NCBI GenBank assembly: GCA_040390125.1
Contig: JAZJYZ010000001.1
Location: 668,210-732,209 of the forward strand
Length of the DNA stretch: 64,000 nucleotides
Source of the DNA: Patescibacteria group bacterium
Lineage (GTDB): Bacteria; Patescibacteriota; Minisyncoccia; Phycocordibacterales; Phycocordibacteraceae
Reading direction: 5' to 3'
Shown: positions 1-64,000 of the stretch, one piece after another
Position numbering within the stretch: the stretch's first letter is position 1
How the letters are laid out: each line of letters begins with the position of its first letter
Made by a program: the position numbers and the translations under genes
Notes under the pieces: generated by a model
Database searches by the model: none
Told to the model about the DNA's origin: nothing
What the model saw: only the letters and a program-made list of their open reading frames with translations

Positions 1-112
1 CCACAATGGCCATCGCAGTTTCCTTGCGAAAAAAATGTGGATGATACCTATTCCCCGGTGTCGGAATAAAGTAGTTCTTGATGTGCCAAAAGAATTTTTT
101 CATTTTTTTAAA

Positions 113-2062
113 TTATGGCAATGATTTGCCGAGGGATGCACCAACGTTTGCAATGACGCTAGCATCTGCACCAAACGATTGAAGAAGCTCGAGTATCGCT
201 GAAACTTGAGCGTCACTGAGTGTTTGTGTACTCACTGTTGGTGTTTTCTGTACTACCCCCTTATTTAGTATCTCACGTGTCTTGGGGCCAACAACGCCGA
301 CAGAGGGGAGAGTGTTCTTTTCCTGGTACGCCTTCACTGCTTTTTCAGTCAAAGTACCAAAATAAGAAGTGATAGGGCCAGAATACAGACCCTCATCACG
401 AAGTCGCTCTTGTAGAGCTTTCACGTCCTCACCTTTTGAACCAACAATAAGCGTGCGAGTAAAATTGAACGTAGATGCTCCTAAAACACTCCCCTCGTCT
501 GCAACTGTTCCCTCTGACGTACTACTTACTGCACTTACCCCACTGACTACACCAGAGGAAACTGCTCCGACACTGGAAGCACTAGAAATAGGAACTCCAC
601 CGATAATTCCCCCACCGCCTCCACCTCCTCCGCCACTTGAGGCAGGGGTCGGTGTTGGAGTTGGAGTAGGCACATGCACACTCGCAAAATAGGATGCTTT
701 TGTAGTTTGAAACGAACAAAGCCCATCTGCTACAACACAAGTTGTGGAAACTAACCCGTCTTGGGTCCATCCACTCGTGAGATCAAGCGAACGATAGACA
801 GAAAGCGTTGTTCCGTTTAATGCAGTACCAACGTATATATTCAACGTCACTGACTGTGAAAATTCGAGTCCGAACCCCGCAATTCCCCACTGCAGTGCCC
901 CATCAATCAGAGCGTCAGTCGCAACATTAGCGAACGTAGAGCCGTCTAGAGATACGGTTGAAATATCTGCCGGTGATAGAGTGCTGGCGTCGCTCCTCGT
1001 TATTGAGGTGCCAACAGGAATTGCGATTGTGGATGTGCCAACTCCTGAAGCGACCGAGAATGTCGTTGTTGCTGTTTGATCAATAGGCACAATAGCCAAG
1101 GATGAGCTCGCCATAAACGAAAGGAGAGGGTCAGCAAAGGCAACGCTAAAAAGAGACGAGGTTGCAGTGGTGTTGCCAGCCCCATCAAGTGCGTTCACGG
1201 TAAACGTATGTGTGCCCCCTAGAAGTCCACCAATGAGCGACACACAGTCCACAAGTGATACCCCGTCGAGAACACAATCGAGCGTAGTGGTATTCGAATC
1301 AGTTGCAAAAACACTTGGAGTCAAAGACTGACCCGTCGTGGTGGCATATTCAGGGGTAACAATTGAAATAACTGGCACGATGGTGTCGATGTTTGCAAGA
1401 GTAACAGTGCTCGCACCAGTGTTGCCCAAAGAATCGTTAAAAGTAAAAACAAAAGAATCGTTAGAGGTGAATAGGTGTGCGTTCGTATTTATAGATGAAA
1501 ACACCTCTGCGGTAGTGGTTGAAAGAAGAGCACATACGCCTTTATTTGTTGGAGTGGTGGAACTGTATGATAAAAACTCTCCCGAGCGACTCACACACTC
1601 GGCTGAATCGGTAGCGTCCGGAAGAAGAAAGAAGGCAAACTCAGGCGTAGATGCAATGGTCTGCTTCACTGCTGAAACAGAGAGAGACGCTAACACATCA
1701 CCCTCCGTAGCAATTGTTTGAAGTGATACGGTGATAGTGCCGTCAACAAGAGAAGTGGTATCAAAGGAGAAGGAATAGGTTTTTGAATCAAGGCTTGCGA
1801 ACACTTTTTCATCTGTGAGGGTAGTACCCACTGAATCTACCAAGGTGACAGTAGACGTGCCCGACCGAAACGTGCCACCAATACCATCAAGACCAGAACT
1901 CCCACTTACTACTATTGCGGTTTGGTTGAGAGACGTGATGGTGTCCGACCCCCCATCAACCAACATCGATGGAGTTGCGGCAAGCGTAGGGGTCGCAAAA
2001 AAACACACTGCGAAAGCAAAAGAAATGACCCCAAACCAATACACCCTATGAAGACTGGACAC
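113..2062 (-). CDS. Secreted Ser/Thr-rich surface protein with C-terminal peptidoglycan-binding (PG_binding_1-like) domain
   Basis: 649-aa ORF. N-terminal signal peptide MSSLHRVYWFGVISFAFAVCFFATPTLAA. PTPTPTP linker and Gly9 run. C-terminal peptidoglycan-binding motif GSKGEDVKALQERLRDEGLY...VGPKTREIL. Confidence 0.7.
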   Translation of the reverse strand: MSSLHRVYWFGVISFAFAVCFFATPTLAATPSMLVDGGSDTITSLNQTAIVVSGSSGLDGIGGTFRSGTSTVTLVDSVGTTLTDEKVFASLDSKTYSFSFDTTSLVDGTITVSLQTIATEGDVLASLSVSAVKQTIASTPEFAFFLLPDATDSAECVSRSGEFLSYSSTTPTNKGVCALLSTTTAEVFSSINTNAHLFTSNDSFVFTFNDSLGNTGASTVTLANIDTIVPVISIVTPEYATTTGQSLTPSVFATDSNTTTLDCVLDGVSLVDCVSLIGGLLGGTHTFTVNALDGAGNTTATSSLFSVAFADPLLSFMASSSLAIVPIDQTATTTFSVASGVGTSTIAIPVGTSITRSDASTLSPADISTVSLDGSTFANVATDALIDGALQWGIAGFGLEFSQSVTLNIYVGTALNGTTLSVYRSLDLTSGWTQDGLVSTTCVVADGLCSFQTTKASYFASVHVPTPTPTPTPASSGGGGGGGGGIIGGVPISSASSVGAVSSGVVSGVSAVSSTSEGTVADEGSVLGASTFNFTRTLIVGSKGEDVKALQERLRDEGLYSGPITSYFGTLTEKAVKAYQEKNTLPSVGVVGPKTREILNKGVVQKTPTVSTQTLSDAQVSAILELLQSFGADASVIANVGASLGKSLP

Positions 2063-2134
2063 AGATAGAATAGTAGCAAACTGGAGCCAGAAACAGTAGA
2101 CGAGAATGGCTCTATACGGGTATACAATGCAGGA

Positions 2135-2980
2135 ATGAAGCGTTGGCTGATTTCAGTAAGTGTAGTAATACTCATCGCACTACTCTCAACACCTTTGCAG
2201 GTTGCCGCCGAAACAGCTTCCGCAGGGATTCCTGAGGGAAATATTTGGCTTTCGAAAAGGACTCTCACTGAAGGAGAATCGGTTCGCATATTTTTGCCTG
2301 TCTATAATGCGAGCGCAGTAAAGATTTCTGGCGATGCAGTCTTTTCTGTCGATGCGATACAAGTGGGTACTGCACATTTTGAACTTGACGTTGGAAACTC
2401 CACAATAGTATCGAGTCCGTGGATCACAACTAAAGGACCACACTCAATAACGGCACGACTTGAAGGTGCTGTTGACGCAAAAACGGGTACCGAAATCGCC
2501 GTATCAGCAAACACGGAAACACTTGCTGTTGATGTAACTGAACGACCACCTGCACCCGTATTAGTGCAAGCACTTGCGAGTGTTGCTGACGTTGCACAAA
2601 ACACTGCGGCCGCTCTGCTTCCTGTTGTCTCCTCAGTTGCTGGTGCAGTATTTGATCAAACTGAAGAAATAAGAAAAAGTGCAGTAGTTGCACTTGAAAA
2701 TTCGTTGAACGGAACAGATGCTTCATCCGATACAACCGCACCGCAGGGGTTAGTGTTAGGTGCTGAAACATATCGTGCACCTGATCTAGGAAATGGGCTC
2801 GTAGCTTCCGCAATTACTGCACCCGCATCAACAGGTTTCATGCGTATACTCCAGAGCATACTTCTCTTTCTTATAAGTTACGTATGGATATTTTATCCGC
2901 TCTTGATTTTGATTCTTCTTGCAATTTTATATGTCATAGGAAAAGGACTATCCCGCAAGAAAGCAGGGGCTAGGTTCTAG
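2135..2980 (+). CDS. Hypothetical secreted protein with C-terminal transmembrane anchor
   Basis: 281-aa ORF. Signal peptide MKRWLISVSVVILIALLSTPLQVAA. C-terminal hydrophobic helix ILLFLISYVWIFYPLLILILLAILYVI followed by a basic tail. Confidence 0.6.
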   Translation: MKRWLISVSVVILIALLSTPLQVAAETASAGIPEGNIWLSKRTLTEGESVRIFLPVYNASAVKISGDAVFSVDAIQVGTAHFELDVGNSTIVSSPWITTKGPHSITARLEGAVDAKTGTEIAVSANTETLAVDVTERPPAPVLVQALASVADVAQNTAAALLPVVSSVAGAVFDQTEEIRKSAVVALENSLNGTDASSDTTAPQGLVLGAETYRAPDLGNGLVASAITAPASTGFMRILQSILLFLISYVWIFYPLLILILLAILYVIGKGLSRKKAGARF

Positions 2981-3040
2981 CTTCTAGGTGCTAGTTTAAA
3001 TTTCTGAAAGCTAGAAGCTAACAGCTAGCACCTAGAACCT
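2969..3040. repeat. Heptamer-periodic ctag-type, roughly palindromic intergenic element between convergent genes
   Basis: Left arm aggttctag/cttctag/gtgctag, centre tttaaatttctgaaag, right arm ctagaag/ctaacag/ctagcac/ctagaacc (reverse-complement 7-mers). The same design recurs in more than 12 other intergenic gaps in this window. Confidence 0.8.
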
Positions 3041-3053
3041 TTCAAAAGGCTCC

Positions 3054-3869
3054 TCAGAGGAGCATCAATATCGCTACAGCAAGTAAAACCCGATACACCG
3101 CAAACACATACAAGGGGTGTGTGCGGAGGAACTGCAGGAGGAAGTGGATCGCAAGAAGACCGCTCACAAATGCAACAACACTCCCAAGAATGAGCGGAGT
3201 GCCAATGACAGTAAATGCTCCCGCTCCATTAAGTTCAAAAAATTTCTTTAGCCCCGCTCCAAGAATAATAGGCACAGAAAGTAAAAAGCCAAAGCGTGCA
3301 GATGCTTCTCGTGAAAGCCCCAAAAACAGCCCACCTGAAATTGTCATGCCGGAACGGCTCATCCCCGGAATGAGTGCAAGGGATTGAAAAAATCCTATAC
3401 AGAGACTTCTCCAAAAACCTACCGCCTCTACACCAAGAGAAGTTTCCTTACGTTTTGACACATACTCCGCTACAAGAAAGACAACTGAGCCTGCAATGAG
3501 TGCATAGGCTACAAGATGAGTATTTCGAAACAATGTGTCCATGGTCTTCTCCAAAAAAAGACCAAAAATAATGGCGGGTATTGTGCCCACAATAAGTGCA
3601 ATGAGGAGTCGTGAGCTTTCTGCTTCTACAGGTTTCCCCAGCACCCTTTTAAGTGCAGTGTGTGCCAGATTCAATAAATCCTTAAAAAAGTACACTACAA
3701 CGGCAAGAATAGTGCCGAACTGCAACACCGCATCGACAGCAAGGCCATTTGCAGTGTTTGCACCAAGAATCTCCCGTACCACAATGAGATGCCCAGAAGA
3801 AGAAATTGGAAGAAACTCCGTAATTCCTTGCACGAGTCCCAAAATGCTAAAAATAAGCCAATCTCCCAT
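3054..3869 (-). CDS. uppP: Undecaprenyl-diphosphatase (UppP/BacA)
   Basis: 271 aa, multi-TM. Motifs GITEFLPISSSGHL and PGMSRSGMTISGG are characteristic of BacA/UppP. Confidence 0.9.
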   Translation of the reverse strand: MGDWLIFSILGLVQGITEFLPISSSGHLIVVREILGANTANGLAVDAVLQFGTILAVVVYFFKDLLNLAHTALKRVLGKPVEAESSRLLIALIVGTIPAIIFGLFLEKTMDTLFRNTHLVAYALIAGSVVFLVAEYVSKRKETSLGVEAVGFWRSLCIGFFQSLALIPGMSRSGMTISGGLFLGLSREASARFGFLLSVPIILGAGLKKFFELNGAGAFTVIGTPLILGSVVAFVSGLLAIHFLLQFLRTHPLYVFAVYRVLLAVAILMLL

Positions 3870-3915
3870 GGTGCTCTTCGTGGTATCCTATCATGTAATA
3901 CTAACTAGAATTCCT

Positions 3916-4683
3916 ATGCTTGAAAAACAAAATCTCGCCCTCCCTATTGCCATTGTTATTGCAGGAGCACTCATAGGCGGTTCGCTCTTCTTTGTGGGGC
4001 GTACGAATGCACCGGCTACGGATACCACACCCGCAGTCGCACAAAAAGACATACCCGGCGTAACTTCTGCAGACCACAGTATGGGTAGCATTGATGCACC
4101 AATAGTCATTGTTGAATACACCGACCTTGAGTGCCCGTTCTGTAAACAGTTTGATGGCACGATGAAGCAAGTAGTTGCAAATTATGGTGGCAAAGTTGCA
4201 TGGGTTACCCGTAACTTCCCTCTTCAGCAACTCCATCCAAATGCACCAAAGCTCGCGCTCGGAGCTGAGTGTGTTGCATCACTTGGAGGCAATGATGCAT
4301 ATTGGAAATTCCTTGATTCTATCTTTCTCCAAGCACCCATCAACACCTTCTTCGACATGACCAAGCTCACATCAACTGCTGAAGGTGTCGGAGTAAATGG
4401 AAAAGAATTTAATACATGTGTTGCGAGCGGAACATTCCAGGAAAAGATAACCAACGAATTCAACGATGCAGTGGGTGCCGGAGGCCAAGGAACACCCTTC
4501 TCTGTTATTGTCCTCAAAGACGGAATGTCGAACAGCACCAAGAAAGCCCTTGGAGATCTTCAAGCAACTCTCCAGCCTGGAACTCTCTTAGTATCCAAAG
4601 GAGGTAAGCAAATCGGCATGGGTGGCTCCCAGCCTATGGAAATAATCCGCAGTGTGCTCGATGTACTTCTGGCAGGAAAGTAG
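3916..4683 (+). CDS. DsbA-like thiol:disulfide oxidoreductase (thioredoxin fold), membrane-anchored
   Basis: CPFC active site in IVEYTDLECPFCKQF, with an N-terminal TM helix. The ORF track starts at 3535, which would overlap uppP on the opposite strand. The ATG at 3916 (MLEKQNL...) is taken as the start. Confidence 0.75.
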   Translation: MLEKQNLALPIAIVIAGALIGGSLFFVGRTNAPATDTTPAVAQKDIPGVTSADHSMGSIDAPIVIVEYTDLECPFCKQFDGTMKQVVANYGGKVAWVTRNFPLQQLHPNAPKLALGAECVASLGGNDAYWKFLDSIFLQAPINTFFDMTKLTSTAEGVGVNGKEFNTCVASGTFQEKITNEFNDAVGAGGQGTPFSVIVLKDGMSNSTKKALGDLQATLQPGTLLVSKGGKQIGMGGSQPMEIIRSVLDVLLAGK

Positions 4684-4692
4684 CATTTAAGA

Positions 4693-4769
4693 AGGTGCTA
4701 GCTTCTAGGTTCTAGGTGCTAGCTTTAACTTCCGAAAGCTAGAACCTAGTACCTAGTCCCTAGTACCTC
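4693..4769. repeat. ctag-type heptamer-periodic palindromic element between convergent gene ends
   Basis: aggtgctagcttctaggttctaggtgctagc - tttaacttccgaaagc - tagaacctagtacctagtccctagtacctc. The arms are near-reverse-complements built from NNNctag 7-mers. Confidence 0.8.
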
Positions 4770-5594
4770 TTATAGTCTGAGTCGGTAGATGTCAAAAGAA
4801 TTCTCGCCTTCGAACATGTCTGAAGGGTTTGGAAGGTACATACGCTCCCTGAGTATTTCGGCACTCGCATCATTAATGAGTCGATGAAATACTTCGAAGT
4901 CTTCTTCACATTCCTTAAAATCCAATACGTAGCGACGCATCTGGGATGAGCCATCGGCATTCTTTCTCTTTTTGCACTCGTACACAATGAAACGCCTGAC
5001 TGGTTTACCAAAAAGAGCTCCGACGGTGTAGTAGTTAAACATCGCCTGCAGTACAAAAAGTGGTTTATTGGCACCACTCTTACTGAATGAATCAACAAAT
5101 TTGTGATCCACAATGTCGACCGCTCCTTTTTCAACACGAGATTCAACCACTAAGTCAGAAATCGCTTTCACCGGGAGCGGTAGTCCTGGAACTTCTGCCA
5201 TACCCATAACTTCAATCCCTAAGACTTTATGTTTTGGTGGACGCTCTAAATAGAAAGACACTGCTTGCAAGTAATCTTTCTCCATCGAAAGCCTTTTCTC
5301 TTTTTGTGCTCGCTTACTCTTTGCTTTACCAAACTGTACTTCAAAGTCCGGAACATTTCGTAGGTACTCCAGCCCTAATGCGATAGACGCTTCTTTTGAA
5401 AGTCCGCTATAAAAATGCTGAAGCGCCACGTGCCCAGAGCGTCCAATGATGCCTGCGGGCGTGGACGGCGTGTCTCGCACATTTTCAACATACCGCTTGT
5501 ACCACGCCAGAGGGTTCCTCAAGAAGGATATCAAGGAAGAATGGCTCCAGTGTTTTATGGGATACTTTGATTTCTTACTCGAAGCCTTTTTCAC
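4770..5594 (-). CDS. PD-(D/E)XK (RecB/Cas4-like) nuclease-fold protein, hypothetical
   Basis: 274 aa with a GTG start. N-terminal HWSHSSLISFLRNPLAWYKRY resembles the RecB-family nuclease N-motif. VDIVDHK resembles the hhDYK catalytic motif. Assignment rests on motifs only. Confidence 0.5.
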   Translation of the reverse strand: MKKASSKKSKYPIKHWSHSSLISFLRNPLAWYKRYVENVRDTPSTPAGIIGRSGHVALQHFYSGLSKEASIALGLEYLRNVPDFEVQFGKAKSKRAQKEKRLSMEKDYLQAVSFYLERPPKHKVLGIEVMGMAEVPGLPLPVKAISDLVVESRVEKGAVDIVDHKFVDSFSKSGANKPLFVLQAMFNYYTVGALFGKPVRRFIVYECKKRKNADGSSQMRRYVLDFKECEEDFEVFHRLINDASAEILRERMYLPNPSDMFEGENSFDIYRLRL

Positions 5595-5658
5595 TTATTC
5601 ATTATACCTGTAGGGCTTTTGGCTTACAGGTTTTGGCTTTTAGGGAGATAAGGAGATA

Positions 5659-5696
5659 GAAAAAATAAATAACCACTACAGTTAACTGCAGTGGTT
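5659..5696 (-). terminator. Intrinsic terminator (hairpin aaccactacag-ttaa-ctgcagtggtt then a U-run on the minus strand)
   Basis: 11-bp stem with one mismatch and loop ttaa. Plus-strand A-run 5659-5670 gives the U-tract for minus-strand transcripts. It lies just downstream of the 5720..5938 ORF. Confidence 0.55.
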
Positions 5697-5719
5697 ATTG
5701 TTCTAATTAAATACTGCAA

Positions 5720-5938
5720 TCACCCCTTGAGAATCTCCCGCATCACATACTCCCCGACATGCCGTGCAGCTACAGCTACACCAACAATAGCCATAAACGC
5801 AGTTATAGCAGATGCCACGAAAACGGGAGTAGCCCACCCAAAAAATAATGCTTTACGAGATATAGCATTCAGTTTTTTTGAAATTTCAGTGGAAAGTCCA
5901 GCGGGAAGATTTTCAGGTTTTCCTGGTGTTTCAGACAT
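5720..5938 (-). CDS. Small membrane protein (72 aa), hypothetical
   Basis: ATG start. One central TM helix ALFFGWATPVFVASAITAFMAIVGVAVAA. Followed by the terminator hairpin at 5671. Confidence 0.4.
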   Translation of the reverse strand: MSETPGKPENLPAGLSTEISKKLNAISRKALFFGWATPVFVASAITAFMAIVGVAVAARHVGEYVMREILKG

Positions 5939-5953
5939 ATGATCTATATTGAA

Positions 5954-5975
5954 ATGTGGGGATTGTTCCCCACAT
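5954..5975 (-). terminator. Possible terminator hairpin downstream of rpoD
   Basis: atgtgggg-attgtt-ccccacat, an 8-bp GC-rich stem 70 nt past the rpoD stop. The following U-tract on the minus strand is weak. Confidence 0.3.
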
Positions 5976-6042
5976 ACTCATTATATCATATATATTACAT
6001 TTATCAATAGCTTATGCGGGAGACCTCGTAGGTCCTACATAT

Positions 6043-7323
6043 TTAGTATGAGCGGAGTCTTTTGGCTTTGCCGTGAGTGCGGATTTTTTCAAGTGCTTTT
6101 GCTTCAATCTGACGAATACGCTCACGAGTAACACCAAACTCCTGCCCTACCTCTTCGAGTGTGTGGTAAATGCCATCTTCAAGCCCATGACGCATTGCCA
6201 AAATTTTTCTTTCTTTTGGTGTGAGATCGCCCAAGATTTCGTGAAGCTGTTCAACAAGAATGCGATGAGCTGTTTCTTGGTCAGGCGTTGGGAGTGAATG
6301 GTCTGCAACGAAGTCACCACGAGCTGAGGCATCGTCATCATCCGATGAGCTGATAGGTGCCTCCAAAGAGAGTGTCTCTTGGTTGATTTGTTCAATCTGG
6401 TAGACCTTCTCAACATCGACACCCATCTCTGCAGAAATTTCTTCGGGCATCGGATCACGACCGAGGTCTTGTTCGAGTCTTCGTACTATTTGCTTGTACT
6501 TGGCAATCGTCTCCACCATGTGCACCGGAATACGAATAGTGCGTGATTGGTCCGCAAGAGCACGAGTGATGGCTTGTCGAATCCACCACGTAGCGTACGT
6601 AGAAAACTTATATCCTTTAGTGTAATCAAATTTATCAACGGCCTTGAAGAGTCCTAAGTTCCCTTCCTGAATGAGGTCGAGGAGTGACAAGTCCGATGAA
6701 CGTGATGCATATTTCTTTGCAATGGAAACAACGAGGCGAAGGTTTGCTCTCGCAAGAAGATTCTTTGCTTCTTCATCTCCTTCGGTGATACGTTTTGCAA
6801 GAGCTCGCTCTTCAGGACCCGTGAGGAGTGGATACTGGCCGATCTCACGCAAATACATTTGAATAGAGTCGTGTGCCGAGCCCTCGCCCCTGTAGCCCCC
6901 ACGCATTACCACCTCATCAGGCACTTCTTCGAGCATTCCACCTGACTCCAAGACATCAACACCTGATGTTGAAAGTCGCTCGTAGAGCTCTTCAAGAAAG
7001 ACTACATTCTCTTCGATCGTTGGAAATTCCTTTAAAATTTCATTGTACGTAACATAGCCACGCTCCTTACCTTTACCAATCAGACGTGAAGCTTTTGTCT
7101 CAAGAAGAGCACGCTTCTTACCAGAGAGTGCTTTAGCGGGCTTAGGTGCCTTTACCTTTGCTACCTTCTTTGCTGGTGCTTTCCCTTTGCGGAGCGGGAC
7201 CTTCTTTGCAGGCTTACTCTTTTGCTTCCCTGCTGGACGCACGACCTTCTTCACCACCTTTTTGCGGGGAGACGCCTTAACTGGCTTTTTTACCTTTTTG
7301 GATGTTGTTTTTTTCTTTGCCAT
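6043..7323 (-). CDS. rpoD: RNA polymerase sigma-70 factor RpoD with Lys-rich N-terminal tail
   Basis: Regions 2-4 are conserved ([57 protein letters not shown]). The N-terminal ~75 residues are KKxK/AKK repeats instead of an acidic region 1.1. Confidence 0.95.
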
Positions 7324-7349
7324 AGATGAAATATTAGTGAACTCTATCC

Positions 7350-9149
7350 TTAGTGGAGCTTCAAAGCAAGCACGCTGAGCTCCTGCATGAGCGTCTCAGT
7401 TTTCGAATCATCATGTGCCATTTCGGCGACCCGCAATGATGCAAGAACTTCACGATAGCGTTCATGCCGAGATTCTTTCAAAAGTGCATCATACACTTCC
7501 TCGACCGCACTCTGTCGAAGCGATTCATCTTCATGACGCTCCAGAAAGAAATCGGCTTCGAATAATGCGGCACTGGTGTCCGTCGGGGCTTCGAGCAATA
7601 ATCGCAAACGCTCTTCGGAAAGCGCCCCCTTGAGGGCATTCAAGGCTAACTCGGCACCCGACTCATCTTTCTTTTCCTTATAGAGAAGTAGGAGCCCGAA
7701 TACAAGACGCTCGAGCACATCACCTCGTGACAAGAAAGGCTGGGACTGCGTTAGTACTGAGTTCTGAGTACTGAGTACTGAGCTCGGACTCTGGACTCTC
7801 GACTCTGAACTCTGAACTTTTTTAAGTTCCGCAATCACCGCATCCTCTCCAACTTGAAGCACTTCTGCAACACGCTTAATGAAATGTGCCTGGTCTATTT
7901 TGTGAGGAATCATTGCGACGTACGGTAGAACGGTACGGGAAACTTCAAGGCGGAATGTTCGTGCGTCATACTTAGCATCCGCAATGTGTGCAAGGTAAAA
8001 ATCAACCACGTGAAGAGCTCCTTTGACCGCCACTCTAAATGATTCTTTGTTTTCGAGAAGCATGTCTGCAGGGTCCTTCTCTGGGGGGAGTTTTACTATT
8101 TTTACGTCGAGACCAATCTGTAGCGCTATGCCAGCGGCACGCCCTGCAGCCGAGATGCCTGCCCTATCACCGTCATAGGCTATGAGGAGGTTACCGGTGT
8201 AGCGTTTTATTATTTCTGCGTGTGGAAGTGTAAACGCAGTTCCTGAGGTTGCGAGTGCGTTCCGATACCCTGCTTGGTGAGCCATGAGTAAATCAAGCTG
8301 TCCTTCAACGAGAAGTGCCGCACCGAGCTCTCGAATACCGTCACGTGCACGGTCAAGACCATAGAGTGCACGTGATTTATCGAATACAGGAGTTTCCGGA
8401 GAATTCAGATACTTGGCTTGCGGGTGCTTTTCATCGTCTTCAAAAATGCGGCCCGAAAACCCAATAACTCTCCCTGAAATATCCTTAATGGGAAACATGA
8501 TGCGACCACGAAACCGATCGTACGTCCGTGCCAAAGGCACGGACGAGTTCTGAGTTCCTAGTTCTGAGTTCTGAGTTAACTCTGGACTCGGAACTCTAGA
8601 CTCTGAACTTTCCTGCTGTTTCACTAGTCCCGCACGCTCCAAAAGAGCATCATCAAAATTCTTTTCAAGCAAAAAGTCCCGGAGACTATGCCACGCATTC
8701 GACGCATACCCCAAAGACCATGAAGATATAGTTTCTTCTGTTAACCCTCGCTTCGTGAGGTAGGTAAAAGCGTCTGGCTTTTCTTTGAGGGTCGCAGAGA
8801 AAAAACCATTAGCTGTTTCAAGAACAGAATACAAACGTTCACGCAAATCACGCTCACCAGGTTTCTCATCTTCTAGAGGGACGCCTGCTTTTTCTGCCAG
8901 CATTTTTAAGGAACCGCGAAAATCCACTCCTTCCATCTCTTGTAGGAATGTAAACATATCGCCTCCTTTGCCTGAGGAAAAACAGTGATACAAACCTCGG
9001 TCAGGAGAAACAAAAAATGAAGGGGTCTTTTCTTTCGTGAATGGAGAAAGCCCCTTGTAGTACTTCCCCGCACGTGTGAGCTTCACGTACTGCTGTACCA
9101 CTTCAAGAATAGTGAGTCGTTCCTTAATTTTATTGACGGTGTCGCTCAT
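7350..9149 (-). CDS. dnaG: DNA primase DnaG
   Basis: CHC2 zinc finger [15 protein letters not shown] and TOPRIM region EGQLDLL / YDGDRAG. Contains two in-frame low-complexity insertions (listed as repeats below). Confidence 0.9.
7750..7815. repeat. gagt(a/t)ct / gactctg heptamer mini-element inserted in frame inside dnaG
   Basis: agtactgagttctgagtactgagtactgagctc-ggactctggactctcgactctgaactctgaact, translated on the minus strand as [23 protein letters not shown]. Confidence 0.75.
8545..8618. repeat. Second copy of the gagttct/gactctg mini-element inside dnaG
   Basis: gagttctgagttcctagttctgagttctgagttaactctggactcggaactctagactctgaact, translated as [23 protein letters not shown]. Confidence 0.75.
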
Positions 9150-9150
9150 A

Positions 9151-9191
9151 GATTAGCCACTAGCCATTAGAGTTTAGCCACTAGGGTTAGG
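9151..9191. repeat. tagccac/tagggtt heptamer element overlapping the 3' end of the HAD gene
   Basis: gattagccactagccattagagtttagccactagggttagg. It encodes the last residues (LTLVAKL) of the HAD protein and fills the dnaG-HAD gap. Confidence 0.7.
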
Positions 9192-9790
9192 ATATCTTCG
9201 AAATCCTGGAAACAATAGTCGGCGTCGGGTGAAGACTTCCACATGAGAGCAGTCTGAAGCCCAAGGCTTTTTGCAGGTTTGAGTTCTTTTTCGACGCTAT
9301 CCCCCACAAACAGTATATTCTCTGCTGGTAGGTTTGAGAGCTGAATCATTAAATGAAAGCCATCGAGTGCGGGTTTCGGATTCTTAACTTCTTGAGGGCC
9401 CAAGAGATGTGTGAACCATGCCGAATCTATTCCTAGAGCGGGAAAGAATTTGTCTGCTTGAACATTAGAAAAGATTGATATGGGAACAATTTCTCTGAGA
9501 CGCTGTAATACATCAGGAATGTTGGGGTTAGCGAGTTTTAAGAGGGATTCTGGATCTGCCGAAGCATACCGCTCCGACCAATACCCATCAGGTAATCCTA
9601 AAGAAGCAAAGATTGCCGAATGGCTTTTATGTTTCTCGAAAAGCGATTCGTATTCTTCAATCAACTCCGGCGTAACGGGCTTACCAACAACATCCGCATA
9701 CGAACCATAGCGCAATTTTGCATGTGCAGGCTTATCCAAGCGAACAATCGTCTCGCTAAAATCAAACCAGATGTGTTTAATGGAGCCCAT
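9167..9790 (-). CDS. HAD-superfamily hydrolase-like protein
   Basis: 207 aa. Motif I-like IWFDFSET and motif III-like FVGDSVEKE. Family assignment only. Confidence 0.6.
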   Translation of the reverse strand: MGSIKHIWFDFSETIVRLDKPAHAKLRYGSYADVVGKPVTPELIEEYESLFEKHKSHSAIFASLGLPDGYWSERYASADPESLLKLANPNIPDVLQRLREIVPISIFSNVQADKFFPALGIDSAWFTHLLGPQEVKNPKPALDGFHLMIQLSNLPAENILFVGDSVEKELKPAKSLGLQTALMWKSSPDADYCFQDFEDILTLVAKL

Positions 9791-9878
9791 AGAGATATAG
9801 AAGGTAGAGCGTAGAGCGTAGTCGGTAGTTAAGAGTAGAAAGACTAAGTCGTTTCTAATTTCTACTCTCTACCCACTA
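9791..9878. repeat. gtagagc / ctctac heptamer-periodic element between the HAD start and the rpoC end
   Basis: tagaaggtagagcgtagagcgtagtcggtagttaagagtag ... tttctaatttctactctctacccactac. Same 7-nt periodic, half-palindromic design as the other intergenic elements. Confidence 0.7.
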
Positions 9879-9887
9879 CATTCTTGC

Positions 9888-12800
9888 TTACGCTATGTCA
9901 GAGATCCTCTCCCTCGCCTCATCTCGTTCCATTTCAAGTTCCATTTCTCTTGCACGCTTCTCCTGGAATGCCTGCACACGAGCGTGCTTCTTACTACCTA
10001 CAAAGCCTGTTCCCGCAGGAATAAGTCGTCCAACAATAACGTTCTCCTTAAGTCCTGCAAGAAGGTCAACGGTGCCCTTAAGAGATGCGGTGATAAGAGT
10101 TCTTGTTGTGTGCTGGAAGGATGCCGCTGAAAGGAAGCTCTTGCGGTTCAACGAGACTTCAGTAATACCCAAAACCAAACGTTCATACTTGAGTACCTCT
10201 TTTCCTGCTTCTTCGAGTTCACGATTAGCGCTGTGGGCTGTTCGCATTTCAATAGCCTCACCCTTAACGAATGAACTATCTCCAGGGTCAGTAACTCGAA
10301 CACGTGAGAACATCTGACGAATGATAACTTCCATGTGCTTGTGTGACACTGGAGCACCCTGAAGGTCATAAATCTTTGCCACTTCATCAATCATGTAGTC
10401 TTGGAGTTTTTGAGCACCAGCAAGCTTGAAGAGCTCGTCAAGGTCGATAGAACCGTCAGTGAGCGTATCGCCCTTTTCTACATGCATTCCGGCTTTCACC
10501 ATTGCTACACGTCTTGCAGGGACTTCGTATTCTATTTTGTCTTTCTTGTCTGAAGACTGATCAGGGAGAAGCACAATCGTCTTTACACCCATGTCATCCC
10601 GAACTTCACTGATGTCCCCTGCAACTTCAGCTAAAATTGCGGCAGCCTTAGGAGGTCGCTTATCGAACAATTCTTCAATACGAGGAAGTCCGTTCGTGAT
10701 GTCGCCACCGATAGTTGCAACACCTCCTGTGTGGAAAGTACGCATGGTGAGCTGAGTTCCTGGTTCACCAATGGCTTGTGCTGCGATTGTTCCAACAGCC
10801 TCACCGATATCAATGATTTCACGAGTCGCAAGGTCAGAGCCATAACATTTCTGGCAAATACCTTTCTCTGAAGCACACGACATTGGAGAGCGTACGGTTG
10901 CCTCTTCAACGCCTGCTTTTGCAATTGCTGTTGCGTCTTCTTTCAAAAGGAATGCACCTCGTTTCCATGTTTTGTCTCCTACAGTGATTTCTTTTGCAAG
11001 CACTCGCCCAACAATAAGCTTTCCAAGGTCAGCCTCCATACCTGTGGAGCGCATACGGTTAATGGCGAGCCCGAGCTTGGTGCCACAGTCAGCTTCAGAA
11101 ATCATGATGTCTTGTGCAACATCGAAGAGTCTGCGAGTAAGATACCCTGCATGTGCAGTCTTCAAGGCCGTGTCGGTCAAGCCTTTTCTCGAGCCGTGCG
11201 TCGTAGTGAAGTATTCAGTTGGTGTAAGTCCTTCTTTCATTGAAGAGACCACGGGGAATTCAATAACACCTCCTGCGGTGTTGGTCACCAAACCTTTCAT
11301 ACCCGCCATTTGGGAGAGCTGTCGAACCGATCCTCGAGCTCCTGACACCACCATGGTGTATACCGATGAGAGAGTGTTCAAGGAAGGCAAAATCTCCTTC
11401 TCAATGTCCCCTACTGCTTTCTGCCATATCTCAATGGTGAGACGCATTTTTTCTTCCGCCGTCAAAAGACCGTTTTCGTACTGTGTTGTCATTTCTTGCA
11501 CTTCCTTCCGAGCCGCTTCTACGAGCTTCTTCTTAGCTTCTGGAACCGCAAGGTCATCGAAGCTGAAAGAAACACCCGACTTGGTTGCGAATTGGAAACC
11601 GAAATGTTTGATTTTATCGAGAATTCCTGGCGTCTTTTCAAGACCGTAAATCAAAATGACATCGTCAACAAGTTTGCCGAGCTGAGTCTTCTTTATTTCA
11701 GAATTGATGAAGAGGTAATCTTTTGGAAGGATTGAGTTGAAGAGAAGTCGTCCCACAGTGGTCTCAAAACGCTCACCTTTGAACGCTGCGTACTTAGGGT
11801 TGTCTTTTGTTGGCTCCACTGAAATCTTTGCGTGAATACCCACATCGCCGAAGTCGTACGCAAGAATCGCTGCGTTTGGACTCTGGAAATATTTTCCCTC
11901 ACCTTTTTCGTTTGGAATATCTCGAGTCATCCAGTAAATACCAAGAGCGATGTCGAGAGGCTTCTCAAAGATAACTGGCTGGCCTGATCCCGGCTTCAAT
12001 ACATTCTTTGCAGCCGACATAATCGTTTCGGCTTCCATTTGTGCTTCAGCAGAAAGAGGGACGTGTACAGCCATTTGGTCACCGTCGAAGTCAGCGTTGA
12101 ATGCAGGACAAACGAGCGGGTGGAGTTGAATAGCGTTGCCTTCAATAAGACGTGGACGGAAAGCCTGAATACCTTGACGGTGAAGCGTAGGAGCACGGTT
12201 CAAGAGTACGTGTTTGCCTTGAATCACCTCCTCTAAAATGGCCCACACTTCTGGAATTCCCTCTTCAATAAGCCTGCCTGCTCCACGGATGTTGTGAGCA
12301 AGTTCACGCTCTAAGAGTTTTGCAATAATGAACGGACGGAAAAGTTCCAATGCCATCTTCTTTGGAAGACCACATTCATCGAGTTTAAGTTCAGGTCCAA
12401 CAACGATAACGGAGCGTCCTGAGTAGTCGACACGCTTACCAAGGAGGTTGAATCGGAAATACCCTTGCTTTGATTTCAAGTAGTCAGCGAGTGATTTCAG
12501 GGGTCTGCGCTGTGCCTGACTTGCAGCTGAAAATGCTGCACCGCCACGGCGAATTGAGTTGTCGAGAAGTGCATCGACTGCTTCCTGCAAGATGCGCTTT
12601 TCGTTTCTTAGAATTACTTCTGGAGCATAAATATCCCGCAACTTCACGAGACGGTTATTGCGGTTAATAACCCGGCGATACAAGTCGTTCACGTCTGATG
12701 TTGCGTGGCGTCCAGACTCAAGAGCAACCATAGGGCGAAGTGCCGGAGGCGTTACGGGAATACGAGTCAAGAACATCCACTCAGGACGAACGCCGGCCTT

Positions 12801-13595
12801 AATCATGGAGCGGATCAAGGAGAGTCTCTTACCGAGTTTCTCACGCTCCGCTGCACCAGCTTTCAGGAGCTGTGCTTCAAGCTCTTTGACGAGCTTGTCC
12901 ATATCGAGTGATTTGAAAATAGTATGGATAGCTTCAGCACCAATACCTGCTTCAAAGAATGTGCCGTATTTGACCGAGAAGCGGTGGTACTCAATTTCGT
13001 CGAGCACAACGCCTGGCTGAATGCGTTCGATGTCGCCTTTTGCGGCGGTCATCAATGCCTTCAATTCTGTTTGTGCTTTTTCGTTCGTAACTGCTTTGAA
13101 CTTTGTCTTATACTCGCTCTCAAGTTCACGGAGTACCCGATCACGCTCCTCAGTATTTACTTTTGTAACGATGTACCCAGCGAAGTAGACAACCTTCTCA
13201 GCGTCAGTTGCGGACACTCCGAGGATAAGTGCAATTCTCGAAGGAACTGATCTCAAAAACCAGATGTGTGCAACAGGACTTGCAAGCTCAATGTGACCCA
13301 TGCGCTCTCTGCGGACAATTGCACGTGTTACTTCAACGTTACATTTTTCACAGACAATGCCACGGAAGCGAGGTCCTTTGTACTTACCGCAGTAACACTC
13401 AAAGTCCCGTTCAGGACCGAAAATACGCTCATCGAAAAGACCATCCTTTTCAGAGCGTTGTGTGCGGTAGTTGATGGTTTCAGGTTTTCTGATCTCTCCC
13501 CATGACCAATCCAAAATGCGTTCAGGACTTGCGACCTTAAGGCCGACCCAATCGAAATTGGATGTATCGATGACTTTTCCTCTTTTTTGATCCAT
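9888..13595 (-). CDS. rpoC: DNA-directed RNA polymerase subunit beta-prime
   Basis: 1235 aa. NADFDGDQMAVH catalytic motif and a zinc-binding CYCGKYKGPRFRGIVCEKC N-terminus. Confidence 0.97.
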   Translation of the reverse strand: MDQKRGKVIDTSNFDWVGLKVASPERILDWSWGEIRKPETINYRTQRSEKDGLFDERIFGPERDFECYCGKYKGPRFRGIVCEKCNVEVTRAIVRRERMGHIELASPVAHIWFLRSVPSRIALILGVSATDAEKVVYFAGYIVTKVNTEERDRVLRELESEYKTKFKAVTNEKAQTELKALMTAAKGDIERIQPGVVLDEIEYHRFSVKYGTFFEAGIGAEAIHTIFKSLDMDKLVKELEAQLLKAGAAEREKLGKRLSLIRSMIKAGVRPEWMFLTRIPVTPPALRPMVALESGRHATSDVNDLYRRVINRNNRLVKLRDIYAPEVILRNEKRILQEAVDALLDNSIRRGGAAFSAASQAQRRPLKSLADYLKSKQGYFRFNLLGKRVDYSGRSVIVVGPELKLDECGLPKKMALELFRPFIIAKLLERELAHNIRGAGRLIEEGIPEVWAILEEVIQGKHVLLNRAPTLHRQGIQAFRPRLIEGNAIQLHPLVCPAFNADFDGDQMAVHVPLSAEAQMEAETIMSAAKNVLKPGSGQPVIFEKPLDIALGIYWMTRDIPNEKGEGKYFQSPNAAILAYDFGDVGIHAKISVEPTKDNPKYAAFKGERFETTVGRLLFNSILPKDYLFINSEIKKTQLGKLVDDVILIYGLEKTPGILDKIKHFGFQFATKSGVSFSFDDLAVPEAKKKLVEAARKEVQEMTTQYENGLLTAEEKMRLTIEIWQKAVGDIEKEILPSLNTLSSVYTMVVSGARGSVRQLSQMAGMKGLVTNTAGGVIEFPVVSSMKEGLTPTEYFTTTHGSRKGLTDTALKTAHAGYLTRRLFDVAQDIMISEADCGTKLGLAINRMRSTGMEADLGKLIVGRVLAKEITVGDKTWKRGAFLLKEDATAIAKAGVEEATVRSPMSCASEKGICQKCYGSDLATREIIDIGEAVGTIAAQAIGEPGTQLTMRTFHTGGVATIGGDITNGLPRIEELFDKRPPKAAAILAEVAGDISEVRDDMGVKTIVLLPDQSSDKKDKIEYEVPARRVAMVKAGMHVEKGDTLTDGSIDLDELFKLAGAQKLQDYMIDEVAKIYDLQGAPVSHKHMEVIIRQMFSRVRVTDPGDSSFVKGEAIEMRTAHSANRELEEAGKEVLKYERLVLGITEVSLNRKSFLSAASFQHTTRTLITASLKGTVDLLAGLKENVIVGRLIPAGTGFVGSKKHARVQAFQEKRAREMELEMERDEARERISDIA

Positions 13596-13619
13596 ATGTT
13601 TTAGGGGTTAGGAAAACGA

Positions 13620-16600
13620 TTAGGAGCGATCAGCTCTATTTCTATTAAATTTTCGTGTAGGTGTTGCGTCTGGGTCTGAGCCGTCATTTCTTCCAAGAAT
13701 CACATCAAGACAGAGGCCCCGGAGGTGGTTGACGAGCACATTGAATGCCGCAGGCGTATGGGTGTGTTCAATGGGACGACGCTTCACGATTGCATCAAAT
13801 GCGGCAGAGCGTCCTTGGATGTCGTCAGACTTAATAGTGAGCATTTCTCGCAAGGTATACGCAGCGCCGTAACCCAAGAGTGCCCACACTTCCATTTCTC
13901 CGAATCGCTGACCACCGTTTTGAGCTTTACCGCCGAGTGGTTGCTGAGTAATAAGAGAGTATGGACCGATTGAGCGCATGTGGATCTTGTCTTCAACCAT
14001 GTGGTGCAGTTTCAAGATGTACATGTAGCCAACGGCAATATCTTGTGCAAATTGCTCACCGGTGCGTCCGTCAAACAGTGGCATCGTTCCAGATTCTGCA
14101 AAACCAGCACTCTTCAACTCTCCACGTATTTCAGTTTCAGTAACGCCAGAGAAGGATGGAACAATAGCCTGATAGTTTAATGTGTGTGCCGCAAGGCCTA
14201 AGTGCATTTCAAGAATCTGTCCTAAGTTCATGCGGGAAGGAATACCAAGGGGTGTCAAAATGACATCAATTGGTTCTCCGTCTGCACCATATGGCATGTC
14301 CTCCACTGGCAACACTCTCGAGATAACGCCTTTGTTACCGTGACGTCCTGCGAGTTTGTCGCCCACAGAAACGTTTCGAAGTTGTGCAATGGTGATGTAA
14401 ATTTTCTTGATAGTTCCTGATTCCAAGCTATTGCCTCGCTCTCTTGAGAACACTTGTACGCCAATAACTCGGCCACGCTTTCCTCCCTCCATGCGGAGCG
14501 ATGTATCTTTCACGTCTTTTGCTTTGTCGCCGAAAATGGAACGGAGCAAGCGCTCTTCTGGAGTAAGCTGTGTTTCTCCCTTTGGTGTTACTTTTCCCAC
14601 CAAAATGTCGCCAGGCCTGACTTCTGCACCAACACGCACAATTCCCTCTTCGTCGAGATTGCGAAGTTTCACTTCAGAGACGTTAGGGATGTCTGGTGTC
14701 GTAATCTCGGGTCCTAGCTTTGTGTCACGAACAGCTACATCAAATTCCTCAATATGAATTGTTGAGAACTTATTGTTCTGCACAAGTCTTTCAGAAATGA
14801 TGATGGCGTCTTCGTAGTTGTTACCGCTCCAGCTCATGAATGCAACTTTGACGTTCTGTCCAAGTGCGAGCTGTCCGTTGTCTGAAGAGGAGGTGTCGGC
14901 AAGCAAGTCTCCACGCTTCACTTTCTGATTTAAAGAAACTGATGGGCGGTGGTTGAAGCACGAGAACTCGTTTGTCATTGAGAATGGCTCAAGTTTGTAT
15001 TCATGGCTCTTACCTTTTTCGTCCTTAACTACAATGTGCTGTGAGTCTACAGTCGTAACCGTACCTGGCTCTTTTGCGTAGATAAGGCGTCCAGTGTCTC
15101 TCGCTGCCATTTCCTCAATACCTGTTGCAACAATAGGTGCCTCAGGCTGGACGCATGGCGTTGCTTGTTTTTGCATGTTCGAACCCATGAGCGCTCTGTT
15201 TGCGTCATCGTTCTCAACGAATGGGATCATTGAAGTAGCAATTGAGAACATTTGGTTGGTTGCAATGTCCATGAATTTAATTTCATCTTTGGGAACGAGA
15301 ACAGGCTCACCATGGCGACGTGCTTCCACATAATCTTCAGTAAGTGTGTTGCCATTCAGTGCAACTGCTGCGTGTGCAATTGGATACTGTGCTTCTTCGA
15401 ATGCGTTCATGTACACAATCTCATCTGTCACCTTGCCCTTCACCACTTTTGCGTAAGGAGTTTCGATGATGCCGAAATCGTTGATGCGAGCGTATGTTGC
15501 AAGACGCAAAATGAGACCAATGTTCTGACCTTCAGGAGTTTGAATTGGGCAAAGGCGTCCGTAGTGCGAAGTGTGCACGTCACGAACTTCAAAGCCGGCA
15601 CGCTCACGTGTTAAGCCTCCGGGACCGAGTGCTGAAACAGTGCGGAGGTTTTCAAGCTCATCCAAAATGTTCTGCTGAGCAGCAAGCTGAGAAAGTTGGT
15701 TTGCAGTAAAGAATTCTTTAATTGCAGCTGCGAGTGGTCGTGGGTTCACGAGCTGTGTTGGAAGTGTTGTTTCAACGTCAATGGTCGACATTCTGTCTTG
15801 AATGTTTCGCTTCATGCGAGACAAACCAACACGAACACGTGCCTCAAGGAGTTCACCAATCTGACGGACACGACGGAAACCAAGGTGGTCAATGTCGTCG
15901 CCTTCAGCACCTGGAGTGTTATTTAATTCAATGATGTGAGAGACGATCAATACGATATCGTCCATGGAAAGAGTTCGAATATCGAGCTCCTTTTTGTCCA
16001 TCGACAAGTTAAAGCGTTGATTGAACCGGTGACGTCCTGGGTATGAAAGGTCATAGCGTTCAGGCGAGAAGATGCTCTTCACGTATTCACGAGCAGTGTC
16101 AGGAGTTGCAAGGTCACCATCACGAAGACGGCGGTATATCTCTATATATGCTTGCTCTATCGCCTTTGCAGAGTCTTTCTCCAACGTTGCCTGTATCGCA
16201 GCCTTACCTCCGGGAATGCGCTCAAAAAGAGTTACGAGGTCACGGTCAAATGATGCACCGAGAACACGAAGAAGTGTCGTTACCGGAAACTTACGCTTGC
16301 GGTCAATCTTTACGAAAATAGCACCGTCAGCTTCTGAATCAATTTCAATCCATGCACCACGGGCTGGAATTATTTTTGCACCAAAGCAAACCTTGCCACG
16401 CATTTCGCCAGCTGAAAAAAATACACCGAAGGAACGTGCAAGCTGAGGAACAATGACACGCTCGACACCGTTAATGATGAAGGTGCCGTGCTCGGTCATT
16501 ATCGGAAAATCTGCAAGGAAAATTGGTTGCTCTTTTTTCGAGCCGAGCATTTTGTTGGTCAAACGAACAGTAGCTTTGAGTGGTGCGTCATAGGTCATCT

Positions 16601-16838
16601 TCTGCTCTTTTGCTCCATACTCATCAATCTTCGGCTCGCCGAGTTCAAAAGAAACGAACTCGAGTTCGAATTTTTTCTTTGAATAATCCATAACAGGAGA
16701 AAACTCCTTGAAGAGATCCTTCATGCCTTCGGAAATGAACGCACGGAAGCTCGCCACCTGAGGTGCTACGAGGTCAGGCATCGGAACACGGGGCGCACGG
16801 TACTTAGAGAATCTTTTCTGAGGTAGTGATTTTGCCAT
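13620..16838 (-). CDS. rpoB: DNA-directed RNA polymerase subunit beta
   Basis: 1072 aa. Conserved beta-subunit blocks (GPGGLTRERAGFEVRDVH, NMQRQAVP-like segment, C-terminal GGQRFGEMEVWAL). Confidence 0.97.
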   Translation of the reverse strand: MAKSLPQKRFSKYRAPRVPMPDLVAPQVASFRAFISEGMKDLFKEFSPVMDYSKKKFELEFVSFELGEPKIDEYGAKEQKMTYDAPLKATVRLTNKMLGSKKEQPIFLADFPIMTEHGTFIINGVERVIVPQLARSFGVFFSAGEMRGKVCFGAKIIPARGAWIEIDSEADGAIFVKIDRKRKFPVTTLLRVLGASFDRDLVTLFERIPGGKAAIQATLEKDSAKAIEQAYIEIYRRLRDGDLATPDTAREYVKSIFSPERYDLSYPGRHRFNQRFNLSMDKKELDIRTLSMDDIVLIVSHIIELNNTPGAEGDDIDHLGFRRVRQIGELLEARVRVGLSRMKRNIQDRMSTIDVETTLPTQLVNPRPLAAAIKEFFTANQLSQLAAQQNILDELENLRTVSALGPGGLTRERAGFEVRDVHTSHYGRLCPIQTPEGQNIGLILRLATYARINDFGIIETPYAKVVKGKVTDEIVYMNAFEEAQYPIAHAAVALNGNTLTEDYVEARRHGEPVLVPKDEIKFMDIATNQMFSIATSMIPFVENDDANRALMGSNMQKQATPCVQPEAPIVATGIEEMAARDTGRLIYAKEPGTVTTVDSQHIVVKDEKGKSHEYKLEPFSMTNEFSCFNHRPSVSLNQKVKRGDLLADTSSSDNGQLALGQNVKVAFMSWSGNNYEDAIIISERLVQNNKFSTIHIEEFDVAVRDTKLGPEITTPDIPNVSEVKLRNLDEEGIVRVGAEVRPGDILVGKVTPKGETQLTPEERLLRSIFGDKAKDVKDTSLRMEGGKRGRVIGVQVFSRERGNSLESGTIKKIYITIAQLRNVSVGDKLAGRHGNKGVISRVLPVEDMPYGADGEPIDVILTPLGIPSRMNLGQILEMHLGLAAHTLNYQAIVPSFSGVTETEIRGELKSAGFAESGTMPLFDGRTGEQFAQDIAVGYMYILKLHHMVEDKIHMRSIGPYSLITQQPLGGKAQNGGQRFGEMEVWALLGYGAAYTLREMLTIKSDDIQGRSAAFDAIVKRRPIEHTHTPAAFNVLVNHLRGLCLDVILGRNDGSDPDATPTRKFNRNRADRS

Positions 16839-16867
16839 CTTAGATTTTATTAACGATTGCTAATGAG

Positions 16868-16954
16868 TTTATAAAATCTTAGACCCCGTTAAATACATTG
16901 AGGAACTCAATGTCCCGCCTGGCGGGATTTAACGGGGTTAAGTCGTTTATAATC
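16868..16954 (-). promoter_or_regulatory. Structured element (three-way hairpin) in the rpoB 5' leader
   Basis: Outer stem cttagaccccgttaaat / atttaacggggt(t)aag encloses inner hairpins acattgag-gaa-ctcaatgt and cccgcc-t-ggcggg. It sits 30-115 nt upstream of the rpoB ATG. Confidence 0.45.
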
Positions 16955-17078
16955 GTCCCCAAAAGGGACTCATTAAACGTCTAAACACGCAAAAAGCGCG
17001 CCCTGCGTTTTTCTTTATATGGGTACTAAAAATCAAAACCCACTACTCCTTTTACACAATCAAAAGTGGTTATAAAAG

Positions 17079-17107
17079 AGTATATCTGAAGGCACCGTGA
17101 AGGTCAA
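17079..17107 (-). promoter_or_regulatory. Sigma-70-type promoter for rpoBC (TTGACC -17 nt- TATACT)
   Basis: Minus strand reads cTTGACCttcacggtgccttcagaTATACT, a near-consensus -35/-10 with 17-nt spacing. The predicted TSS at about 17072 gives a ~235-nt leader. Confidence 0.45.
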
Positions 17108-17195
17108 GGACTTATGCTTTATATACACAACCAATAGGAGGATTGAGACCAGGCTTGATTGTGCGATCTGATCTTGGTCCGCCCAATACAATGTA

Positions 17196-17558
17196 TCAAT
17201 TCAGAGCACTGAGAGCCAGTTCAAGCCAGCGTCTTTTTGCTTCCCCTGTAAGACCTCGTCTCCTCAAAATCACGATTTTTATTAACTCTCTACTCATTGC
17301 GGGAGAATAAAAATGTGCGAGGCCGTTCATTTCATCAAAATAGTCATTATGTTCGCCCTTCCACCTCCGCTCAGTATCCTTTTGTCGATCCAACTCCAGC
17401 GAGCGAGACATGACGCTTCCTTTAAGCAACCAAGAGTGATAACCAGCAATGTCAGATTCACGCGCAGACCGGTCTAATACGTGTCCTAACTGGCGTGCAT
17501 TTAAATACCCTTCTGGAGCAACACCGTACTTCTCCCTACAGCCTTCTAATACACCCAT
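17196..17558 (-). CDS. Hypothetical protein (120 aa)
   Basis: ATG-initiated ORF between the tandem repeat and the rpoB leader. No recognisable motif. Confidence 0.45.
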   Translation of the reverse strand: MGVLEGCREKYGVAPEGYLNARQLGHVLDRSARESDIAGYHSWLLKGSVMSRSLELDRQKDTERRWKGEHNDYFDEMNGLAHFYSPAMSRELIKIVILRRRGLTGEAKRRWLELALSALN

Positions 17559-17664
17559 AGAAAAATAGTATATTCTTTAAAATTTCTTTTTCAAAGTTGC
17601 CGTTCGTCCCTCCTATTTCCTGCCTCGAGGACGAGGTATCGGAAATTCCTGTCTTCGCAGGATC

Positions 17665-17868
17665 GGAAGAAACGCAAAACTATTCCTGTTTCGTTCCTCC
17701 TAAAACCTGTCTCGCTTGCTCGACAACGGTTTTTGCCGCAAAACGGCACCGGAAGAAACGCAAAACTATTCCTGTTTCGTTCCTCCTAAAACCTGTCTCG
17801 CTTGCTCGACAACGGTTTTTGCCGCAAAACGGCACCGGAAGAAACGCAAAACTATTTGCGTTTCTTCC
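17665..17868. repeat. 86-bp tandem direct repeat, 2 full copies plus a partial third ending in a perfect hairpin
   Basis: Unit ggaagaaacgcaaaactattcctgtttcgttcctcctaaaacctgtctcgcttgctcgacaacggtttttgccgcaaaacggcacc at 17665 and 17751. Third copy 17837-17868 is ggaagaaacgcaaa-acta-tttgcgtttcttcc (14-bp perfect stem). A degenerate copy precedes at about 17600-17664. Confidence 0.9.
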
Positions 17869-18616
17869 AAGCTTCAATCTTAGCGTGATTACCTGAAAGA
17901 AGAACTTTCGGAACCTTGTGATTCTTCCCCGCCCATTTAAAAATCTCCGGTCTGGTATAGACCTCCGAGCTAGAAATTCTCTCTTCTTCCACGGACTCAA
18001 ATTTTCCCAAAACACCAGGAATCTGGCGAGCAACAGCATCAATCACGACCATGGCTGGCAACTCCCCTCCAGTGAGAGTGTAAGAACCTACAGAAATTTT
18101 CTTCGCTTTCAATATCTTCTGAACCCGTGCATCAATACCCTCGTAATGCCCACATATCAGCACCACCTGCTTCTTAATGGCAGACATCGTATGTCTGCCA
18201 TTTTTACTCATCAATATTCTGGGTTTACGAAACCCAGAATATTGAGAATGAGCTAGGAGGCGGGCGTCTTTGTTTGTAAATTGCTTCCCCGATGCATCGA
18301 AAAAATAAATAACTGCCCCAGAACTCTGGACTCTGGACTTGGAACTCTGAACTTTTCTCAAAGCGGCTTCTACCGCTTTGAGAAACGGTTCTGCCTGAAG
18401 CACCATGCCAGGGCCACCTCCGTACGGGCGACCATCTACCTTTATGTAGGGCTTATCAGTTTTTTTAGTTACTTTTACAAAATCTCGTGGATTATAAAAT
18501 TTCACTTTAATGTGTTTATCCCGAATCGCTCGCCCAATGATGGAGGACGCAAGATATGAATCAAACGCCTCAGGAAAGAGCGTGACTACGTGAAAAGTCA
18601 GTGGCGTTTTTTTCAT
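17852..18616 (-). CDS. trmD: tRNA (guanine37-N1)-methyltransferase TrmD
   Basis: LTFHVVTLFPEAFDSYL and GGGPGMVL motifs. Contains an in-frame mini-element insertion (VQSSKSRVQSS). Its stop codon lies in the loop of the terminal repeat hairpin. Confidence 0.93.
   Translation of the reverse strand: MKKTPLTFHVVTLFPEAFDSYLASSIIGRAIRDKHIKVKFYNPRDFVKVTKKTDKPYIKVDGRPYGGGPGMVLQAEPFLKAVEAALRKVQSSKSRVQSSGAVIYFFDASGKQFTNKDARLLAHSQYSGFRKPRILMSKNGRHTMSAIKKQVVLICGHYEGIDARVQKILKAKKISVGSYTLTGGELPAMVVIDAVARQIPGVLGKFESVEEERISSSEVYTRPEIFKWAGKNHKVPKVLLSGNHAKIEAWKKRK
18310..18347. repeat. Half-copy (gaactct/gactctg type) of the dnaG mini-element inserted in frame in trmD
   Basis: cagaactctggactctggacttggaactctgaactttt, near-identical to the right arm of the dnaG insertions, translated as KVQSSKSRVQSSG. 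Confidence 0.7.
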
Positions 18617-18631
18617 GAAAATCCTCCAAAG

Positions 18632-18811
18632 TTAAGCTTCGAAATCAAGAATAACTCCTTTCCCGTCTTCTTTATTTTTTCGAGGTTCTTGTGTATGTTC
18701 TTTTGGAGGTCTTTCACCAAGCCCTGTTCGAACTATTGGCTTCACAGGTTGCACACGCCTAGAGTCTCTACCCAAGAAACCCTTTCCTCCAATGCTCGTT
18801 ATTTCACTCAT
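18632..18811 (-). CDS. Small basic hypothetical protein (59 aa) immediately upstream of trmD
   Basis: ATG ORF MSEITSIGGKGFLGRDSRRVQPVKPIVRTGLGERPPKEHTQEPRKNKEDGKGVILDFEA. It is below the ORF-track length cutoff. It occupies the slot where rimM usually sits. No motif recognised. Confidence 0.3.
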   Translation of the reverse strand: MSEITSIGGKGFLGRDSRRVQPVKPIVRTGLGERPPKEHTQEPRKNKEDGKGVILDFEA

Positions 18812-18919
18812 ATGTTAATTATACAACAAAATAAACAAAACACAAAGTCTCTAGGAATATAAAACACTCCGATTAATCGGAGTGTTTTATATCATTGTGG
18901 AATCTCCACGTACAAATTA

Positions 18920-19333
18920 TCAGAGGCGAAGATCTCCAAGGGCTTCGTCAATGGAGCGTGAAGCGGAACCTTGTTCTCCCCTGTCTGCCGGAGCGGAAAA
19001 AGAAGGGGCACTCATTGGGCCAGAGTTAGAAGTCCCCATCGATGAGCTTCCCATGAAGCCTGTGCCCATTGAGCGACTTCCACCTACGGGTTCGTTAATT
19101 TTCAAATTCACTCGTGCGTTGTTCTTCATACCAACGACACGAAGAAGGATACGAATTGCCTTTGCGGTGTTGCCAGAGCGACCAATCACCTTACCCATGT
19201 CTGCAGGATTTACATCCATCGTAAGCAAAACTCCCATCTCATCCACCTGACGATTAACCTTCACGTCGCTTGGGTTATCGACGAGCATCTTAACTACATA
19301 TTCCAGAAACTCCTGATCCTGATTATTGTCCAT
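18920..19333 (-). CDS. KH-domain RNA-binding protein (UPF0109/YlqC-like) with Gly/Ser/Met-rich C-terminal tail
   Basis: KH core VIGRSGNTAKAIRILLRVVG (GxxG). Conserved neighbourhood with trmD. 50-aa low-complexity C-terminal tail. Confidence 0.7.
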   Translation of the reverse strand: MDNNQDQEFLEYVVKMLVDNPSDVKVNRQVDEMGVLLTMDVNPADMGKVIGRSGNTAKAIRILLRVVGMKNNARVNLKINEPVGGSRSMGTGFMGSSSMGTSNSGPMSAPSFSAPADRGEQGSASRSIDEALGDLRL

Positions 19334-19420
19334 AGCGGGATATTTATCTTTGTAAATCAGCCATTAATGACTGCTCAAAACAGTATCACGCAAAACTCTA
19401 AAGTGGTCAACAAGGCTCTC

Positions 19421-19621
19421 TTACTGGATGCCACCTGCCCGCTCGGTATGTACCCCCAAAAGATCTAGAATTTTTTGAAGCATCCGCCCACCATCGTTAT
19501 ACTTCCCCGCTTTATCAAAACGATAGAGTTGAATTTCGAGCCCAATTAATGAATCAGGCGGGTAACATCCATCAATATATTTTGAATAATCGGGACATGA
19601 GGGACCTGCATTTAAACGCAT
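19421..19621 (-). CDS. Hypothetical small ORF (66 aa), doubtful
   Basis: ORF-track only, no motif. Lies in a 630-bp region of low coding signal. Confidence 0.2.
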   Translation of the reverse strand: MRLNAGPSCPDYSKYIDGCYPPDSLIGLEIQLYRFDKAGKYNDGGRMLQKILDLLGVHTERAGGIQ

Positions 19622-19659
19622 ACGAGAAATCTATACTATAAAAACAAGGATTCAAATTT

Positions 19660-19860
19660 TCAAATTATCTGCCCTAATCCAAGGGCATGACATACTCCCC
19701 TTATACCTCCTCTTATTAAGACAATGCTCTCATGATCTTCGGTTGCGGTTGCGACTTTCAGATCTGTGAGAAGATTATCAAGATCCAGAAGAAGTGCCTT
19801 ACGTATATCATCCTCCAGAAACGCCGCCGACAATCTCTTCGTTTCATGCTGAACGACCAT
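19660..19860 (-). CDS. Hypothetical small ORF (66 aa), doubtful
   Basis: ORF-track only, no motif. Possibly a gene remnant together with 19421..19621. Confidence 0.2.
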   Translation of the reverse strand: MVVQHETKRLSAAFLEDDIRKALLLDLDNLLTDLKVATATEDHESIVLIRGGIRGVCHALGLGQII

Positions 19861-19966
19861 GCACTACTAATAAACCTAAAAAACTAATATGTCAAAGCTC
19901 ACAATGATTTCGTTACATTACTTGAAACCCCTAGCCCCCAAACACTAAACGCTATACACTGCCAAA

Positions 19967-21367
19967 ATGTCTTCCCCAACCTCCCTCATTATTTTCGGTG
20001 CCACGGGAGACCTTGCTACAAAGAAAGTTATTCCAGCTCTTTTCTACCTCTTTGAAAAAGAAAAGCTCCCCGCACACTTCAATATCATTGGCGTGTCGAG
20101 ACGTGCAATGTCCGAGACTGCGTTTCGTGAATCGATGGAAGAAGTAATATTAAAAAATGCTCGTGTACAAGTAGATCAGCGTGCTCTTGATAAATTTCTA
20201 GATCTTTTCACATTCAGCCAAGTAAAATTCGATGAAGAAAATGGATATCAAGAGCTTGCGGACGCCCTCGATACAAAAGACCACTCGCAAGGAAAAACAA
20301 ATCGCCTTCTCTATCTTGCTCTCCCACCAAAAACCTTACCGTCAATTTTTACGCACCCTGGTTTTCAAGCACTCGTGAAGCAAGGTGCTGTTGGAGGAAT
20401 GTTGCCGAGAGTCATTGTTGAAAAACCTTTTGGTGTCGACGCTTCGTCGGCTGAGGTACTCGAAAAAAGTCTCGCCACCTGCTTCACAGAAGAGCAGATA
20501 TATCGTGTTGACCATTACCTAGCAAAAGATCTTTTGCAAAGCGTCATTGATTTTCGCTTCGACAACAACCTGCTTGAACACGAATGGAACAACCAATCCA
20601 TAGCATCAATACGAGTACGCCTCTTCGAGACCTTGGGTGTAGAAAACCGAGGCTGGTTTTATGACCACACGGGGGCACTCCGAGACGTAGGACAAAACCA
20701 CATGCTCGAAATGCTCGCGCTCATTACGATGGAAAAACCCGAAAGCTTTGAAGATGAACACCTGCGACTTAAACGTCTAGAGATACTCCGTGCACTCAAA
20801 ACACCAACTGATGACACCGCAACTCAAACAACATTCCGAGCACAACACGCTGGCTATCAATCCATTGAAGGTGTGGAGCCTGATTCAACAACTGAAACAT
20901 TTTTCAGTATACAAACTGAACTCGACCTTCCTCGCTGGCAGGGCGTTCCAATATACCTAGAAGCAGGAAAGCGAATGCATGAGAGTAGAAAAGAGGTCAT
21001 CATTTCCTTCAAAGCCCCGTATAAAAACAACGTCATATTCAGACTGGACCCGCAAGAGGAAATAGTAATTGAATTTCTTACGAAAAAACCAGGCATCCTT
21101 GAGAGCGGTATTGAGAAACGTGCATTCACATTCAAACTCCACGAAACTCCGTCCACTACTCAAAACATCGCCGAGTACGCAAAGATGATGCTGGACGCCG
21201 TTTCTGGAGATCAAAAGCTTTTCGTGAGTGCAGACGAAGTACGTGCGACGTGGAAATTTACGGACGCAATACGGGCACTCTGGGAAAAAAACCTCGTCCC
21301 CCTTGCCTCGTATGCACCAGACACTGACGAAGCAGTTGTTCAAGCGAATGCTATTATTCTGAAATAA
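19967..21367 (+). CDS. zwf: Glucose-6-phosphate 1-dehydrogenase
   Basis: IIFGATGDLATKKVIPALF NADP-binding region, EKPFG and RVDHYLAKD active-site motifs. Confidence 0.93.
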   Translation: MSSPTSLIIFGATGDLATKKVIPALFYLFEKEKLPAHFNIIGVSRRAMSETAFRESMEEVILKNARVQVDQRALDKFLDLFTFSQVKFDEENGYQELADALDTKDHSQGKTNRLLYLALPPKTLPSIFTHPGFQALVKQGAVGGMLPRVIVEKPFGVDASSAEVLEKSLATCFTEEQIYRVDHYLAKDLLQSVIDFRFDNNLLEHEWNNQSIASIRVRLFETLGVENRGWFYDHTGALRDVGQNHMLEMLALITMEKPESFEDEHLRLKRLEILRALKTPTDDTATQTTFRAQHAGYQSIEGVEPDSTTETFFSIQTELDLPRWQGVPIYLEAGKRMHESRKEVIISFKAPYKNNVIFRLDPQEEIVIEFLTKKPGILESGIEKRAFTFKLHETPSTTQNIAEYAKMMLDAVSGDQKLFVSADEVRATWKFTDAIRALWEKNLVPLASYAPDTDEAVVQANAIILK

Positions 21368-21378
21368 TTTTGAACGGA

Positions 21379-22317
21379 ATGAAAAAAGAAATCGCTATAG
21401 TGGGATTGGGAAAAATGGGTAGCGCAATGGCTCGCCGGATGATGGAGAAAGGTTGGAAGGTTGTTGGCCTTGACCGCTCTTTGGAAACTCTTGAGACAAT
21501 GAAAGCCGAAGGAGTTGTAACGGTTTCTTCGTACAGCGAAATGGCAGCAGCTCTTACCGCCCCGAGAATCGTCTGGCTCTTTTTGCCTCCTCAGAAAAAC
21601 CTCGAAGAGGAACGCATCGTCGATCAAGAACTTTTTAATCCGGACGGGATCGTAAGTACTCTTGTAGCGGAGGACATTGTTATTGACGGCGGAAATTCCT
21701 TTTTCAAAGAAGCTGCACCGCGTGCTGAAAAACTCAAAGCGAAAGGTATTAATTTCATCGATGCAGGAACCTCAGGAGGACCTGCGGGTGCACGTAGCGG
21801 TGCATGCCTCATGATTGGAGGTGAAAGAAAAACTTTTGAATCAATAGAAGAACTCTTCAAAGATTTTGCACTCGAAGATGGTTATCGTTTCTTTGACGGT
21901 CATGGTGCAGGGCACTTTGTGAAAATGGTTCATAACGGCATTGAGTACGGAATGATGCAAACAATTGCCGAAGGGTTCGAATTACTAAAGAAGTCCGACT
22001 ACGCTCTTGATCTAGAGCGGGTTACCGACATCTATAATAATGGCTCCGTCATAGAATCCAGGCTCGTGGGATGGCTCGGTAACGCCTTCAAAGAAAGTAG
22101 CCAAAATTTGGATGGTATTTCATCAACCGTCCAGCATAATGGTGAAGGCGAATGGACAATACAAGCGGCAAAAGAAGCGGGAGTTGATGTGCACACGATT
22201 GAACACGCACTCCAGTTTCGTCTTGAATCAGAAAAGAACCCACGCTTCGCAGGTAAGGTGCTATCGGCAATGCGAAAGCAATTTGGTGGTCACAACGTTA
22301 AAGAAAAGCCCGAATAG
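21379..22317 (+). CDS. gnd: 6-phosphogluconate dehydrogenase (decarboxylating), short ~310-aa form
   Basis: IAIVGLGKMGSAMARRM Rossmann motif, DGGNSFF and VKMVHNGIEYGMMQ. The ATG at 21379 is preferred over the TTG at 21370. Confidence 0.88.
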   Translation: MKKEIAIVGLGKMGSAMARRMMEKGWKVVGLDRSLETLETMKAEGVVTVSSYSEMAAALTAPRIVWLFLPPQKNLEEERIVDQELFNPDGIVSTLVAEDIVIDGGNSFFKEAAPRAEKLKAKGINFIDAGTSGGPAGARSGACLMIGGERKTFESIEELFKDFALEDGYRFFDGHGAGHFVKMVHNGIEYGMMQTIAEGFELLKKSDYALDLERVTDIYNNGSVIESRLVGWLGNAFKESSQNLDGISSTVQHNGEGEWTIQAAKEAGVDVHTIEHALQFRLESEKNPRFAGKVLSAMRKQFGGHNVKEKPE

Positions 22318-22327
22318 TCGGGCTTTT
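22306..22327 (+). terminator. Intrinsic terminator of zwf-gnd overlapping the gnd stop codon
   Basis: agcccga-ata-gtcgggc hairpin followed by tttt. Confidence 0.55.
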
Positions 22328-22359
22328 CTAGTTCAGAGTTCTTAGTTCCTAGTCTTGAG
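22328..22359. repeat. Intergenic copy (left-arm type) of the gagttct mini-element between gnd and rpsP
   Basis: ctagttcagagttcttagttcctagtcttgagtt, the same 7-mers as the dnaG and trmD insertions. Confidence 0.7.
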
Positions 22360-22776
22360 TTATGCGGAAACTTCTTCTGAGGTAGTCTCTTCTGCAACCA
22401 CTTCTTCCGCAACAACCTCTGGTTCAGAAGCGACTTCGGCTGCCGGTTCACTTTTTGATCCCTTCGGATCCGACGAAGCGTCGCCTGCTTCACTTTTTAC
22501 TATCGGAGTCTTCTTTCCGAGCACATTCACCTTCTTACCCTCTATGACCTTATTCGTTATGAGGAGGTTATTGACGGTTCCTGAGAGCTGAGCGCCCATA
22601 GAAATCCAGTGCTTTACTCGTTCAGCGTTAATAACAGTGTGTTTGGTCTTTGGATTGTAGGAGCCGAGGACTTGGAGCGGGTGCCCAGCCTTAGGACTTC
22701 TCTGTTTCTCGAGAACGACTATACGAAATGCCGGATTATTCTTCCGTCCCGTGCGTTGAAATCTGATTGTAAGCAT
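22360..22776 (-). CDS. rpsP: 30S ribosomal protein S16 with acidic C-terminal extension
   Basis: MLTIRFQRTGRKNNPAFRIVVLEKQRSPK...LGSYNP is typical of S16. The C-terminal 45 aa is E/V/A-rich. Confidence 0.9.
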   Translation of the reverse strand: MLTIRFQRTGRKNNPAFRIVVLEKQRSPKAGHPLQVLGSYNPKTKHTVINAERVKHWISMGAQLSGTVNNLLITNKVIEGKKVNVLGKKTPIVKSEAGDASSDPKGSKSEPAAEVASEPEVVAEEVVAEETTSEEVSA

Positions 22777-23037
22777 GCGATGAACTCTAACAGAAAGAGC
22801 TTAAAAGGTCAAAAGAGGATTAGCCTCTGGGACGAAACATGTGCCGAAGGGTTAGAAAATGTTCCGGAGAGAAGGGTCCTCCTGAGCATAAAGAACAGGG
22901 GTATTTCAATAAATTTCCACGACTATCCACGCGAGGAAGATCACTTAAGAAGTTTTCTCGGTCTATGCCTTCTCCAGCCATATCTTTACAGTAACTTATA
23001 TTATCATTTTGTCAATCTCCATGGTACACTGACTTGA

Positions 23038-24978
23038 ATGAAGAACGGTAATAAAGAAAAGTCACCGAGTGGCTCCTCTGAGCCCTCAAAGAAAGGGGCT
23101 CGTATTAAGACAGTCATAAGCATCACCCGAAGCGGAAAGGGGTTTTTACTTGACCCTGACGGAGATGCGGTTGTCTATCGTGAAAACCTAGGCAGTGCCC
23201 TTTCGGGCGACGTAGTGGAAGCACTCGTGACAATGCGTGGGAAGGTAAAGGTGGGTCGTGTACTTAAAGTCCTAGAGCGAAAAACTAGTTCGTTCGTCGG
23301 AGAAATAGTAAGAACACCCCAAGGAATGATGCTCCGCCCCGACGACGGACGGGTCTATTTTGACTTCAAAATCACTGGGAGCTCTGGTGCACCAGAAGGA
23401 CACAAGGCAATTATTGATGTTCTGGACTGGAATACCCCAACCCCCGAAGGAAAGATTAGGAGCATCATTGGACGTGCCGGTGAACATGAGACGGAAATTC
23501 ATGCCATCATCCTTTCAAAAGGATTCGAGGGCGACTTCCCTGCCGATGTCCTCAAGGAGGCTGGGGATCTCTACAAAGATGCATGGAATGAGGACGAAAT
23601 AAAAACCCGCCGTGACTTCCGTGACACCCTTACTTTCACCATTGACCCTGACACTGCGAAAGACTTCGATGATGCCATTTCATACAAAGCGCTTCCTGAT
23701 GGAAGTATGGAAGTAGGTATTCACATTGCAGACGTCACGCACTTCGTTCGTCCAGGAACATCACTTGATCGTGAAGCATACAAGCGTGCAACGAGCGTAT
23801 ACATGGTTGATAGAACGGTGCCCATGCTTCCGCCACAACTTTCAGAAGATTTGTGTAGTTTGAAACCCAATGTTGATAGGCTCGCATTCTCCGCAGTGTT
23901 TACCGTGAAAGACAATCAGGTAAAAGAGCGTTGGTTTGGACGCACTATCATTCGCTCACAAAAACGCTTCACTTACGATGATGCCGATGTCTCTCTTAAA
24001 GATGCAACAGCACCACTCCACTCAGAAATAAACGTCCTATGGAAATTCGCTGAAACTTTGAAGCGAGAACGGAGAGAAAAAGGTGCCATTATGTTTGGCT
24101 CTGAAGAAATAAAGCCTGTTTTGGATGAGAGCGGAAAAGTAACTGGTTTCAAAAAAACTCTCTACACAGAATCACATCAACTCATTGAAGAGTTAATGCT
24201 CCTCGCTAACCGTGAAGTGGCTACATTTGTTTCTGAGAAATTAGGCAAGAAAAATCGCCTCTTCGTGTACCGCATCCACGACGTGCCGAACGCAGAAAAA
24301 CTAGACGAGCTTGCGGTGTTTTTGCGTGCCATAGGGCACCAACTCACGCTCAACAAAAAAGGAGCTGTCGGGCAAGATATCAACAAACTTCTGAAAGACA
24401 TCGAGGGGGAACCTGAAGAGCGTCTCATTAAAACAGCAACCATCCGCTCAATGGCAAAGGCGGTTTACACAACAAAGAACATCGGGCACTACGGCCTTGC
24501 GTTCGAGAATTACGCCCACTTCACCTCCCCAATACGCCGTTATCCCGACACGATGGTACACCGAACACTCGCCACCGTCCTTTCAGGAAAGAAAGTTACC
24601 GATGACCCGGAAGAGCAAGAGCGCCGAGCAATTCATGCATCTGAGCGAGAAGTAGCGGCCGCTGAAGCCGAACGTGCGAGCGTGAAAATGAAGCAAGTTG
24701 AGTACTTTGCAAACTTCATCGGAGCCGAGCGAGACGGCGTTGTTTCCGGCGTTACCGAGTGGGGTATCTACGTGAGCGACAACGAAACCTCTGCCGACGG
24801 CATGGTGCGTCTCACCTCTCTCACCGACGACACGTACGAATTCGATAAGAAGAAATACGCAGCCATAGGCCAGCGAACAAAGCGAGTAATTCGCCTCGGT
24901 GACCCCGTTCGCTTCATCGTTGAACGTGCCGACCTCGAGGAGCGTACTCTCGATTTCAAGCTCATCCAGCCCGACTAA
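23038..24978 (+). CDS. rnr: Ribonuclease R (RNB-family 3'-5' exoribonuclease)
   Basis: RNB catalytic region FTIDPDTAKDFDDAIS...HIADVTHFV, a cold-shock-like N-terminus and a C-terminal S1 domain. Confidence 0.9.
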   Translation: MKNGNKEKSPSGSSEPSKKGARIKTVISITRSGKGFLLDPDGDAVVYRENLGSALSGDVVEALVTMRGKVKVGRVLKVLERKTSSFVGEIVRTPQGMMLRPDDGRVYFDFKITGSSGAPEGHKAIIDVLDWNTPTPEGKIRSIIGRAGEHETEIHAIILSKGFEGDFPADVLKEAGDLYKDAWNEDEIKTRRDFRDTLTFTIDPDTAKDFDDAISYKALPDGSMEVGIHIADVTHFVRPGTSLDREAYKRATSVYMVDRTVPMLPPQLSEDLCSLKPNVDRLAFSAVFTVKDNQVKERWFGRTIIRSQKRFTYDDADVSLKDATAPLHSEINVLWKFAETLKRERREKGAIMFGSEEIKPVLDESGKVTGFKKTLYTESHQLIEELMLLANREVATFVSEKLGKKNRLFVYRIHDVPNAEKLDELAVFLRAIGHQLTLNKKGAVGQDINKLLKDIEGEPEERLIKTATIRSMAKAVYTTKNIGHYGLAFENYAHFTSPIRRYPDTMVHRTLATVLSGKKVTDDPEEQERRAIHASEREVAAAEAERASVKMKQVEYFANFIGAERDGVVSGVTEWGIYVSDNETSADGMVRLTSLTDDTYEFDKKKYAAIGQRTKRVIRLGDPVRFIVERADLEERTLDFKLIQPD

Positions 24979-25002
24979 TACCTTCATACAGAGATTTTCT
25001 CC

Positions 25003-25026
25003 TGTGCAACCTCCGGAGGTTGCACA
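25003..25026. repeat. 24-bp perfect palindrome tgtgcaacctccggaggttgcaca (TGTGC-N14-GCACA family) at the rnr 3' end
   Basis: Exact reverse-complement symmetry. A second identical copy is at 40229. The related copies 31836 and 40451 share the ends and the central ccgg. Confidence 0.85.
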
Positions 25027-25110
25027 GCTACTTACGAAGTGCATCTTGGCAAATTTTTCTGCATCAGAATCCAACGACCAAATTCTTTTTGATTCTGCTC
25101 TTTCAATTTC

Positions 25111-25536
25111 TTATATCCGAGCTTTATATAGAAATCCACTGCACCAAAGACTGGCTTCCAAATGCATACTCCTCACCTTTTGTGCACCTGCAACCTGCTC
25201 AAGGTGCCCTACGGTCCGTGCGCCTAATCCCTGTCCCTGGTATGCGGGCATGACATAGAGCGTTTGCAATATACCGCATCCGAAAAATCTCTTCTTATAA
25301 GAACCAGTAGCGACAATGTCATTTCCTTCAGTAAGAACAACAGAGTGGCGAGTGCGTGAAAGCACCGCAAGATGTTTAGGGGTAATGTGCGCAACTAAAT
25401 GATCAATAACTCGTTTCGGGTAATGTTTTATATTGACCTCAATAAGAGTTTTTTTGATTAGGTCAGAAACTTCTTCAGCGTCAGATTCATGAAATCGACG
25501 CAGAGAAATTGTTGGTTTTTCTAATTTTTTTTCCAT
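25111..25536 (-). CDS. GNAT-family N-acetyltransferase
   Basis: Acetyl-CoA motif QGQGLGARTVGHLEQVA. The ATG at 25536 (MEKKLEKP) is preferred. Its leader is duplicated in front of the next gene. Confidence 0.75.
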   Translation of the reverse strand: MEKKLEKPTISLRRFHESDAEEVSDLIKKTLIEVNIKHYPKRVIDHLVAHITPKHLAVLSRTRHSVVLTEGNDIVATGSYKKRFFGCGILQTLYVMPAYQGQGLGARTVGHLEQVAGAQKVRSMHLEASLWCSGFLYKARI

Positions 25537-25584
25537 AGAGAAAAAGCTAAATTTTTTAAATACTATCTGCCAAACTCTACACAA

Positions 25585-25794
25585 CTAATAACAAGATCTG
25601 TGTTCCTGACATCGGTACTGCACCTCATCCCAGGTGCGAGGAAACGAGTAAATAGCAGGTTGCCTGCAATTACCGAAATTACACGTATTCCCTTCCGGAC
25701 TGTATGGTCCACCAATCTTAAATAAGGCTTCGAAGTCTGCATCTCGTTTTCTCTGCATCCGGCGAGCGAATGCGTTTTCTTTATTTTCTCCCAT
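25585..25794 (-). CDS. Small Cys-rich hypothetical protein (69 aa)
   Basis: MGENKENAF... contains CNFGNC and CQEHRSC. Preceded by the same ~27-nt leader as the GNAT gene. Confidence 0.4.
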   Translation of the reverse strand: MGENKENAFARRMQRKRDADFEALFKIGGPYSPEGNTCNFGNCRQPAIYSFPRTWDEVQYRCQEHRSCY

Positions 25795-25851
25795 AGCAAA
25801 AAGCTTAAATTTTTTAAGAGAGCTATTCATATATATAAAAAGTTGAGCGCA

Positions 25852-26169
25852 CTACAGCGCCCAACGATTCACCAAAACAAAAAGCGTTTGAATATCAAGA
25901 CCGCTGTTCCCAAGAACGATGCGGGACAGGCTTCCAGCTTTTATGCTTTGGACAGGTCGGATCATGTTGTCTTCTTTTGACTGAACGAGTTCTGGTAAGA
26001 GAGACTCGTACCCACGCACACGTGCAGGCTTTTTCAGATGAATTATAGGCTTCAGGCATAGGAAAAATTTAGTTTTCATAAGGAGAGCTATTCGGGAATA
26101 TGAAAATGTGTCAGCGCATACTGCGCCAAAATACGGAACTACATACAAAAAATTAATTGGAAAGCTCAT
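25852..26169 (-). CDS. Hypothetical protein (105 aa from ATG 26169; the GTG-extended ORF reaches 26232)
   Basis: ORF-track only, no motif. The ATG start avoids overlap with the upstream ORF. Confidence 0.35.
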   Translation of the reverse strand: MSFPINFLYVVPYFGAVCADTFSYSRIALLMKTKFFLCLKPIIHLKKPARVRGYESLLPELVQSKEDNMIRPVQSIKAGSLSRIVLGNSGLDIQTLFVLVNRWAL

Positions 26170-26176
26170 ATTTTTC

Positions 26177-26392
26177 TCAAGTACGATATATGATTCTTCG
26201 AAATCGTGGTATTTCTTCCCTGTGTACTTCACCTAGAGAGCAACCACAGTCTCTGCAATATCCTTTGAATACCTTTCTACCGTTTTTAGCTGTTTCTACT
26301 TCACGGTACACTCCGTGATGTTTTTTCTGCTCTGCTTCAAGACCAGAACATAGTGGAGCACTGACTGACTCAGGACTGAATAGTGATGACAT
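26177..26392 (-). CDS. Small Cys-rich hypothetical protein (71 aa); C-terminal part of a TAA-split ORF
   Basis: CRDCGC motif. An in-frame 43-aa ORF (26402..26533) ends at a TAA four codons upstream of this gene's ATG. Confidence 0.4.
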   Translation of the reverse strand: MSSLFSPESVSAPLCSGLEAEQKKHHGVYREVETAKNGRKVFKGYCRDCGCSLGEVHREEIPRFRRIIYRT

Positions 26393-26401
26393 ACAAATGA
26401 A

Positions 26402-26533
26402 TTACCAACCAAACCTGTGCTCGGCTTTGCACTCAGGTTTTATAATTCGGAAACCCCACTCATCAAACTCGCTACATATGCAACGCTCGCGAGGCTTCAG
26501 TGGCTCCCATATTGCTATAGATTCGATAGACAT
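26402..26533 (-). CDS. 43-aa Cys-containing ORF in frame with 26177..26392, separated from it by a single TAA
   Basis: MSIESIAIWEPLKPRERCICSEFDEWGFRIIKPECKAEHRFGW then stop. Below the ORF-track cutoff. Either an independent micro-gene or the N-terminal part of an interrupted gene. Confidence 0.3.
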   Translation of the reverse strand: MSIESIAIWEPLKPRERCICSEFDEWGFRIIKPECKAEHRFGW

Positions 26534-26593
26534 AGAGAAAAAACATTAATTGCATAAGGGATTCTTCTTGCTTTGTTTGGTAAGTTCTTAAAC

Positions 26594-26869
26594 TTACCTT
26601 CTTTCGTGCGTAGGGCAATCCCAATGAGGTTTACGTACACCTTTGACTGTTTTACAGAAGCAGGGCTGTCCAATGCCAGCGTCTCGATTTACTTTTGGGA
26701 TTCGAATCGTTCCACCAAAGAGCATTCTCGTCATGTAGCGTAAATTGAATTCTGCCACTTCAGGAGCGATAGCTCGCAAGCGAGCGAGATCCGCTTGAAT
26801 TCTTCGACGTAAGATGTCGGATTCGTTGCTACGCCAATTATATTTGGGATCTGTTGGTTCAAATGCCAT
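26594..26869 (-). CDS. Hypothetical protein (91 aa) with C-terminal CxC...HWDCPTH motif
   Basis: ATG start. Possible zinc-binding motif CFCKTVKGVRKPHWDCPTHERR. Confidence 0.4.
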   Translation of the reverse strand: MAFEPTDPKYNWRSNESDILRRRIQADLARLRAIAPEVAEFNLRYMTRMLFGGTIRIPKVNRDAGIGQPCFCKTVKGVRKPHWDCPTHERR

Positions 26870-27063
26870 AGGAAAAAATTAGATTGGTGGTAAAAGAGAC
26901 TATTACTGTTATGTGAAAATTTCTGGGCTTATGCCCAGAAATAAAAACCGAAGAAATAGAAAGCGACAGCACTGATGATGCCAGTTGGCTTGAGGTCAAT
27001 GGCTATCGCTTTAGTCATTACTACGCATGGTATCAAAAATACCCTACGTGTCAATTAACAAAG

Positions 27064-27258
27064 CTAGCGTAGATGAGGAGGTATTTCCTTAGCCTCTCTA
27101 TTTCGGATAACTGACAATGCTCTTCTTCGTGCGCCCGCTATCGACTCTCCACCACGTCTAGTAATTCTTACAATGTGCTTTGCTCGTGCTTTACGTCTTT
27201 GATCTGGGGTTAAATCTGCTGGTACTCCTCCCAATGAAACTCCTTCAAAGTTTGCCAT
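27064..27258 (-). CDS. Small basic hypothetical protein (64 aa)
   Basis: ATG ORF MANFEGVSLGG..., Arg-rich (RRKARAKHIVRITRRGG). No recognised family. Confidence 0.35.
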   Translation of the reverse strand: MANFEGVSLGGVPADLTPDQRRKARAKHIVRITRRGGESIAGARRRALSVIRNREAKEIPPHLR

Positions 27259-27319
27259 ATGAATATTCGATTATCAGTAACCTAAGCAGTATAAAGAAAA
27301 ACCATCTTCAACACAAAGT

Positions 27320-28594
27320 TCAAAGTGTTCCCCTATCACGACGTGCCTGAAGAATGCGATCGGCACCTAAAACGAATGCGGAAACACGGTACGGTACGCC
27401 ATGCTCGGTAGCAATTCTCGACACATTCCCCCACGCCTCATGCATATACTCTTTCAGTAAATCATTCACTTCGTCACGCTTCATTGCACGACCAGTTTTT
27501 CCTTGCATCCATTCAAAGTACGAAACAGTCACACCACCAGCGTTTGCAAGCACATCAGGGATAACAGGGATACTTCGCTTTTCAAGTTCCACATCCCCCT
27601 CTGCAGTCGTAGGGCCATTCGCAAGTTCAAGAACGACTTTTGCTTTCACACCCTCTGCCACCTCTTTTGTGAGAACACCGTCAAGCGCCGCTGGGACAAG
27701 AATATCGGCGTCCATTACGAGTACGGCGTTCGGCTCACCTAATGTCACACCCTCCGCTCGAAGCTTGCTCTCATCGCATACCGAGCCCTTGCAATACACA
27801 TCCTGCACCGACTGTCGTTGGCTCTTAATGTGAATGAACACATTAGGGTCAAGACCCTTCTCACTCATTACTGCACCTTTTGAGTCGGCAATGCCGACGA
27901 TTTTGTATCCACGCTCGTGAAGCAGGCTCGCAATGGTAGCTCCTGCGTTTCCAAAGCCATGAATGGCAACACGAAGACCTTTAGGATTCATCTGCTTTTC
28001 TTTGAGATACGCTTCAAGGGTAAATACTCCACCCATGGCAGTTGCGGTGTCTCTCCCTGGCAAACCCCCAAGAGAAATAGGTTTCCCCGTGAATGTAGCG
28101 GGAGCACTTTTGCCAATAATTTTTTCATACTCATCGAGCATCACTCCCATGATTTCACCGTTCGTATACACATCAGGTGCTGGAACGTCGGTATCGGGCC
28201 CTAGATGCTCATGCATTGAACGAACAAACGCACGAGACACTCCATGAATCTCCTCTTTGGAGGCTGATTTTGGATTAAACATCACACCTCCCTTTCCTCC
28301 ACCAAGTGGAATATCAACAACAGCACATTTAATTGCCATCATTGCTGCTAAAGACTTCACTTCATCCAAGTCAGCATCTGGATGAAAGCGAATACCGCCC
28401 TTGTAGGGGCCACGTGCGTTTGAAAACTGAACACGGTACGCAGGGAGTTCAACTGCAACTCCCCCTACTGTAACTGAAAGCTTTTTTTCAATGACACGGT
28501 CAGGCTCCAAAAGCACCTTTGCTTCCTCGGCAGAGAGCTTGAGAAGCTCCGTAATTCGTTTTACATGCGAGCGATATTGATCGAATGCGTTCAT
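27320..28594 (-). CDS. gdhA: Glutamate dehydrogenase (Glu/Leu/Phe/Val dehydrogenase family)
   Basis: KGGIRFHPDADLDEVKSLAAMMAIKCAVVDIPLGGGKGG catalytic region and GFGNAGATIASLLHERG Rossmann motif. Confidence 0.93.
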   Translation of the reverse strand: MNAFDQYRSHVKRITELLKLSAEEAKVLLEPDRVIEKKLSVTVGGVAVELPAYRVQFSNARGPYKGGIRFHPDADLDEVKSLAAMMAIKCAVVDIPLGGGKGGVMFNPKSASKEEIHGVSRAFVRSMHEHLGPDTDVPAPDVYTNGEIMGVMLDEYEKIIGKSAPATFTGKPISLGGLPGRDTATAMGGVFTLEAYLKEKQMNPKGLRVAIHGFGNAGATIASLLHERGYKIVGIADSKGAVMSEKGLDPNVFIHIKSQRQSVQDVYCKGSVCDESKLRAEGVTLGEPNAVLVMDADILVPAALDGVLTKEVAEGVKAKVVLELANGPTTAEGDVELEKRSIPVIPDVLANAGGVTVSYFEWMQGKTGRAMKRDEVNDLLKEYMHEAWGNVSRIATEHGVPYRVSAFVLGADRILQARRDRGTL

Positions 28595-28597
28595 GAT

Positions 28598-28897
28598 TTA
28601 AAAGAATATAAAACGCTTTTTTGCTTTCTCACGTGGTTTATTAAGCGATGTATGACGGAAAAGAAAATCCTCCGTAGAATTGTTAGTTTCAGAAACGAGC
28701 CTAAGGCGCTGCTCAAGGAGGAGTGCAAGTGGATTTTCTTTGGAAATCCTCAATATGGGGATTAATCTTCTTTCAATTTCTCCCAAACTAAGGGCCCGCA
28801 GATTCTCGAACAGCCTTCTATCATGGTTTGCCGAGCCATATATCGTATCTTTCTGGCTTTCAAGTGAAAGTCGTACGCTCTCAGGACTCATGACCAT
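28598..28897 (-). CDS. Hypothetical protein (99 aa), ends 4 nt upstream of gdhA
   Basis: ATG start MVMSPES. No motif. Confidence 0.4.
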   Translation of the reverse strand: MVMSPESVRLSLESQKDTIYGSANHDRRLFENLRALSLGEIERRLIPILRISKENPLALLLEQRLRLVSETNNSTEDFLFRHTSLNKPREKAKKRFIFF

Positions 28898-28922
28898 GAA
28901 GAAAAGTTTACTTTGCTACCTA

Positions 28923-31100
28923 CTATTTCGCAACTTTCACAGCCTCTTCAAGTTTGACTGAAAGCACCTTCGAAACACCGTCGTTGCCCATGGTGATGCC
29001 ATAAAGAATTCCTGCCCGAGACATCGTTTCTCGATTGTGAGTGATGATGGCGAGCTGAGATTTTTTTGAGAGTGCCTCAACCATGTCGCCGTACCTGCGA
29101 CTATTTGACTCATCAAGTGCGGCATCGGTTTCATCAAGCATAAGAAACGGTGGTGGATTCACAGACGACATTGCAAAAATAAGCGCAATTGATGTCAATG
29201 TACGCTCCCCGCCTGAGAGCATGACCAAACTCTTTACACGCTTTCGAGGAATAGAGAGCGAGATATCAATTCCTGACGAGGTTTCTTCAGTTTCACGCTC
29301 CGCATCTCCGCCTTCCTCATCAAAAACATTCTCTGCTTTCCGCCGTACCGGCTCCTCAATACGTACCAATGACGCCGAACCACCGTCAAACATTAAAGCA
29401 AAGAACTTAGTGAACTCAGTGTTAATGGCATCAATACCTTCCGTAAAACGCACACTGAGTTCCGCTTCGAGGTTTTGTATTAATCCTTTTAAGGATACCG
29501 ACGCTGTTTCAAGATCAGCAAGTTCACGCTCTAGAAACGCTTCACGCTCGCTTGCCTCTTTATATTCTTTCATCACGTCAGCACTGGCACTCGTGCCCAT
29601 TTCCTCAAGGCGTATCTTGGTTTTCTCAAGCTCTCGCTTCTCTTGTGCTTGTGCGTCCCGAGACACAGATTCAATGACTAGAGAAGAATACGAAAGAGCT
29701 TCCCTACCAATAAGTGTTCCGGCCTCTAGCAAGTCACGTTCAAACTCAGCTTTTTCTAAACCAAGTCGCCCCATTTCACCTTCAAGCATATTCAAACGGT
29801 GCCTAACATCACGCTCGGCAGTGGCGAGACTGAAAAGAGCTCGTTCTTTTTCACGTTCATTCGTTCTCGCAGTATCAAGCTCGGTTCTGATGGTATCCAG
29901 CGATTCTGAAAGCTCTGTTTCTTTTTGAGCAAACTCTTTCTCGGCGTTCATCGCAAGCTCTCGTTCACGCTTGAGATGTGCCACATCCTCCGAGTCGTTT
30001 GCAGTAGTCGCAGTCAGCACTTTGAATCTGGCAAAGTACTCACGGAAAAAGGAAAGTACTTCCGCTATAGGACTATTAGAAAATCCATTGAGTGCCCTCT
30101 CTCCTTCCTCAACTAATTGCGAAACCTCCGAGAGAGGCAGGCTCGCATTACTCATCGTCCTTTCCAGAGCTTCAATCTGGCCTTCAAATCGTGACGCTTT
30201 TCTGAGTGCCTCTGCACGTGAACTCCTCGCACTATCAAGAGCACTTGATATTTCAAGAATGGCACTTCCACGTTTGTCTTCATCAGACTGTGCTAGAGCC
30301 TGCTTTGCCTCCGCTACTTTTCCAGCGATTTCCGCAAGCTCCTGACGCCTTTCTAAAAGTTCACTCTCAAATTGAGAGCTTGCCGCCCCCAGATAGGATT
30401 CTTCACGTTTGAAATATGTCTGAAAACGGAGGGTGGCAGATGCACGTAACACCTCAGCTTTCTCGACTTTCTCAACCTGCTTTTTTAGAAAGCGCAAATG
30501 CGGAGCAATCTCACGACGAAGCGCCTCCACTTGGCGCATATTTTCTTCTGTCTTCTGGAGCTTACGTAGGGACTCTTCGAGTTTATATTGATATGCCTTG
30601 AGACCAAGCGCATCTTCGAGCATTTCCCTGCGTTCACGTGGCGGAGCAGAGAGTATCTTGTCGGCTTCGCCTTGAGAGATGATGTGATGCCCGGTAGCCC
30701 CAATGTTTGCTCCTGCCAGTAATTCAAGAATGTCTTTCAGACGCACCTGGCTTCCGTTCAAGCGATACTCGTTGGTGCCATCCCTATTTACCACCCGCTC
30801 AATAACCACTTCATCAAAATCAAGATTTAAGAAACGTGACGTGTTGTCAAAGGCAATAGCCACCGATGCACGATTAGCTCGGGGTGTTGTTGCAGAACCA
30901 TTCCAAATAAGATCTTCACCACGCTTTCCACGCATCGATTTCATTGACTGTTCGCCCAATACGAAACGCACCGCTTCTGCGACGTTTGATTTACCTGAGC
31001 CGTTCGGGCCCACAATGGCAACTACTGACGTATTGAAATCAAAGCTAGTCTTCTTAGCAAAAGACTTAAAGCCCGCAATGTCGAGGCGAGTGAGATGCAT
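28923..31100 (-). CDS. smc: SMC-family ATPase, unusually short (725 aa)
   Basis: N-terminal Walker A FKSFAKKTSFDF...VGPNGSGKSNVAEAVRFVLGEQS. C-terminal signature/Walker B LSGGERTLTSIALIFA...LMLDETDAALD. Long coiled-coil in between. Confidence 0.8.
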   Translation of the reverse strand: MHLTRLDIAGFKSFAKKTSFDFNTSVVAIVGPNGSGKSNVAEAVRFVLGEQSMKSMRGKRGEDLIWNGSATTPRANRASVAIAFDNTSRFLNLDFDEVVIERVVNRDGTNEYRLNGSQVRLKDILELLAGANIGATGHHIISQGEADKILSAPPRERREMLEDALGLKAYQYKLEESLRKLQKTEENMRQVEALRREIAPHLRFLKKQVEKVEKAEVLRASATLRFQTYFKREESYLGAASSQFESELLERRQELAEIAGKVAEAKQALAQSDEDKRGSAILEISSALDSARSSRAEALRKASRFEGQIEALERTMSNASLPLSEVSQLVEEGERALNGFSNSPIAEVLSFFREYFARFKVLTATTANDSEDVAHLKRERELAMNAEKEFAQKETELSESLDTIRTELDTARTNEREKERALFSLATAERDVRHRLNMLEGEMGRLGLEKAEFERDLLEAGTLIGREALSYSSLVIESVSRDAQAQEKRELEKTKIRLEEMGTSASADVMKEYKEASEREAFLERELADLETASVSLKGLIQNLEAELSVRFTEGIDAINTEFTKFFALMFDGGSASLVRIEEPVRRKAENVFDEEGGDAERETEETSSGIDISLSIPRKRVKSLVMLSGGERTLTSIALIFAMSSVNPPPFLMLDETDAALDESNSRRYGDMVEALSKKSQLAIITHNRETMSRAGILYGITMGNDGVSKVLSVKLEEAVKVAK

Positions 31101-31112
31101 GCAAGCATTATA

Positions 31113-31148
31113 GAATAGCTTTCAGCTTTCAGGTGTGAGCTTTCAGGG
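31113..31148. repeat. agctttcag-type heptamer element upstream of smc
   Basis: atagctttcagctttcaggtgtgagctttcaggg, built from the same 7-mers as the elements at 35118, 50175 and 63259. Confidence 0.6.
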
Positions 31149-31177
31149 AGGAAAAAAATCACCACTACTTTACTTTT

Positions 31178-31501
31178 TTACTCAGGTACGATAATCAATT
31201 CAATCTTTCGAGACATTTTACGTGCTTTTAAAAGTCGATCAATCCCTAAAAAACCAAAAATCAGCATCAAACCGGCACCAACCATGCTATGCACATAGTT
31301 AGGATCAGACTCAGGAGTTGCGTTAAAAGCCAAGTGCGATATCAACTCTGAAATGAATGGAGCAGAGAGACCCAAACCTGCGAAAATAGCTGCTAGTTTT
31401 TTATTCAAGCGAGCACTCTGTGCACGAGCAGATTGACTAGCAAGACCGACCACCTCTTCAAGTGTTGTCCCGTTACGATGTTTTTCTGCCATCTTGGACA
31501 T
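31178..31501 (-). CDS. Hypothetical membrane protein (107 aa)
   Basis: ATG start. Two hydrophobic segments. Confidence 0.45.
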   Translation of the reverse strand: MSKMAEKHRNGTTLEEVVGLASQSARAQSARLNKKLAAIFAGLGLSAPFISELISHLAFNATPESDPNYVHSMVGAGLMLIFGFLGIDRLLKARKMSRKIELIIVPE

Positions 31502-31574
31502 TGTATAATAAAAATACTATTTGTCAAATAACCTGTAAAATCTGACTAGCCTCGCAAAGTCTAGGTGTTGCACA

Positions 31575-31604
31575 AATAAAAAACCGCCCGAAGGGCGGTT
31601 TTTA
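31575..31604 (-). terminator. Bidirectional intrinsic terminator (A-run, ccgccc-gaag-ggcgg, T-run)
   Basis: aaaaaaccgcccgaagggcggttttt, a GC hairpin flanked by an A-tract and a T-tract, just downstream of the 31615..31776 ORF. Confidence 0.75.
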
Positions 31605-31614
31605 AACGAAACGA

Positions 31615-31776
31615 CTAGGCCAGTTTATCTGTAGGCTCTATTGCCCTCAATACCTCATCAGAAGGACCTGGTGGATTCTTCCACGTATCCGCAGTCAACG
31701 GCGTCTTTGGACGTGATGTTCTTGGCTTCCGCCATGCAAACATGTCGTATGCTTTTTCTGGTGCTTTTGTTGTCAT
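31615..31776 (-). CDS. Small hypothetical protein (53 aa from ATG; the TTG-extended ORF reaches 31806)
   Basis: MTTKAPEKAYDMFAWRKPRTSRPKTPLT.... Supported mainly by the clean terminator downstream. Confidence 0.3.
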   Translation of the reverse strand: MTTKAPEKAYDMFAWRKPRTSRPKTPLTADTWKNPPGPSDEVLRAIEPTDKLA

Positions 31777-31835
31777 GTCGGGAAAATAACACAACAATAC
31801 CCGCAATGCAAGAGGAGTAATTTTAGCCCGTTTTT

Positions 31836-31859
31836 TGTGCTACACCCGGGTGTAGCACA
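31836..31859. repeat. 24-bp perfect palindrome tgtgctacacccgggtgtagcaca downstream of rnc
   Basis: Exact palindrome flanked by tttttt and aaa. An identical copy is at 40451. Confidence 0.85.
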
Positions 31860-31907
31860 AAGTACCCCTCTTTCCCTAAACACTAAACACTGTCCACTAA
31901 ACCCTAA

Positions 31908-32630
31908 CTAGTCTTTCTCTTGTAGTGCTTTCTTAGCAGCGTTTTGTTCGGCTTCTTGCTTTGACTTCCCTTCTCCTTCCGCAAGTTCAATATCTCCAAC
32001 TGACACTGAAACTACAAACTGCTTGTCATGGTCAGGACCTTCCGCACGCACTGTTTCGTACCTAGGGGTCATGCCGTATTTTGCTTGAGCAAATTCCTGG
32101 AACTCACTCTTCGCATCTCTCCATGCACCCGTTGCCAAGACTTCTGGCATGCGTGTAATGACGTGACGGTTTATGAAGTCAGCAGCACCTTGGTACCCCT
32201 GGTCCATATAGAGTGCTCCAACGATTGCTTCAAAGGCATTTGCAAGAATAGTTGCACGAGCACGACCAAGGTCCCTTGCTTCTCCTTTGGAGAGGAGTAA
32301 ACAATCATTTACACCAAGCTCTTCAGCAATACCGGCAAGCATGACTGCGTTCACAAGGGCAGCACGATAGTTGGTGAGATCGCCTTCGTTAGAGTCAGGG
32401 TAGGCACGAAACAAATGGTCAGTCACTGCAAGCTCTAAGACGGCGTCTCCTAAAAATTCAAGACGCTCATTGTGCTCACCTGCCTGTGCAGGGTTGCCCA
32501 CTGAGCGTGATTCATTTATGTATGAGCGGTGTGTAAAAGCAGTATCGATAAAAATCGGATTCTTGAATGAAATTCCTGCACGAGTTTCAAATTGCTCTCG
32601 TGCTTTCTTATGAGCATCGGTTATGGCCAT
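31908..32630 (-). CDS. rnc: Ribonuclease III
   Basis: Signature ERLEFLGDAVLELAVTDHLF and a C-terminal dsRBD. Confidence 0.92.
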   Translation of the reverse strand: MAITDAHKKAREQFETRAGISFKNPIFIDTAFTHRSYINESRSVGNPAQAGEHNERLEFLGDAVLELAVTDHLFRAYPDSNEGDLTNYRAALVNAVMLAGIAEELGVNDCLLLSKGEARDLGRARATILANAFEAIVGALYMDQGYQGAADFINRHVITRMPEVLATGAWRDAKSEFQEFAQAKYGMTPRYETVRAEGPDHDKQFVVSVSVGDIELAEGEGKSKQEAEQNAAKKALQEKD

Positions 32631-33508
32631 AATCGTTTTGTTTCTCTTACACCAGACTCTATCATCTCAGAAAGGTCGTCGTATACAGGTATGCCCAGGA
32701 GTTCCTCTTCAGCAAACCAACGGGCATCTTTAATGCCACCAGAAACTTGAGCAGTAAGCGGTACGAGCTCTGGAGCACACGCAAGAAAATAACCAACAGT
32801 TCGAACAATACGCCCAACACCCGGCTCATGAGCAATAAACTCATGCTCTCCGAGTGCCCCTTTGATTTCAATCTCGACGCCTAAGTCTTCTTTCATTGCA
32901 CGCCTTGCTGCTGAATCAGACAATTCATCCTCGGTACATTTTGATTTTGGCAGTGTCCAACGATCAAAGGCATCGAGAACGAGCGCAACGTGTACTTTGC
33001 CATCCACAACTGCCGTAAGCACCACACCACCTAAGTGCTCATGAGGAAGCGGGGTGGAATCTTTTGGAACATCGTCTTTACCCGGGCTTCCGATAGAGCG
33101 ATATACAGCTCCAAGTACTCCGTTCACGAATTTACCACTTGAGTCAGAACCATACGCCTTTGCGAGTTCAATCGCTTCATTCAATGCAACTTTTGGTGGC
33201 ACCTCTTCTTTGTTTGCGAAGAGAAGCTCGTAAAGCCCAATGCGAAGTATGTTTCTATCAATAGGGGCAATTTTATCAAGGGGCCACTGCGGTGCAGACG
33301 TCGCCATAACCTCATCAATTTCAGATTGTTTTGCAAGGATGCCGTCAAGCAAGGATTCTGCAAAAGGACCATCAGAATCACCCTCTGCAAAATCCTTTAA
33401 GTTCCGTGCAAGTATTGCCTTAGCGGGGTCATGAGTGAAGGTGCCTTGAGCGTCACACTCAAAAAGCGTTTGAAGAACATGAGAGCGTGAGAGGTGTCGG
33501 GAAGACAT
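32621..33508 (-). CDS. nusB: NusB-like antitermination domain fused to a C-terminal NUDIX hydrolase domain
   Basis: N-terminal half has the NusB fold (HVLQTLFECD..., LAKAYGSDSSGKFVNGVLG). C-terminal half has a Nudix box variant WTLPKSKCTEDELSDSAARRAMKEDLGVE. The ATG at 33508 is preferred over the TTG at 33571. Overlaps the rnc start by 10 nt. Confidence 0.7.
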   Translation of the reverse strand: MSSRHLSRSHVLQTLFECDAQGTFTHDPAKAILARNLKDFAEGDSDGPFAESLLDGILAKQSEIDEVMATSAPQWPLDKIAPIDRNILRIGLYELLFANKEEVPPKVALNEAIELAKAYGSDSSGKFVNGVLGAVYRSIGSPGKDDVPKDSTPLPHEHLGGVVLTAVVDGKVHVALVLDAFDRWTLPKSKCTEDELSDSAARRAMKEDLGVEIEIKGALGEHEFIAHEPGVGRIVRTVGYFLACAPELVPLTAQVSGGIKDARWFAEEELLGIPVYDDLSEMIESGVRETKRLWP

Positions 33509-33592
33509 AGTTAGAGAGTGGAAAGTGGAAGGTAGAAAGTAGAAACAAAATCTCAAGGTACAGAATAGCAAAAAATAACCTGCGTATGCAGG

Positions 33593-33901
33593 CTATTTTG
33601 CTTGTTTCGATTTCTTTGGAAGTTTCTTAGTTTCCTCCTTTACTTTCGGTTCCTCAGTTGCTTTTTCTTTTGCAGGTCCGGATTCCTGCTGACGACGAGT
33701 TGCTGATTTTTTAGCACGGAGTGCTCGGGCTGAGGCTTTGTCCATAACTGAACGGCCACGGTACATGGTTCCATCTAAAAGGGCACGGTGGCGTGGGTGT
33801 GCTGTACCGTCCTTTGCAGAAGTAAGCTGCATCTTCTTCAAAGCGTGGTGCGAACGGCGATTTGCCGTGTGCGCCCTCGTATGTCTCATTCGTACTACCA
33901 T
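33593..33901 (-). CDS. rpmF: 50S ribosomal protein L32 with Lys/Glu-rich C-terminal extension
   Basis: MRHTRAHTANRRSHHALK...DGTAHPRHRA...YRGRSV matches the L32 signature region. A ~45-aa basic/acidic tail follows. Confidence 0.7.
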   Translation of the reverse strand: MVVRMRHTRAHTANRRSHHALKKMQLTSAKDGTAHPRHRALLDGTMYRGRSVMDKASARALRAKKSATRRQQESGPAKEKATEEPKVKEETKKLPKKSKQAK

Positions 33902-34128
33902 GCGTTCGAAGATACCAGAAAACCCCTAAAACAGCAAGGTTTTGAGTATAAAGACTTCCCTGAAAACTGAAACCTGACAGCTAAAAGCTGGCCTATTTCG
34001 CACACTTGAGTGCAGTCAAAAATATCTCAGATGCGAGGCACGAGCGAGCACCGTACCGAGCCATATCGAGCATATGGTGAAGGGAGGAGCGGAGTGAGGA
34101 ACGATGCAGATGAAGATTTTAGACGCAC

Positions 34129-34518
34129 TCAACGCATTGCGTCGGTGAATTCTTTAAGCACACTCTCAGTCGCTTCCGCCAACGCATGTACCAGCTCCTC
34201 TTGATTGAATTTTGTACGGAAAAACCCTGCCACTGCATTTAAATCAGGCTCTGTTCCCGGCTCAAAACCATTACCCATTTCCGCAAGCTCTTTTTTGTCG
34301 TCATCAGAAAGTCTCTCACCAAGTCGGACCAAAAGATCGGCGGCGATGGCTTCCATCAAATTTTGCTCCACCTCTTTTCGCTCATCATCAGGCACACGAA
34401 GTTCATTCAGGGTTTCATCAACGTAGCCGTACAGGGCTACCACCCGCTCGGCTAATTCTGGGTCAATAGGTAAATCAGGAACCTGTCCTCCTTGCACATC
34501 CTGTGGTTCATCGCTCAT
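34129..34518 (-). CDS. Acidic hypothetical protein (129 aa), overlaps the rnhB start by 4 nt
   Basis: ATG start. Strongly acidic (D/E-rich). No motif recognised. Confidence 0.45.
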   Translation of the reverse strand: MSDEPQDVQGGQVPDLPIDPELAERVVALYGYVDETLNELRVPDDERKEVEQNLMEAIAADLLVRLGERLSDDDKKELAEMGNGFEPGTEPDLNAVAGFFRTKFNQEELVHALAEATESVLKEFTDAMR

Positions 34519-35117
34519 GAGACAATAGTATCATTGACGATTCTCGAAAGAAAACTCATCCGGTGGATGGGTGAAGGACCGTATTCTTTAATAGCCTGAA
34601 TGTGTGATGCAGTCCCATACCCTTTATGCTTCTCAAAACCATATTGAGGTTGTTCCCCTGCAATCTTTACCATCAAGCGATCACGAGTAACTTTCGCAAC
34701 GATTGAAGCGAGCATAATGGCAGGAATCAATCCATCGCCACCAATAACAGTCTCTTGTTCATATTCAAAAGGTGCCTTGAGAGAACCATCAAGATATATT
34801 TTCCCTTCTCTGGGGTTAGGCATAAGTTTTCGCACGCCCTGCTCGAGCGCATGTGAAATAGCGTACGAGATTCCTTTTGTATCTATCACGTTTGAGCTCG
34901 ACAAGCACACGACTGCACGCACGCTTCCAACTTTCATTTCTTCTTGAAGACGCAGAAACAATAATTCACGTTTTTTCTCTGAAAGTTTTTTAGAATCGTT
35001 GAGCCCTGGAAATGCAGTGAGTAAATCAAAACCACTCTCTATCGCAACTACCCCCACGGCAACGGGTCCTGCCAAGGGTCCCCTGCCCGCTTCGTCAATT
35101 CCGAGAATGTAAGTCAT
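34515..35117 (-). CDS. rnhB: Ribonuclease HII
   Basis: ILGIDEAGRGPLAGPVAVGVV N-terminal catalytic motif. 200 aa. Confidence 0.92.
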   Translation of the reverse strand: MTYILGIDEAGRGPLAGPVAVGVVAIESGFDLLTAFPGLNDSKKLSEKKRELLFLRLQEEMKVGSVRAVVCLSSSNVIDTKGISYAISHALEQGVRKLMPNPREGKIYLDGSLKAPFEYEQETVIGGDGLIPAIMLASIVAKVTRDRLMVKIAGEQPQYGFEKHKGYGTASHIQAIKEYGPSPIHRMSFLSRIVNDTIVS

Positions 35118-35220
35118 AGCTTCTAGCTTTCAGCCTATAGCTTATAGGGAGGAAAGAAAGGTTTTTTGGGATATTGGATGTGTAAAGCTGGAAGCTGACA
35201 GCTGGAAGCTGTAAGCTACT
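35118..35220. repeat. Composite agcttctag / agctggaag heptamer element filling the divergent rnhB-dnaE gap
   Basis: agcttctagctttcagcctatagcttataggg ... aaagctggaagctgacagctggaagctgtaagctact. The central AT-rich 35 nt (ttttttgggatattggatgtgt) probably carries the divergent promoters. Confidence 0.7.
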
Positions 35221-35224
35221 GGGA

Positions 35225-38200
35225 ATGTCCTCCTTCTCCCACCTCTCCGCACACAGTCACTACAGCCTGCTTGACGGCATAGTTCAAATAGATGCACTCG
35301 TAAACACTGCGATGTTCTACGGGATGCCCGCACTTGCACTCACTGACCGCAATAACTTGTATGGTGCAATTGAGTTTTACAAAGCATGCAAAAAAGCTGG
35401 CATCAAACCAATCCTCGGTATCGACGCAGACATAGCTATTGCCGACACTGAAGACCACATAATTTTTCTTGCAGAAACAAACGAAGGGTATCAGCATCTT
35501 TTAAAACTAATCTCACACGCATATCTAGACCTGTCTAAAGAGACGGGAGGAAACGCTCTACCAAAAGTAACCGCCGAACATATACAAAAATATGGCAAAG
35601 GCTTAATTGCACTCATTCCCGACACTGCACTGGTGCGCAGAAATTCCGAAGCCCTTGTAGAGGTGCTCCGGCAGGGCCTCGGAAAAGAAAGTGTGTATGC
35701 CCGACTTGGCTGGAATGGTGGCAGGGATCAACAACTTCGCATTGCGGGAATTGCAAAAGCGCTCGAACTCAATCTCGTTGCATCAGACGACACGTATTAT
35801 TTAAAACCTGAAGATAGGCAAGCACGTGACATCGTACGCAGGATTGCCGTTCCTGGAGTTCCGGCAGACCCTTCTGACCTGGCTTTTTGTAGTGTAGAAA
35901 CCGCCACTGAGCGTTACCGTGATTTTCCAGAAGCACTCGCAAACGTAGAGGCAATCGCCAATCGTACTGACGTAACGTTGAACTTAGGCTCATGGGTATT
36001 TCCTCACTTTCCTCTCCCCAAAGGAGCCAGTTATGAAACTGAGCTGAAAAACGCCATAGAAAAAGGACTCACGGAAAGAAAAATGGAAGCGACGAGCGAA
36101 GTACGAGAACGCATCGACTACGAGCTTTCAATCATCAGTACCAAAGGTTTTGCCCCGTACTTCCTTACGGTGGCAGACCTACTTGCATACGCCAGAAATC
36201 ACGGAATACTCACGACGACCCGTGGTTCTGCGGCAGGATCTCTCGTTTCATATTTGACCGGCATTACGAACGTAGACCCAATGGCGTATCGCCTCCCCTT
36301 CGAGCGATTCTTGAATCCCGAACGTCCTTCAGCACCCGACATCGACATGGACTTTGCCGACAATCGCCGAGACGAAATGATTCAGTACGCCAAAGAAAAG
36401 TATGGTGAAGAGTGTGTGGCACAAATAGGAACCTTCGGAACCATGATGGCACGTGCGGCGGTCAGAGATGTCGCACGTGCATTAGGGTATCCGTATGGCG
36501 TGGGCGACAGAATCGCAAAGTTAATTCCCATGGGGTCACAAGGATTTCCCATGACCATTAAGAAAGCCCTCGAGATAGAAGATGAACTGAAAAAACTATA
36601 CCAATCAGATGAGGACGCTGAAATCATCATCGACACAGCAAAACAAATAGAAGGAAATGCCCGACATATTTCCATCCACGCAGCAGGCATCGTCATCGCA
36701 CCCACCGCAGTGTCTGACTTCGTGCCAGTGCAGTTTGAACCCTCCGGCAGTGCAATCATTACGCAGTACGATATGCATGAAGTTGAAGATGCAGGACTTT
36801 TGAAATTCGATTTCCTTGGACTTACTAACCTCTCCATTCTTGGAGACTCCGTTGAAAGAGTCATCGCAAGAAAGGGCGAACGAGTGGACATTGAAAACAT
36901 CCCACTCGATGACAAGAAAACATTTGCAATGCTCGCCCGAGGCGAAACTGGTGGCGTGTTCCAGCTCGGAGGCTCCGGCATGACACATTATCTGAAAAGC
37001 CTAAAACCATCATCTATTCACGACATCAATGCCATGGTGGCTCTGTACCGCCCAGGACCAATGGAATCAATTCCGGAGTACATTGAACGCAAACACAACC
37101 CCGCTCTCGTAACATATTTGGATCCACGAATGAAAGATATATTGGACCGCTCGTACGGCATCATCACCTATCAGGACGACGTGCTTTTAATAGCAATCAC
37201 CTTGGCCGGCTATTCATGGCTTGAGGCTGATCAGCTACGAAAAGCTATGGGCAAAAAAATTCCCGCAGAAATGGAGGCACAAAAAGAGAAGTTTATTCAG
37301 GGTTGCTTGGAGCACGGAAAATTGCAAAAAACAAAAGCTGAAAGTTTGTGGAAACTCATTGAACCGTTTGCCGCATACGGCTTCAACAAAGGACACGCCG
37401 CCTCGTACGGAAAAGTCGCCTATCAGACGGCATACATGAAGGCCAACCACACGGAAGACTACATGGCAGCACTTCTCTCGGCAGACTCAGGGAATGTCGA
37501 GCGCATTGCAGACGATGTAGCAGAATGTGAGCGTATTGGCATCCGGGTTCTTCCGCCCGACATCAACGAATCATTTGAATCGTTCACTGTCATTGCAGGA
37601 GGGATGATCCGATTCGGACTCTCCACCATAAAAAACTTCGGTGAGGGAGCATCAAAGGCAGTAATCGAAGAGCGCTACAGGGGTGGAAAATTCACTTCCA
37701 TAGGCGACGTGCTTTCCCGCTTGCCGGGAAGCATCTTGAACCGACGTGCCCTGGAGTCACTCATAAAATGCGGTGTATTCGATGCGTTCAATAATCGTGG
37801 CATTCTCTTGGGCAACATTGAAAAACTACTTTTGTTTGCAAAAGATGCGGGCGCAACTTCTGCAGGACAGGACTCTTTGTTTGGAGCTATGCCTGCGACT
37901 ACTAATATCGCACTGAATCCCGCTCCGGCACTCTCACAAATTGAGATGCTGAATTCTGAAAAAGAACTTTTAGGTGTGTATGTTTCAGGACATCCGCTCG
38001 ACCAATTTAAAGTGGAGCTTGCGAAATATCCTCACTCAATTAAATTCGCACGTGCCGAAGAGAGAAACGGCTACCCCCTGGTCGTGTGTGGTGTCATTGA
38101 AAGCATAAAAACAATTCTTACAAAGAAGGGCGACAAAATGGCATTCATCACCATCACTGACAAAGATGGCTTCATAGAAACAGTTGCCTTCCCTGAGGTC

Positions 38201-38317
38201 TACAAAACGAACGCCAGCGTGATAACTGAAGGAACCTGCGTTCTCTTCAAGGGCAAGCTTTCAAAACGAAATGGCGAACCATCGATTTTGATTGAGAAAG
38301 TCAAAGAGCTCAAGTAG
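35225..38317 (+). CDS. dnaE: DNA polymerase III alpha subunit, compact 1030-aa form
   Basis: PHP domain HLSAHSHYSLLDG. Polymerase core (palm/fingers) recognisable. Shorter than the ~1160-aa E. coli DnaE. Confidence 0.9.
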   Translation: MSSFSHLSAHSHYSLLDGIVQIDALVNTAMFYGMPALALTDRNNLYGAIEFYKACKKAGIKPILGIDADIAIADTEDHIIFLAETNEGYQHLLKLISHAYLDLSKETGGNALPKVTAEHIQKYGKGLIALIPDTALVRRNSEALVEVLRQGLGKESVYARLGWNGGRDQQLRIAGIAKALELNLVASDDTYYLKPEDRQARDIVRRIAVPGVPADPSDLAFCSVETATERYRDFPEALANVEAIANRTDVTLNLGSWVFPHFPLPKGASYETELKNAIEKGLTERKMEATSEVRERIDYELSIISTKGFAPYFLTVADLLAYARNHGILTTTRGSAAGSLVSYLTGITNVDPMAYRLPFERFLNPERPSAPDIDMDFADNRRDEMIQYAKEKYGEECVAQIGTFGTMMARAAVRDVARALGYPYGVGDRIAKLIPMGSQGFPMTIKKALEIEDELKKLYQSDEDAEIIIDTAKQIEGNARHISIHAAGIVIAPTAVSDFVPVQFEPSGSAIITQYDMHEVEDAGLLKFDFLGLTNLSILGDSVERVIARKGERVDIENIPLDDKKTFAMLARGETGGVFQLGGSGMTHYLKSLKPSSIHDINAMVALYRPGPMESIPEYIERKHNPALVTYLDPRMKDILDRSYGIITYQDDVLLIAITLAGYSWLEADQLRKAMGKKIPAEMEAQKEKFIQGCLEHGKLQKTKAESLWKLIEPFAAYGFNKGHAASYGKVAYQTAYMKANHTEDYMAALLSADSGNVERIADDVAECERIGIRVLPPDINESFESFTVIAGGMIRFGLSTIKNFGEGASKAVIEERYRGGKFTSIGDVLSRLPGSILNRRALESLIKCGVFDAFNNRGILLGNIEKLLLFAKDAGATSAGQDSLFGAMPATTNIALNPAPALSQIEMLNSEKELLGVYVSGHPLDQFKVELAKYPHSIKFARAEERNGYPLVVCGVIESIKTILTKKGDKMAFITITDKDGFIETVAFPEVYKTNASVITEGTCVLFKGKLSKRNGEPSILIEKVKELK

Positions 38318-38392
38318 GTTATAGGTTTTAGGGGATAGGTTTTAGTTTTCCCGATTTTAAACTAGCACCTATAACCTAGTCCCTAGAACCTG
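38318..38392. repeat. taggtt/aacctag heptamer palindromic element between dnaE and thrS
   Basis: gttataggttttaggggataggttttag - ttttcccgattttaaac - tagcacctataacctagtccctagaacc. Confidence 0.75.
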
Positions 38393-38414
38393 CCCTCTAT
38401 GCTATATTTTCAAA

Positions 38415-40154
38415 ATGCCTGAAGAACTAGAACATAAACGCCACACTCTCGCCCACCTCATGGCATCGGCGATTATGAACCTCTGGCCTGACGCCAAGCG
38501 CACTATTGGTCCTGCCATAGACGACGGCTTCTATTTTGACTTTGAATTTTCAAATCCCCTTTCTGAAAAAGATTTTCCTAGGATTGAGAAAGAGATGCGA
38601 AAGCTTTTACCGAGTTGGAAAGCGTTTGAACGCTCTGAACTTACTCGAGACGAAGCGAAGAAAGAATACCCGGGCAACCCCTACAAGCATGAACTGATAG
38701 ACGAGTTCACTGCGGATGGCTCTAAAGTGAGTTTCTATAAATCCGGCGACTACTCTGATTTATGTCGTGGGGGACATGTGGAAAATCCGAGTACCGATAT
38801 AAAACCTGATTCGTTCAAGCTTGATCGCATTGCGGGAGCCTACTGGCGAGGTGACGAAAAGAATCCCATGCTTACTCGCATCTATGCTCTTGCATTTGAT
38901 ACAAAAGAAGAACTCGATGCGTACTTAGTGCGACGTGAAGAAGCAAAAAAACGAGACCACCGCAAAATTGCACGTGAGCAGGGGCTCCTTGTCTTTTCCG
39001 ATCTCGTTGGTTCGGGAATGCCACTGTTCACCCCGAAAGGAAATATCATCCGCTCTGAGATAATCAATCTTTCACGTGAGCTCAATAATGAACTTGGGTT
39101 TGGCGAGGTACACACGCCAAACATGAACAAGGGCGAGCTATTCAAAATTTCTGGTCACTACGACAAATACAAGGAGGACATGCTCCAAGTGGAGTCTCAG
39201 TATGTCGAAGATGAGATGTTCCTAAAGCCCATGAACTGCCCTCAACATACACAGATTTATGCATCACAGCCAAGGTCCTACCGTGACTTACCTGTCCGCT
39301 TCAGTGACTTTGCCGTCCTCTACCGTGATGAGCGTCCAGGAGAGCTTTCAGGATTAACCCGGCTTCGAGCATTCTCACAAGACGATGGACATATTTTCTG
39401 TAGAGAAGATCAGGTTGAAGAAGAAATATCCAACGTCCTCAATGCCATTCAGAAAATCCTGAAAATCTACAAAATTGATTATTGGATGCGACTCTCGCTC
39501 CGTGATCCGGCAAAGAAAGAAAAATACCTCGGAGGCGACGAAGTGTGGGAAAAATCAGAGCCAATCATGCGAACACTCCTAGAGAAAAAGAATATCGACT
39601 TTAAGGAAGTGGTTGGCGACGCTGCATTTTACGGTCCCAAAATAGACATCATGGCAGTTGATGCCATTGGTCGTGAGTGGCAAATTTCAACCATCCAGCT
39701 CGACTTCAACATGCCAGGACGCTTCGAGCTTGCCTACATGGACAAGGATGGCGTTGAAAAAACTCCCGTCATGATTCACCGAGCACTTATTGGTTCTCCT
39801 GATAGATTCATGGGAGTACTCATTGAGCATTACGCAGGCGCCTTTCCCCTCTGGCTCTCGCCTGTGCAAGTAAAGGTCCTTCCTGTTTCTGAAAAGCATA
39901 ACGACTACGGAAAAAAAGTTCTTGCTGAACTGAAAGCAGCAAACATCCGTGCAGAAATTGATGACGCAAACGAGTCGTTAGGTAAAAAAATACGAAACGC
40001 AAAAAAAGAAAAAACTCCCTATCTGTTTGTGGTGGGAGATAAAGAAGTTGAGGCAGGCACTGTGTCTGTAGAAAACCGCACGGCTTCAGAAGGAGCAATG
40101 GCAACTACTGACATTCTCACTCGTATTTCAAAAGAAATTACTGAACGCTCTTAA
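38415..40154 (+). CDS. thrS: Threonine--tRNA ligase lacking the N-terminal TGS domain
   Basis: Begins in the editing-domain region HTLAHLMASAIMNLWPDAKRTIGPAIDDGFYFDFEF. Class-II motifs, including HRALIGSPDRFMGVLIEHYAG, and an anticodon-binding C-terminus. Confidence 0.9.
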   Translation: MPEELEHKRHTLAHLMASAIMNLWPDAKRTIGPAIDDGFYFDFEFSNPLSEKDFPRIEKEMRKLLPSWKAFERSELTRDEAKKEYPGNPYKHELIDEFTADGSKVSFYKSGDYSDLCRGGHVENPSTDIKPDSFKLDRIAGAYWRGDEKNPMLTRIYALAFDTKEELDAYLVRREEAKKRDHRKIAREQGLLVFSDLVGSGMPLFTPKGNIIRSEIINLSRELNNELGFGEVHTPNMNKGELFKISGHYDKYKEDMLQVESQYVEDEMFLKPMNCPQHTQIYASQPRSYRDLPVRFSDFAVLYRDERPGELSGLTRLRAFSQDDGHIFCREDQVEEEISNVLNAIQKILKIYKIDYWMRLSLRDPAKKEKYLGGDEVWEKSEPIMRTLLEKKNIDFKEVVGDAAFYGPKIDIMAVDAIGREWQISTIQLDFNMPGRFELAYMDKDGVEKTPVMIHRALIGSPDRFMGVLIEHYAGAFPLWLSPVQVKVLPVSEKHNDYGKKVLAELKAANIRAEIDDANESLGKKIRNAKKEKTPYLFVVGDKEVEAGTVSVENRTASEGAMATTDILTRISKEITERS

Positions 40155-40189
40155 TCGACTAATCAGAGTTAACTGCCAAAATCACCCCT

Positions 40190-40216
40190 CATGTAGGACA
40201 TACGATGTCCTACATG
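40190..40216 (+). terminator. Perfect 12-bp hairpin catgtaggacat-acg-atgtcctacatg downstream of thrS
   Basis: Exact stem 36 nt after the thrS stop. No U-tract. Immediately followed by the 24-bp palindrome at 40229. Confidence 0.4.
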
Positions 40217-40228
40217 GTTATCTTCGTT

Positions 40229-40252
40229 TGTGCAACCTCCGGAGGTTGCACA
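40229..40252. repeat. 24-bp palindrome tgtgcaacctccggaggttgcaca (second copy)
   Basis: Identical to 25003-25026. Confidence 0.85.
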
Positions 40253-40450
40253 AACACAAATATTACTTGGGGGAATGAGTCGCAGTTTGCTGCAGAAATG
40301 CTTCTACCACGCCCTTTGGAGCTCGTCGCATCAAGTCCAGGAAGAACTTATACCTACTACCTCCCCTGCCAAGACCCCACCAGACATTTACGAGTTGCTC
40401 TAGGGTTACCGGTTTTAAAGCCTCTCGATGTTCCATATTTTTGATGTATT

Positions 40451-40474
40451 TGTGCTACACCCGGGTGTAGCACA
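40451..40474. repeat. 24-bp palindrome tgtgctacacccgggtgtagcaca (second copy)
   Basis: Identical to 31836-31859. Lies 60 nt past the 3' end of the adhesin gene. Confidence 0.85.
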
Positions 40475-40533
40475 AAATTGGTGGGATTAATCTGCGGGCT
40501 GTCACACCTTCCCTTCTCATACGTTTTAGTTAA

Positions 40534-43500
40534 TTATCCTACCACCTCAAATGCTTGAGCAAGAGCGAGCTTCACACCAGTGAATGGTGAAGCATACACG
40601 GTGTCGAGGGAGTGCGTGAAGATATTCACGAGACTCGCAAGCTGTTCATCCGAAAGGTGTGATGCTGAATCTGCAAGAGTCGTGTCTACTGCAGGACGAT
40701 TGTCTTTACGAGTACGGTACAAGGTGTCGAGTACAGTTGCAGTGGAGGTTAGAAGTGCAGTTGGGCTCACTCCATCGTGTTCGAATGAACGAATGATACC
40801 GAAAGCGACGTCACGATTTCCTAGTGCGACAGCACCTGCGAATGCAGAAGCTCCGGCGGTGTCGATGGTCTTTGTTGGTGTATCTACCGAAATAGGAGCT
40901 GGTTCAGAAGGTGCGAATGCAGATGCAGTTGGAGGAACTATTGGTGTTCCCTTCTCGGTACCAGCAAGATCCGCAAAACGATCAGTGGTGAGCATAACCC
41001 AGCCATTTTCACGAGGTACGGTGCGAACTGCTTCGTTCAAAATGTTACCGAAGATACGGAGTGCCTCAACTCTGTCTGGAGATGCCGAGACTGCAAGCGT
41101 TACTGCTTCTGGCGACATGAGTACGCCAGCTGCGTGTGCACGAGATTCAATGACATCACGAACATCAGGAACTCCGTCTACTGCTGGAGTCTTTGCTTGA
41201 GGAGGAGGAACAACAACAGCAGCAGTAAACGCAGGTACTACAGGAGCCACTGGTGCTCTGTATGCTACAGGTGCTGGGGCAACACTCTCTGTAAATGCAG
41301 GTGCAGTCTGATGCACTGGTATATCAGCATTTGGATATGGAGTTCCATAAAGAGCTTCACGTTGATGTTCATGTACTTCAGCAGGACTTTGATGTTGCGG
41401 AATAAAGCGTCCACCTGCATATCCGAGAATGTAACGAATACCTCCCTTACCTGCCACGAAGTACGCAGCGAAAGCTGAGAGGAGTCCTATGGCAAGCCAG
41501 AAAAGAATAGTGAGCGCAGGTCCTGCATCAAAGCCCGTGTACGGAATTTGTGAGAGCGAAACGAACGCCAATGGTTGGTTAGTGAGTTGTTTGAACATGA
41601 CTACGTTTGGCTGGTCTAACCCGCCACCACAACTCGTTGTACATCCCGAAGGCGGAGTAACAATGACAGTTCGCTGACATGACGCAGTGCCGTTCGGACC
41701 TGTGAATGTTCCTGTGTAGGTCGTATCGCTCGGTGGGAACATATCAATGGAGCCTCCCGCAACCGGACTTACTGAACCAATACCTCCAGTGATAGAACCA
41801 CTCGTGGCGTTAGCACTCGTCCACGACACAGTGACACTCTCTCCGGTTCGTATTGAAGAACGAGAAACTGTAATCGTACATGCAGGCCCTGGTGTCGTTA
41901 CTGTAATAGTAGTCTGGCACGTAGCGGTAGCACCAAACCCACTGGTGACAGTCATGGTGTAAGTAATCGTGTTTGAAATCGAAACTGCAGTAGCGCCAGA
42001 AATTACCGGAGTCACTGCGCCAACGCCATGATCAATGGATGCAGATACAGCATTCGTGGTTGTCCACGAGAGCGCTGAAGCATCTCCCGCATTCACGGAG
42101 GAAGGTGTTGCACTCAAAACACATGCAGGAGTTGCAGGTGGTGTTACGACAATCGTCTGCTGACACGTTACCGTGCCACCAGCGCCCGTTGCGGTAAGAG
42201 CATAGGTTGTTGAAGAAGCTGGTGAGACTGATCGGGAACCGTTTGCAGTAACAGAGCCAATACCTTGAGTTATATTCACAGAGCTCGCATTCGTGGTAGT
42301 CCACGTTAACGTGGAGGATCCACCCGAAGAAATAGTTGAGGGCGTTGCATCAAGAGTACAGGTTGGTGCTGGGTTTGGTGTCACGGTAACACTCACACCA
42401 CAAAGCACTGAGCCGCCAGGACCCGTTGCGGTGAGGCTGTACGTATGTGTGCCGTTGCCAAGAGGTGGAGTGAAATCGAAGGAACCAGAAAGACCTTGAG
42501 GGACTGGAATCGTTGGCGACGCAGTAGTAGGAGTAACAACAACCGCAGTTGCGTTTGTAGTGCTCCAGCTTATTTGATTTTTTGAAAGATCAATAGAGCA
42601 GACAGGCGCAGGAGACACCGTCACGGTAATTATTTTTTGGCACGTCACCGTGCCACCAGGACCCGTTGCGGTAAGAGTGTACGTAGTGGTAACCGTTGGA
42701 TGCACGCTTGCGGAGCCATTAGTAGCTACTGCACCAATTCCTGGAACAATACTTACTGATGTTGCGTACGCAGTCGTCCACGAAAGTGTTGCTGAATTGC
42801 CCGCAGTAATAGTTGAAACCGAAGCGGTCAAACTACACGATGGTGCAGGGTTGCTAGCAACCGTAATAGTTTTCTGACACGTCACCGTGCCACCAGCGCC
42901 CGTTGCGGTGAGGGTGTACGTAGTCGTGACGGAAGGGACGACAATAACTGAACCGTTCGCTAACGATTGCGAGCCCACACCTTGGTCGATAGAGATGGTA
43001 GATACGTTAGCGGTAGTCCACGAAAGTATCGCCGAACCTCCTGGAATAACACCAGAAGATGCAACTACCGTTGAAGGAGACGCATCAAGCGTACAGAAAG
43101 GCGCAGAAGGAGGTGGGTCAATGTGTATCGTACCCATGCAGACTACTGAGCCTCCAGCACCAGTGGCAGTGAGTGTGTACGAATGGACACCCGGTCCCAA
43201 GTCAGGATTGAAATTGAACGAACCATTAAGCCCAGGACTTGGAATGGCAGGAGAACCAGTGGTCGAAACGAGTGTCACAGAGCTTGCATGAATGGTTGTC
43301 CAGGAAATTGCACTTGGTGACAAATCAAGAATACAAACAGGTAATGGCGCAGGAATCACCGTAACACCTTGTGCACACGTAACTGTGCCTCCCGGACCCG
43401 TTGCGGTGAGTGTATACACCGTCGAGGAGTTCGGCGAAACAGAAGTCGAACCGTTTTGCGTAACACTGCCAATACCCTGATTGATGTTTACAGAAGTAAC

Positions 43501-44298
43501 ATTCGTAGTGGTCCAAGAAAGTGTTGACGAACCACCCTCATTGATTGAGGTTGGATTGGCACTCAGCGTACACGTCGGTGCAGGCTCAGGAGTAATAGTA
43601 ACGGTGACAGCACAAAGAACTGATCCACCAGGACCTGTTGCGGTTAAGTTGTATGTGTGAGTACCAGAGCCAAGAGCAGGTACAAAGTTATAAGAACCTG
43701 AAAGTCCGTGCGGAGCCGGAACAACCGGAGAGCCCGCAGTCAAAGTGTTTATAGTGACGGACGTTGCGTTTACGGTGTTCCAAATAAGTCGATCTTTTGA
43801 AAGGTCAGCAGAACATACAGGCATCGGAGATGACTCGACAACGATAGTTTTCTGGCAGGTCACGGTGCCGCTCGGTCCTGAGCCGGTGAGCGTATAAGTT
43901 GTCGTTACAGAAGGCGAAACGCTAGTGGAACCGTTCTTGGCTACAGTACCAACTCCATTATCAATGGAAACAACGGTGACTTTCTTAGTGGTCCATGAGA
44001 GCGTTGCCGACTCACCGGCAGAAATTTGACTTGGTGCACCATCAAGCTTGCATGAGGGCGGCACTCCACCGCCCCCACCGCCTCTGTCTTCCGTATTTTC
44101 ATAAGGACCGTTCTGGTAGCCCCAAAGGAAGAAGTCGACGTAGCCACAACCACCACAACCAACTCCTGCTGCTTCTGCAGTTATAGAAGTCTGATCAAAA
44201 GAAAGATTTGCAACGTCCATTGAAAACCATGCGCCAATCGAAAAAACGGCGATAATCGCTACGATGAGGAGTCCTGATTTTTTTACGATGTTTGTCAT
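40534..44298 (-). CDS. Giant surface adhesin with ~9 tandem Cys-bracketed Ig-like domains, an internal IPYTG sorting signal plus TM segment, and a 300-aa C-terminal domain
   Basis: 1254 aa. Signal/anchor MTNIVKKSGLLIVAIIAVFSIGAW. Repeated ~85-aa units PxC.L.A.PS.I..G.S.TLSWTT.N..SV.I..GIG.V..NGS.SV.P...TTYTLTATGPGGTVTCQ. Residues 918-956 read SQIPYTGFDAGPALTILFWLAIGLLSAFAAYFVAGKGGIRY. Confidence 0.8.
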   Translation of the reverse strand: MTNIVKKSGLLIVAIIAVFSIGAWFSMDVANLSFDQTSITAEAAGVGCGGCGYVDFFLWGYQNGPYENTEDRGGGGGGVPPSCKLDGAPSQISAGESATLSWTTKKVTVVSIDNGVGTVAKNGSTSVSPSVTTTYTLTGSGPSGTVTCQKTIVVESSPMPVCSADLSKDRLIWNTVNATSVTINTLTAGSPVVPAPHGLSGSYNFVPALGSGTHTYNLTATGPGGSVLCAVTVTITPEPAPTCTLSANPTSINEGGSSTLSWTTTNVTSVNINQGIGSVTQNGSTSVSPNSSTVYTLTATGPGGTVTCAQGVTVIPAPLPVCILDLSPSAISWTTIHASSVTLVSTTGSPAIPSPGLNGSFNFNPDLGPGVHSYTLTATGAGGSVVCMGTIHIDPPPSAPFCTLDASPSTVVASSGVIPGGSAILSWTTANVSTISIDQGVGSQSLANGSVIVVPSVTTTYTLTATGAGGTVTCQKTITVASNPAPSCSLTASVSTITAGNSATLSWTTAYATSVSIVPGIGAVATNGSASVHPTVTTTYTLTATGPGGTVTCQKIITVTVSPAPVCSIDLSKNQISWSTTNATAVVVTPTTASPTIPVPQGLSGSFDFTPPLGNGTHTYSLTATGPGGSVLCGVSVTVTPNPAPTCTLDATPSTISSGGSSTLTWTTTNASSVNITQGIGSVTANGSRSVSPASSTTYALTATGAGGTVTCQQTIVVTPPATPACVLSATPSSVNAGDASALSWTTTNAVSASIDHGVGAVTPVISGATAVSISNTITYTMTVTSGFGATATCQTTITVTTPGPACTITVSRSSIRTGESVTVSWTSANATSGSITGGIGSVSPVAGGSIDMFPPSDTTYTGTFTGPNGTASCQRTVIVTPPSGCTTSCGGGLDQPNVVMFKQLTNQPLAFVSLSQIPYTGFDAGPALTILFWLAIGLLSAFAAYFVAGKGGIRYILGYAGGRFIPQHQSPAEVHEHQREALYGTPYPNADIPVHQTAPAFTESVAPAPVAYRAPVAPVVPAFTAAVVVPPPQAKTPAVDGVPDVRDVIESRAHAAGVLMSPEAVTLAVSASPDRVEALRIFGNILNEAVRTVPRENGWVMLTTDRFADLAGTEKGTPIVPPTASAFAPSEPAPISVDTPTKTIDTAGASAFAGAVALGNRDVAFGIIRSFEHDGVSPTALLTSTATVLDTLYRTRKDNRPAVDTTLADSASHLSDEQLASLVNIFTHSLDTVYASPFTGVKLALAQAFEVVG

Positions 44299-44333
44299 GG
44301 TTTTTAGTTAGTATTGAAAATTGATAATTAAAT

Positions 44334-45041
44334 TTATAGCGTTTCGATGGCAATCAAGTCCGCTTTCACTTCATAACGCTTTGTCTTTTGCTTACCAAAT
44401 GAATCGCACGTAACCAGTGTGAGTGTTGGTGCACCAACACCGAGTGCAACTTCCGCATCGCCAGCATCCACATAGTCGATAGAGACAATACGGTAGCGAT
44501 ACGTAGAGTCGCTAGAGTACACAAGCACTTCATCACCTGGCCGAACATTCTGAAGTCCATTGAAAGCTTTAAACGCCTGATTTTTAACAACAGGCAGATA
44601 GCTCTGATGTCCGAAGATGAATACCGTTCCGTCCTCTCCAAGAAGTGCCGAACCTGGATAGCGAACTGCTCCATGAAGAAGTGCCGAATCCAGTGCCTCT
44701 ACTTTTGTAGATGAAGGATTACCAATTGGTGTGTCTATACCCACCTTAGGAATGACAAGACGAACCGGAGCGTTCGCAATCTTTGATACGGCCGCAACTT
44801 GCTTTGCAGACACAGTTTTAACTTCTGCTTCTTCGGCAATCGGCGCCGAAGCCTGAAACGTTACAGTGGATGCTTCTGCGATATTCGAAGTATTTGAGAT
44901 TGCACCCGGTGACTCTGGTACAAAATCAATGGCGAAGAGAACGACTGAAATCGCAAAGAACAATACCAAGAACACCGTCAAAAATTCCCACGGTCTGAGC
45001 GTTGGACGTTCAATATTCGGTAATTTCTTTTTTCCATCCAT
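44334..45041 (-). CDS. Sortase-family transpeptidase
   Basis: N-terminal TM anchor. Catalytic His in FIFGHQSYL, Cys in TLTLVTCDS (TLxTC motif) and a conserved Arg region RYRIVSID. Confidence 0.85.
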   Translation of the reverse strand: MDGKKKLPNIERPTLRPWEFLTVFLVLFFAISVVLFAIDFVPESPGAISNTSNIAEASTVTFQASAPIAEEAEVKTVSAKQVAAVSKIANAPVRLVIPKVGIDTPIGNPSSTKVEALDSALLHGAVRYPGSALLGEDGTVFIFGHQSYLPVVKNQAFKAFNGLQNVRPGDEVLVYSSDSTYRYRIVSIDYVDAGDAEVALGVGAPTLTLVTCDSFGKQKTKRYEVKADLIAIETL

Positions 45042-45147
45042 ACTTCAAAAAACTATTCCGCACCAAACTGATGGAACGTTCTGCGCAGTTTCCGTTTCAT
45101 ATAGTACATCATAGAATATGTTTTGTCAATAGTCATACAATCCACCA

Positions 45148-47586
45148 TTATTTCTTCTTCAAGTCAGCAAACACACCAATTTCAACCTCTTTTTTGATTG
45201 CACGCTGAAGGAAACCGAATATGGTATCAGGAGAACCATCTGTGGTTGTAAACTCCGCCAAGCCTTTTTCTTTACCTCCTGGGGACAACACTTCTCCATA
45301 CAAATGCAGGCGACCACCAAGCTCTCGAATCTCAGCATCATTCAAAATATCCCCAAAGACCGCCTTAAGAGCGATAAATCTCTCCCCTTCTGTCTTCCCA
45401 GCTATAAATGCTTCAGGAATTTTCGACAAAAATACTTTTTCAAGTCGACCTACATCAGCATCGCTAGTCTCTATACCTGGAATAATTCCTCGCCCAATGA
45501 AATTGAGTTGATTGTTGATAATCTCAGTGCGAGTACGTCCAATTTCGGATGTCTCTAATATACCGTTGTGATTCAAGTCAGTGCCCGGAACTAGAATATT
45601 GGGAACTCCGTCTTTTACTAGATCTGTATCAACACCCGTAAGAGGAATCACATCTCCAGGAAAAAGTATTGTTCTGTCATCCATACGATGAGCACCCGTC
45701 AAACGCAAGGTCTCACCATCTCCAGTGATAGCACCCTGGAATTGTGCTTCAGTCGTAATAGTCATCGACTTCCCGTTCACTTCAACGAACGGATGAGAAA
45801 ATTGCCCAGTTTTCAAATCAAGACAAAGATACTCCATCTTGCCAGTGAGGCTACTTGTAAACTTGATGTATACAAATTTACTCTCAATATTTGCTTGATA
45901 GTCTGGACCAAGAACGCCCTCTTTCACTGATGCTAAAACATACTCCTTCGCCTGAAGTGCACTCTCGCCAATGTAATTTATACCTACAAGATTTGAAATA
46001 CGATCCGCTGAACTACATTGATCCAAGCAATCAGCAATAATAGTGCCGCCAGACTGCATCCACCACTGATTTCTATTGACCACAAGTTCAGGTGGACTTG
46101 GAGGTGTCTCGAGCGGAGGAAGAGGTGGAGGAGGGGTTCCAGGAGGCGTAACAATTTTATCTTCGTAGAGTGAAAAATTCCAACAAGATTGCCCACCAGT
46201 AACCTTTCCTTCGGGAACATCAATGACGACATTGTGCAAAAAACCACGTGAATCAGTATAAGGAAACGAAAACTGCTCTGCTTTATACATTGGAGGAGTG
46301 CCACCTCTAAACCCAGGCTCTCTGCTTGCATCAAACACAACTCTATCTGCTCCAGCTCCGAGTACCTGTGGCACACCCTTAACCCTGAAGGCCTGTGCTT
46401 CCCACGCTCTCTTTATAAACTCTACATATTGTGGGTTCTCATTTAAGCCTTGTGCAGTCGCAGCCTTCATAAAGGCATTTCCAGCTTCAGGATTCATGCC
46501 ACCTTTGATAAGCATATTGAGTGCGTCACGTATTGAAGGTTGAGCGAACGCCTCTGCTCGAGTGCGTGCCCATGGTGCATCACCGAAGTGTGTAATAAAT
46601 TGATTTCTTCCTCCAGTTGGAACAAGTTCAGCAGCGGAGGCAGGGCCACCAAGAACGACCCGTGCACCAGTTTCAAGACCGTGCAAGGCATTATTGCCAA
46701 GCTCAGCTAAGCCTGCACGAAACTGCCAGTAACTACCTTCACCGTTGGCAATGCTCTCGGCGACTTTGCTACCCCAAGCGTTAGCAAGGTGGTCGTTAAG
46801 CAATTGATCGGAGAGGTTCGAAGAGAGATGAGCGAGAGAGTCTCCCGCAACCACAAATGTTCCGACAGAAGTCAGAACACCAGCACCCCACCGTGCGGAA
46901 AAGCGCCACAATTTTGAATTACGACGTTCTTTAAGAAGTTTGGCGTTTTCACTGACGAATTGTTCATGAGTCTTTCCTACTGCTTTTGCCTCAACTTCTT
47001 TTTTTGCTATATCAGATGCGACCCTCGAGCTCACAGTGCCAATCAACTCTTTACGCTTGAGAACTTTAGAGATCACGAATCCCGGAATAATTGATGCGAC
47101 AGCCCTGGTTCCACCTCCCACTGCTACAAACCCAACACCCCCTGCAAGACCTACGATTTTGCTTACAAGAAGACTCGTGTGCTTCCCTGCCGCTTTATCT
47201 GCTTCTGCATACAAGAATCTTTCTGCTGCCTCATTGTCAAAAGCCTGAAACAGGAAATTTCGATACACGGAAACCGAAGACCGGTACTGTGCGAGTGCTA
47301 CATCGAAATCGGCTTTGTGTTCAGGGGCAATGCTACGTCCCGTCATTTTACTGAATTTTTGTGGCACTCGATCGAATGCATCTCGAGCCTGCTTCACTCG
47401 AGCGAGAAGCGTCTCACTTATCCTTTTGAATTCTTTAACCGCCTCTTCTTTTTCAATATCGACAGAAGTCTTCTCGCGAAAAGGATTTTTCTTTTTTGCA
47501 AAACTAACCGCACTCTCAAAGCCCGCTCTCAATGAGACTGGAGGTTTGGATGGGTGTCCTTCTAAAGCGGGTGCATCAACAGACAT
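45148..47586 (-). CDS. Large hypothetical membrane protein (812 aa) with Pro-rich segment
   Basis: ATG start. Two predicted TM helices (about aa 140-175 and 235-255). PPGTPPPPLPPLETPPSPPEL tract. No family recognised. Confidence 0.55.
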   Translation of the reverse strand: MSVDAPALEGHPSKPPVSLRAGFESAVSFAKKKNPFREKTSVDIEKEEAVKEFKRISETLLARVKQARDAFDRVPQKFSKMTGRSIAPEHKADFDVALAQYRSSVSVYRNFLFQAFDNEAAERFLYAEADKAAGKHTSLLVSKIVGLAGGVGFVAVGGGTRAVASIIPGFVISKVLKRKELIGTVSSRVASDIAKKEVEAKAVGKTHEQFVSENAKLLKERRNSKLWRFSARWGAGVLTSVGTFVVAGDSLAHLSSNLSDQLLNDHLANAWGSKVAESIANGEGSYWQFRAGLAELGNNALHGLETGARVVLGGPASAAELVPTGGRNQFITHFGDAPWARTRAEAFAQPSIRDALNMLIKGGMNPEAGNAFMKAATAQGLNENPQYVEFIKRAWEAQAFRVKGVPQVLGAGADRVVFDASREPGFRGGTPPMYKAEQFSFPYTDSRGFLHNVVIDVPEGKVTGGQSCWNFSLYEDKIVTPPGTPPPPLPPLETPPSPPELVVNRNQWWMQSGGTIIADCLDQCSSADRISNLVGINYIGESALQAKEYVLASVKEGVLGPDYQANIESKFVYIKFTSSLTGKMEYLCLDLKTGQFSHPFVEVNGKSMTITTEAQFQGAITGDGETLRLTGAHRMDDRTILFPGDVIPLTGVDTDLVKDGVPNILVPGTDLNHNGILETSEIGRTRTEIINNQLNFIGRGIIPGIETSDADVGRLEKVFLSKIPEAFIAGKTEGERFIALKAVFGDILNDAEIRELGGRLHLYGEVLSPGGKEKGLAEFTTTDGSPDTIFGFLQRAIKKEVEIGVFADLKKK

Positions 47587-47781
47587 ATTTAAATTATTTA
47601 TAGAAAATCTTTAGGGAAATATCAATTTCGAATCTGACGAACAGTATCACGCTAAAATGGCTTTGTCAAGCCTCTGTAACGGTACCCTTTCATAGCCGGC
47701 TAACAAGAGTTCTCATTACGAATGAGTTAGAGCTCAAGTGAAAGCTTGACAATAGTAATCTTATATGATATACAGTGTTTT

Positions 47782-48864
47782 ATGGAAAACGATGTAAAAA
47801 AGAACCAGTCACGCTTAGGAGGAGTCGCCGTTCGTGCACTCGCTATTTTTGGCTTCCTTGCGATTATCATTGTAGGTATGTGGGGCTCTGTCCAAGTGGC
47901 ACGAGGTGTCCCTAATGCATTCTCATCACTTGCCTCGGCGGTTGCAAGCTTTACTTCAGTCTTCATTCCTGCGGGAGAGAAAATTACTCTTTCAACGGCA
48001 TCATTTACATTAAACTCAAACGAGCCTTTCACTATTTCATGGAGACACGATAAGAAAAGTCTCGACGGCTCATACACCTTCCGCTACGACTGTGCAGACG
48101 CTGTCTACTTCAACTCCCCTACTATTTCTGGTACTCCAGCGACTATTTACTGCAATACCTCTTTCAACTTTTTGAACTCAGGCAACCAGATTACGCTCAT
48201 TCCTGTCTCATCTAATAACCGCTTCGTTGACGTGCAGGTCTTCATTGACTTCACTCCAAACGGCGCTTCCCGCCCTACCGTTACCGGGCAAACCACGTTT
48301 ACTATTGTGAACAATGGCAACACAACCAGCCCAGGAACACTTGCTCCTGCAACTACTACGCCAACCACTGTTACTCCTAAGCCAGTCACCCCAACGCCAG
48401 TAACGCCTCGTCCTGTCACTCCTGGCCCTACACAAACAGGCGTCTACCCAGTCACCGGTGGAGTGGCAGTCTCTGATCCGAACGGCTACGTTGACCTTAC
48501 CGCACGCATCATTGAAGTAGGTATCGTCGACAAGACAACGGGCGTCTTTACCGCAAGCTCAACACCAACCCGTGCAAACAATCGTATTGCGGTACGCTTT
48601 GCAGTCGAGAACATCGGGACTAAGACCTCGCCAACGTTCGACTTCAATGCGGTGCTTCCAACACTCCCTTCAAACATCTTTTCAGCACCTATGCAACAGT
48701 CTCTCGCTCCCGGCGACCGCATTGAGTTCACGGTAGGGTTCGACAGCTTCAATAGCTCAAAGCCAGACGGACTCTTTGTGGTCAACATCGACCCATCAAA
48801 CCGCATCAACGAACGCAATAAGGTTAACAACATCGTGCAGTACACAATTACGACGAGACCGTAA
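47782..48864 (+). CDS. Membrane-anchored surface protein with Thr/Pro linker and C-terminal CARDB-like domain
   Basis: ATG at 47782 is preferred over the TTG at 47746. N-terminal TM AIFGFLAIIIVGMW. TPKPVTPTPVTPRPVTPGP linker. The C-terminus (DLTARIIEVGIV...ENIGTKTSPTFDFNAVLP...SLAPGDRIEFTVGF...INERNKVNN) matches the CARDB pattern. Confidence 0.65.
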   Translation: MENDVKKNQSRLGGVAVRALAIFGFLAIIIVGMWGSVQVARGVPNAFSSLASAVASFTSVFIPAGEKITLSTASFTLNSNEPFTISWRHDKKSLDGSYTFRYDCADAVYFNSPTISGTPATIYCNTSFNFLNSGNQITLIPVSSNNRFVDVQVFIDFTPNGASRPTVTGQTTFTIVNNGNTTSPGTLAPATTTPTTVTPKPVTPTPVTPRPVTPGPTQTGVYPVTGGVAVSDPNGYVDLTARIIEVGIVDKTTGVFTASSTPTRANNRIAVRFAVENIGTKTSPTFDFNAVLPTLPSNIFSAPMQQSLAPGDRIEFTVGFDSFNSSKPDGLFVVNIDPSNRINERNKVNNIVQYTITTRP

Positions 48865-48898
48865 GTAGGCTTTAGCCATTAGGGTATAGGGTTTAGTC
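48865..48898. repeat. tagggtt/tagccat heptamer element after the CARDB gene stop
   Basis: gtaggctttagccattagggtatagggtttagtc, the same 7-mers as the 9151-9191 element. Confidence 0.6.
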
Positions 48899-48925
48899 AA
48901 AAAGAATAAATTAAAATAAAAAGAT

Positions 48926-49060
48926 ATGAATGAATCAATGATGGAATGGTCTTTGGGACGTGCGACCGATGAAGGTAATTCACGCACGACCCGCAGACGC
49001 AGAGGTGCAGCGAGAGCGGGACTGAGAAAGCATTTTGAAGAACAATCACGTAACATATAA
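48926..49060 (+). CDS. Arg-rich micro-ORF (44 aa), doubtful
   Basis: MNESMMEWSLGRATDEGNSRTTRRRRGAARAGLRKHFEEQSRNI. Below the ORF-track cutoff. Followed by a terminator at 49115. Confidence 0.2.
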   Translation: MNESMMEWSLGRATDEGNSRTTRRRRGAARAGLRKHFEEQSRNI

Positions 49061-49114
49061 TCCGACGGGTGCGACCTGCCCTGAGGTCCGTTGCGGACTC
49101 GAAGGGACTCCAAG

Positions 49115-49146
49115 CAAAAAACTCTCCTTAGCCGGAGAGTTTTTAA
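49115..49146 (+). terminator. Bidirectional intrinsic terminator aaaaaactctcc-ttagcc-ggagagttttt
   Basis: 8-bp stem extended by A/T pairing and followed by a T-run. Lies between the CARDB gene and the palindrome cassette. Confidence 0.6.
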
Positions 49147-49186
49147 TTATGTATATTTTTTAATTTCATATCTTAATCACTGTCAT

Positions 49187-49220
49187 GTCTAAAAAATTAC
49201 CATATGGTAATTTTTTAGAC
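49187..49220. repeat. 34-bp perfect palindrome gtctaaaaaattaccat|atggtaattttttagac
   Basis: Exact reverse-complement symmetry centred on catatg, in an AT-rich region upstream of the 49355 ORF. Possible operator. Confidence 0.85.
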
Positions 49221-49244
49221 AGGTCATGTAGTGTGTGACTCTAC

Positions 49245-49266
49245 CCTATACGATCGATCGTATAGG
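49245..49266. repeat. 22-bp perfect palindrome cctatacgatcgatcgtatagg (left flank of the cassette)
   Basis: Exact palindrome. A near-identical copy ctatacgattgatcgtatag is at 50035-50060 on the other side of the 49355..49990 gene. Confidence 0.85.
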
Positions 49267-49354
49267 TTTCTAAGCGAATAGAGGCCTTAGACTGAAGGCT
49301 TTTGATTTCTAGGAATACCGTGATACCTTTCAACATAATTCACAGAGAAAACAT

Positions 49355-49990
49355 ATGGGGGATATGAATTTTTTTGAAACGGGGGGGGTGCAGGCAAACC
49401 TTAAAGATAGGCACGAAGAGCTTTTATCGGATGCACCAAGAGTGCAAGAAACTCTGCGAAGGCGAGCTGTATGGTTAGAGTCTGAGCTGGAGTCTGAAGA
49501 AAGAAAAAACACCTGGCAGAAATTTTGGGGTGCGTTATTAAGTCTCGATGGTCCAGAACAAAAGCTTTTTTTAAAAATACTGCGAGAAGGTGGCGGCGGC
49601 GGACGACCACTCCAACACAAAGGTGCGGTAAAAGGTCGGAAAAGAGGCCCCTACAAAAAAGAAAATCCAGATGCTCTAACGTCATCTGCAAGACAACTAG
49701 GGAGGCCTCGCCAAGAGAAAACAGTCAAAGAAATGTTACCTATTGCGATTCTCCCAAAAACAGAGCACGCAGGACATCCCAGAGAAGAAGTGGACATCGG
49801 GCCTCTTAGGGGAGGAATAAAAAAGACTTCTGTCTCTTCAGTCTCTGAACAAGACATAGCGAAGGCCGTCCAAAATCTCCGTTCCCATACAGGAAACCCT
49901 CTTGCAAGAAGAAGCGTGCGAACATTTTCAAATATTTTTAATGGGGCAGAAGAAATTGACTGGGGAAGATTTTTCAAAAAAATGAGGTAG
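49355..49990 (+). CDS. Basic hypothetical protein (211 aa) with a G8 homopolymer in codons 8-11
   Basis: ATG ORF MGDMNFFETGGVQ.... G8 run at 49381-49388. Rich in R/K, includes a GGGGG stretch. No family recognised. Flanked by matching palindromes. Confidence 0.5.
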   Translation: MGDMNFFETGGVQANLKDRHEELLSDAPRVQETLRRRAVWLESELESEERKNTWQKFWGALLSLDGPEQKLFLKILREGGGGGRPLQHKGAVKGRKRGPYKKENPDALTSSARQLGRPRQEKTVKEMLPIAILPKTEHAGHPREEVDIGPLRGGIKKTSVSSVSEQDIAKAVQNLRSHTGNPLARRSVRTFSNIFNGAEEIDWGRFFKKMR

Positions 49991-50034
49991 AGAAAAAATG
50001 AAACCGGAGAAGTAAACTATACGATTGATCGTAT

Positions 50035-50060
50035 AGTTTAAGTTTATGTACATATGAAGT
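50035..50060. repeat. Near-palindrome aaactatacgat-tg-atcgtatagttt (right flank of the cassette)
   Basis: Differs by one central base from the core of the 49245 palindrome. Confidence 0.8.
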
Positions 50061-50082
50061 GAATAAAAAAATACTACAGTTA

Positions 50083-50118
50083 ACTGTAGTATTTTTGGTG
50101 TCTTCCCTAAACCCTAGT
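50083..50118. terminator. Bidirectional intrinsic terminator A7-atactacag-ttaa-ctgtagtat-T5
   Basis: Perfect 9-bp stem with flanking A and T tracts. Shares the core ctacagttaactg(t/c)ag with the terminator at 5671. Serves the cassette gene (+) and gyrB (-). Confidence 0.7.
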
Positions 50119-50130
50119 GACTACTGGCTA

Positions 50131-50141
50131 CCCCCCCCCCC
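50131..50141. repeat. C11 homopolymeric tract
   Basis: ctggctaCCCCCCCCCCCtagc between the terminator and the gyrB 3' end. Confidence 0.8.
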
Positions 50142-50174
50142 TAGCTGTGGAGTGTTTTTTATTTGCCTTTTAAT

Positions 50175-50218
50175 CTAAAAAGCTGAAAGCTAACAGCTGA
50201 AACCTGAAAGCTAAAAAG
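50175..50218. repeat. agctgaa-type heptamer element abutting the gyrB stop
   Basis: ctaaaaagctgaaagctaacagctgaaacctgaaagctaaaaag. Confidence 0.7.
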
Positions 50219-52291
50219 TTAGATATCCAACGTCGCTGCTTTCGCATTCGACTGAATGAATGACTTTCTAGCTGGAACATCCGTGCCCATGAGGATGTCG
50301 AACACTCTGTCAGCGTCTTGTCCGTCCTCAACGTTTACTTGCTTCAAAACACGGCGAGCAGGGTCCATGGTGGTCTCCCACAACTCCTCTGGGTTCATTT
50401 CTCCCAATCCTTTGTAGCGTTGAATGGTTGGCTTTGCCTGCTTTTTAGTAGCCTTGCTTTCGCTCTCTTCTTCGGTTTCTTCTAAGTCAGTTTCCTCTAA
50501 GGATTCTTCAGTATTGAATTCTTCGCTCTTAATGCCACGAGCCTTTAGAAGTGCTTCCAATTCTGCTTCAGTTTGTAAGTAAAAAACCTCCTTACCAAAT
50601 TTTGCTTTGAAGAGCGGCGGCTGTGCAATGTACAAGAAGCCTCCGTCAATCACCCCACGGAAATAGCGATAGAAGAGCGTTAACAAAAGCGTGCGGATGT
50701 GTGCACCGTCTACGTCGGCGTCTGTTGCAATAATTATCTTGTGGTAGCGGAGTTTTGAAATATCAAACAAATCCCCTATCGCAGTACCCATTGCAATAAC
50801 CAGATTTTTAATTTCGTTAGATGCAAGCATTTTGTCGAGACGTGCACGCTCCACGTTCAAAATCTTTCCTCGAAGTGGCAAAATTGCTTGTGTACGCCTG
50901 TCCCGCCCTTGTTTTGAAGAGCCACCTGCTGAATCTCCCTCGACGATAAATATCTCTGATTCCCATGCGTTCTTTGTTTGGCAGTCAGCAAGTTTGCCTG
51001 GCAGTGTCATGCCGTCCAAGGCACCTTTGCGAAGCACAGAATCTTTCGCCGCTTTTGCAGCTTTGCGAGCTTTTAATGCAAGAAGCACTTTTCCGATGAT
51101 TGAACGAGCTTCATCGGGATGCTCCTCCAAGAACATGTTAAATCCCTCACTGAATGCAGTTTCAACTGCACCACGAGCTTCTACACTGCCTAACTTGCCC
51201 TTAGTCTGACCTTCAAATTGAATCTCACGAAGTTTTACTGAAATGATCGCAGTCAAACCTTCCAAAACATCTTCGCCGGTAAAGTTTTCGTCTGCCTCTT
51301 TTACAATATTATTTTTACGTGCGTATGAATTGAGCGTTCGAGTGAGTGCGGTTTTGAATCCTGTCACATGCGTTCCCCCTTCAGCGTTGTAGGTATTGTT
51401 GGCAAACGCCGTAATGCGTGCAGAAATATCGTCAACGTACTGCAATGCCACTTCTACTTGTACGTTATCTACTTCTTTCTCCACGTAGAAAACAGACGAG
51501 TGCACTGGTTTTTGAAAGCGGTTGTTGAAGGTGACGAGCGACTTCAGACCCCCCTCAAAATAGAATGTCTGGGACGGCACAAGAAGTCCCAAATCCCGGA
51601 AGTAACGCACATCAGCGAGGTCAATCTTTCCTGGGTATTCTCTCGCATCAATAATAGAAATACGCACACCCTTCACGAGGTACGCCTGCTGACGAAGGTG
51701 TTGCACAATTTTATTGAAATCATATTCAATAACAGGGAAAATCTGTGGATCAGCATCAAAAGTAATGACACTGCCACGCCAATCTGAAGAGCCTACCTTT
51801 TTTACTTTTGCACGTGCTTTGCCTCGGTCGTACTCCTGCAAATAGTAGCCACCATCACGATGAATTTCTGCCTTAGTGTAGGTTGAAAGTGCGTTCACGA
51901 CAGATACACCCACACCATGCAAACCGCCTGAAACTTTATAACCATCTCCACCGAACTTACCACCAGCGTGGAGAGTGGTCATAATAGTTTCAAGTGCTGA
52001 TACTTTTGTTTGCTTGTGAATGTCGACGGGAATACCACGGCCATTGTCAGCATTACGAATTCGGTTGTTAGGAAGAAGAGTTACTTCAATATCATCTGCG
52101 TGATTACCCATCGCTTCATCACGCGAGTTGTCGAACACTTCCCAGATGAGGTGATGCAACCCGTCCAAACCGGTTGTGCCGATATACATTCCGGGGCGCT
52201 TCCGCACTGGCTCCAAGCCCTCGAGAACGGTAATAGATTCAGCACTGTACCCCCCTGACTTTTTAGCTTCTTTCTTTGGTGTTTTTGCCAT
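50219..52291 (-). CDS. gyrB: DNA gyrase subunit B
   Basis: GHKL ATPase motifs HHLIWEVFDNSRDEAM and LHAGGKFGG. TOPRIM EGDSAGGS. C-terminal QRYKGLGEM. The ATG at 52291 (MAKTPKKEAKK...) is preferred over the GTG at 52336. Confidence 0.93.
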   Translation of the reverse strand: MAKTPKKEAKKSGGYSAESITVLEGLEPVRKRPGMYIGTTGLDGLHHLIWEVFDNSRDEAMGNHADDIEVTLLPNNRIRNADNGRGIPVDIHKQTKVSALETIMTTLHAGGKFGGDGYKVSGGLHGVGVSVVNALSTYTKAEIHRDGGYYLQEYDRGKARAKVKKVGSSDWRGSVITFDADPQIFPVIEYDFNKIVQHLRQQAYLVKGVRISIIDAREYPGKIDLADVRYFRDLGLLVPSQTFYFEGGLKSLVTFNNRFQKPVHSSVFYVEKEVDNVQVEVALQYVDDISARITAFANNTYNAEGGTHVTGFKTALTRTLNSYARKNNIVKEADENFTGEDVLEGLTAIISVKLREIQFEGQTKGKLGSVEARGAVETAFSEGFNMFLEEHPDEARSIIGKVLLALKARKAAKAAKDSVLRKGALDGMTLPGKLADCQTKNAWESEIFIVEGDSAGGSSKQGRDRRTQAILPLRGKILNVERARLDKMLASNEIKNLVIAMGTAIGDLFDISKLRYHKIIIATDADVDGAHIRTLLLTLFYRYFRGVIDGGFLYIAQPPLFKAKFGKEVFYLQTEAELEALLKARGIKSEEFNTEESLEETDLEETEEESESKATKKQAKPTIQRYKGLGEMNPEELWETTMDPARRVLKQVNVEDGQDADRVFDILMGTDVPARKSFIQSNAKAATLDI

Positions 52292-52475
52292 TTTGATATA
52301 AAAAAGAGCCCTTTCTAGCTCCTCATATTTTAGCACATTTCAGACTCCTTTTCCGCCCTTTTTACCCCCTGTTTTCGGCTCATTTCTTAGGTTATTTCCA
52401 TAACATATACGCCCATCTAACGTTGCTCTATTGTCTAATTCCCGGGAATAGTGGAATAGTTAGAATTGAGTCTTC

Positions 52476-53738
52476 CTAAATTCCCCAATTCGCACCGATA
52501 TCTTTTCGATACTGCAGACCATCAAACGTGATGCCTGAAACAGCCTGATATGCCTTTTTAGTCGCCTCTTCAGAGGTTTCGGCAGTTGCACTTACACTGA
52601 GCACTCTTCCTCCCGCAGTAATCACTTCTTTTTCTGTTTTCTCAGTTCCTGCATAAAAAACAACAACCGATGAATCGGCAATGGTGTCCAAGCCCTTTAT
52701 TGCGAACCCACTCGTATATTTTCCTGGGTATCCACCTGAAGCCATCACTACCGTACACGAAAAGTTTTTACTCCAACGAATTTCCCGGTTCACCAACCTC
52801 CCTTCCGCACAGTCGAGCATAATGTCCAGAAGGTCTGACTCGAGGAGCCTCATATACGATTGTGCCTCTGGGTCGCCAAATCGAGCATTAAATTCAATCA
52901 CACGAATACCGGCCTTTGTGATCATGAGTCCTGGATACAAAACTCCCTTGAAAGGAGTACCTTCATCCGCCATACCCTTAATGACAGGGAGTACTATTTT
53001 TTCTTCAACCTCTTTTAGAAAATCTGCGGAAACCGAAACTGGTGCTATGACACCCATACCTCCAGTGTTTGCGCCGGTATTACCGTCTCTCGCCCTCTTA
53101 TGGTCACGAGCGACAGGAAACAATTTCGCAGTGGTGCCATCGCAAAATGCATGAATCGATACTTCAGGACCTTCTAGAAATTCTTCAAATACCACAGTTT
53201 TTCCTGACTCGCCAAATGCCTCATCAACCATGAACGCCTTCAGTGTGCTTTCGGCCTCCTCGTGTGTTTGTGCTATCACCACACCCTTCCCCAATGCAAG
53301 CCCGTCTGCCTTAATGACAATAGGTAGTACTTGAGTTTTTGCGTAAGCAAGTGCTTCGTTGAATGTGGTGAATGTTGCAGACGAAGCGGTCGGGATTCCA
53401 TGCCGATTCATAAAGTCTTTGGAAAATGCTTTTGACCACTCCAACTTTGCGCCTGCCTTCGTGGGACCAAACGCAAGTACACCAGCCGTAGCTAAAGAAT
53501 TAACAATCCCAGAAGCAAGAAAATCATCGGGGCCAACCACCACAAGACCAATATCTTTCTCTTTGCAAAAACTAATAACGGCCTTGTGATCTTGTGTATT
53601 AATAGAAACATTCTCCCCAACGAGCAGAGTGCCCGCATTGCCTGGTGCAATATACAGTTTCGTACAGCGAGGCGACTGCGAAATCTTCCATGCGAGTGCA
53701 TGCTCTCTTCCCCCTCCTCCGATAACCAAAACATTCAT
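52476..53738 (-). CDS. purD: Phosphoribosylamine--glycine ligase
   Basis: MNVLVIGGGGREHALAWK N-terminus and an ATP-grasp core. Confidence 0.9.
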   Translation of the reverse strand: MNVLVIGGGGREHALAWKISQSPRCTKLYIAPGNAGTLLVGENVSINTQDHKAVISFCKEKDIGLVVVGPDDFLASGIVNSLATAGVLAFGPTKAGAKLEWSKAFSKDFMNRHGIPTASSATFTTFNEALAYAKTQVLPIVIKADGLALGKGVVIAQTHEEAESTLKAFMVDEAFGESGKTVVFEEFLEGPEVSIHAFCDGTTAKLFPVARDHKRARDGNTGANTGGMGVIAPVSVSADFLKEVEEKIVLPVIKGMADEGTPFKGVLYPGLMITKAGIRVIEFNARFGDPEAQSYMRLLESDLLDIMLDCAEGRLVNREIRWSKNFSCTVVMASGGYPGKYTSGFAIKGLDTIADSSVVVFYAGTEKTEKEVITAGGRVLSVSATAETSEEATKKAYQAVSGITFDGLQYRKDIGANWGI

Positions 53739-53753
53739 ACCGTTAACAGTATA

Positions 53754-54584
53754 CTAGCGCTCCTTTGTAACCTGCACGCTCATCTGCGGAACAGGAATGG
53801 TAATTTTTTCAGCCTCTAGGGTTTCCTTAATTTTTTCAACAACCATAAACAGTGTTGCACGCTCCTTGTCGGCATTATCAACCCACACACGAGCGAGCAT
53901 TTTAATGGCTGAATCACCAAAGCCTTCGGCAACAACGCTCGGCGCCGGTTCTTTGCGTACTCCTTTGATTTCGCTGAGTGTCTTTACAAGCACTTCTCGC
54001 ACACGAGGGACTGATTCTTGGTATGCAATGCCAAACGGCACCGCAATGCGAAGCTCTCCGTGAGATGAGTGATTGATCAACACTTCGTTTGCAATCTTCT
54101 GATTTGGAATAACTACGAACGTGTTATCGAGCGTACGAATACGTGTAGTACGCATCGTTATCTTCTGCACCCTGCCATACATGTCACCCACCGTAATCCA
54201 TTGGCCGATCTTGAATGGCTTATCCACGTAAATGAGAACGCCAGAGATAATGTTGGCAAGCGTGTCCTGTGCGGCAAATCCAAGTGCAATGCCGGCAATA
54301 CCGAGGCCCGCAACCGTAGCCGCAAGATTAATACCAATCTGCCCTGCAGCGATAACCACTGCTATAAGAAAAAGAAGTACACGATAGACGGTATTGACGA
54401 GAAGCTCAGCATTTACTTGCTGAACGCCTCTCCACGCTAAGAGGCGCATCAAGGGACGCTTAGTGAAGTGGTATATCACCCAAAAGACGAGCAGTATAAA
54501 AAAAGCAGAAAGAAGCTTCGGGAGCGATATGGTGAGTGCGGATATAAAACCCTCACTGTTAAATGCTTTACTAATTGCGTCCAT
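53754..54584 (-). CDS. Small-conductance mechanosensitive channel (MscS family)
   Basis: Three TM helices then the MscS beta-domain signature IGQWITVGDMYGRVQKITMRTTRIRTLDNTFVVIPN. Confidence 0.85.
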   Translation of the reverse strand: MDAISKAFNSEGFISALTISLPKLLSAFFILLVFWVIYHFTKRPLMRLLAWRGVQQVNAELLVNTVYRVLLFLIAVVIAAGQIGINLAATVAGLGIAGIALGFAAQDTLANIISGVLIYVDKPFKIGQWITVGDMYGRVQKITMRTTRIRTLDNTFVVIPNQKIANEVLINHSSHGELRIAVPFGIAYQESVPRVREVLVKTLSEIKGVRKEPAPSVVAEGFGDSAIKMLARVWVDNADKERATLFMVVEKIKETLEAEKITIPVPQMSVQVTKER

Positions 54585-54686
54585 ATTTCGAGCGTATCAT
54601 GAATTATTAATTTACGTTGAAAGGTTTATCTATACATTTCTTACTTTGATAGCCACACACAAAAAGTTAACATCTAAAATCTGAGT

Positions 54687-56456
54687 TTATCTCACTTCCC
54701 AACCCTGACTAGTAAGCCAGAGCGTCACCGACGCCATCCAGCCATTTGCTTCTTCATCGGTGAGGGTGCTTTCATCTGATTGAAATACAAGCCTGAACGC
54801 AAAGGACGTTCTTCCCTCTTTTGAAAATGTATCAAACAGTGTGCATCTCACAAGCATGGGCCCCGCATTCTGCATTATGTTGGACCTCGTAGATTCCACA
54901 TCAGTGGTGTCGGGAGCCCAAAAGGCAACATCCCGCACAATGAACGGATACAGAGAGAAAGGCTTGTACGGGCTCAAAACATACCGCTTGGGAACAAAAT
55001 CTCCGTCCGGTGCAATCTCTGGAATGTCCGGCACAGGCTCAGAAGTTTGAACAGCAATGCGTTCGCTATCTTTTGAAAATACCGTTCCCACCTCGAAGAC
55101 TTTTGACTCCACATTCGGAGCTACTGTAATGGGCGCATAGAGCTTTGCCTTCAGAAGAGCTTCTTTAAGATTTTCTGCAAGTGTGGTGCGAAGTGCCGGC
55201 TTCGTTTTGTCTAGTGGGTTTGCGAGCCACACTTCCCCTTTCTTTGCAAAAGACTGTGTAGACACTTCTGTGAATCCACGTTCAACCAAAAAGTCTTTGA
55301 CCCGTTCAATGCCACGAAACTTTGCTTGATCGACAGCTTCTGTAGAAGACAATTCAACAGCTTGTACACGGTCATACCCTAGTATGCGACCAACCTCTTC
55401 GACAATGTCTTCTGGAAGCGTAATATCTGTTCTTTCAAAAGGAGGAGTCACTGTAAACACTGTGCCCGCTACAGTTGTTGGAAGATCAAGACGACGAAGT
55501 ACATCCGTAACTTCGCTTTCTTTAAAATCTGCTCCCAGGATTGCATTGATACGTATCAGAGAAACGATAACTGGTGCACTCTGTGCAGGTTTTTTTGGAT
55601 ACACATCAACGACGCCCACGAGCTCCCCTCCCGCAACCTGCTTTAGGAGTGCAAGAATCGCATGCATACCATAGGCAGTAAGTTCAGGCGTTGGACGATT
55701 CTGATAGCGCTGTGAGGCATCAGTAAAGAGCTTCAGTTTTTGAGATGCTTTTCTGATGAGGGTACCATCGTAATTACCAACGGAAATGAAAAGATCGGTC
55801 GTGGATTCGGTGACTCCAGAAGTAAGTCCACCCTTGATTCCTGCGATATCAAGGAGAGACCCGCCAACAGCATCGGTGAAAGTAAACATTTCTTCAGTGA
55901 GCGTATATTCCTCTCCAGTAAGAGTCGTAATTTTTTCTCCAGTCTTTGCCCGTCGAATGTTGATTTTTACAACACCATTTTCGAGCTCCATCTTTCCAAC
56001 ATCGAACGCACCTGAGGGCTGACCAATATCAAGAAGAACGAAGTTGAGAACATCAACCACGTTATTGATTGAACGCTGACCTAGGGATTCAAGTGCATCT
56101 TTCAACCATGCCGGAGATGCACCTACTTTCACTCCTTTTACTAATGCTCCGGTGTGTCGAAGAACGTAGTCTGAATCTACCTCCACCGTAAGTTTGTCCG
56201 TCGTCGGAAACACTTCAAGTGGTTCCCGAAATGGATCATATTTAATCGGTATATTCAAAATTGCAGAGAGGTCTTTGGCAATGCCTCGGTGCGACAAACA
56301 ATCTGCTGCACGGTTTGGAAGTACTTTTACATCGAGAATATTCCCTTCGACCCCATCAATCTCGAAGGAGTGAAAAGTAAACGCATCTGCAATTACCTCA
56401 ACGCTCGGTAGTGGTTTTTCAAAGTATTTCTGAAGCCAATCGGTTGAAATTTTCAT
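54687..56456 (-). CDS. pheT: Phenylalanine--tRNA ligase beta subunit, short form lacking the N-terminal tRNA-binding domain
   Basis: 589 aa. B3/4-like and B5 regions and a C-terminal catalytic-like fold. Same operon as pheS. Confidence 0.8.
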   Translation of the reverse strand: MKISTDWLQKYFEKPLPSVEVIADAFTFHSFEIDGVEGNILDVKVLPNRAADCLSHRGIAKDLSAILNIPIKYDPFREPLEVFPTTDKLTVEVDSDYVLRHTGALVKGVKVGASPAWLKDALESLGQRSINNVVDVLNFVLLDIGQPSGAFDVGKMELENGVVKINIRRAKTGEKITTLTGEEYTLTEEMFTFTDAVGGSLLDIAGIKGGLTSGVTESTTDLFISVGNYDGTLIRKASQKLKLFTDASQRYQNRPTPELTAYGMHAILALLKQVAGGELVGVVDVYPKKPAQSAPVIVSLIRINAILGADFKESEVTDVLRRLDLPTTVAGTVFTVTPPFERTDITLPEDIVEEVGRILGYDRVQAVELSSTEAVDQAKFRGIERVKDFLVERGFTEVSTQSFAKKGEVWLANPLDKTKPALRTTLAENLKEALLKAKLYAPITVAPNVESKVFEVGTVFSKDSERIAVQTSEPVPDIPEIAPDGDFVPKRYVLSPYKPFSLYPFIVRDVAFWAPDTTDVESTRSNIMQNAGPMLVRCTLFDTFSKEGRTSFAFRLVFQSDESTLTDEEANGWMASVTLWLTSQGWEVR

Positions 56457-56503
56457 AATTAGAAAGTGGAAAGTAGGATATAGAAGGTAGATAACAACAT
56501 AGA

Positions 56504-56860
56504 TTATTTGTGAAGATATTTACGATAACCACCGATTAATGCTCCGAGATTCTTCAGCTTTTCCTTCAGAGATTCATATTTGGCTGTATCAATAAAGGAT
56601 AACTCAAAAGAGACAGCGAGAAGACTTTCTACTTCATTAAGAGAGCCGAGTGCCATATCAATGAAACGGCTATTATCTTTCTTTGATCCACGTCCTGCCC
56701 CTTCTGCAATATTTGAAGATATAGAAATAACGGCACGCCTTAATTGAGAAGTAAGTCCGAACATTTCTTCTTTTGGAAATTTACCCGTAAGAGAATATAT
56801 CTCAGTGGCAAGTACTACCGCTTCTTGCCAAATTTTTAGGTTTTCGTAAGTTTTTGCCAT
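56504..56860 (-). CDS. Four-helix-bundle protein (23S rRNA intervening-sequence protein family) inserted between pheS and pheT
   Basis: 118 aa. MAKTYENLKIWQEAVVLATEIYSLTGKFPKEEMFGLTSQLRRAVISISSNIAEG matches the conserved N-terminal pattern of this family. Confidence 0.75.
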   Translation of the reverse strand: MAKTYENLKIWQEAVVLATEIYSLTGKFPKEEMFGLTSQLRRAVISISSNIAEGAGRGSKKDNSRFIDMALGSLNEVESLLAVSFELSFIDTAKYESLKEKLKNLGALIGGYRKYLHK

Positions 56861-56869
56861 ATCTACTTT

Positions 56870-57616
56870 CTACACTCCACCCTCTACACTCTTACTATCA
56901 AATCCGTAGACGAATCTAGTATCACCCGAATGGAAAAGACGTACATCAGGAATCCCGTACTTCACCATTAAGAGTCTCTCAAGCCCTCCTCCGAACGCAA
57001 ACCCTTGCACCTTCTCAGAATCAAGTCCTGCATTTTTAAAAACGCTTGGATGAAGCATTCCGGCTCCCGCCATCTCGAGCCAACGTCCCTCTTTCCCTGG
57101 CGCCTCAAACCACACATCTATCTCAACTCCGGGCTCGACAAACGGAAAGAAGCTGGGACGAAAACGCACTTTTGTACCCTCACCTAAATATTCTTTGTAA
57201 AAACGGTCAAAGGTTCCCTTCAAGTGCCCGAGGGTAATCTCACCAGTGGGTGCCACCGCAAAGCCATCAAGTTGATAGAACTGAGCCTCGTGAGTCATGT
57301 CGGTTGCTTCGTTGCGAAATACCTTACCGGGATTTATGGTGCGCATTGAAGTAGCGCCAGATTTTGCCATTTCCTCAAGGCAACGAATAGTCACGGATGT
57401 ATCGTGAGTGCGGAGTACAAAGCCAGGACGGTCTTTTATCCAAAACGTGTCCTGCATGTCACGAGCAGGATGATCAGCCGGCACATTGAGAGCACTGAAA
57501 TTATGAAATTCATCCTCAAGTTCAGGCCCGTAGGCAATACTGAAACCCATGCGTCCGAAAATCTCCGCAATATCTCGGAGGGCGACAGAAATAGGGTGCA
57601 AGCGACCTTTTGGCAT
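56870..57616 (-). CDS. pheS: Phenylalanine--tRNA ligase alpha subunit, catalytic core only (248 aa)
   Basis: Class-II motifs FNFSALNVPADHPARDMQDTFW and GFAFGGGLERL. Lacks the usual N-terminal ~90 aa. Confidence 0.9.
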   Translation of the reverse strand: MPKGRLHPISVALRDIAEIFGRMGFSIAYGPELEDEFHNFSALNVPADHPARDMQDTFWIKDRPGFVLRTHDTSVTIRCLEEMAKSGATSMRTINPGKVFRNEATDMTHEAQFYQLDGFAVAPTGEITLGHLKGTFDRFYKEYLGEGTKVRFRPSFFPFVEPGVEIDVWFEAPGKEGRWLEMAGAGMLHPSVFKNAGLDSEKVQGFAFGGGLERLLMVKYGIPDVRLFHSGDTRFVYGFDSKSVEGGV

Positions 57617-57689
57617 ATGAAGAGTATACCTGTCCGAAACTCCGACTCAAAACCCGCTGTCGAAAAAACGAGGACTAAAAAGACAAAAA

Positions 57690-57756
57690 ACAATTTAAAA
57701 AGCAAAAAGAGCTGTATAGCATAATATGACGGTCGTCATATTATACTATACAGCTC
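57690..57756 (-). terminator. Intrinsic terminator of the PEGA-GT2 transcript (long hairpin then a U-run on the minus strand)
   Basis: gagctgtatagcataatatgac-ggtc-gtcatattatactatacagctc has ~22-bp arms with one mismatch. The plus-strand A-run 57690-57708 gives the U-tract. A second perfect 16-bp hairpin ggtacacgtggggcta-cctctagg-tagccccacgtgtacc lies just upstream at 57778-57817. Confidence 0.65.
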
Positions 57757-57851
57757 TAAACCCCACTTCGGTACATCGGTACACGTGGGGCTACCTCTAG
57801 GTAGCCCCACGTGTACCGAATCGAGCACTCCAAGCGCTGTATTAGAAACCC

Positions 57852-58709
57852 TTAGAAGCCAGAAATATCGTAGAGGACTTTACCGTCTTTAACTATCAAA
57901 GAACCGCTCACGATACGAAACTCTGCACCTGGCCGACTATAGAGTGGAACAACAAGCGGGATTGGGCGAACATCGTTTTCAGCGAGAAAGATGCCTGACT
58001 CCTTTGTCGCATACACAACACCGCCTGCAAAAAATCGAGCATCAGTAACTGTGTCCTTCCCTTTTTCAAGGAAAAACTCTTGAACGCACGCTGAGGGCTT
58101 CAGACAAAATGAACTCGGTGTGGAGCGAGGATCCTTGATCCAGCGAACAACTATATTGCCATTCTCTACATATAACTCGGTTCCACCTCGAGTAGCGGAG
58201 GGTGTTGATGTCGCATCTGTGTCACGAAGCGGTGAAGAAGTTGCTTGATTAGAAAATGCTTTAAGAAGTGCAGTGTACTCATTTCTTGAAACAGCATGAG
58301 TTGTGGAAGCGATTTGGCTCTCGTCGCCTATTTCTATTTCACGGATTGAAATCGATTGAGGTACAAGAAACGCCGCAACGTCAGTAACAATTCGTGGCTC
58401 TACCGTAATCTTCTTTACCCATGGGTAGTAACCATCTTTGGACACCTGCACTATATACGCTCCCTCAACAAGATTGTCCGTATAAAATGACCGAGTAAAA
58501 AGTCCGCTCACTCCTTCTTCTTTACCATTAATAACAACACTTGCGTCAGAGATGGGCACCGAAACATAAATCCCTCCTGTCTCCACAAGAGAAAAACCAT
58601 TAAACCGGTACCCCGAGGCGTAGAAGACTGCAATCGGTACCGTGCAAAGAAATGCCGTGACAGACACCGCAAGATAGACGAAGCGAGTTCTCGCTGAAAG
58701 GGGTTTCAT
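57852..58709 (-). CDS. Membrane-anchored PEGA-domain protein
   Basis: N-terminal TM. PEGA-like segment ASVVINGKEEGVSG...VEGAYIVQVSKDGYYPWVKKITVEP. Confidence 0.55.
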   Translation of the reverse strand: MKPLSARTRFVYLAVSVTAFLCTVPIAVFYASGYRFNGFSLVETGGIYVSVPISDASVVINGKEEGVSGLFTRSFYTDNLVEGAYIVQVSKDGYYPWVKKITVEPRIVTDVAAFLVPQSISIREIEIGDESQIASTTHAVSRNEYTALLKAFSNQATSSPLRDTDATSTPSATRGGTELYVENGNIVVRWIKDPRSTPSSFCLKPSACVQEFFLEKGKDTVTDARFFAGGVVYATKESGIFLAENDVRPIPLVVPLYSRPGAEFRIVSGSLIVKDGKVLYDISGF

Positions 58710-58741
58710 GTAGAAATCAGTATATCCGATACTAGTAGGTC

Positions 58742-60304
58742 TTAAACTCCTTTGGGTGGAGTACTGCTTGGTCTATTTTTTGGCGTCACCCAAAAACCAA
58801 GATACTTTGCAAAGAAGAGTCGCACTTGTGCATCGAGTCCTGGAATTGCACTAAAAATAACCATCGTAAACGGCACCAGTATCCACTGGAGTGCCATGGT
58901 AACACTTCGTCTCCAGGAATATTCTTGCGGACGTTGTGGGACAAGGTACATAAAGAAAATCGACGAGAAAACGAGCCCCGACATCGCAAGCGTTAAAAAC
59001 CACGTTGCTACAATCGGAAGATTGTAAGAAAGCACTGACGCATTAAACGCATGACCACCAATAAAAAGAGGAAGCCATCCAACAGCAAAAAGAATTAATG
59101 GATGTGTTGCCAGCGACCAAAACCCTTCAATCTGCACAAAAGAGAGGTGCAATTTTTTTGAAAATGGAATTCGTGGATTGTGCATAAAATTAAAAAGCAT
59201 GTACGCAATATTTTCAGCACCATACGACCACCTGCGATGCTGTTTGTACAAACTCCCCACCGTGCCAAACCAGCTTTTGGAAACGTTTGCATCCATAGAC
59301 ACCGGATAAGAAATTGGCACCACACGATAGTTCCCGTCGTAGTGAATGAAAAGATTAAAAAAGATTCGTGAATCTTCAGACACAACATTCTTCTGCCAGT
59401 AACCAGCATCAACCAGTGCACGCATAGACACGGCGTGCGAAGAGAATGTCGTAAGACGTTCAGGCATCTCTTGCTGAATCATTTGCCAAAACGTTGACGA
59501 ATATGCGAGCACTCTGGAGAGAATGGGTGCATTCCAAATATTATTGTTATAGAGAGGTACTGGCTGAAAGGATGCATGGAGTGGGTCATCCTCAGTAAGA
59601 AAATGCCACGTGAGGCAGGAAAAATAATCCGGATATATGACAGTGTCAACATCAAATGCAGACACGAGGGTGCGCTCTAAACTACTACCTCGTGCATCTA
59701 ATATCTTTGTCTTTGCCTCCTTGGCGGCGTACGCAATATTAGAACCTTTTCCTGGAAGCTCTCCAGGTGTACCCGATGGATGCACGGTAACCAGCACTTC
59801 CAAAAAATGATCCTTAAATTCTTGCTGTAGTCGCTCGGCTGTGTGACGAGCTTCTGGCCCCGCTCGCTCTTCGGACGCAATAACAACCGCAATCTGGTTT
59901 TTCGGGAAACGGGACTTCTCGAGTGCAGAAATACTCTCAGCAAGCACTTCGTAGGGTTCATTCGCAAACGGAAAAATAACAACGTGGAGGATATCGTGGT
60001 ACTTAAGATTCGAAAGGCGCTCCGTCCAATTCACTTCCATGTTGTGACGAAGTCGCTTGAAGTTATGCCACAGGTGAACTGAGAGAAAGATAGTCTTGAA
60101 AACCCAGTATCCTGAAAACAAAATAGTGAAGTACGCAGCGTAGGTTGGTGCAAAAAAAGAGAGTGCAACTAACCCAAAGAGTGTTCCAAATGAAAGTACC
60201 CCAGGAAGTATTTCAAACAGGCGATATATAAAACGGCTACGGCCAGTCAAATCGGAGGCCCTGCTCACATGCAGATACGGATCTTTTATCAGTGCGCTTT
60301 CCAT
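58742..60304 (-). CDS. Family-2 glycosyltransferase, processive (cellulose/chitin-synthase-like) membrane enzyme
   Basis: DXD (FDVDTVIYPDYF) and QxxRW (YKQHRRWSYG) motifs. Multiple TM helices at both ends. Confidence 0.8.
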   Translation of the reverse strand: MESALIKDPYLHVSRASDLTGRSRFIYRLFEILPGVLSFGTLFGLVALSFFAPTYAAYFTILFSGYWVFKTIFLSVHLWHNFKRLRHNMEVNWTERLSNLKYHDILHVVIFPFANEPYEVLAESISALEKSRFPKNQIAVVIASEERAGPEARHTAERLQQEFKDHFLEVLVTVHPSGTPGELPGKGSNIAYAAKEAKTKILDARGSSLERTLVSAFDVDTVIYPDYFSCLTWHFLTEDDPLHASFQPVPLYNNNIWNAPILSRVLAYSSTFWQMIQQEMPERLTTFSSHAVSMRALVDAGYWQKNVVSEDSRIFFNLFIHYDGNYRVVPISYPVSMDANVSKSWFGTVGSLYKQHRRWSYGAENIAYMLFNFMHNPRIPFSKKLHLSFVQIEGFWSLATHPLILFAVGWLPLFIGGHAFNASVLSYNLPIVATWFLTLAMSGLVFSSIFFMYLVPQRPQEYSWRRSVTMALQWILVPFTMVIFSAIPGLDAQVRLFFAKYLGFWVTPKNRPSSTPPKGV

Positions 60305-60325
60305 ATAACTTTTAGAGGCAGAAAA

Positions 60326-61288
60326 CTAATGCCGAAAAGCACGAATACCAGTAACTACCATAGCCACATTGCCTTCGTTGCATGCAAGGATAGACTCCTC
60401 ATCACGAATCGAGCCACCTGGGTGGATAATCGCAGAAACGCCTGCATTAATTAACACATCAGTAGCATCACGGAATGGGAAAAAAGCGTCAGACGCCACA
60501 CGAGCTCCTTTCATTCGCTCACCTGCCTTTGTGACACACAGCTCCGCACAACGCTTGCGGTCCTGCTGACCAACACCAGAAGCAATAAGTGTTTTGTTTT
60601 TTACAGCAACGACGGTGTTAGATTTCGAACTCCTGCAGATCGCCCAGGCGAACATGAGATCCTCTAGTTCTTCCGGAGAAGGCGTGCGTGCGGTCACGAC
60701 CTTCAAGGCAGAAGGTTCGATGGTGGCGCTGTCTGCGTCCTCGATGAGCATACCTCCACGAATCTTATGCATTGCCTTTGCGGTGAGAGGTATTGGATTT
60801 TGAAGTGCGATATTTGTGAGCACTCGGAGATTAGGTTTTTTTGCAAAAACCTGTAGAGCCTCTGGAGTGACGGAGGGTGCCATGAGTATCTCAAAGAAAT
60901 TGGCAATCATTTTTTCTGCAAGCGATGCATCAACTTCCCTATTGACCGCCATGATGCCACCAAACGCTGCCAAAGGGTCGCCCTCGTACCATGCAGAATG
61001 GTACGCATCCGCCAGATTTTCCCGGAGTGCAGCTCCACAAGGGTTGGTGTGTTTTACAATCACACAGCCTGCCTCAGCACCCCCCAAATGAGACAGGGCA
61101 AAAAGAGCTCCGTCCATATCAAGATAATTGTTGTATGAAAGCTCTTTACCCTGCAAAACTTTAAAATTCTGAATTGCCAGCGGGTCAGAACTCTCAGCCT
61201 CAATCTCATAAAACCCGCCCTCTTGATGAGGGTTCTCGCCGTAACGGAGCTTTGTGCTTTTGCCAAATTTAAGGGAATCAGAATTCAT
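60326..61288 (-). CDS. purH: AICAR transformylase domain protein (PurH C-terminal half only; no IMP cyclohydrolase/MGS domain)
   Basis: LRYGENPHQ, VKHTNPCG and C-terminal ASDAFFPFRDATDVLINAGVSAIIHPGGSIRDEE. The ATG at 61288 is used. The longer ORF to 61396 would run through the tRNA. Confidence 0.8.
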   Translation of the reverse strand: MNSDSLKFGKSTKLRYGENPHQEGGFYEIEAESSDPLAIQNFKVLQGKELSYNNYLDMDGALFALSHLGGAEAGCVIVKHTNPCGAALRENLADAYHSAWYEGDPLAAFGGIMAVNREVDASLAEKMIANFFEILMAPSVTPEALQVFAKKPNLRVLTNIALQNPIPLTAKAMHKIRGGMLIEDADSATIEPSALKVVTARTPSPEELEDLMFAWAICRSSKSNTVVAVKNKTLIASGVGQQDRKRCAELCVTKAGERMKGARVASDAFFPFRDATDVLINAGVSAIIHPGGSIRDEESILACNEGNVAMVVTGIRAFRH

Positions 61289-61325
61289 AACAGGAAAGAA
61301 CTTTGATTGTACCAGAAATCGGTTA

Positions 61326-61401
61326 TTTTTCTTATTGGAGCCGCCTCCCAGATTCGAACTGGGGACCTTCACTTTACAAAAGTGTTGCTCTACCAACTGA
61401 G
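61326..61401 (-). tRNA. tRNA-Thr (anticodon UGU)
   Basis: GCCGCCTTAGCTCAGTTGGTAGAGCAACACTTTTGTAAAGTGAAGGTCCCCAGTTCGAATCTGGGAGGCGGCTCCA. 7-bp acceptor stem, D-loop AGTTGGTA, anticodon loop TTTGTAA, T-loop TTCGAAT, CCA encoded. D-arm identical to E. coli tRNA-Thr. Confidence 0.85.
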
Positions 61402-61422
61402 CTAAGGCGGCAATGGTATGTA

Positions 61423-61827
61423 CTATACAGATTTTTCTTTCTCACCGCCATTACCTGAACTCATTTGAGGTTTCTCAGGAGCAATGGTCTTGAGGAAAGA
61501 TGACACTTCTTTCTTGCTGGTATTTGAAGTCGCCATCCGCATTCGGTATGAAAGTCGTGTAAGCGGTCTCTCCAAAGCACGAAGACCTGCGACAAGCAGA
61601 AGAACGCCTGCGTGAGTAGTTTGGCGGAGAAACATGAGAAATTGAAGTCGATAGTGACGAGGAATGCTCCCTGTGACGGAAGAGTGATACATCTCTATAA
61701 CCTTTTCATCAACTGCTGTACGTACTGGCGCCCACAAACGAACTCCTCGCTTTTCCTCAAATAGACGAAAAGCAACGAACACGCCGAGAAGAACAAGCGC
61801 AACTAGAAACATGACTATCCAGAGCAT
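61423..61827 (-). CDS. Hypothetical membrane protein (134 aa)
   Basis: ATG start. Two TM segments (MLWIVMFLVALVLLGVFVAF, AGVLLLVAGL). Ends 3 nt upstream of tsf. Confidence 0.45.
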   Translation of the reverse strand: MLWIVMFLVALVLLGVFVAFRLFEEKRGVRLWAPVRTAVDEKVIEMYHSSVTGSIPRHYRLQFLMFLRQTTHAGVLLLVAGLRALERPLTRLSYRMRMATSNTSKKEVSSFLKTIAPEKPQMSSGNGGEKEKSV

Positions 61828-61829
61828 AC

Positions 61830-62414
61830 TTATTTAGTAGAGAATCTCGTAAAGCGATCTATGTCAACGCGCTCGCCGAATTTCTGAATTGCTCCATCAA
61901 TCACAGCCTGGATAGTTTTTTCCGGATCTTTTATGTAGGTCTGCTCAAGCAAAACCAAGTTTTTTAAATACGCATCCACCTTTCCGCCAAGAATGGTTTC
62001 TTTGAGATTGTCCGGCTTCCCTTCTACTTCTTTTATAAAAAGTGCCTTAATTTCTTCTAACTTCTCGGGAGAAATTTCGTCGCGTCGTACATACTGCGGA
62101 TTTGATGCGGCAACTTGGAGCGCAAGATCACGTGCGAGTGCAACAAATTCTTCATTCTTAGCAACAAAGTCAGTTTCGGAACGCAAGATTAGCATCGAGC
62201 CGATTTCCTTATTGGAGTGTATGTATGATGCAACAATGCCAGCGGCGAGTGTTCGGTCTCCTTTTTTAGCGGCGAGTACGCCACTCTTTTTTGAAAGAAT
62301 CATGAGCGCCTTTTCCTTGTTGCCATCCGCCTCTACGAGAGCTGCTTTGCACTGCATAACAGAAATGCCTGTTTCTTCACGAAGTGCTTTGACCATGTCT
62401 GAAGTAATTTCCAT
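61830..62414 (-). CDS. tsf: Elongation factor Ts (short form)
   Basis: N-terminal UBA-like MVKALREETGISVMQCKAALVEADGNKEKAL. 194 aa. Confidence 0.9.
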   Translation of the reverse strand: MEITSDMVKALREETGISVMQCKAALVEADGNKEKALMILSKKSGVLAAKKGDRTLAAGIVASYIHSNKEIGSMLILRSETDFVAKNEEFVALARDLALQVAASNPQYVRRDEISPEKLEEIKALFIKEVEGKPDNLKETILGGKVDAYLKNLVLLEQTYIKDPEKTIQAVIDGAIQKFGERVDIDRFTRFSTK

Positions 62415-62471
62415 ATGAGAAGTATGCCTGACTATACATTTAAAGTCACGACCGCTTTTGCGTTCTTATTT

Positions 62472-63215
62472 CTAACTTTTGATTTCAGCTGCGCTCTCCT
62501 CTGCAGGAAGCACAACACGCCCCTTCGTTCCTTCACGATACGCATCGGTAACCTGTCCAAGGAAAAATAAAACAGACTCTTTTGATGCGTCGTTTCCAAC
62601 AATCGGATACTGCACCGCAGAGAGATCGCAATCAGAATTCATAATACCAACTACGGGAATGCCTAACGTTGCCGCTTCAGAGACTGCAATAGATTCAGCA
62701 CGGGTATCAACTATCAAAAGTGCGTCAGGAAGCTTCTCCATAGCGTTTAAACCAAGAAAATTTTCTTCAAGACGATTGATTTCACGATCAAAAAGAACTC
62801 GCTCCTTCTTTGTATATTTCTTTGCTGAGGCTCCGGTATCTCGCTCGCCAGTGAGTTCCTGCATCCGCTTGATACGACGTTTAATTTCAGTGAAATTAGT
62901 GAGTGTACCCCCAAGCCAGCGACCAGCGACATACGGCATACCGAGCTCAATGGCGGTAGTTTTGACAATATCTTTCATTTCCGGCTTGCCCCCAACAAAC
63001 AACACCGTCTTGCCATGTGCACCAAGCCCTCGAACAAAAGTGAGTGCGTTCTCCATAATAGGAGCCGTCTTAGTAAGGTCGAGAATATCAGTCTTATTTT
63101 TTGACCCGTAGACAAGGGATTTCATCGTCGCATGGCGTCGTGAACGGGAAAAGCCAAAGTGGGCCCCCACCTTAAAAAGGGCTTCGACGAGCGGTGAATC
63201 GGTATTCTGTGACAT
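62472..63215 (-). CDS. rpsB: 30S ribosomal protein S2
   Basis: FKVGAHFGFSRSRRH..., VLFVGGKPE and VAGRWLGGTLTNF motifs. The ATG at 63215 is preferred over the longer ORF. Confidence 0.92.
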   Translation of the reverse strand: MSQNTDSPLVEALFKVGAHFGFSRSRRHATMKSLVYGSKNKTDILDLTKTAPIMENALTFVRGLGAHGKTVLFVGGKPEMKDIVKTTAIELGMPYVAGRWLGGTLTNFTEIKRRIKRMQELTGERDTGASAKKYTKKERVLFDREINRLEENFLGLNAMEKLPDALLIVDTRAESIAVSEAATLGIPVVGIMNSDCDLSAVQYPIVGNDASKESVLFFLGQVTDAYREGTKGRVVLPAEESAAEIKS

Positions 63216-63258
63216 GCGGATTACTCTAACACAGAGGAAAGACTCGGGCAACGACGTA

Positions 63259-63337
63259 AAAAGCTGTCAGGTGCCAGCTGTCAGCTTTTAGCTTTTAAAT
63301 TCAAAGCTAGAACCTGGAAGCTGAAAGCTAGAAGCTT
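63259..63337. repeat. agctgtcag / agctggaag heptamer palindromic element between the release factor and rpsB
   Basis: aaaagctgtcaggtgccagctgtcagcttttagc - ttttaaattcaa - agctagaacctggaagctgaaagctagaagctttc. Confidence 0.75.
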
Positions 63338-64000
63338 TCAATCGGTTTCCGCTTCAGAGGCTTTTGCCTTAAGCGTTGCCAGAATATCACCTATGTTTCC
63401 CTCCAAAATAGACTCTATGTTATGCCACGACTCCTTGATACGGTGATCCGATACACGGTCCTGCGTAAAGTTGTACGTGCGTATCTTTTCAGACCGATCC
63501 CCCGTGCCAATTTGAGATTTACGATGTGCAGAGTGTTCTGCCGCCGCTTTTTCTTCCTCGTACGTTTCAAGCTTTGCGGAGAGAATCTGCATTGCCTTTT
63601 CACGATTTGCCTTCTGACTGCGCTCCGACTGTGCTCTCACTTCAAGCCCTGTAGGTTTGTGAATCAGGCGGACAGCTGTTTCCACTTTGTTGACGTTCTG
63701 TCCACCCGCTCCCCCAGAGCGAGAAAATTCCATCTCGATGTCAGCAGGATTCAATTCAAACTTCGGAAATTTTCGGAGTGGCAGTATCGCAACTGACGCA
63801 GTCGACGTGTGTATACGCCCTGATTTTTCGGTTACCGGAATACGCTGAACACGGTGTACACCAGTTTCATACCGAAGTGCATCATAGACACTCCTACCAG
63901 TCACCTCTATTGATTCAAGATTAGAATCAAGTATTTTTACTCCCCATCCCTGCCCTTCAGCGTACCGCATATACATGCGTGCCAAGTCTCCTGCAAAAAT
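63338..64000 (-). CDS. prfA: Peptide chain release factor (RF1-like), N-terminus outside the window
   Basis: GGQ motif [25 protein letters not shown]. The ORF runs through the window edge ([13 protein letters not shown]). RF1 versus RF2 is not firmly resolved; the PxT/SPF region is outside the window. Confidence 0.7.

Follow-up and report, generated by a model that had tools for sequence, protein, structure and literature searches.

Heptad repeats in a loop of trmD and the linkers of dnaG: a possible DNA-level repeat class in a Patescibacteria genome

The trmD gene of a Patescibacteria genome carries, in frame and within a loop of the encoded protein, one arm of a short repeat built from degenerate 7-base units, other copies of which sit in two linkers of dnaG and in the spacer between gnd and rpsP. 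From the anatomy of these copies, their similarity as DNA, their abundance, the position in the loop, the deletion that one of them has undergone and their anomalous conservation between lineages, we suggest, with a probability of roughly 55%, that the copies have been spread or maintained by a process acting on nucleic acid, as opposed to arising independently at each site. The four copies of the family lie within the 64-kb stretch of DNA analysed here (‘the window’), are 76-86% alike, and three of them are in coding sequence (Table 1).

Table 1. Positions in the window of the host gene, the repeat copies, the adjoining hairpins and other heptad arrays
Feature	Position	Strand	Basis
trmD, 254 aa, intact	17852..18616	-	profile models, PDB match, NCBI-named identical protein
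Heptad array arm in trmD	18319..18356	-	TRF, ORF translation, relatives' alignment
Full heptad palindrome in dnaG, linker between polymerase and C-terminal domains	7753..7821	-	TRF, fold, alignment
Full heptad palindrome in dnaG, linker between zinc-binding and polymerase domains	8546..8609	-	fold z=-6.4, alignment
Non-coding single arm between the stop codons of gnd and rpsP	22330..22361	+	exact match
Perfect 13-bp hairpin in trmD, TTTCTCAAAGCGG / CCGCTTTGAGAAA, 6-nt loop	18354..18385	-	fold z=-5.0
Perfect 10-bp hairpin abutting a dnaG palindrome, CGTCCGTGCC-AAA-GGCACGGACG on + strand	8523..8545	-	
12-bp hairpin of gnd, terminator type, immediately before the intergenic arm	22302..22329	+	
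CTAGNNN arrays	2965-3040, 4692-4768, 38318-38414		scan
GAAAGCT arrays	31117-31146, 33960-33989, 35116-35217, 50179-50216, 63265-63337		scan
GTAGAGC and GAAAGTR arrays	9794-9880, 33512-33548, 56457-56503		scan
CACTAAA array	31876-31907		scan

The trmD copy corresponds to a 38-nt string with a single exact occurrence in the window (as read on the + strand), 9 nt to the right of 18310-18347, where a preliminary description of this DNA had placed it. Its in-frame position was correctly recognised there; the open frame runs straight through the copy and encodes residues K88-G100 (KVQSSKSRVQSSG, with VQSSKSRVQSS between the flanking lysine and glycine). On the sense strand it reads AAAAGTTCAG AGTTCCA AGTCCAG AGTCCAG AGTTCTG, five degenerate 7-base units of the form AGTYCNN, and is thus one heptad arm of standard length. 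Tandem Repeats Finder (TRF) reports 4.4 copies of period 7 at 18323-18353, and the autocorrelation of the segment peaks at lags 7 and 14 (0.72 and 0.68), lags 1-6 and 8-13 giving 0.00-0.31. Compared with the trmD of the closest array-free relative (L006), the window has about 33 nt of extra DNA, at 18320-18352. A degenerate 19-mer derived from the copy finds six matches in the window at up to three mismatches, with 0.02 expected, and these fall in the trmD copy itself, both dnaG linkers and the gnd/rpsP spacer.

On their sense strands, the coding copies begin with an A-rich stretch, followed by AGTTCAG AGTYC.. and so on for about five AGTYCNN heptads; both dnaG copies then continue with about four CTCAGWA heptads, giving imperfect palindromes of 64-70 nt whose arms pair at 75-78% of positions. 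The intergenic arm (AGTTCAG AGTTCTT AGTTCCT AGTCTTG AGTT) had been reported at 22328-22359, and is indeed present between gnd and rpsP, though at 22330-22361; it contains stop codons, which the reading frames of the coding copies do not. Profile searches confirm the names given earlier to all four genes. The trmD copy is closest to the left sense arm of the palindrome in the C-terminal dnaG linker (31/36 identical) and matches the copy in the N-terminal linker at 28/37 (hand count), so that the phrase ‘nearly identical’, once used of both comparisons, overstates what is better called similarity. The N-terminal-linker copy is, moreover, read in a different frame.

Is this likeness anything other than that of two similar peptides? 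When the peptides of the trmD and C-terminal-linker copies were back-translated with the codon usage of the window, they predicted 22.9±2.6 identical nucleotides, significantly fewer than observed (P=6e-4), and the lag-7 autocorrelation was similarly extreme among back-translations of the trmD peptide (P=1.5e-4). Codon choice does not suffice, and the suggestion that shared DNA goes beyond shared peptide stands. This test, together with the 7-nt period, the different frame in dnaG and the existence of a non-coding copy, places the similarity at the level of DNA; the repeats would then have originated at the nucleic-acid level.

The host protein is recognisably TrmD, an essential tRNA methyltransferase. 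The TrmD model NF000648 matches it at E=3e-61, in two stretches, with a score of 206 bits that falls just below the curated NCBIfam cut-off of 220, and which we attribute to the inserts; solved TrmD chains in the PDB match it at E of about 4e-39, and it is 100% identical to MES2135365.1 (P0001), an NCBI-named TrmD encoded on a contig of 748,944 bp from a Patescibacteria metagenome-assembled genome. The array lies in a loop between a helix at residues 75-86 and a strand at residues 102-112. In an AlphaFold2 model of modest quality (mean pLDDT 67.6, shallow alignment) the insert is in coil, with pLDDT<50 at model residues 88-96, between a helix at 74-85 and a strand at 101-111 (model numbering). 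The alignment to the solved H. influenzae TrmD breaks at the insert, with query residues 86-140 facing chain residues 83-105. Across 113 homologues, the segment from GGGPGM to YFFD is most often 22 residues long (in 73 of them), and in about 22 proteins it exceeds this mode by at least 4 residues. A second variable site, at residues ~123-149 (‘site 2’), carries two perfect in-frame hairpins. The model, in combination with these alignments, is best explained if the array forms a surface loop rich in Ser, Gln, Lys and Arg, probably disordered and tolerated by the enzyme.

Comparison of orthologous DNA (seven trmD and four dnaG genes) indicates that the same sites are occupied by different contents. 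At the trmD loop (‘site 1’), L131, L001 and L130 have full AGTYCAG palindromes, L002 has GATTCAR and GAAAGCY arrays, L007 has a TGAAGNN/CCTTCAA palindrome into whose centre further hairpins are nested, and L006, the closest relative for which DNA was compared, has no array at all. When these sequences are aligned as nucleotides, the window copy lines up with the left arms of the full palindromes, and a stretch of about 33 nt, comprising the loop and the right arm, is missing from it. The earlier reading of an inserted ‘half-copy’ is therefore right in so far as a single arm is present and in frame, but the alignment most simply suggests that a full palindrome has lost ~33 nt in frame. At two orthologous spacers, too, the arrays of the window and of L006 are unlike, suggesting rapid local turnover of the intergenic arrays. 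An assembly artefact was ruled out as a source of these patterns, since arrays occur at the same sites in independent NCBI, JGI, ENA and Logan assemblies.

Where related lineages do share a copy, it is conserved out of proportion to its surroundings, and its evolution is unlike that of a neutral linker. Overall identity between the dnaG genes of the window and L004 is 66.4%, but the best 60-nt stretch of their alignment reaches 98%, and its first base is also that of the N-terminal-linker palindrome; the element itself matches at 65/66 positions (hand count), the single change being non-synonymous. L005 has a decayed copy that is still the best-scoring stretch of its dnaG alignment, and L003 has an unrelated GAAAGTA palindrome at the same linker site. 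For trmD, identity between the window and L001 is 67.5% overall, with a 92% peak at the hairpin and array. Over 618 ungapped columns the window trmD groups with L002 and L006 (0.77-0.79), as against 0.68-0.70 with L001, L007, L130 and L131; over the 30-nt hairpin, however, it matches L130 at 29/30 and L006 at only 18/30, and over the left arm it matches L131 at 30/32 (hand counts for hairpin and arm). From sequence comparison, this patch either moved between lineages, or was held by strong nucleotide-level constraint in some and lost in others. The ‘common mobile or recombinogenic origin’ put forward in the preliminary description is compatible with the similarity of the nucleic acid and with the grouping of the patch with a distant trmD clade and not with the nearest relatives, as is strong nucleotide-level constraint, but mobility as such is unproven: exact 20- and 25-mers of the elements found no non-orthologous copy in a metagenome collection from which L001 is missing, we found no transposase gene in the window, no direct repeat (as a target-site duplication would leave) flanks either the other copies or the 33 nt that the window has in excess of L006, and no defined termini were seen beyond the shared A-rich left flank.

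Drawing these strands together, we propose a model in which the trmD segment is one arm of a heptad palindrome of ~66-70 nt, with five AGTYCNN units and, in full copies, about four near-complementary CTCAGWA units, belonging to a DNA-level repeat class that occupies many intergenic spacers of this Paceibacteria genome and has also become established in essential genes, where loops and linkers permit. At site 1, which separates the helix LKAVEAALR from the strand VIYFFD, the window copy would have lost ~33 nt in frame from a full palindrome such as other lineages carry there. Selection would act here as a filter, with genes keeping only those versions that are in frame and free of stop codons. 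Arrays of AGTTCAG and of CTCAGAA are stop-free in every frame, but no frame of their exact complements is; we suggest that this is why the arms of the coding palindromes are inexactly complementary, the stop-free pair AGTTCAG/CTCAGAA leaving one mismatch per heptad in the hairpin. The same filter may account for the presence inside genes of the window of the AGTTCAG family only, and not of families whose units contain CTAG. Candidate processes for the spread include short-patch recombination, gene conversion between copies or lineages, and transposition.

Several observations weigh against spread at the nucleic-acid level. Beside the lack of target-site duplications, of defined termini and of exact copies elsewhere, and the turnover of intergenic arrays between close relatives, there are only four copies in 64 kb, and these lack the near-identity of active REPINs or MITEs; AGTTCAG arrays, many with inverted partners, also occur in many unrelated phyla, so that a shared mutational process could have produced them independently.

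We also entertain, as a speculation that we think unlikely, a stronger version of this proposal, in which the heptad palindromes are actively maintained tiny elements, either mobile in the manner of REPINs, perhaps through the RAYT-like Y1 transposase encoded beside trmD in two relatives, or copy-corrected from master copies, that home to hairpin sites, including those in loops of essential genes, where their stop-free variants become protein linkers. Such maintenance would explain the fixed five-heptad arms, the 95-98% identity between lineages that are 30-34% diverged, the incongruence of patch and gene, and nested insertion at palindrome centres (P0027 vs P0034).

Heptad arrays are a general feature of the window. 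Rows of period 7, 14 or 21 make up 25 of its 42 TRF rows, against 0-4 in 20 composition-preserving shuffles, and our own scan, along with a reading of the spacers, yields about 20 arrays from several unit families, AGTTCAG being one. These are mostly intergenic, and most form inverted pairs in spacers with arms of about five heptads, although there are several single arms. A simple account of such arrays is that they are microsatellites generated in situ, by independent slippage on a 7-nt unit at each site, with the inverted partners produced by hairpin-templated strand switching, and that copies resemble each other only because the unit is favoured and stop-free. We consider both parts of this account possible but unlikely. 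In its favour, an excess of heptameric repeats, often in inverted pairs and 7-32% intragenic, is reported for many bacteria (PMC4692102), element termini were not found, and orthologous spacers as well as the TrmD and DnaG sites have different units in different lineages. The signature of slippage (near-perfect units in variable copy number) was not, however, seen among the 21 period-7 TRF rows of the window: 16 have 4.3-4.9 copies and none more than 5.4, unit identity is 68-91% in 17, and only four short arrays, of 2-3 copies, are perfect. Arm length is thus narrowly fixed at about five units, the order of variant units is retained (at 65/66 and 30/32 nt) in lineages that have diverged by 30-34% elsewhere, and the trmD patch is incongruent with the relationships of the genes.

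The breadth of the AGTTCAG unit across phyla is a further point on the side of slippage. A heptad scan of species-representative genomes matched at least 120 loci; among the matches listed, 58 of 127 sites lengthen into arrays, an inverted partner being present within 220 nt in 30 cases, and the groups represented include Acidobacteriota, Bacteroidota, Clostridia, Nitrospirota and Patescibacteria, along with others. AGTTCAG arrays being present in many unrelated phyla, a common unit does not by itself make two arrays related by descent. Within the Patescibacteria, the genome L035 contains a perfect (AGTTCAG)n run that is in frame with a gene bearing a PrmC/HemK-like IPRPETE motif. The exact 25-mer of the dnaG palindrome had no match in metagenome contigs, and a synthetic peptide translated from the array retrieved only five short hypothetical proteins in a protein search.

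Returning to the immediate surroundings of the copies, perfect hairpins with a stem of at least 9 bp number 22 in the window, as compared with 0-4 in shuffles, and five of the 22 lie inside called ORFs (three in trmD, one in dnaG and one in a doubtful ORF of 79 aa). Among the four family copies, only the one in the C-terminal dnaG linker has no hairpin directly adjoining its array, and the order of hairpin and then array is common to trmD and the gnd/rpsP spacer. The trmD hairpin is formed by the codons for FLKAVEAALRK, which immediately precede the array on the sense strand, and co-occurs with an array in L001, L007, L130 and L131; over seven lineages 91% of its cells are paired, and three pairs have changed on both sides. 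Its counterpart in dnaG, which starts with CGTC, has two compensatory pairs in L004 and L005, and is fully paired in three lineages, three sequences having little statistical weight.

It is conceivable, then, that hairpin and palindrome constitute a functional cis-element, that is, a selected nucleic-acid structure or protein-binding site of which the peptide is a by-product; ribosome pausing at domain boundaries, attenuation within the gene and control of mRNA stability would each qualify, but even jointly we judge them rather improbable. Beside the compensatory changes in both hairpins, such a function would suit the placement of copies at domain or secondary-structure boundaries, fold z-scores of -3.4 to -10, the fact that no other nucleotide blocks of dnaG and trmD are as well conserved across diverged lineages, and the non-synonymous nature of the sole difference between the window and L004; the palindrome is also followed by the U-rich codons of IYFFD, where the remnant stem and a T-run were flagged as terminator-like. 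Terminator-like matches do not, however, exceed shuffle expectation, the palindromes pair poorly (~75-78%), and the covariation comes from 3-7 sequences only; our Rfam search returned no family other than one tRNA. A selected structure is also difficult to square with the loss of the right arm in the window, the absence of the element from the closest relatives, and the unrelated arrays that occupy the same site in different lineages.

A plausible enzyme does exist in the neighbourhood of trmD, albeit in relatives. In L001 and L007 the gene is adjoined by one for a 232-aa Y1/HUH protein, scoring 23.1 and 33.4 bits, respectively, against Y1_Tnp (Pfam gathering score 23) and E=3e-9 and 1.5e-10 against the NCBIfam model REP_Tyr_transpos, in both cases below the curated cut-off. 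Matching simple hairpins, without heptad arrays, lie on both sides of each of these RAYT-like genes. Hairpins with the same CGT/ACG loop occur in frame at site 2 of trmD in the window, L002 and L006; in L004 a cluster of them follows rpoD. This arrangement fits a REP/RAYT-like system for the simple hairpins, but does not connect the enzyme with the heptad arrays.

It would be attractive to extend such a system to the arrays, with REPIN-like palindromes moved as single strands by a Y1/HUH RAYT and single arms as their dead remnants, but we find this doubtful. A REP unit is an imperfect palindrome of 20-40 nt with a GTAG or CGTC end, and is extragenic; REPINs were reportedly described by Bertels and Rainey in 2011 as doublets, alongside REP singlets. 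The repeats examined here are likewise short and hairpin-forming, with inverted doublets and singlets that parallel those two forms, and the hairpin-flanked Y1 gene beside trmD in two relatives and the CGT/ACG-loop hairpins would add to the resemblance. Against this, a single heptad arm is not itself palindromic, folding only to a short stem without GTAG or CGTC tag; REPs are extragenic by definition, whereas three of the four family copies are intragenic; the heptad arms differ from the simple stems that flank the RAYT-like genes; and tblastn finds no Y1 gene in the 64-kb window. The CGTC-starting hairpin that abuts one dnaG copy does recall a REP tag (PMC3733652).

Convergence on low-complexity linkers selected at the protein level, which the preliminary description had already set aside, is scarcely credible. 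In its favour, every coding copy lies in a loop or linker and encodes a hydrophilic, Ser/Gln-rich peptide, but the codon-level test, the 7-nt period, the frame difference, the non-coding copy and the extension of nucleotide conservation to synonymous sites all argue against it. On reasoning alone, we also reject a phase-variation locus, in which a change of one unit would frameshift an essential gene, and a target of a diversity-generating retroelement (DGR), an intein or an intron, as the array is translated straight through and is without such motifs.

How does the repeat compare with known kinds? With the heptanucleotide arrays (the STRR of Calothrix and Nostoc, GGGAATC in Xanthomonas, GGGGAYT in Nostoc and TAACTGA in Beggiatoaceae) it shares a 7-nt unit arranged head to tail and many arrays above chance, mainly intergenic in the 64 kb examined (PMC4692102, PMC4679880), as well as frequent inverted pairs capable of forming stem-loops, a location often just upstream of start codons, and a minority of copies within genes at tolerant positions. 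Slippage has been proposed for these heptameric repeats, which are over-represented in many bacteria; in Xanthomonas there are 70-75 inverted pairs and 7-11% are intragenic, and in Nostoc about a third are (PMC4692102), while the TAACTGA repeats of Beggiatoaceae lie just upstream of start codons and, within genes, mostly at protein ends (PMC4679880). By contrast, the units described here are degenerate and fall into several families in one genome, their arms are near-fixed at ~5 units as opposed to variable in copy number, the genic copies sit in internal loops of essential enzymes and not at protein ends, and some copies are conserved between diverged lineages.

Rickettsia palindromic elements (RPEs) are palindromic, lie in frame in unrelated housekeeping genes, and are translated at positions compatible with the protein fold (PMC10969869); in the window, too, the trmD copy and those at two dnaG sites lie within uninterrupted reading frames. 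The comparison with RPEs is one of description, with no sequence relationship expected: the elements here are ~35-70 nt long, with heptads, in a Patescibacteria host, and RPEs are ~100-150 bp long, have no 7-nt unit structure and belong to Rickettsia families (PMC10969869). MITEs and terminator-like elements such as SPRITE of pneumococcus are similarly small, non-coding, hairpin-forming and dispersed, often at the 3' ends of genes, but the elements here are much shorter and have neither the terminal inverted repeats of insertion sequences nor target-site duplications. Our verdict is that the repeat belongs in kind with the heptanucleotide arrays and behaves like the RPEs, and that it differs from known kinds in its fixed five-unit arms, its several unit families, its internal positions in essential enzymes and its anomalous conservation and incongruence. 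Our search of the literature library brought up no description of REPs or heptad arrays from Patescibacteria.

If maintenance or movement at the DNA level proves to be true, these copies would represent a previously undescribed class of very small repeats in the small-genome candidate phyla, and one that reshapes essential proteins, as the Rickettsia palindromic elements do. The 7-nt periodicity is shared with the still-unexplained repeats of cyanobacteria, Xanthomonas and Beggiatoaceae, and the variety seen among related lineages at one trmD site (complete palindrome, half palindrome, unrelated array, no array) makes the origin of such arrays testable by comparative genomics. On a practical level, the inserts lower the scores of family models, as seen for TrmD and its NCBIfam cut-off, and create local phylogenetic incongruence in marker genes.

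We note, finally, that a 20-mer common to the trmD genes of the window and L001 gave two matches, both unrelated, in the metagenome collection, one in a heptad array between tRNA genes of a GC-rich organism and the other in an AT-rich contig; as L001 itself is missing from that collection, this negative carries little weight. A scan of viral contigs gave 48 matches, about a third of which are array-like.

Within the second variable region of TrmD (site 2, residues about 123-149), the hairpin pair of the window's trmD lies in frame, codes for QYSGFRKPRIL and NGRHTMSAI, and folds with a z-score of -10.3. Two loci of relatives, L002 and L006, carry different perfect hairpins at this site, also with a CGT/ACG loop, and the core of the window's pair (GACAT-ACG-ATGTC) has a further, intergenic copy at 40190-40216. 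Hairpin structure is likewise found within dnaG, where two stem pairs are altered on both sides in L004 and L005 with pairing kept; these paired changes exchange Val and Ala codons.

Features discussed in this part (L-numbers denote loci of relatives compared with the window)
Feature	Location	Strand	Remarks
Perfect hairpins, 12-bp and 16-bp stems, 3-nt CGT/ACG loop	window 18176-18202, 18211-18245	minus	inside trmD
Perfect 10-bp hairpin starting CGTC	window 8523-8545		inside dnaG, just ahead of conserved RxYDRFRG motif
RAYT-like Y1/HUH transposase gene, 232 aa	L001 3871-4569	plus	adjoins trmD directly
RAYT-like Y1/HUH transposase gene, 232 aa	L007 6837-7535	minus	adjoins trmD directly
86-bp unit, 2.2 copies, 100% identity	window 17664-17856		begins in last trmD codons (WKKRK)
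Remnant array stem CCAGAG..TTCTGG with T-rich IYFFD codons	window 18317-18337	minus	terminator-like by consensus scan
Three successive CGT-loop hairpins	L004 4641-4715		directly downstream of rpoD
CCGG-loop hairpin TTTGTGCTACAC-CCGG-GTGTAGCACAAA	window 31834-31861, 40449-40476		two identical copies
CCGG-loop hairpin GTGCAACCT-CCGG-AGGTTGCAC	window 25002-25027, 40226-40255		two copies
(GAAAGCT)n-type heptad arrays	window 35184-35217, 35118-35147, 63265-63297, 31117-31146; L006 19950-19990		sense orientation

The longest TrmD proteins among the relatives fetched are those of L001 and L007, both of which have a neighbouring gene resembling a REP-associated tyrosine transposase (RAYT), with matching hairpins on either side of it: GAGTGACCT-CGT/ACG-AGGTCACTC in L001 and CACGAGG-TTTCG-CCTCGTG in L007. 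The 14-bp hairpin across the window's trmD stop codon is part of the 86-bp repeat unit, a homologue of which (~90 nt; L001 3165-3262) is inserted in frame within the trmD of L001, coding KWKKRKLLSVSSGAAS (alignment A3). In the TrmD protein P0034 (L007 6240-6390, in trmD), about 22 additional codons fall exactly at the centre of the palindrome at site 1, the loop that holds the heptad arm in the window; these consist of more small hairpins and are absent from the closely related P0027. The difference looks like a nested insertion at a hairpin tip.

At site 1 the window retains a remnant of the array stem; where a lineage has kept the palindrome whole, a predicted long hairpin would stand ahead of this U-rich IYFFD tract inside trmD. 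Both CCGG-loop hairpin families are dispersed terminator-like repeats.

Heptad arrays of the (GAAAGCT)n type end 0-17 nt from the downstream start codon at five genes (window and L006), reminiscent of the Beggiatoaceae TAACTGA repeats, likewise upstream of starts, and may have a bearing on translation initiation. In L035 (another Patescibacteria genome, isolate SO_2017_GW1_162), the motif IPRPETEVLVEEVLK of a gene which we take to encode a PrmC/HemK-like methyltransferase is followed in frame by perfect (AGTTCAG)n repeats at 7971-8000; the locus stops within this array. In close relatives, gnd and rpsP are separated by a gene of 55-57 aa (L006 6456-6623; L002 6419-6592); the window's spacer (22318-22359) is without it and has a heptad arm in its place.

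The hairpins that follow rpoD in L004 (GGACAT-CGT-ATGTCC, AGGATTT-CGT-AAATCCT and CATGTTCAACCT-CGT-AGGTCGAACATG) resemble REP clusters, and a single related hairpin follows rpoD in the window, at about 6019-6039.

Follow-up and report, generated by a model that had tools for sequence, protein, structure and literature searches.

A strain-variable islet of very small predicted genes, several with zinc-knuckle-like Cys/His sets, between gdh and rnr in a Paceibacterota genome

The genomes of Patescibacteria are tiny, a large share of their genes has no known function, and clusters of small orphan ORFs are frequent. One such cluster lies in a stretch of 64,000 nucleotides of a Patescibacteria MAG (GenBank assembly GCA_040390125.1, contig JAZJYZ010000001.1), which is referred to below as the window. 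As the preliminary description of this DNA had stated, the islet is bracketed by housekeeping genes, with a Glu/Leu/Phe/Val dehydrogenase gene (gdh) on one side and the genes for a GNAT acetyltransferase and RNase R (rnr) on the other (Table 1). The GNAT neighbour is indeed present, but its start is the one given in the table and not the TTG at 25584. All six ORFs of that description were found, all on the minus strand; its inventory had, however, missed a 54-aa ORF (ORF2alt) and a 29-aa ORF (P). PGAP calls four genes in the islet, and the frame of one call is doubtful. The public annotation covers the stretch only partly, and a dense set of real microprotein genes lies inside it. No tRNA or tmRNA was found in the region.

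Table 1. Features of the islet and its GNAT-side flank (positions are those of the window).
Feature	Position	Strand	Description
GNAT acetyltransferase	25111..25536	-	141 aa; flank of the islet
ORF1	25585..25794	-	69 aa; PGAP V4449_03995; family A1
Terminator of H2/ORF2 unit	25842..25865	-	predicted intrinsic terminator, gttgggcgc-TGTAGT-gcgctcaac + TTTTT
105-aa ORF	25852..26169	-	105 aa (ATG start) or 126 aa (GTG start at 26232); putative product
ORF2alt	25895..26059	-	54 aa, basic; CTC-x21-CPKH, B1-like
ORF3	26177..26392	-	71 aa, basic; no PGAP call; family B4
ORF4	26402..26533	-	43 aa, acidic, pI 5.7; CIC-x14-C-x3-H; no PGAP call; orphan
ORF5	26594..26869	-	91 aa; PGAP V4449_04005; orphan
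P terminator	26899..26941	-	predicted intrinsic terminator, tttctgggc-ATAA-gcccagaaa + T run; stop codon in loop; invariant block behind it
P	26929..27018	-	29-aa hydrophobic ORF, MTKAIAIDLKPTGIISAVAFYFFGFYFWA
P promoter	27027..27054	-	predicted, sigma-70-type; TTGACA, 16-nt spacer, TG-n-TACCAT
ORF6	27064..27258	-	64 aa, Arg-rich, pI 11.9, no Cys; PGAP V4449_04010

On the minus strand, ATG-initiated ORFs of at least 40 aa span 1383 of the 1674 nt of the islet (83%), while those of the plus strand reach only 282 nt. In 2000 dinucleotide shuffles the mean coverage was 306 nt (approximately 18%; SD 201, maximum 1050 nt), and not one of the shuffles matched the observed one-strand value. The GC content of the islet is 39–44%, compared with approximately 47% in the long genes of the window, which is a mild dip. 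The Cys motifs quoted in the preliminary description were all located, and most of the six ORFs do carry such motifs; the 105-aa ORF, however, has none and ORF6 has no cysteine at all. In a six-frame scan of the 64-kb window two of the Cys/His patterns were confined to the islet. ORF1, ORF2alt, ORF3, ORF5 and ORF6 are hydrophilic, with N-termini that do not resemble signal peptides; the pI is 8.4 for ORF1 and 9–12 for the other four. Upstream of each islet ORF, 6–11 nt from the ATG, there is either a TAnnnT-like box or a start module that is shared, which is the general start context of the genome and is free of Shine-Dalgarno sequences.

Purifying selection acts on the proteins of three of the ORFs, ORF1, ORF3 and ORF6, which have orthologues in six related Paceibacterota loci. 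At least half of the small ORFs suspected earlier are demonstrably genuine genes, and conservation outside this genome, the lack of which would have marked them as spurious, is evident for these three. The frame of ORF1 was first read as 25585-25830 (81 aa); its true start is most likely the ATG at 25794, which is the PGAP start and is common to the orthologues. An N-terminal helix is followed by C38-x4-C43...C62-x2-H65-x2-C68. The homologues are 60–66% identical and all ligands are invariant (C38, C43, C62 and H65 in 5/5 sequences), with dN/dS of 0.04–0.25. Only three homologues were retrieved in large protein searches, and carriers amount to 4 of 185,579 species-representative genomes, all of them Paceibacterota/Patescibacteria. 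The module upstream of ORF1 is duplicated before the GNAT gene. The ligands of ORF3 are C15...C46-x2-C49-x-C51. Its 71-aa orthologues in three related loci (L004, L005 and L007) are 49% identical, with all four cysteines invariant and dN/dS of 0.31–0.41, and an HMM built from the relatives only retrieves ORF3 at E = 6e-22; the large protein collection held no word-sharing candidate for it. ORF6, which has a GATAAT box 11 nt ahead of its ATG, has a more than 90% identical homologue beside gdh in another MAG and dN/dS of 0.12 against L001. It is absent in L004, L006, L007 and L011, where other elements directly follow gdh.

ORF5, ORF4 and ORF2alt have in common a CxC...C(P)xH ligand pattern, which is also that of the 37–44-aa B1 genes of the relatives. 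In sequences of the B1 type the C-x-C and the third cysteine are invariant, and the histidine varies by one or two positions. ORF5 combines a predicted helical N-terminal part with a C-terminal CFC-x12-CPTH knuckle, the spacing of which (CxC-x12-CPxH) is exactly that of the L004 B1 gene. It starts at a 5' module (ccaccaatctaattttttcctATG) common to the first cassette of L003, L004, L006, L007 and L011. When an HMM built from the B1 genes of relatives only was run against the 1468 segments of the window, ORF5 ranked fifth; in a large protein search the B1 profile recovered only ORF5. A search with ORF5 itself among 1.84 billion representatives returned no sequence other than its own and P0013, a repetitive junk translation, and an exact look-up on other contigs gave nothing on record. 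ORF4 is the least supported gene of the islet: it ranked sixth with the B1 HMM (E = 0.49, a weak match), is missing from the protein collection and has no orthologue in any related locus. For both ORF4 and ORF5, membership in B1 is indicated by E-values of 0.4–0.5 plus the ligand spacing, and no homologue of either was found in 5.8 billion clustered sequences or in the 1.84 billion representatives.

The 105-aa ORF is, as read from DNA alignment, an H2-type hydrophobic ORF split by an insertion of approximately 190 nt, and its product is putative. Both of its ends match the 40–44-aa H2 ORF of five relatives, and the middle, for which no homologue was found, is the insertion, which occurs in the window genome only. 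The stop codon sits in the loop of a terminator, as in H2. The relatives conserve this terminator, and in L006 the change from GGGCG/CGCCC to GGACG/CGTCC is compensatory. PGAP V4449_04000 corresponds to the last 75 aa of the ORF, from 26079. ORF2alt lies within the insertion, in another frame, and overlaps the open frame that is preferred by the public annotation. It is the top match of the 1468 segments with the relatives-only B1 HMM (E = 0.069), its DPTCPKHK resembles the DPQCPKHK of B1 genes in L004, L007 and L011, and its 5' module (CTAAATTTTTCCTATG) and that of ORF5 are the only two such sites in the window.

P is a candidate seventh gene, specifying either a 29-aa hydrophobic peptide or a structured RNA. 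The ORF, the start of which looks leaderless, lies inside a strongly folded predicted RNA of approximately 105 nt (minimum free energy -38.9 kcal/mol, z = -5.7). Its promoter is the only promoter-like site in 24900–27400 in a scan limited to the sigma-70 consensus, matching at 10/12 positions plus the TG; both hexamers are conserved in six loci, whereas the spacer and the nucleotides leading up to the ATG are variable. The ORF is found in the window genome and in L001, L003, L004, L007 and L011, and L006 has a divergent 25-aa version in which the 5' hairpin is kept with a different sequence. The covariance model detects one copy per locus; H2 was not detected with it as a paralogue of P. From the ATG onward the nucleotide identity is 97–99%, compared with 74% for gdh in the same genome pairs, and 92–97% for the whole block including the promoter. 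All substitutions are in loops or preserve pairing, and they are also synonymous or limited to one variable codon. Downstream of the terminator there is an invariant block (TTTTCACATAACAGTAATAGT), and terminator and block are unchanged in 7/7 loci, the divergent L006 included. Among Rfam families the P element gave only SNORA57, whose 21.6 bits fall short of the gathering score of 40, and at gathering and lax thresholds nothing real was detected in the region. Far better conserved than the neighbouring housekeeping gene, P would be a good choice for a first functional test.

The islet occupies the same position between gdh and rnr in eight related loci, which represent six distinct genomes. 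The order SMC-gdh-[islet]-(AstE)-(GNAT)-rnr was found in L001 and in L003 to L008, and L011 is consistent with it; the GNAT gene is present in the window genome, L001 and L003, and in L004, L006, L007 and L011 no copy of it was seen between islet and rnr. A malic-enzyme pseudogene was looked for in the SMC-gdh spacer and not found. Each of the related genomes has a different set of genes between gdh and rnr. The backbone has 91% identity with L001 and L003 as far as the first cassette ATG, and beyond this point the content is unrelated. The Cys/His columns are invariant in the alignments of the islet families. Among the relatives dN/dS is 0.18–0.62 for B1, 0.18–0.34 for B3, 0.06–0.52 for A2 and A3, and mostly 0.09–0.65 for B2, where one near-identical pair with five substitutions only gives 0.95. 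A superfamily link between A1 and A2 is plausible (profile probability 52%); links between A1 and A3, B4 and B3, and B1 and B3 were not supported.

The preliminary description had recognised no family among these ORFs, and the searches agree with it. Scans of the window ORFs and of the families of the relatives against Pfam, NCBIfam, PHROGs and PADLOC gave no significant match, only generic zinc-finger noise below threshold (DUF5679, RING, P-11 and FdhE_C), of which the DUF5679 zinc ribbon concerns ORF3 (E = 0.002). PDB profile searches with A1 and B1 had no match, and nothing specific was found in the literature on small Cys-rich proteins or leaderless translation of Patescibacteria. AlphaFold2 models of ORF1 (with alignment, pLDDT 51) and ORF5 (single sequence, pLDDT 57) are of low confidence; both have a beta-hairpin at the ligand pairs, preceded by a helix at residues 3–27 in ORF1 and accompanied by two helices in ORF5. 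A codon likelihood trained on the long genes of the window does not favour the Cys-rich frames, which score near or below zero. Conserved Cys-rich families of the relatives, such as B2 and B3, score equally poorly and have a coding-like +1 frame. Since clearly selected families also score at or below zero, the codon test is uninformative rather than negative, and the good score of the 105-aa ORF can be ascribed to the same family-wide artefact, the coding-like +1 frame of Cys-rich genes.

The reading that we favour, at slightly better than even probability, is that the locus, confined to a narrow clade of Paceibacterota, is an islet that varies between strains and comprises seven or more very small predicted genes, each with a promoter-like sequence of its own and most of them specifying zinc-knuckle microproteins. 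Four to five of the genes (ORF1, ORF3, ORF5, ORF4 and ORF2alt) specify hydrophilic proteins of 43–91 aa, all basic save ORF4. Each has three or four Cys/His residues, arranged as C-x4-C...C-x2-H, C-x-C...C-P-x-H or C...C-x2-C-x-C, and each set could hold one zinc ion. P, and perhaps the long ORF derived from H2, would be hydrophobic peptides. The putative Cys/His families, of which there are several, are undescribed in databases.

The closest known counterparts are the archaeal one-domain zinc-finger microproteins, such as the Haloferax volcanii C(P)XCG proteins HVO_2753 and HVO_0758 and Brz of Halobacterium, which likewise have approximately 40–90 aa, little beyond one or two Cys/His pairs, no enzymatic domain and often a basic charge (PMC6562870, PMC10716476, PMC11241148, PMC2253796). 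Their roles are regulatory or adaptor-like and concern swarming, biofilm and bop transcription (PMC6562870, PMC10716476, PMC11241148, PMC2253796). As here, they are encoded by separate small genes that annotation often misses. However, they belong to another domain of life, share no sequence similarity with the islet proteins and are encoded by scattered genes, not in one hypervariable islet. The ligand motifs given above also differ from the archaeal paired C(P)XCG, and metal binding is here a prediction; of 14 predicted zinc-finger microproteins purified from H. volcanii, five were without zinc, which makes such prediction unreliable (PMC11241148). None of the ORFs in the window has two CPxCG or CxxCG motifs, which places the islet proteins outside the haloarchaeal C(P)XCG family. 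With 43–91 aa they fall within the general microprotein class as defined by length (below approximately 70–90 aa without another domain), and ORF1 and ORF3 also have its four conserved ligands in two pairs; ORF4 and ORF5 have no orthologues. One Zn2+ per microprotein would organise a knuckle or beta-hairpin module, the basic surface of which would probably contact nucleic acid or a partner protein, and the products may, like the archaeal proteins, serve as small accessory regulators or adaptors.

Other small-gene systems resemble parts of the islet. Type I toxin genes (TisB, Ibs, Fst) encode small hydrophobic peptides on highly structured mRNAs. P is similar in its single-helix hydrophobic peptide and its folded short transcript with a promoter and terminator of its own, all predicted, and differs in that no antisense or antitoxin RNA is evident from a sigma-70 consensus scan, no sequence matches and the nucleotide ultraconservation between genomes exceeds the usual for loci of this kind. 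Integron arrays and defence or accessory islets between core genes likewise consist of short co-oriented ORFs of variable presence and order at a fixed position between conserved bracketing sequences. The islet was nevertheless rejected as an integron cassette array: the gene maps contain no integrase, there are no attC-like repeated inverted repeats, the cassettes have promoter-like start modules of their own and the products are of 30–90 aa only.

No direct evidence was obtained for the phage, toxin-antitoxin or defence link that the preliminary description proposed for such islets. The corresponding explanation, a conflict module (toxin-antitoxin, abortive-infection, anti-phage or host-interaction hotspot) in which P and H2 would be type I-like membrane toxins and the zinc microproteins sensors, antitoxins or effectors diversifying in an arms race, is rather unlikely. 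Small accessory genes with promoter-like sequences of their own are typical of such loci, P has the type I-like traits described above, and gene content is replaced between genomes with 91% identical flanks; the shared genes are deeply divergent alleles, with dS of 1.25 for ORF1 against L001 where the flanking gdh is 91% identical. This rapid strain-to-strain turnover is the only feature that fits a conflict-type role, and it does so indirectly. Against it, PHROGs gave no significant match for the islet ORFs and PADLOC only PtuB for ORF3 (E = 0.027, 12 bits), which is at chance level; tblastn of ORF1, ORF5 and ORF6 against 50,697 phage records had no match, and no A1 relative occurs on IMG/VR contigs. 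The gene maps of the related loci contain no integrase, phage gene, nuclease, ATPase or other effector or partner enzyme. A sigma-70 consensus scan opposite P gave no candidate antisense promoter or antitoxin RNA, and A1, at dN/dS of 0.04–0.14 among four genomes, is under strong purifying, not diversifying, selection. It is unlikely, too, that only ORF1, ORF3, ORF6 and P are genes and that ORF4, ORF5, ORF2alt and the 105-aa ORF are chance ORFs or decaying pseudogenes in a fast-evolving spacer. The absence of homologues for ORF4 and ORF5, HMM E-values of 0.07–0.5, the two mutually exclusive frames open at ORF2 and the poor codon scores would agree with this. The one-strand ORF coverage that no shuffle reached does not, nor do the codon scores of B2 and B3, which are as poor in families clearly under selection. 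In addition, ORF5 and ORF2alt begin at the conserved 5' module found ahead of proven cassette genes in relatives, ORF5 has the identical ligand spacing of a B1 gene, and three pre-specified ORFs ranked in the top six of 1468 segments, which is very unlikely by chance.

A quite doubtful extension is that of an integrase-free cassette-exchange locus, in which ultraconserved anchors (the P promoter, mini-mRNA and terminator with the start module behind them at one end, the H2 terminator and A1-type start module at the other) would be recombination and expression platforms, the knuckle genes between them would be swapped and duplicated in Paceibacterota populations for conflict with phages or the host cell, and P would act both as an RNA and as a membrane peptide controlling or guarding the array. 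Very unlikely is that P is a leader-peptide attenuator in the manner of pyrBI, where ribosomes translating the U-rich P as far as its stop in the loop would open the terminator hairpin, transcription would continue into the zinc cassettes and the array would form one regulated operon. Every copy of P and H2 does have its stop codon within the terminator loop, there is a U-rich tract ahead of the hairpin, the invariant block extends past the terminator, and the extreme conservation at the nucleotide level suggests that constraints on RNA and on coding overlap. Stops in loops are, however, also found at ordinary genes of this genome (6PGD-like, TrmD), which weakens the feature as evidence of attenuation and makes it look like a habit of genome compaction; moreover, no alternative antiterminator fold is predicted, the downstream cassettes have -10-like boxes of their own at leaderless distance, and their genes are unconnected to nucleotide or aromatic amino-acid supply. 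Precursors of RiPPs or bacteriocins, with the hydrophobic peptides as immunity or export factors, would account for tandem, strain-variable, small Cys-rich ORFs adjoining small hydrophobic peptides. This is highly improbable, as the related loci contain no radical-SAM, Lan-type, cyclodehydratase, protease or ABC-exporter gene, the neighbours being only gdh, an SMC-like gene, GNAT, AstE/AspA and RNase R; there is no leader/core organisation, and the products, which are long, basic and hydrophilic, have ligand sets of the kind usual in zinc sites. Least credible of all are extra zinc-dependent paralogues of small ribosomal proteins. Zinc-ribbon ribosomal proteins such as bL36 and their zinc-regulated paralogues are alike in size, positive charge and single Cys3His or Cys4 site, and the very basic B1 products end in C-P-K-H-K, which recalls the bL36 end (C...PKHKQRQG). 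There is, however, no detectable homology: hhalign of B1 with bL36 gave a probability of 1% over five aligned columns, Pfam Ribosomal_L36 was not matched at E <= 1 and the PDB gave no match, and the comparison was rejected. In the bL36 comparison, the homology to ordinary ribosomal or housekeeping small proteins that the preliminary description had named as a finding that would speak against it was not encountered. Several unrelated families stand side by side in the islet, and its genes vary in presence among close relatives, as ribosomal genes do not.

For the favoured microprotein array, turnover would proceed as promoter-plus-ORF cassettes are duplicated, inserted, lost or replaced, probably through recombination at the conserved bracketing sequences, namely the P block and the start module downstream of it, and the H2 terminator together with the start module of A1 type. 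As the set is reshuffled between genomes that are approximately 91% identical in the flanks, the locus is a defined, small and comparable one for following the birth, duplication and loss of microprotein genes.

The interval between gdh and the GNAT gene is densely packed with tiny genes on one strand, and several undescribed Cys/His families under purifying selection are represented among them. The six ORFs of the preliminary description (ORF1-ORF6) are all present on the minus strand, where 1383 of the 1674 nt of the islet lie in ORFs that begin with ATG and have 40 aa or more, compared to a mean of 306 nt (SD 201, maximum 1050 nt) in 2000 dinucleotide-preserving shuffles. ORF coverage of the plus strand (282 nt) is at chance level. 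The GC percentage of the islet is 39-44% vs. approximately 47% in the long genes of the window, which derives from a 748,944-bp contig of a Patescibacteria MAG (V4449 locus tags). ORF3 and ORF4 are without PGAP annotation. Beyond GNAT lies the convergent RNase R gene (rnr), and the two are separated by a perfect 26-nt palindrome, CTGTGCAACCTCC/GGAGGTTGCACAG, which is conserved in the related loci L001 and L003 and is probably a bidirectional terminator.

Coordinates of the islet, its flanks and related features (window positions unless a locus is named)
Feature	Position	Strand	Remark
ORF1-ORF6	25585-27258	-	Islet
ORF1			69 aa in PGAP, V4449_03995
ORF2 (105-aa frame)	25852-26169	-	75-aa portion is PGAP V4449_04000
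ORF2alt	26059-25895	-	54 aa
H2 terminator	25865-25842	-
ORF5		-	PGAP V4449_04005
ORF6		-	PGAP V4449_04010
First-cassette ATG	26869
P element	26899-27054	-	Promoter, ORF, terminator, downstream block
P promoter	27054-27027	-
P ORF	27018-26929	-	29 aa
P terminator	26941-26920	-
gdh	27320-28594		Glu/Leu/Phe/Val dehydrogenase, islet flank
GNAT	real start 25536		141 aa, other islet flank
Palindrome	25002-25027
SMC-like gene	28923-31100	-	725 aa
Orphan ORF	28598-28897	-	99 aa
AGCTNNN repeats	3009-3033, 31117-31141, 33972-33989, 35118-35142, 35186-35217, 50181-50212, 63262-63336
Stop-in-loop, ordinary genes	22306-22325	+
Stop-in-loop, ordinary genes	17845-17860	-
AstE/AspA-family genes	L001 11118-12206, L011 7002-8090
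Open +1 frames	L004 5528-5650, L006 5579-5848, L003 460-714, L011 6334-6474

Relatives were recovered by exact-protein look-up and by a single scan each of GTDB and of metagenomes; contigs of this kind are present in the Logan runs SRR22388291, SRR22388218, SRR8449812 and SRR15237805. The eight related loci represent six other genomes (L001 (= L010, L012), L003, L004/L005, L006 (= L009), L007, L008 and L011), all of them Paceibacterota/Patescibacteria MAGs, with the gene order SMC-like, (malic enzyme), gdh, islet, (AstE/AspA), (GNAT), RNase R. The family of ORF1 was found in 4 of 185,579 species-representative genomes and in 4 clusters among 5.8 billion. In this narrow clade the islet has a fixed position and conserved bracketing sequences, the combination of small genes differs in every genome, and one cassette insertion was caught in the act. 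In L001 and L003 the backbone is approximately 91% identical to the window only as far as the ATG of the first cassette, past which the sequences are unrelated until the ORF1/GNAT side.

Conservation in the related loci was found for ORF1, ORF3 and ORF6. ORF1 is 60-66% identical to five orthologues, C38, C43, C62, H65 and C68 being all invariant, and dN/dS values in the family are 0.15-0.25 for pairs with the window allele and 0.04-0.14 for pairs of other alleles. ORF3 has 71-aa orthologues at 49% identity in L004, L005 and L007, with four invariant Cys and a dN/dS of 0.31-0.41; when all stop-to-stop segments of the window (1468) were searched, an HMM of the relatives only matched it at E = 6e-22. 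ORF6 has orthologues in L001 and L002 (dN/dS 0.12) and is missing from L004, L006, L007 and L011. No homologue of ORF4 or ORF5 was found in the protein-collection and clustered-sequence searches. ORF5 begins at the conserved first-cassette start module, and the ligand spacing of its C-terminus, CFC-x12-CPTH, is exactly that of the B1 gene of L004. A relatives-only HMM of B1 ranked ORF2alt, a 54-aa ORF previously overlooked, 1st (E = 0.069), ORF5 5th (E = 0.39) and ORF4 6th (E = 0.49) among the 1468 segments; the matches are individually weak, and it is very unlikely that three pre-specified ORFs would reach the top six by chance.

The small genes can be grouped into the families A1 (ORF1 type), A2 (60-63 aa), A3 (68-71 aa), B1 (37-44 aa, C-x-C-x12-13-C-P-x-H), B2 (41-46 aa, six Cys), B3 (63-65 aa) and B4 (ORF3 type), a further type of 48-75 aa, the hydrophobic ORFs P and H2, and ORF6 as a group of its own. 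In the relatives the A and B families are under purifying selection (pN/pS mostly 0.06-0.65; 0.95 in one near-identical B2 pair with just five substitutions) and their ligands are invariant, and therefore genes of this kind are real also when their window copy is an orphan. Comparison of A1 and A2 with hhalign (probability 52%, E = 1.4e-4, across a C-x4-C-x2-P...FPR knuckle) suggests that the two may be related; the other families displayed no relationship by hhalign to each other or to bL36. Apart from hydrophobic P and H2 and acidic ORF4, the islet products are hydrophilic, with pI values of 9-12 (ORF2alt, ORF3, ORF5, ORF6) and 8.4 (ORF1), and none of these five has a signal-peptide-like N-terminus. 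Two low-confidence AlphaFold2 models (pLDDT 51 and 57) have a beta-hairpin at the ligand pairs with one or two helices before it. In Pfam-type family scans generic zinc-finger models gave sub-threshold matches only.

The 105-aa ORF2 of the preliminary description requires correction. According to DNA alignment with five relatives, the window copy of H2, a hydrophobic ORF of 40-44 aa in the relatives, holds an insertion of approximately 190 nt, which has a start module of its own and carries B1-like ORF2alt, whose CTC...DPTCPKHK matches DPQCPKHK of L004, L007 and L011. The 105-aa ORF is the H2 frame, open across the insertion, and its stop still lies in the H2 terminator loop. Its codon score of +15 bits arises where ORF2alt overlaps and mirrors a property of B1, B2 and B3 genes in every genome, namely a coding-like +1 frame; both frames may be used. 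In the Cys-rich B2 and B3 genes, open stretches of 40-89 codons recur in the +1 frame, which a housekeeping codon model rates as more coding-like than the selected one. Such a compositional trap can lead gene callers astray when microproteins are rich in Cys, His and Arg.

The feature of the islet that stands out most is the ultraconserved P element, absent from the preliminary description. Right after ORF6 there is a sigma-70-type promoter, the sole good one in the region, with TTGACA, a spacer of 16 nt and TG-n-TACCAT, and eight nt past the -10 box begins the hydrophobic P ORF, MTKAIAIDLKPTGIISAVAFYFFGFYFWA, whose stop codon is within the loop of an intrinsic terminator followed by an invariant 21-nt block. 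From the ATG to 20 nt beyond the terminator, the window copy of P is 97-99% identical to those of L004, L007 and L011 (92-97% overall with the promoter included), and the gdh genes of these loci are just 74% identical to that of the window. The RNA of approximately 105 nt is predicted to form a long 5' hairpin that is joined by a U-rich linker to the terminator (minimum free energy -38.9 kcal/mol, z = -5.7; none of 200 shuffles folds as well). Since the few substitutions are all in loops or pairing-preserving, and also synonymous or limited to codon 10 (K/R/N), coding constraint and RNA constraint fit P equally. The divergent copy of L006 keeps a 25-aa ORF and the 5' hairpin, the latter with a different sequence. 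A covariance model of P found exactly one copy per locus, and P is without Rfam or Pfam match. The stop codon within the terminator loop is not special to P, as it is found in H2 and also in the 6-phosphogluconate dehydrogenase-like and TrmD genes of the window, and looks like a genome-compaction habit.

No Shine-Dalgarno sequence was found before any gene in the window. A TAnnnT box lies 6-10 nt 5' of the ATG in most genes, suggesting that this genome as a rule makes mRNAs with no leader or almost none. The small ORFs of the islet share this start habit and, in addition, have two common start modules. CTAATTTTTTCCT-ATG precedes ORF5 and, with one mismatch, ORF2alt, its only two sites in 64 kb; CTTAAAAAATTTAAGCTTTTTGCT-ATG precedes ORF1, with a 43-nt, 77% identical copy 5' of the GNAT gene. 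Elsewhere in the window, AGCTNNN tandem repeats with a 7-nt period, e.g., AGCTGGAAGCTGACAGCTGGAAGCTGTAAGCT, gave 19 matches vs. 0.11 expected by chance. All are intergenic, and most lie immediately 5' of the -10-like box of a housekeeping gene (SMC-like, RNase HII/dnaE and others); the repeats may serve as an upstream promoter element or as an array of binding sites for a regulator.

From the ORF density, purifying selection, fixed position, variable content, bracketing sequences and cassette insertion we infer that the islet may be a birth-and-death array of separately expressed, putative zinc-knuckle microproteins, which would bind nucleic acids or partner proteins. Its proteins form new families with a narrow distribution and belong to a general kind already known, that of small putative zinc-binding proteins; the genome whose variable islet encodes them is of the candidate phyla. 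Functionally, the closest analogy comes from the haloarchaeal one-domain zinc-finger microproteins (PMC6562870, PMC10716476, PMC11241148), for which a predicted site does not guarantee zinc binding: of 14 that were purified, five were free of zinc (PMC11241148).

The phage, toxin-antitoxin or defence link suggested earlier stays the chief rival, given how rapidly the islet turns over and how toxin-like P looks, but no direct support for it was found in PHROGs, PADLOC, viral contigs or phage records. The preliminary observation of Cys-motif ORFs without recognisable family holds with corrections, and its interpretation is borne out in part. RiPP, integron, ribosomal-paralogue and pure-artefact readings were also tested and are unlikely.

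The enzyme genes of the gdh-rnr interval are also variable, as an AstE/AspA-family (succinylglutamate desuccinylase/aspartoacylase-like) gene, absent from the window, lies amid the microprotein genes of two relatives and no GNAT was seen between islet and rnr in L004, L006 and L007. Canonical bacterial SMC proteins are approximately 1,200 aa, far longer than the SMC-like protein of the window and those of the relatives (726-727 aa). A second variable spot adjoins the islet, namely the spacer that separates gdh from the SMC-like gene: it is just 29 nt in L001, it holds a malic-enzyme gene in L004, L007 and L011, and in the window, where no malic-enzyme remnant was detected, its 329 nt contain the orphan 99-aa ORF.

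Follow-up and report, generated by a model that had tools for sequence, protein, structure and literature searches.

Perfect 24-bp palindromes at gene 3' ends of a Paceibacterota bacterium are probably REP elements of a REP–RAYT system

The 64-kb stretch of DNA analysed here, called the window, comes from a Paceibacterota (CPR/Patescibacteria) bacterium and has four perfect 24-bp palindromes just past genes. We conclude that they are most probably REP elements of a REP–RAYT system, and we put the probability of this reading at about 0.83. The palindromes belong to a family of repeats whose arms vary by compensatory changes and whose members sit in extragenic DNA at the 3' ends of genes. In related genomes, members of the family bracket a gene for a Y1/HUH transposase (RAYT), and the sequence of the repeat changes along with that of the protein. 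Since the window holds no RAYT, and it is its relatives that carry the link, we infer both the RAYT connection of the window organism and the RAYT-driven mobility of the copies.

Results

Four palindromes in two arm variants

The palindromes start at positions 25003, 31836, 40229 and 40451 and come in two arm variants, A (TGTGCAACCTCCGGAGGTTGCACA) and B (TGTGCTACACCCGGGTGTAGCACA), as the original prediction had described. Its spacing has to be corrected: a pattern with six variable nucleotides in each arm (N6) finds zero matches in the window, whereas TGTGC-N5-CCGG-N5-GCACA matches all four copies. Three paired positions, or six substitutions, separate variant A from variant B. There is no fifth copy in the window, even at three mismatches, and the chance expectation is 0.00 to 0.08 matches (dinucleotide-preserving shuffles). 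At each of the four sites, palindromy runs 1 to 3 bp past the 24-mer into site-specific flanks. The copies, together with two other features of the spacer behind thrS, are as follows.

25002 to 25027, no strand assigned: candidate REP copy, variant A; core 25003-25026 with 1 flanking bp on each side
31834 to 31861, no strand assigned: candidate REP copy, variant B; core 31836-31859 with a TT/AA extension
40189 to 40217, plus strand: terminator-like hairpin of thrS with a 13-bp stem, an ACG loop and a T-rich tail (TTATCTTCGT); not a member of the family
40226 to 40255, no strand assigned: candidate REP copy, variant A; core 40229-40252 with a GTT/AAC extension
40263 to 40436, minus strand: conserved small ORF of 57 aa, between the two copies on the thrS side
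40449 to 40476, no strand assigned: candidate REP copy, variant B; core 40451-40474 with a TT/AA extension

Gene contexts were checked at each site, and the proposed neighbours RNase R (rnr, identified by its RNB domain), RNase III (rnc) and ThrRS (thrS) were upheld. For the 1254-aa repeat protein that had been called an adhesin, no Pfam match lies behind the label. Copy 25003 lies in a convergent spacer, with the RNase R stop 24 nt upstream and the stop of a GNAT gene 84 nt away; its RNA fold has a free energy of -17.8 kcal/mol (z = -5.2). At copy 31836 (-18.1 kcal/mol), 48 nt separate the stop of the RNase III gene, on the minus strand, from position 31859, and downstream comes a putative 63-aa ORF, followed by a canonical terminator at 31603-31579. 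Copy 40229, the most stable (-20.5 kcal/mol, z = -7.2), is 74 nt past the thrS stop and 11 nt past the terminator-like hairpin of that gene, and also 10 nt beyond the stop of the minus-strand 57-aa ORF. Copy 40451 (-17.2 kcal/mol) is 59 nt past the stop of the minus-strand gene for the 1254-aa repeat protein and precedes the start of the 57-aa ORF by 14 nt. The last two copies are thus 198 bp apart with this ORF between them; compared with the ORF at the same position in a related locus (L016), it shows 43% identity over 46 aa (E = 5e-14). Neither Rfam, at gathering thresholds, nor ARAGORN reported anything at the palindromes, the sole match in the window being one tRNA-Thr.

The palindromes had been described as free of a U-tract, and this is so: none of the four copies is classed as terminator-like, while other hairpins of the same region are. 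Canonical U-tract terminators of the window include those at 31603-31579 and 25865-25842 and the thrS hairpin. In the variant B copies, T's stand on the 5' side and A's on the 3' side, the wrong polarity for a terminator. The hairpin reported at 40190, ahead of the thrS-side palindromes, is real (40189-40217, -17.9 kcal/mol), but it is no member of the palindrome family. No second copy of it was found in the window or related loci, it is kept in L016, where one pair differs by a compensatory A-T to G-C change, and it looks like the own terminator of thrS. Further perfect palindromes occur in the window at 5668, 18857, 49186, 49245, 50067, 57708 and 57776. None of these seven is repeated in related loci; those at 18857, 49186 and 50067 look like bidirectional terminators with an A-tract and a T-tract.

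Distribution and compensatory variation of the arms

One genome per bacterial or archaeal species, 185,579 species in all, was scanned with the pattern TGTGCWACNNCCGGNNGTWGCACA. The scan gave 26 matches at 22 loci, all from seven Patescibacteria/Paceibacterota MAGs. Species genomes held 2 to 6 copies under this restricted pattern, and the window has 4 in 64 kb; at one locus (L022), two copies are just 8 nt apart. The ThrRS closest to that of the window, with 94% amino acid identity, comes from JAGOSG, one of the seven motif-bearing MAGs, and the thrS region of the window is syntenic with three of the seven; on these grounds the window is assigned to a Paceibacterota (CPR) bacterium. Among 2.9 million viral contigs, the motif had 0 matches, which leaves the idea of a phage origin unsupported.

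In 25 of the 26 scan matches the positions left unconstrained by the pattern are complementary, and the remaining match has a T·G wobble. All sequence examined yielded 36 copies with seven arm variants: AACCT, TACAC, AACAT, AACAC, AACTC, TAAAC and AAGGC. We looked for compensatory changes between variants and found them, the arms differing by paired changes: over the 36 copies, we counted 44 double-sided changes in the four variable pairs, with 1 wobble and no mismatch. Covariation scored 0.408, a value that none of 500 shuffles reached (shuffles: 0.143). The palindrome is perfect, including its CCGG centre, in 35 of the 36 copies, and its two strands are identical. Pairing continues outward, with the -1/+1 positions complementary in 32/36 copies and the -2/+2 positions in 30/36, such that the stem gains at least 3 bp from its flanks in 19/36. 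The base preceding the TGTGC foot is a pyrimidine in 60 of the 72 half-flanks. Because the changes are paired, no mismatch occurs and pairing reaches into unique flanks, the repeat is a base-paired hairpin with a conserved apex and not merely a symmetric site.

A restriction site was considered for the CCGG centre and discarded. The frequency of CCGG in the window (observed/expected 0.84) shows no avoidance, and in distant relatives a 1-nt loop takes the place of this centre.

Placement at gene 3' ends

Placement was recorded for 33 copies, in the window and the loci L001 to L022, on the basis of crude ORF calls. Convergent spacers hold 17 of them and tandem spacers 12, the latter usually nearer to the stop of the preceding gene than to the start of the following one. 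The others are two copies inside doubtful crude ORFs and two at the edges of loci. No copy was found in the 22 divergent spacers of the same material, of which about 87% is coding. In the window, all four copies are intergenic. Nearly all copies adjoin a gene 3' end and no divergent promoter region holds one. With compensatory arms and 3'-end placement together, the repeats form a genuine hairpin and protein-recognition family, as had been suspected, and not a set of random duplicates.

A Y1/HUH transposase gene bracketed by the repeats

In six motif-bearing genomes, palindrome copies adjoin, at a distance of 20 to 50 bp, the gene of a Y1/HUH transposase of 220 to 232 aa (RAYT). The same 24-mer is present on both flanks of the gene at L004, L020, L005 and L008+L011, and one flanking copy is visible at L014, L002 and L103. 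The seventh genome (L104) has a further arm variant, AAGGC, on either side of the gene. TACAC and TAAAC were not seen next to RAYT at any locus. Neither tblastn nor a profile search of the six frames detected a RAYT gene in the 64-kb window.

To these were added 80 more distant RAYT homologues fetched from metagenomes, 55 of which were testable for shared flanks. In 46 of the 55 cases a stretch of at least 12 nt, nearly always a hairpin, is common to both flanks, versus 14 of 171 control genes from the same loci; in these distant relatives the loop on one side is often the reverse complement of the loop on the other. The hairpin also changes with the protein. Arm AACCT goes with RAYT identities of at least 92%, AACAC with 82% and AACAT with 54%. 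Close relatives retain TGTGCAAC…, while at 47-48% identity the flanking hairpins are TGTGCAACATC[C/G]GATGTTGCACA and TGTGCAATATC[A/T]GATATTGCACA. Below about 45% identity the hairpins are unrelated, and in distant relatives the CCGG centre is replaced by a 1-nt loop. Sharing of flanks, together with a hairpin that changes as the protein diverges, is the signature of a REP–RAYT pair (REPtron; PMC6006769, PMC5581495).

Gene order around RAYT is the same in six genomes: rplB, a PKD/CARDB protein, REP, RAYT, REP, rpsS, rplV and rpsC. The downstream REP abuts a promoter-like site, TTGACA-N17-TAGTAT, ahead of rpsS. RAYT stood beside rpsS in none of 59 distant relatives, nor does it at L005. The loci examined show one RAYT copy per genome and no adjoining tnpB, and the unit of hairpin, gene and hairpin measures about 790 bp. 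Because the gene keeps a conserved single locus, it is better described as a vertically inherited, domesticated RAYT than as an insertion sequence.

Features of the RAYT protein

RAYT proteins score 31-45 bits with Pfam Y1_Tnp, against a cutoff of 23. Their best family is NCBIfam NF047646 (REP_Tyr_transpos), with 29.6-38.3 bits, below its equivalog cutoff of 80. The catalytic motifs are invariant: H96-x-H98 and Y156 lie 58 aa apart, within the HuH-Tyr spacing of about 58-67 aa of TnpA-REP proteins (PMC6006769). An F takes the place of the conserved W ahead of the Q that, in E. coli TnpA-REP, contacts GTAG (PMC6006769). The C-terminus carries YPWSS.

An AlphaFold model of RAYT (pLDDT 82) had as its best Foldseek match 4ER8 (E = 2.4e-5), a crystal structure of E. 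coli TnpA-REP in complex with a REP hairpin; TnpA of IS608 and ISDra2 came next. Identity to 4ER8 is about 12%. A search of the PDB with the single sequence returned nothing relevant, and a profile search a weak match to ISDra2 at the HUH motif only (E = 0.09).

Turnover at the thrS site

Orthologous positions past the thrS hairpin carry different variants. The window and L015 have variant A there, and L016 has variant B (TACAC); in L012, AACAC lies just past thrS, in a spacer that is outside the alignment. Copy 40451 sits in a stretch that is missing from the orthologous spacer of L016. With six substitutions between A and B, stepwise drift is a less plausible origin of the difference than replacement or re-insertion. 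Among the loci compared, we found no clean pair of an empty and a filled site.

Discussion

Taken as elements of a REP–RAYT system, the palindromes would act as follows. In single-stranded DNA, for instance at a replication fork, a copy would fold into a hairpin with a stem of 10 bp and CCGG as its loop, the stem usually being lengthened by 1-3 (up to 9) site-specific bp. A single-copy Y1/HUH RAYT, whose own gene would be bracketed by two such hairpins, would recognise the hairpin, nick the DNA there and rejoin it. Its activity would seed, replace and homogenise copies where insertion is harmless, in the spacers just past stop codons. As the palindrome is perfect, both DNA strands and both possible transcripts can form the same hairpin, and in mRNA this hairpin may additionally stabilise 3' ends. 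That RAYT binds and cleaves the 24-mer hairpin is suggested by homology, fold, catalytic residues and arrangement; homology and arrangement likewise suggest that the copies move by means of RAYT, and the genome of the window organism presumably encodes a RAYT too.

The hairpins might instead be terminators, or structures that stabilise or process mRNA, evolved in place with no tie to a transposase; factor-dependent termination and RNase processing were among the roles originally proposed for them. Their position just past stop codons, the stable RNA hairpins they form (-17 to -20.5 kcal/mol) and the lengthening of the stem by site-specific flanks would all fit. However, a terminator alone does not need identical 24-mers after unrelated genes across seven species, the U-tract is absent, and the B copies have the wrong T/A polarity. 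Termination is moreover served in the window by ordinary U-tract and bidirectional terminators, thrS having its own, upstream of the REP, and copy 31836 appears to be internal to a transcription unit that ends at 31603-31579. Bracketing of the Y1 transposase gene by the 24-mer, and co-variation with it, would be left unexplained, and the diverged homologues have hairpins of their own. As a primary explanation, such a function is therefore improbable; as a secondary, co-opted role of REP hairpins it is possible. The association with a Y1 gene could also mean that the repeats are ends, or solo ends, of an autonomous insertion sequence of the IS200/IS605 type. In favour are the Pfam Y1_Tnp match of the flanked gene, the additional matches of its model to TnpA of IS608 and ISDra2, and the unit of about 790 bp, a typical size for IS200. 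We consider this reading very improbable, given that the gene occupies one syntenic locus, from rplB to rpsS, in six genomes, which argues for vertical inheritance and not for hopping. The loci show a single copy of the gene per genome and no tnpB, the same hairpin stands on both sides, where an IS would have different left and right ends, and the dispersed copies are mostly solitary 24-mers that adjoin no IS remnant. In the predicted structure, the best match is to TnpA-REP.

There are two further readings. Operators for a dimeric regulator or a nucleoid protein, bound on double-stranded DNA, would account for the perfect two-fold symmetry and for the conservation of the outer TGTGC and central CCGG blocks, and the REP downstream of RAYT does abut a promoter-like site before rpsS. 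Yet the 22 divergent spacers hold 0 copies, the copies clustering at 3' ends and in convergent spacers; strictly compensatory variation and the pairing of flanks speak for base pairing and not for base readout; and distant relatives keep the hairpin but swap the CCGG centre for a 1-nt loop. We judge an operator function highly improbable. The last reading takes the palindromes for inverted pairs of a DNA-uptake sequence (DUS). DUS are conserved oligomers, which in Neisseria occur as inverted pairs at terminators, and a dependence on DNA uptake is presumed for CPR bacteria; the present repeats are likewise conserved oligomers, specific to a group of species and arranged as inverted pairs after genes. 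Within the window, however, no 12-nt half-site stands apart from the palindromes (for each variant the count is 4, i.e. 2 palindromes on 2 strands), which argues against an uptake signal. With a copy number that is far too low and arms that vary between and within genomes, this reading is hardly credible.

Returning to REP–RAYT, one extension of this reading deserves mention, although we think it unlikely. RAYT could be a host gene lodged in a ribosomal-protein operon (rplB … REP-RAYT-REP-rpsS) and, together with strand-symmetric REPs that have no guide, make up a host-level system in place of a selfish remnant. One possibility would be RAYT-dependent processing of gene-end hairpins on either DNA strand, without a GTAG guide. 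Its role could conceivably lie in the definition of 3' ends, in replication-transcription conflicts, or in insertion targeted at terminator stems already in place; in this last case, the extension of the stem by unique flanks would be explained.

REP–RAYT systems as a kind, and atypical or 'double-foot' REPs, are already known, and we found no published description of their occurrence in CPR bacteria. The systems have been characterised mainly in Proteobacteria and in other phyla of larger genomes. In the survey of complete genomes by Quentin et al. 2018 (PMC6006769), tnpA-Y1 genes were present mainly in large genomes, with none in the 35 assembled Mollicute (Tenericutes) genomes sampled; that paper does not mention Parcubacteria, Patescibacteria, Microgenomates or any Candidatus taxon. 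We found no literature linking RAYT, REPIN or REP elements with Patescibacteria/CPR, and repetitive extragenic elements go unmentioned in the top-ranked CPR papers. A REP–RAYT pair in sub-megabase CPR genomes, kept in a ribosomal-protein cluster, would argue that such a pair is tolerated or useful under extreme streamlining. A symmetric, guide-less 24-bp REP would also be a very simple substrate for testing hairpin recognition by RAYT. For the annotation of CPR MAGs, it follows that such repeats should not be labelled terminators or operators, and the repeat variants could be used as lineage markers.

Several known systems resemble this one in part. Rho-independent terminators share with the copies a stable stem-loop after a stop codon, but the copies have no U-tract and recur with identical sequence at unrelated genes. 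The IS200/IS605 elements IS608 and ISDra2 have the same Y1/HUH fold, and they too rely on recognition of subterminal hairpins on single-stranded DNA. IS200/IS605 elements are, however, multi-copy and horizontally mobile, with unlike left and right ends and often a tnpB. The CPR unit has identical hairpins on its two sides, a single syntenic locus and no adjoining tnpB.

Closer to the CPR system are the REP/BIME sequences and TnpA-REP of E. coli, with short extragenic hairpins past genes and a single-copy Y1/HUH gene bracketed by them (REPtron). In E. coli, the palindrome of a REP is imperfect, an unpaired GT[AG]G at its 5' end serves as the guide, and copies number in the hundreds (PMC6006769), whereas the CPR repeat is a perfect 24-bp palindrome, whose TGTGC foot is paired with GCACA, with a handful of copies in the sequence examined. 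No GTAG or GTGG was found at the foot of the CPR repeat in the 72 half-flanks of the 36 copies, and, unlike canonical REPs, these copies have no orientation or strand asymmetry; the place of RAYT between rplB and rpsS is a further departure from the canonical systems. REPIN–RAYT systems of Pseudomonas and Enterobacteria (Bertels & Rainey 2011; Bertels et al. 2017, PMC5581495) likewise combine a single-copy, vertically inherited RAYT with a cognate repeat in extragenic space, and several subfamilies can coexist in a genome (PMC5581495). REPINs pair two REPs in inverted orientation around a short spacer and number tens to hundreds, whereas the CPR copies are mostly solitary and each is symmetric in itself; in the low abundance of its flanking 16-mers, the CPR system is more like RAYT Groups 1 and 4 (PMC5581495). 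Quentin et al. 2018 (PMC6006769) described atypical and 'double-foot' REPs, associated with TnpA-Y1 subclasses 2.4 and 2.6 and class 3, from Proteobacteria, Bacteroidetes, Cyanobacteria, Planctomycetes and others. These either are symmetric, with a foot and its reverse complement at the two ends, or are devoid of GT[AG]G, and they flank tnpA-REP-like genes, as the CPR repeats flank RAYT. The proteins of these subclasses have a C-terminal extension with one or more conserved serines (PMC6006769), to which YPWSS is the counterpart in the CPR protein.

RAYT in the ribosomal-protein cluster

The ribosomal-protein cluster of six Paceibacterota genomes harbours a REP-flanked gene for RAYT, the REP-associated tyrosine transposase, arranged as rplB - PKD/CARDB protein(s) - REP - RAYT - REP - rpsS - rplV - rpsC. 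The REP-flanked RAYT gene is found in these related loci:

L004, 1899-3149: REP-flanked RAYT gene in the cluster
L104, 9957-11160: REP-flanked RAYT gene in the cluster
L008/L011, L014, L020 and L002: the same placement

A promoter-like site (TTGACA-N17-TAGTAT) immediately adjoins the REP downstream of RAYT. None of 59 distant relatives had RAYT placed in the ribosomal-protein cluster.

Flanks and arrangement of REP copies

Extension of the conserved 24-mer stem by complementary flanks, specific to each site, was usual among the 36 aligned REP copies (alignment A4): 19 of them gained 3 bp or more, and the longest extension was 9 bp. A pyrimidine directly precedes TGTGC on its 5' side in 60 of the 72 half-flanks. 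Possibly, pre-existing hairpins served as insertion sites; selection for stability and a target preference are other candidate causes of these features. A single spacer of L022 holds three copies, of two variants (1939, 2197 and 2229), two of them just 8 nt apart. A degenerate half-REP (taataccagggtgttgcaca) lies at L012:2035-2060, in the stretch that separates thrS from the large repeat-protein gene.

The region from thrS to the large repeat-protein gene

In the window, this region comprises:

40189-40217: terminator-like hairpin of thrS with a T-rich tail (about 1411-1441 in L016)
40263-40436, minus strand: conserved 57-aa ORF
40534-44298, minus strand: 1254-aa repeat protein, containing numerous Ig-like repeats of ~90 aa (…TLSWTT…TYTLTATGPGGT…) together with a hydrophobic segment at the C-terminus

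The thrS hairpin is conserved between the window and L016, with one compensatory change (A-T to G-C). L016 also carries, at the matching position, an ORF with 43% identity to the 57-aa ORF; no counterpart is present in the short spacer of L015. Putative additional small ORFs apparently occur in the same region of L012 (1880-2540). A Pfam search of the 1254-aa protein gave zero matches, and 'adhesin' is a plausible, putative label for it.

Composition and other repeats of the window

Over window 1-64000, CGCG is nearly missing (12 observed versus 147 expected from trinucleotide frequencies, a ratio of 0.08), and GGCC, GCGC and GATC stand at about 0.5-0.6 of expectation. Judged from composition, these depletions look like restriction-site avoidance. 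Neither strand of 25600-27300 (about 1.7 kb) contains an ORF longer than about 90 aa; a pseudogene region and a non-coding feature are both possible readings of this stretch. Further repeats are:

2965-3040, 4693-4768 and 8546-8609: CTAG-rich degenerate repeats (AGGTGCTAGCTTCTAGGTTCTAG-like), long imperfect inverted repeats
5668-5699, 18857-18892, 49186-49221, 49245-49266 and 50067-50096: perfect zero-loop palindromes

The five palindromes did not recur in the related loci. Those at 5668 and 50067 have the core CTACAGTTAACTG in common. Three (18857, 49186 and 50067) have an A-tract/stem/T-tract layout, which is typical of bidirectional intrinsic terminators.
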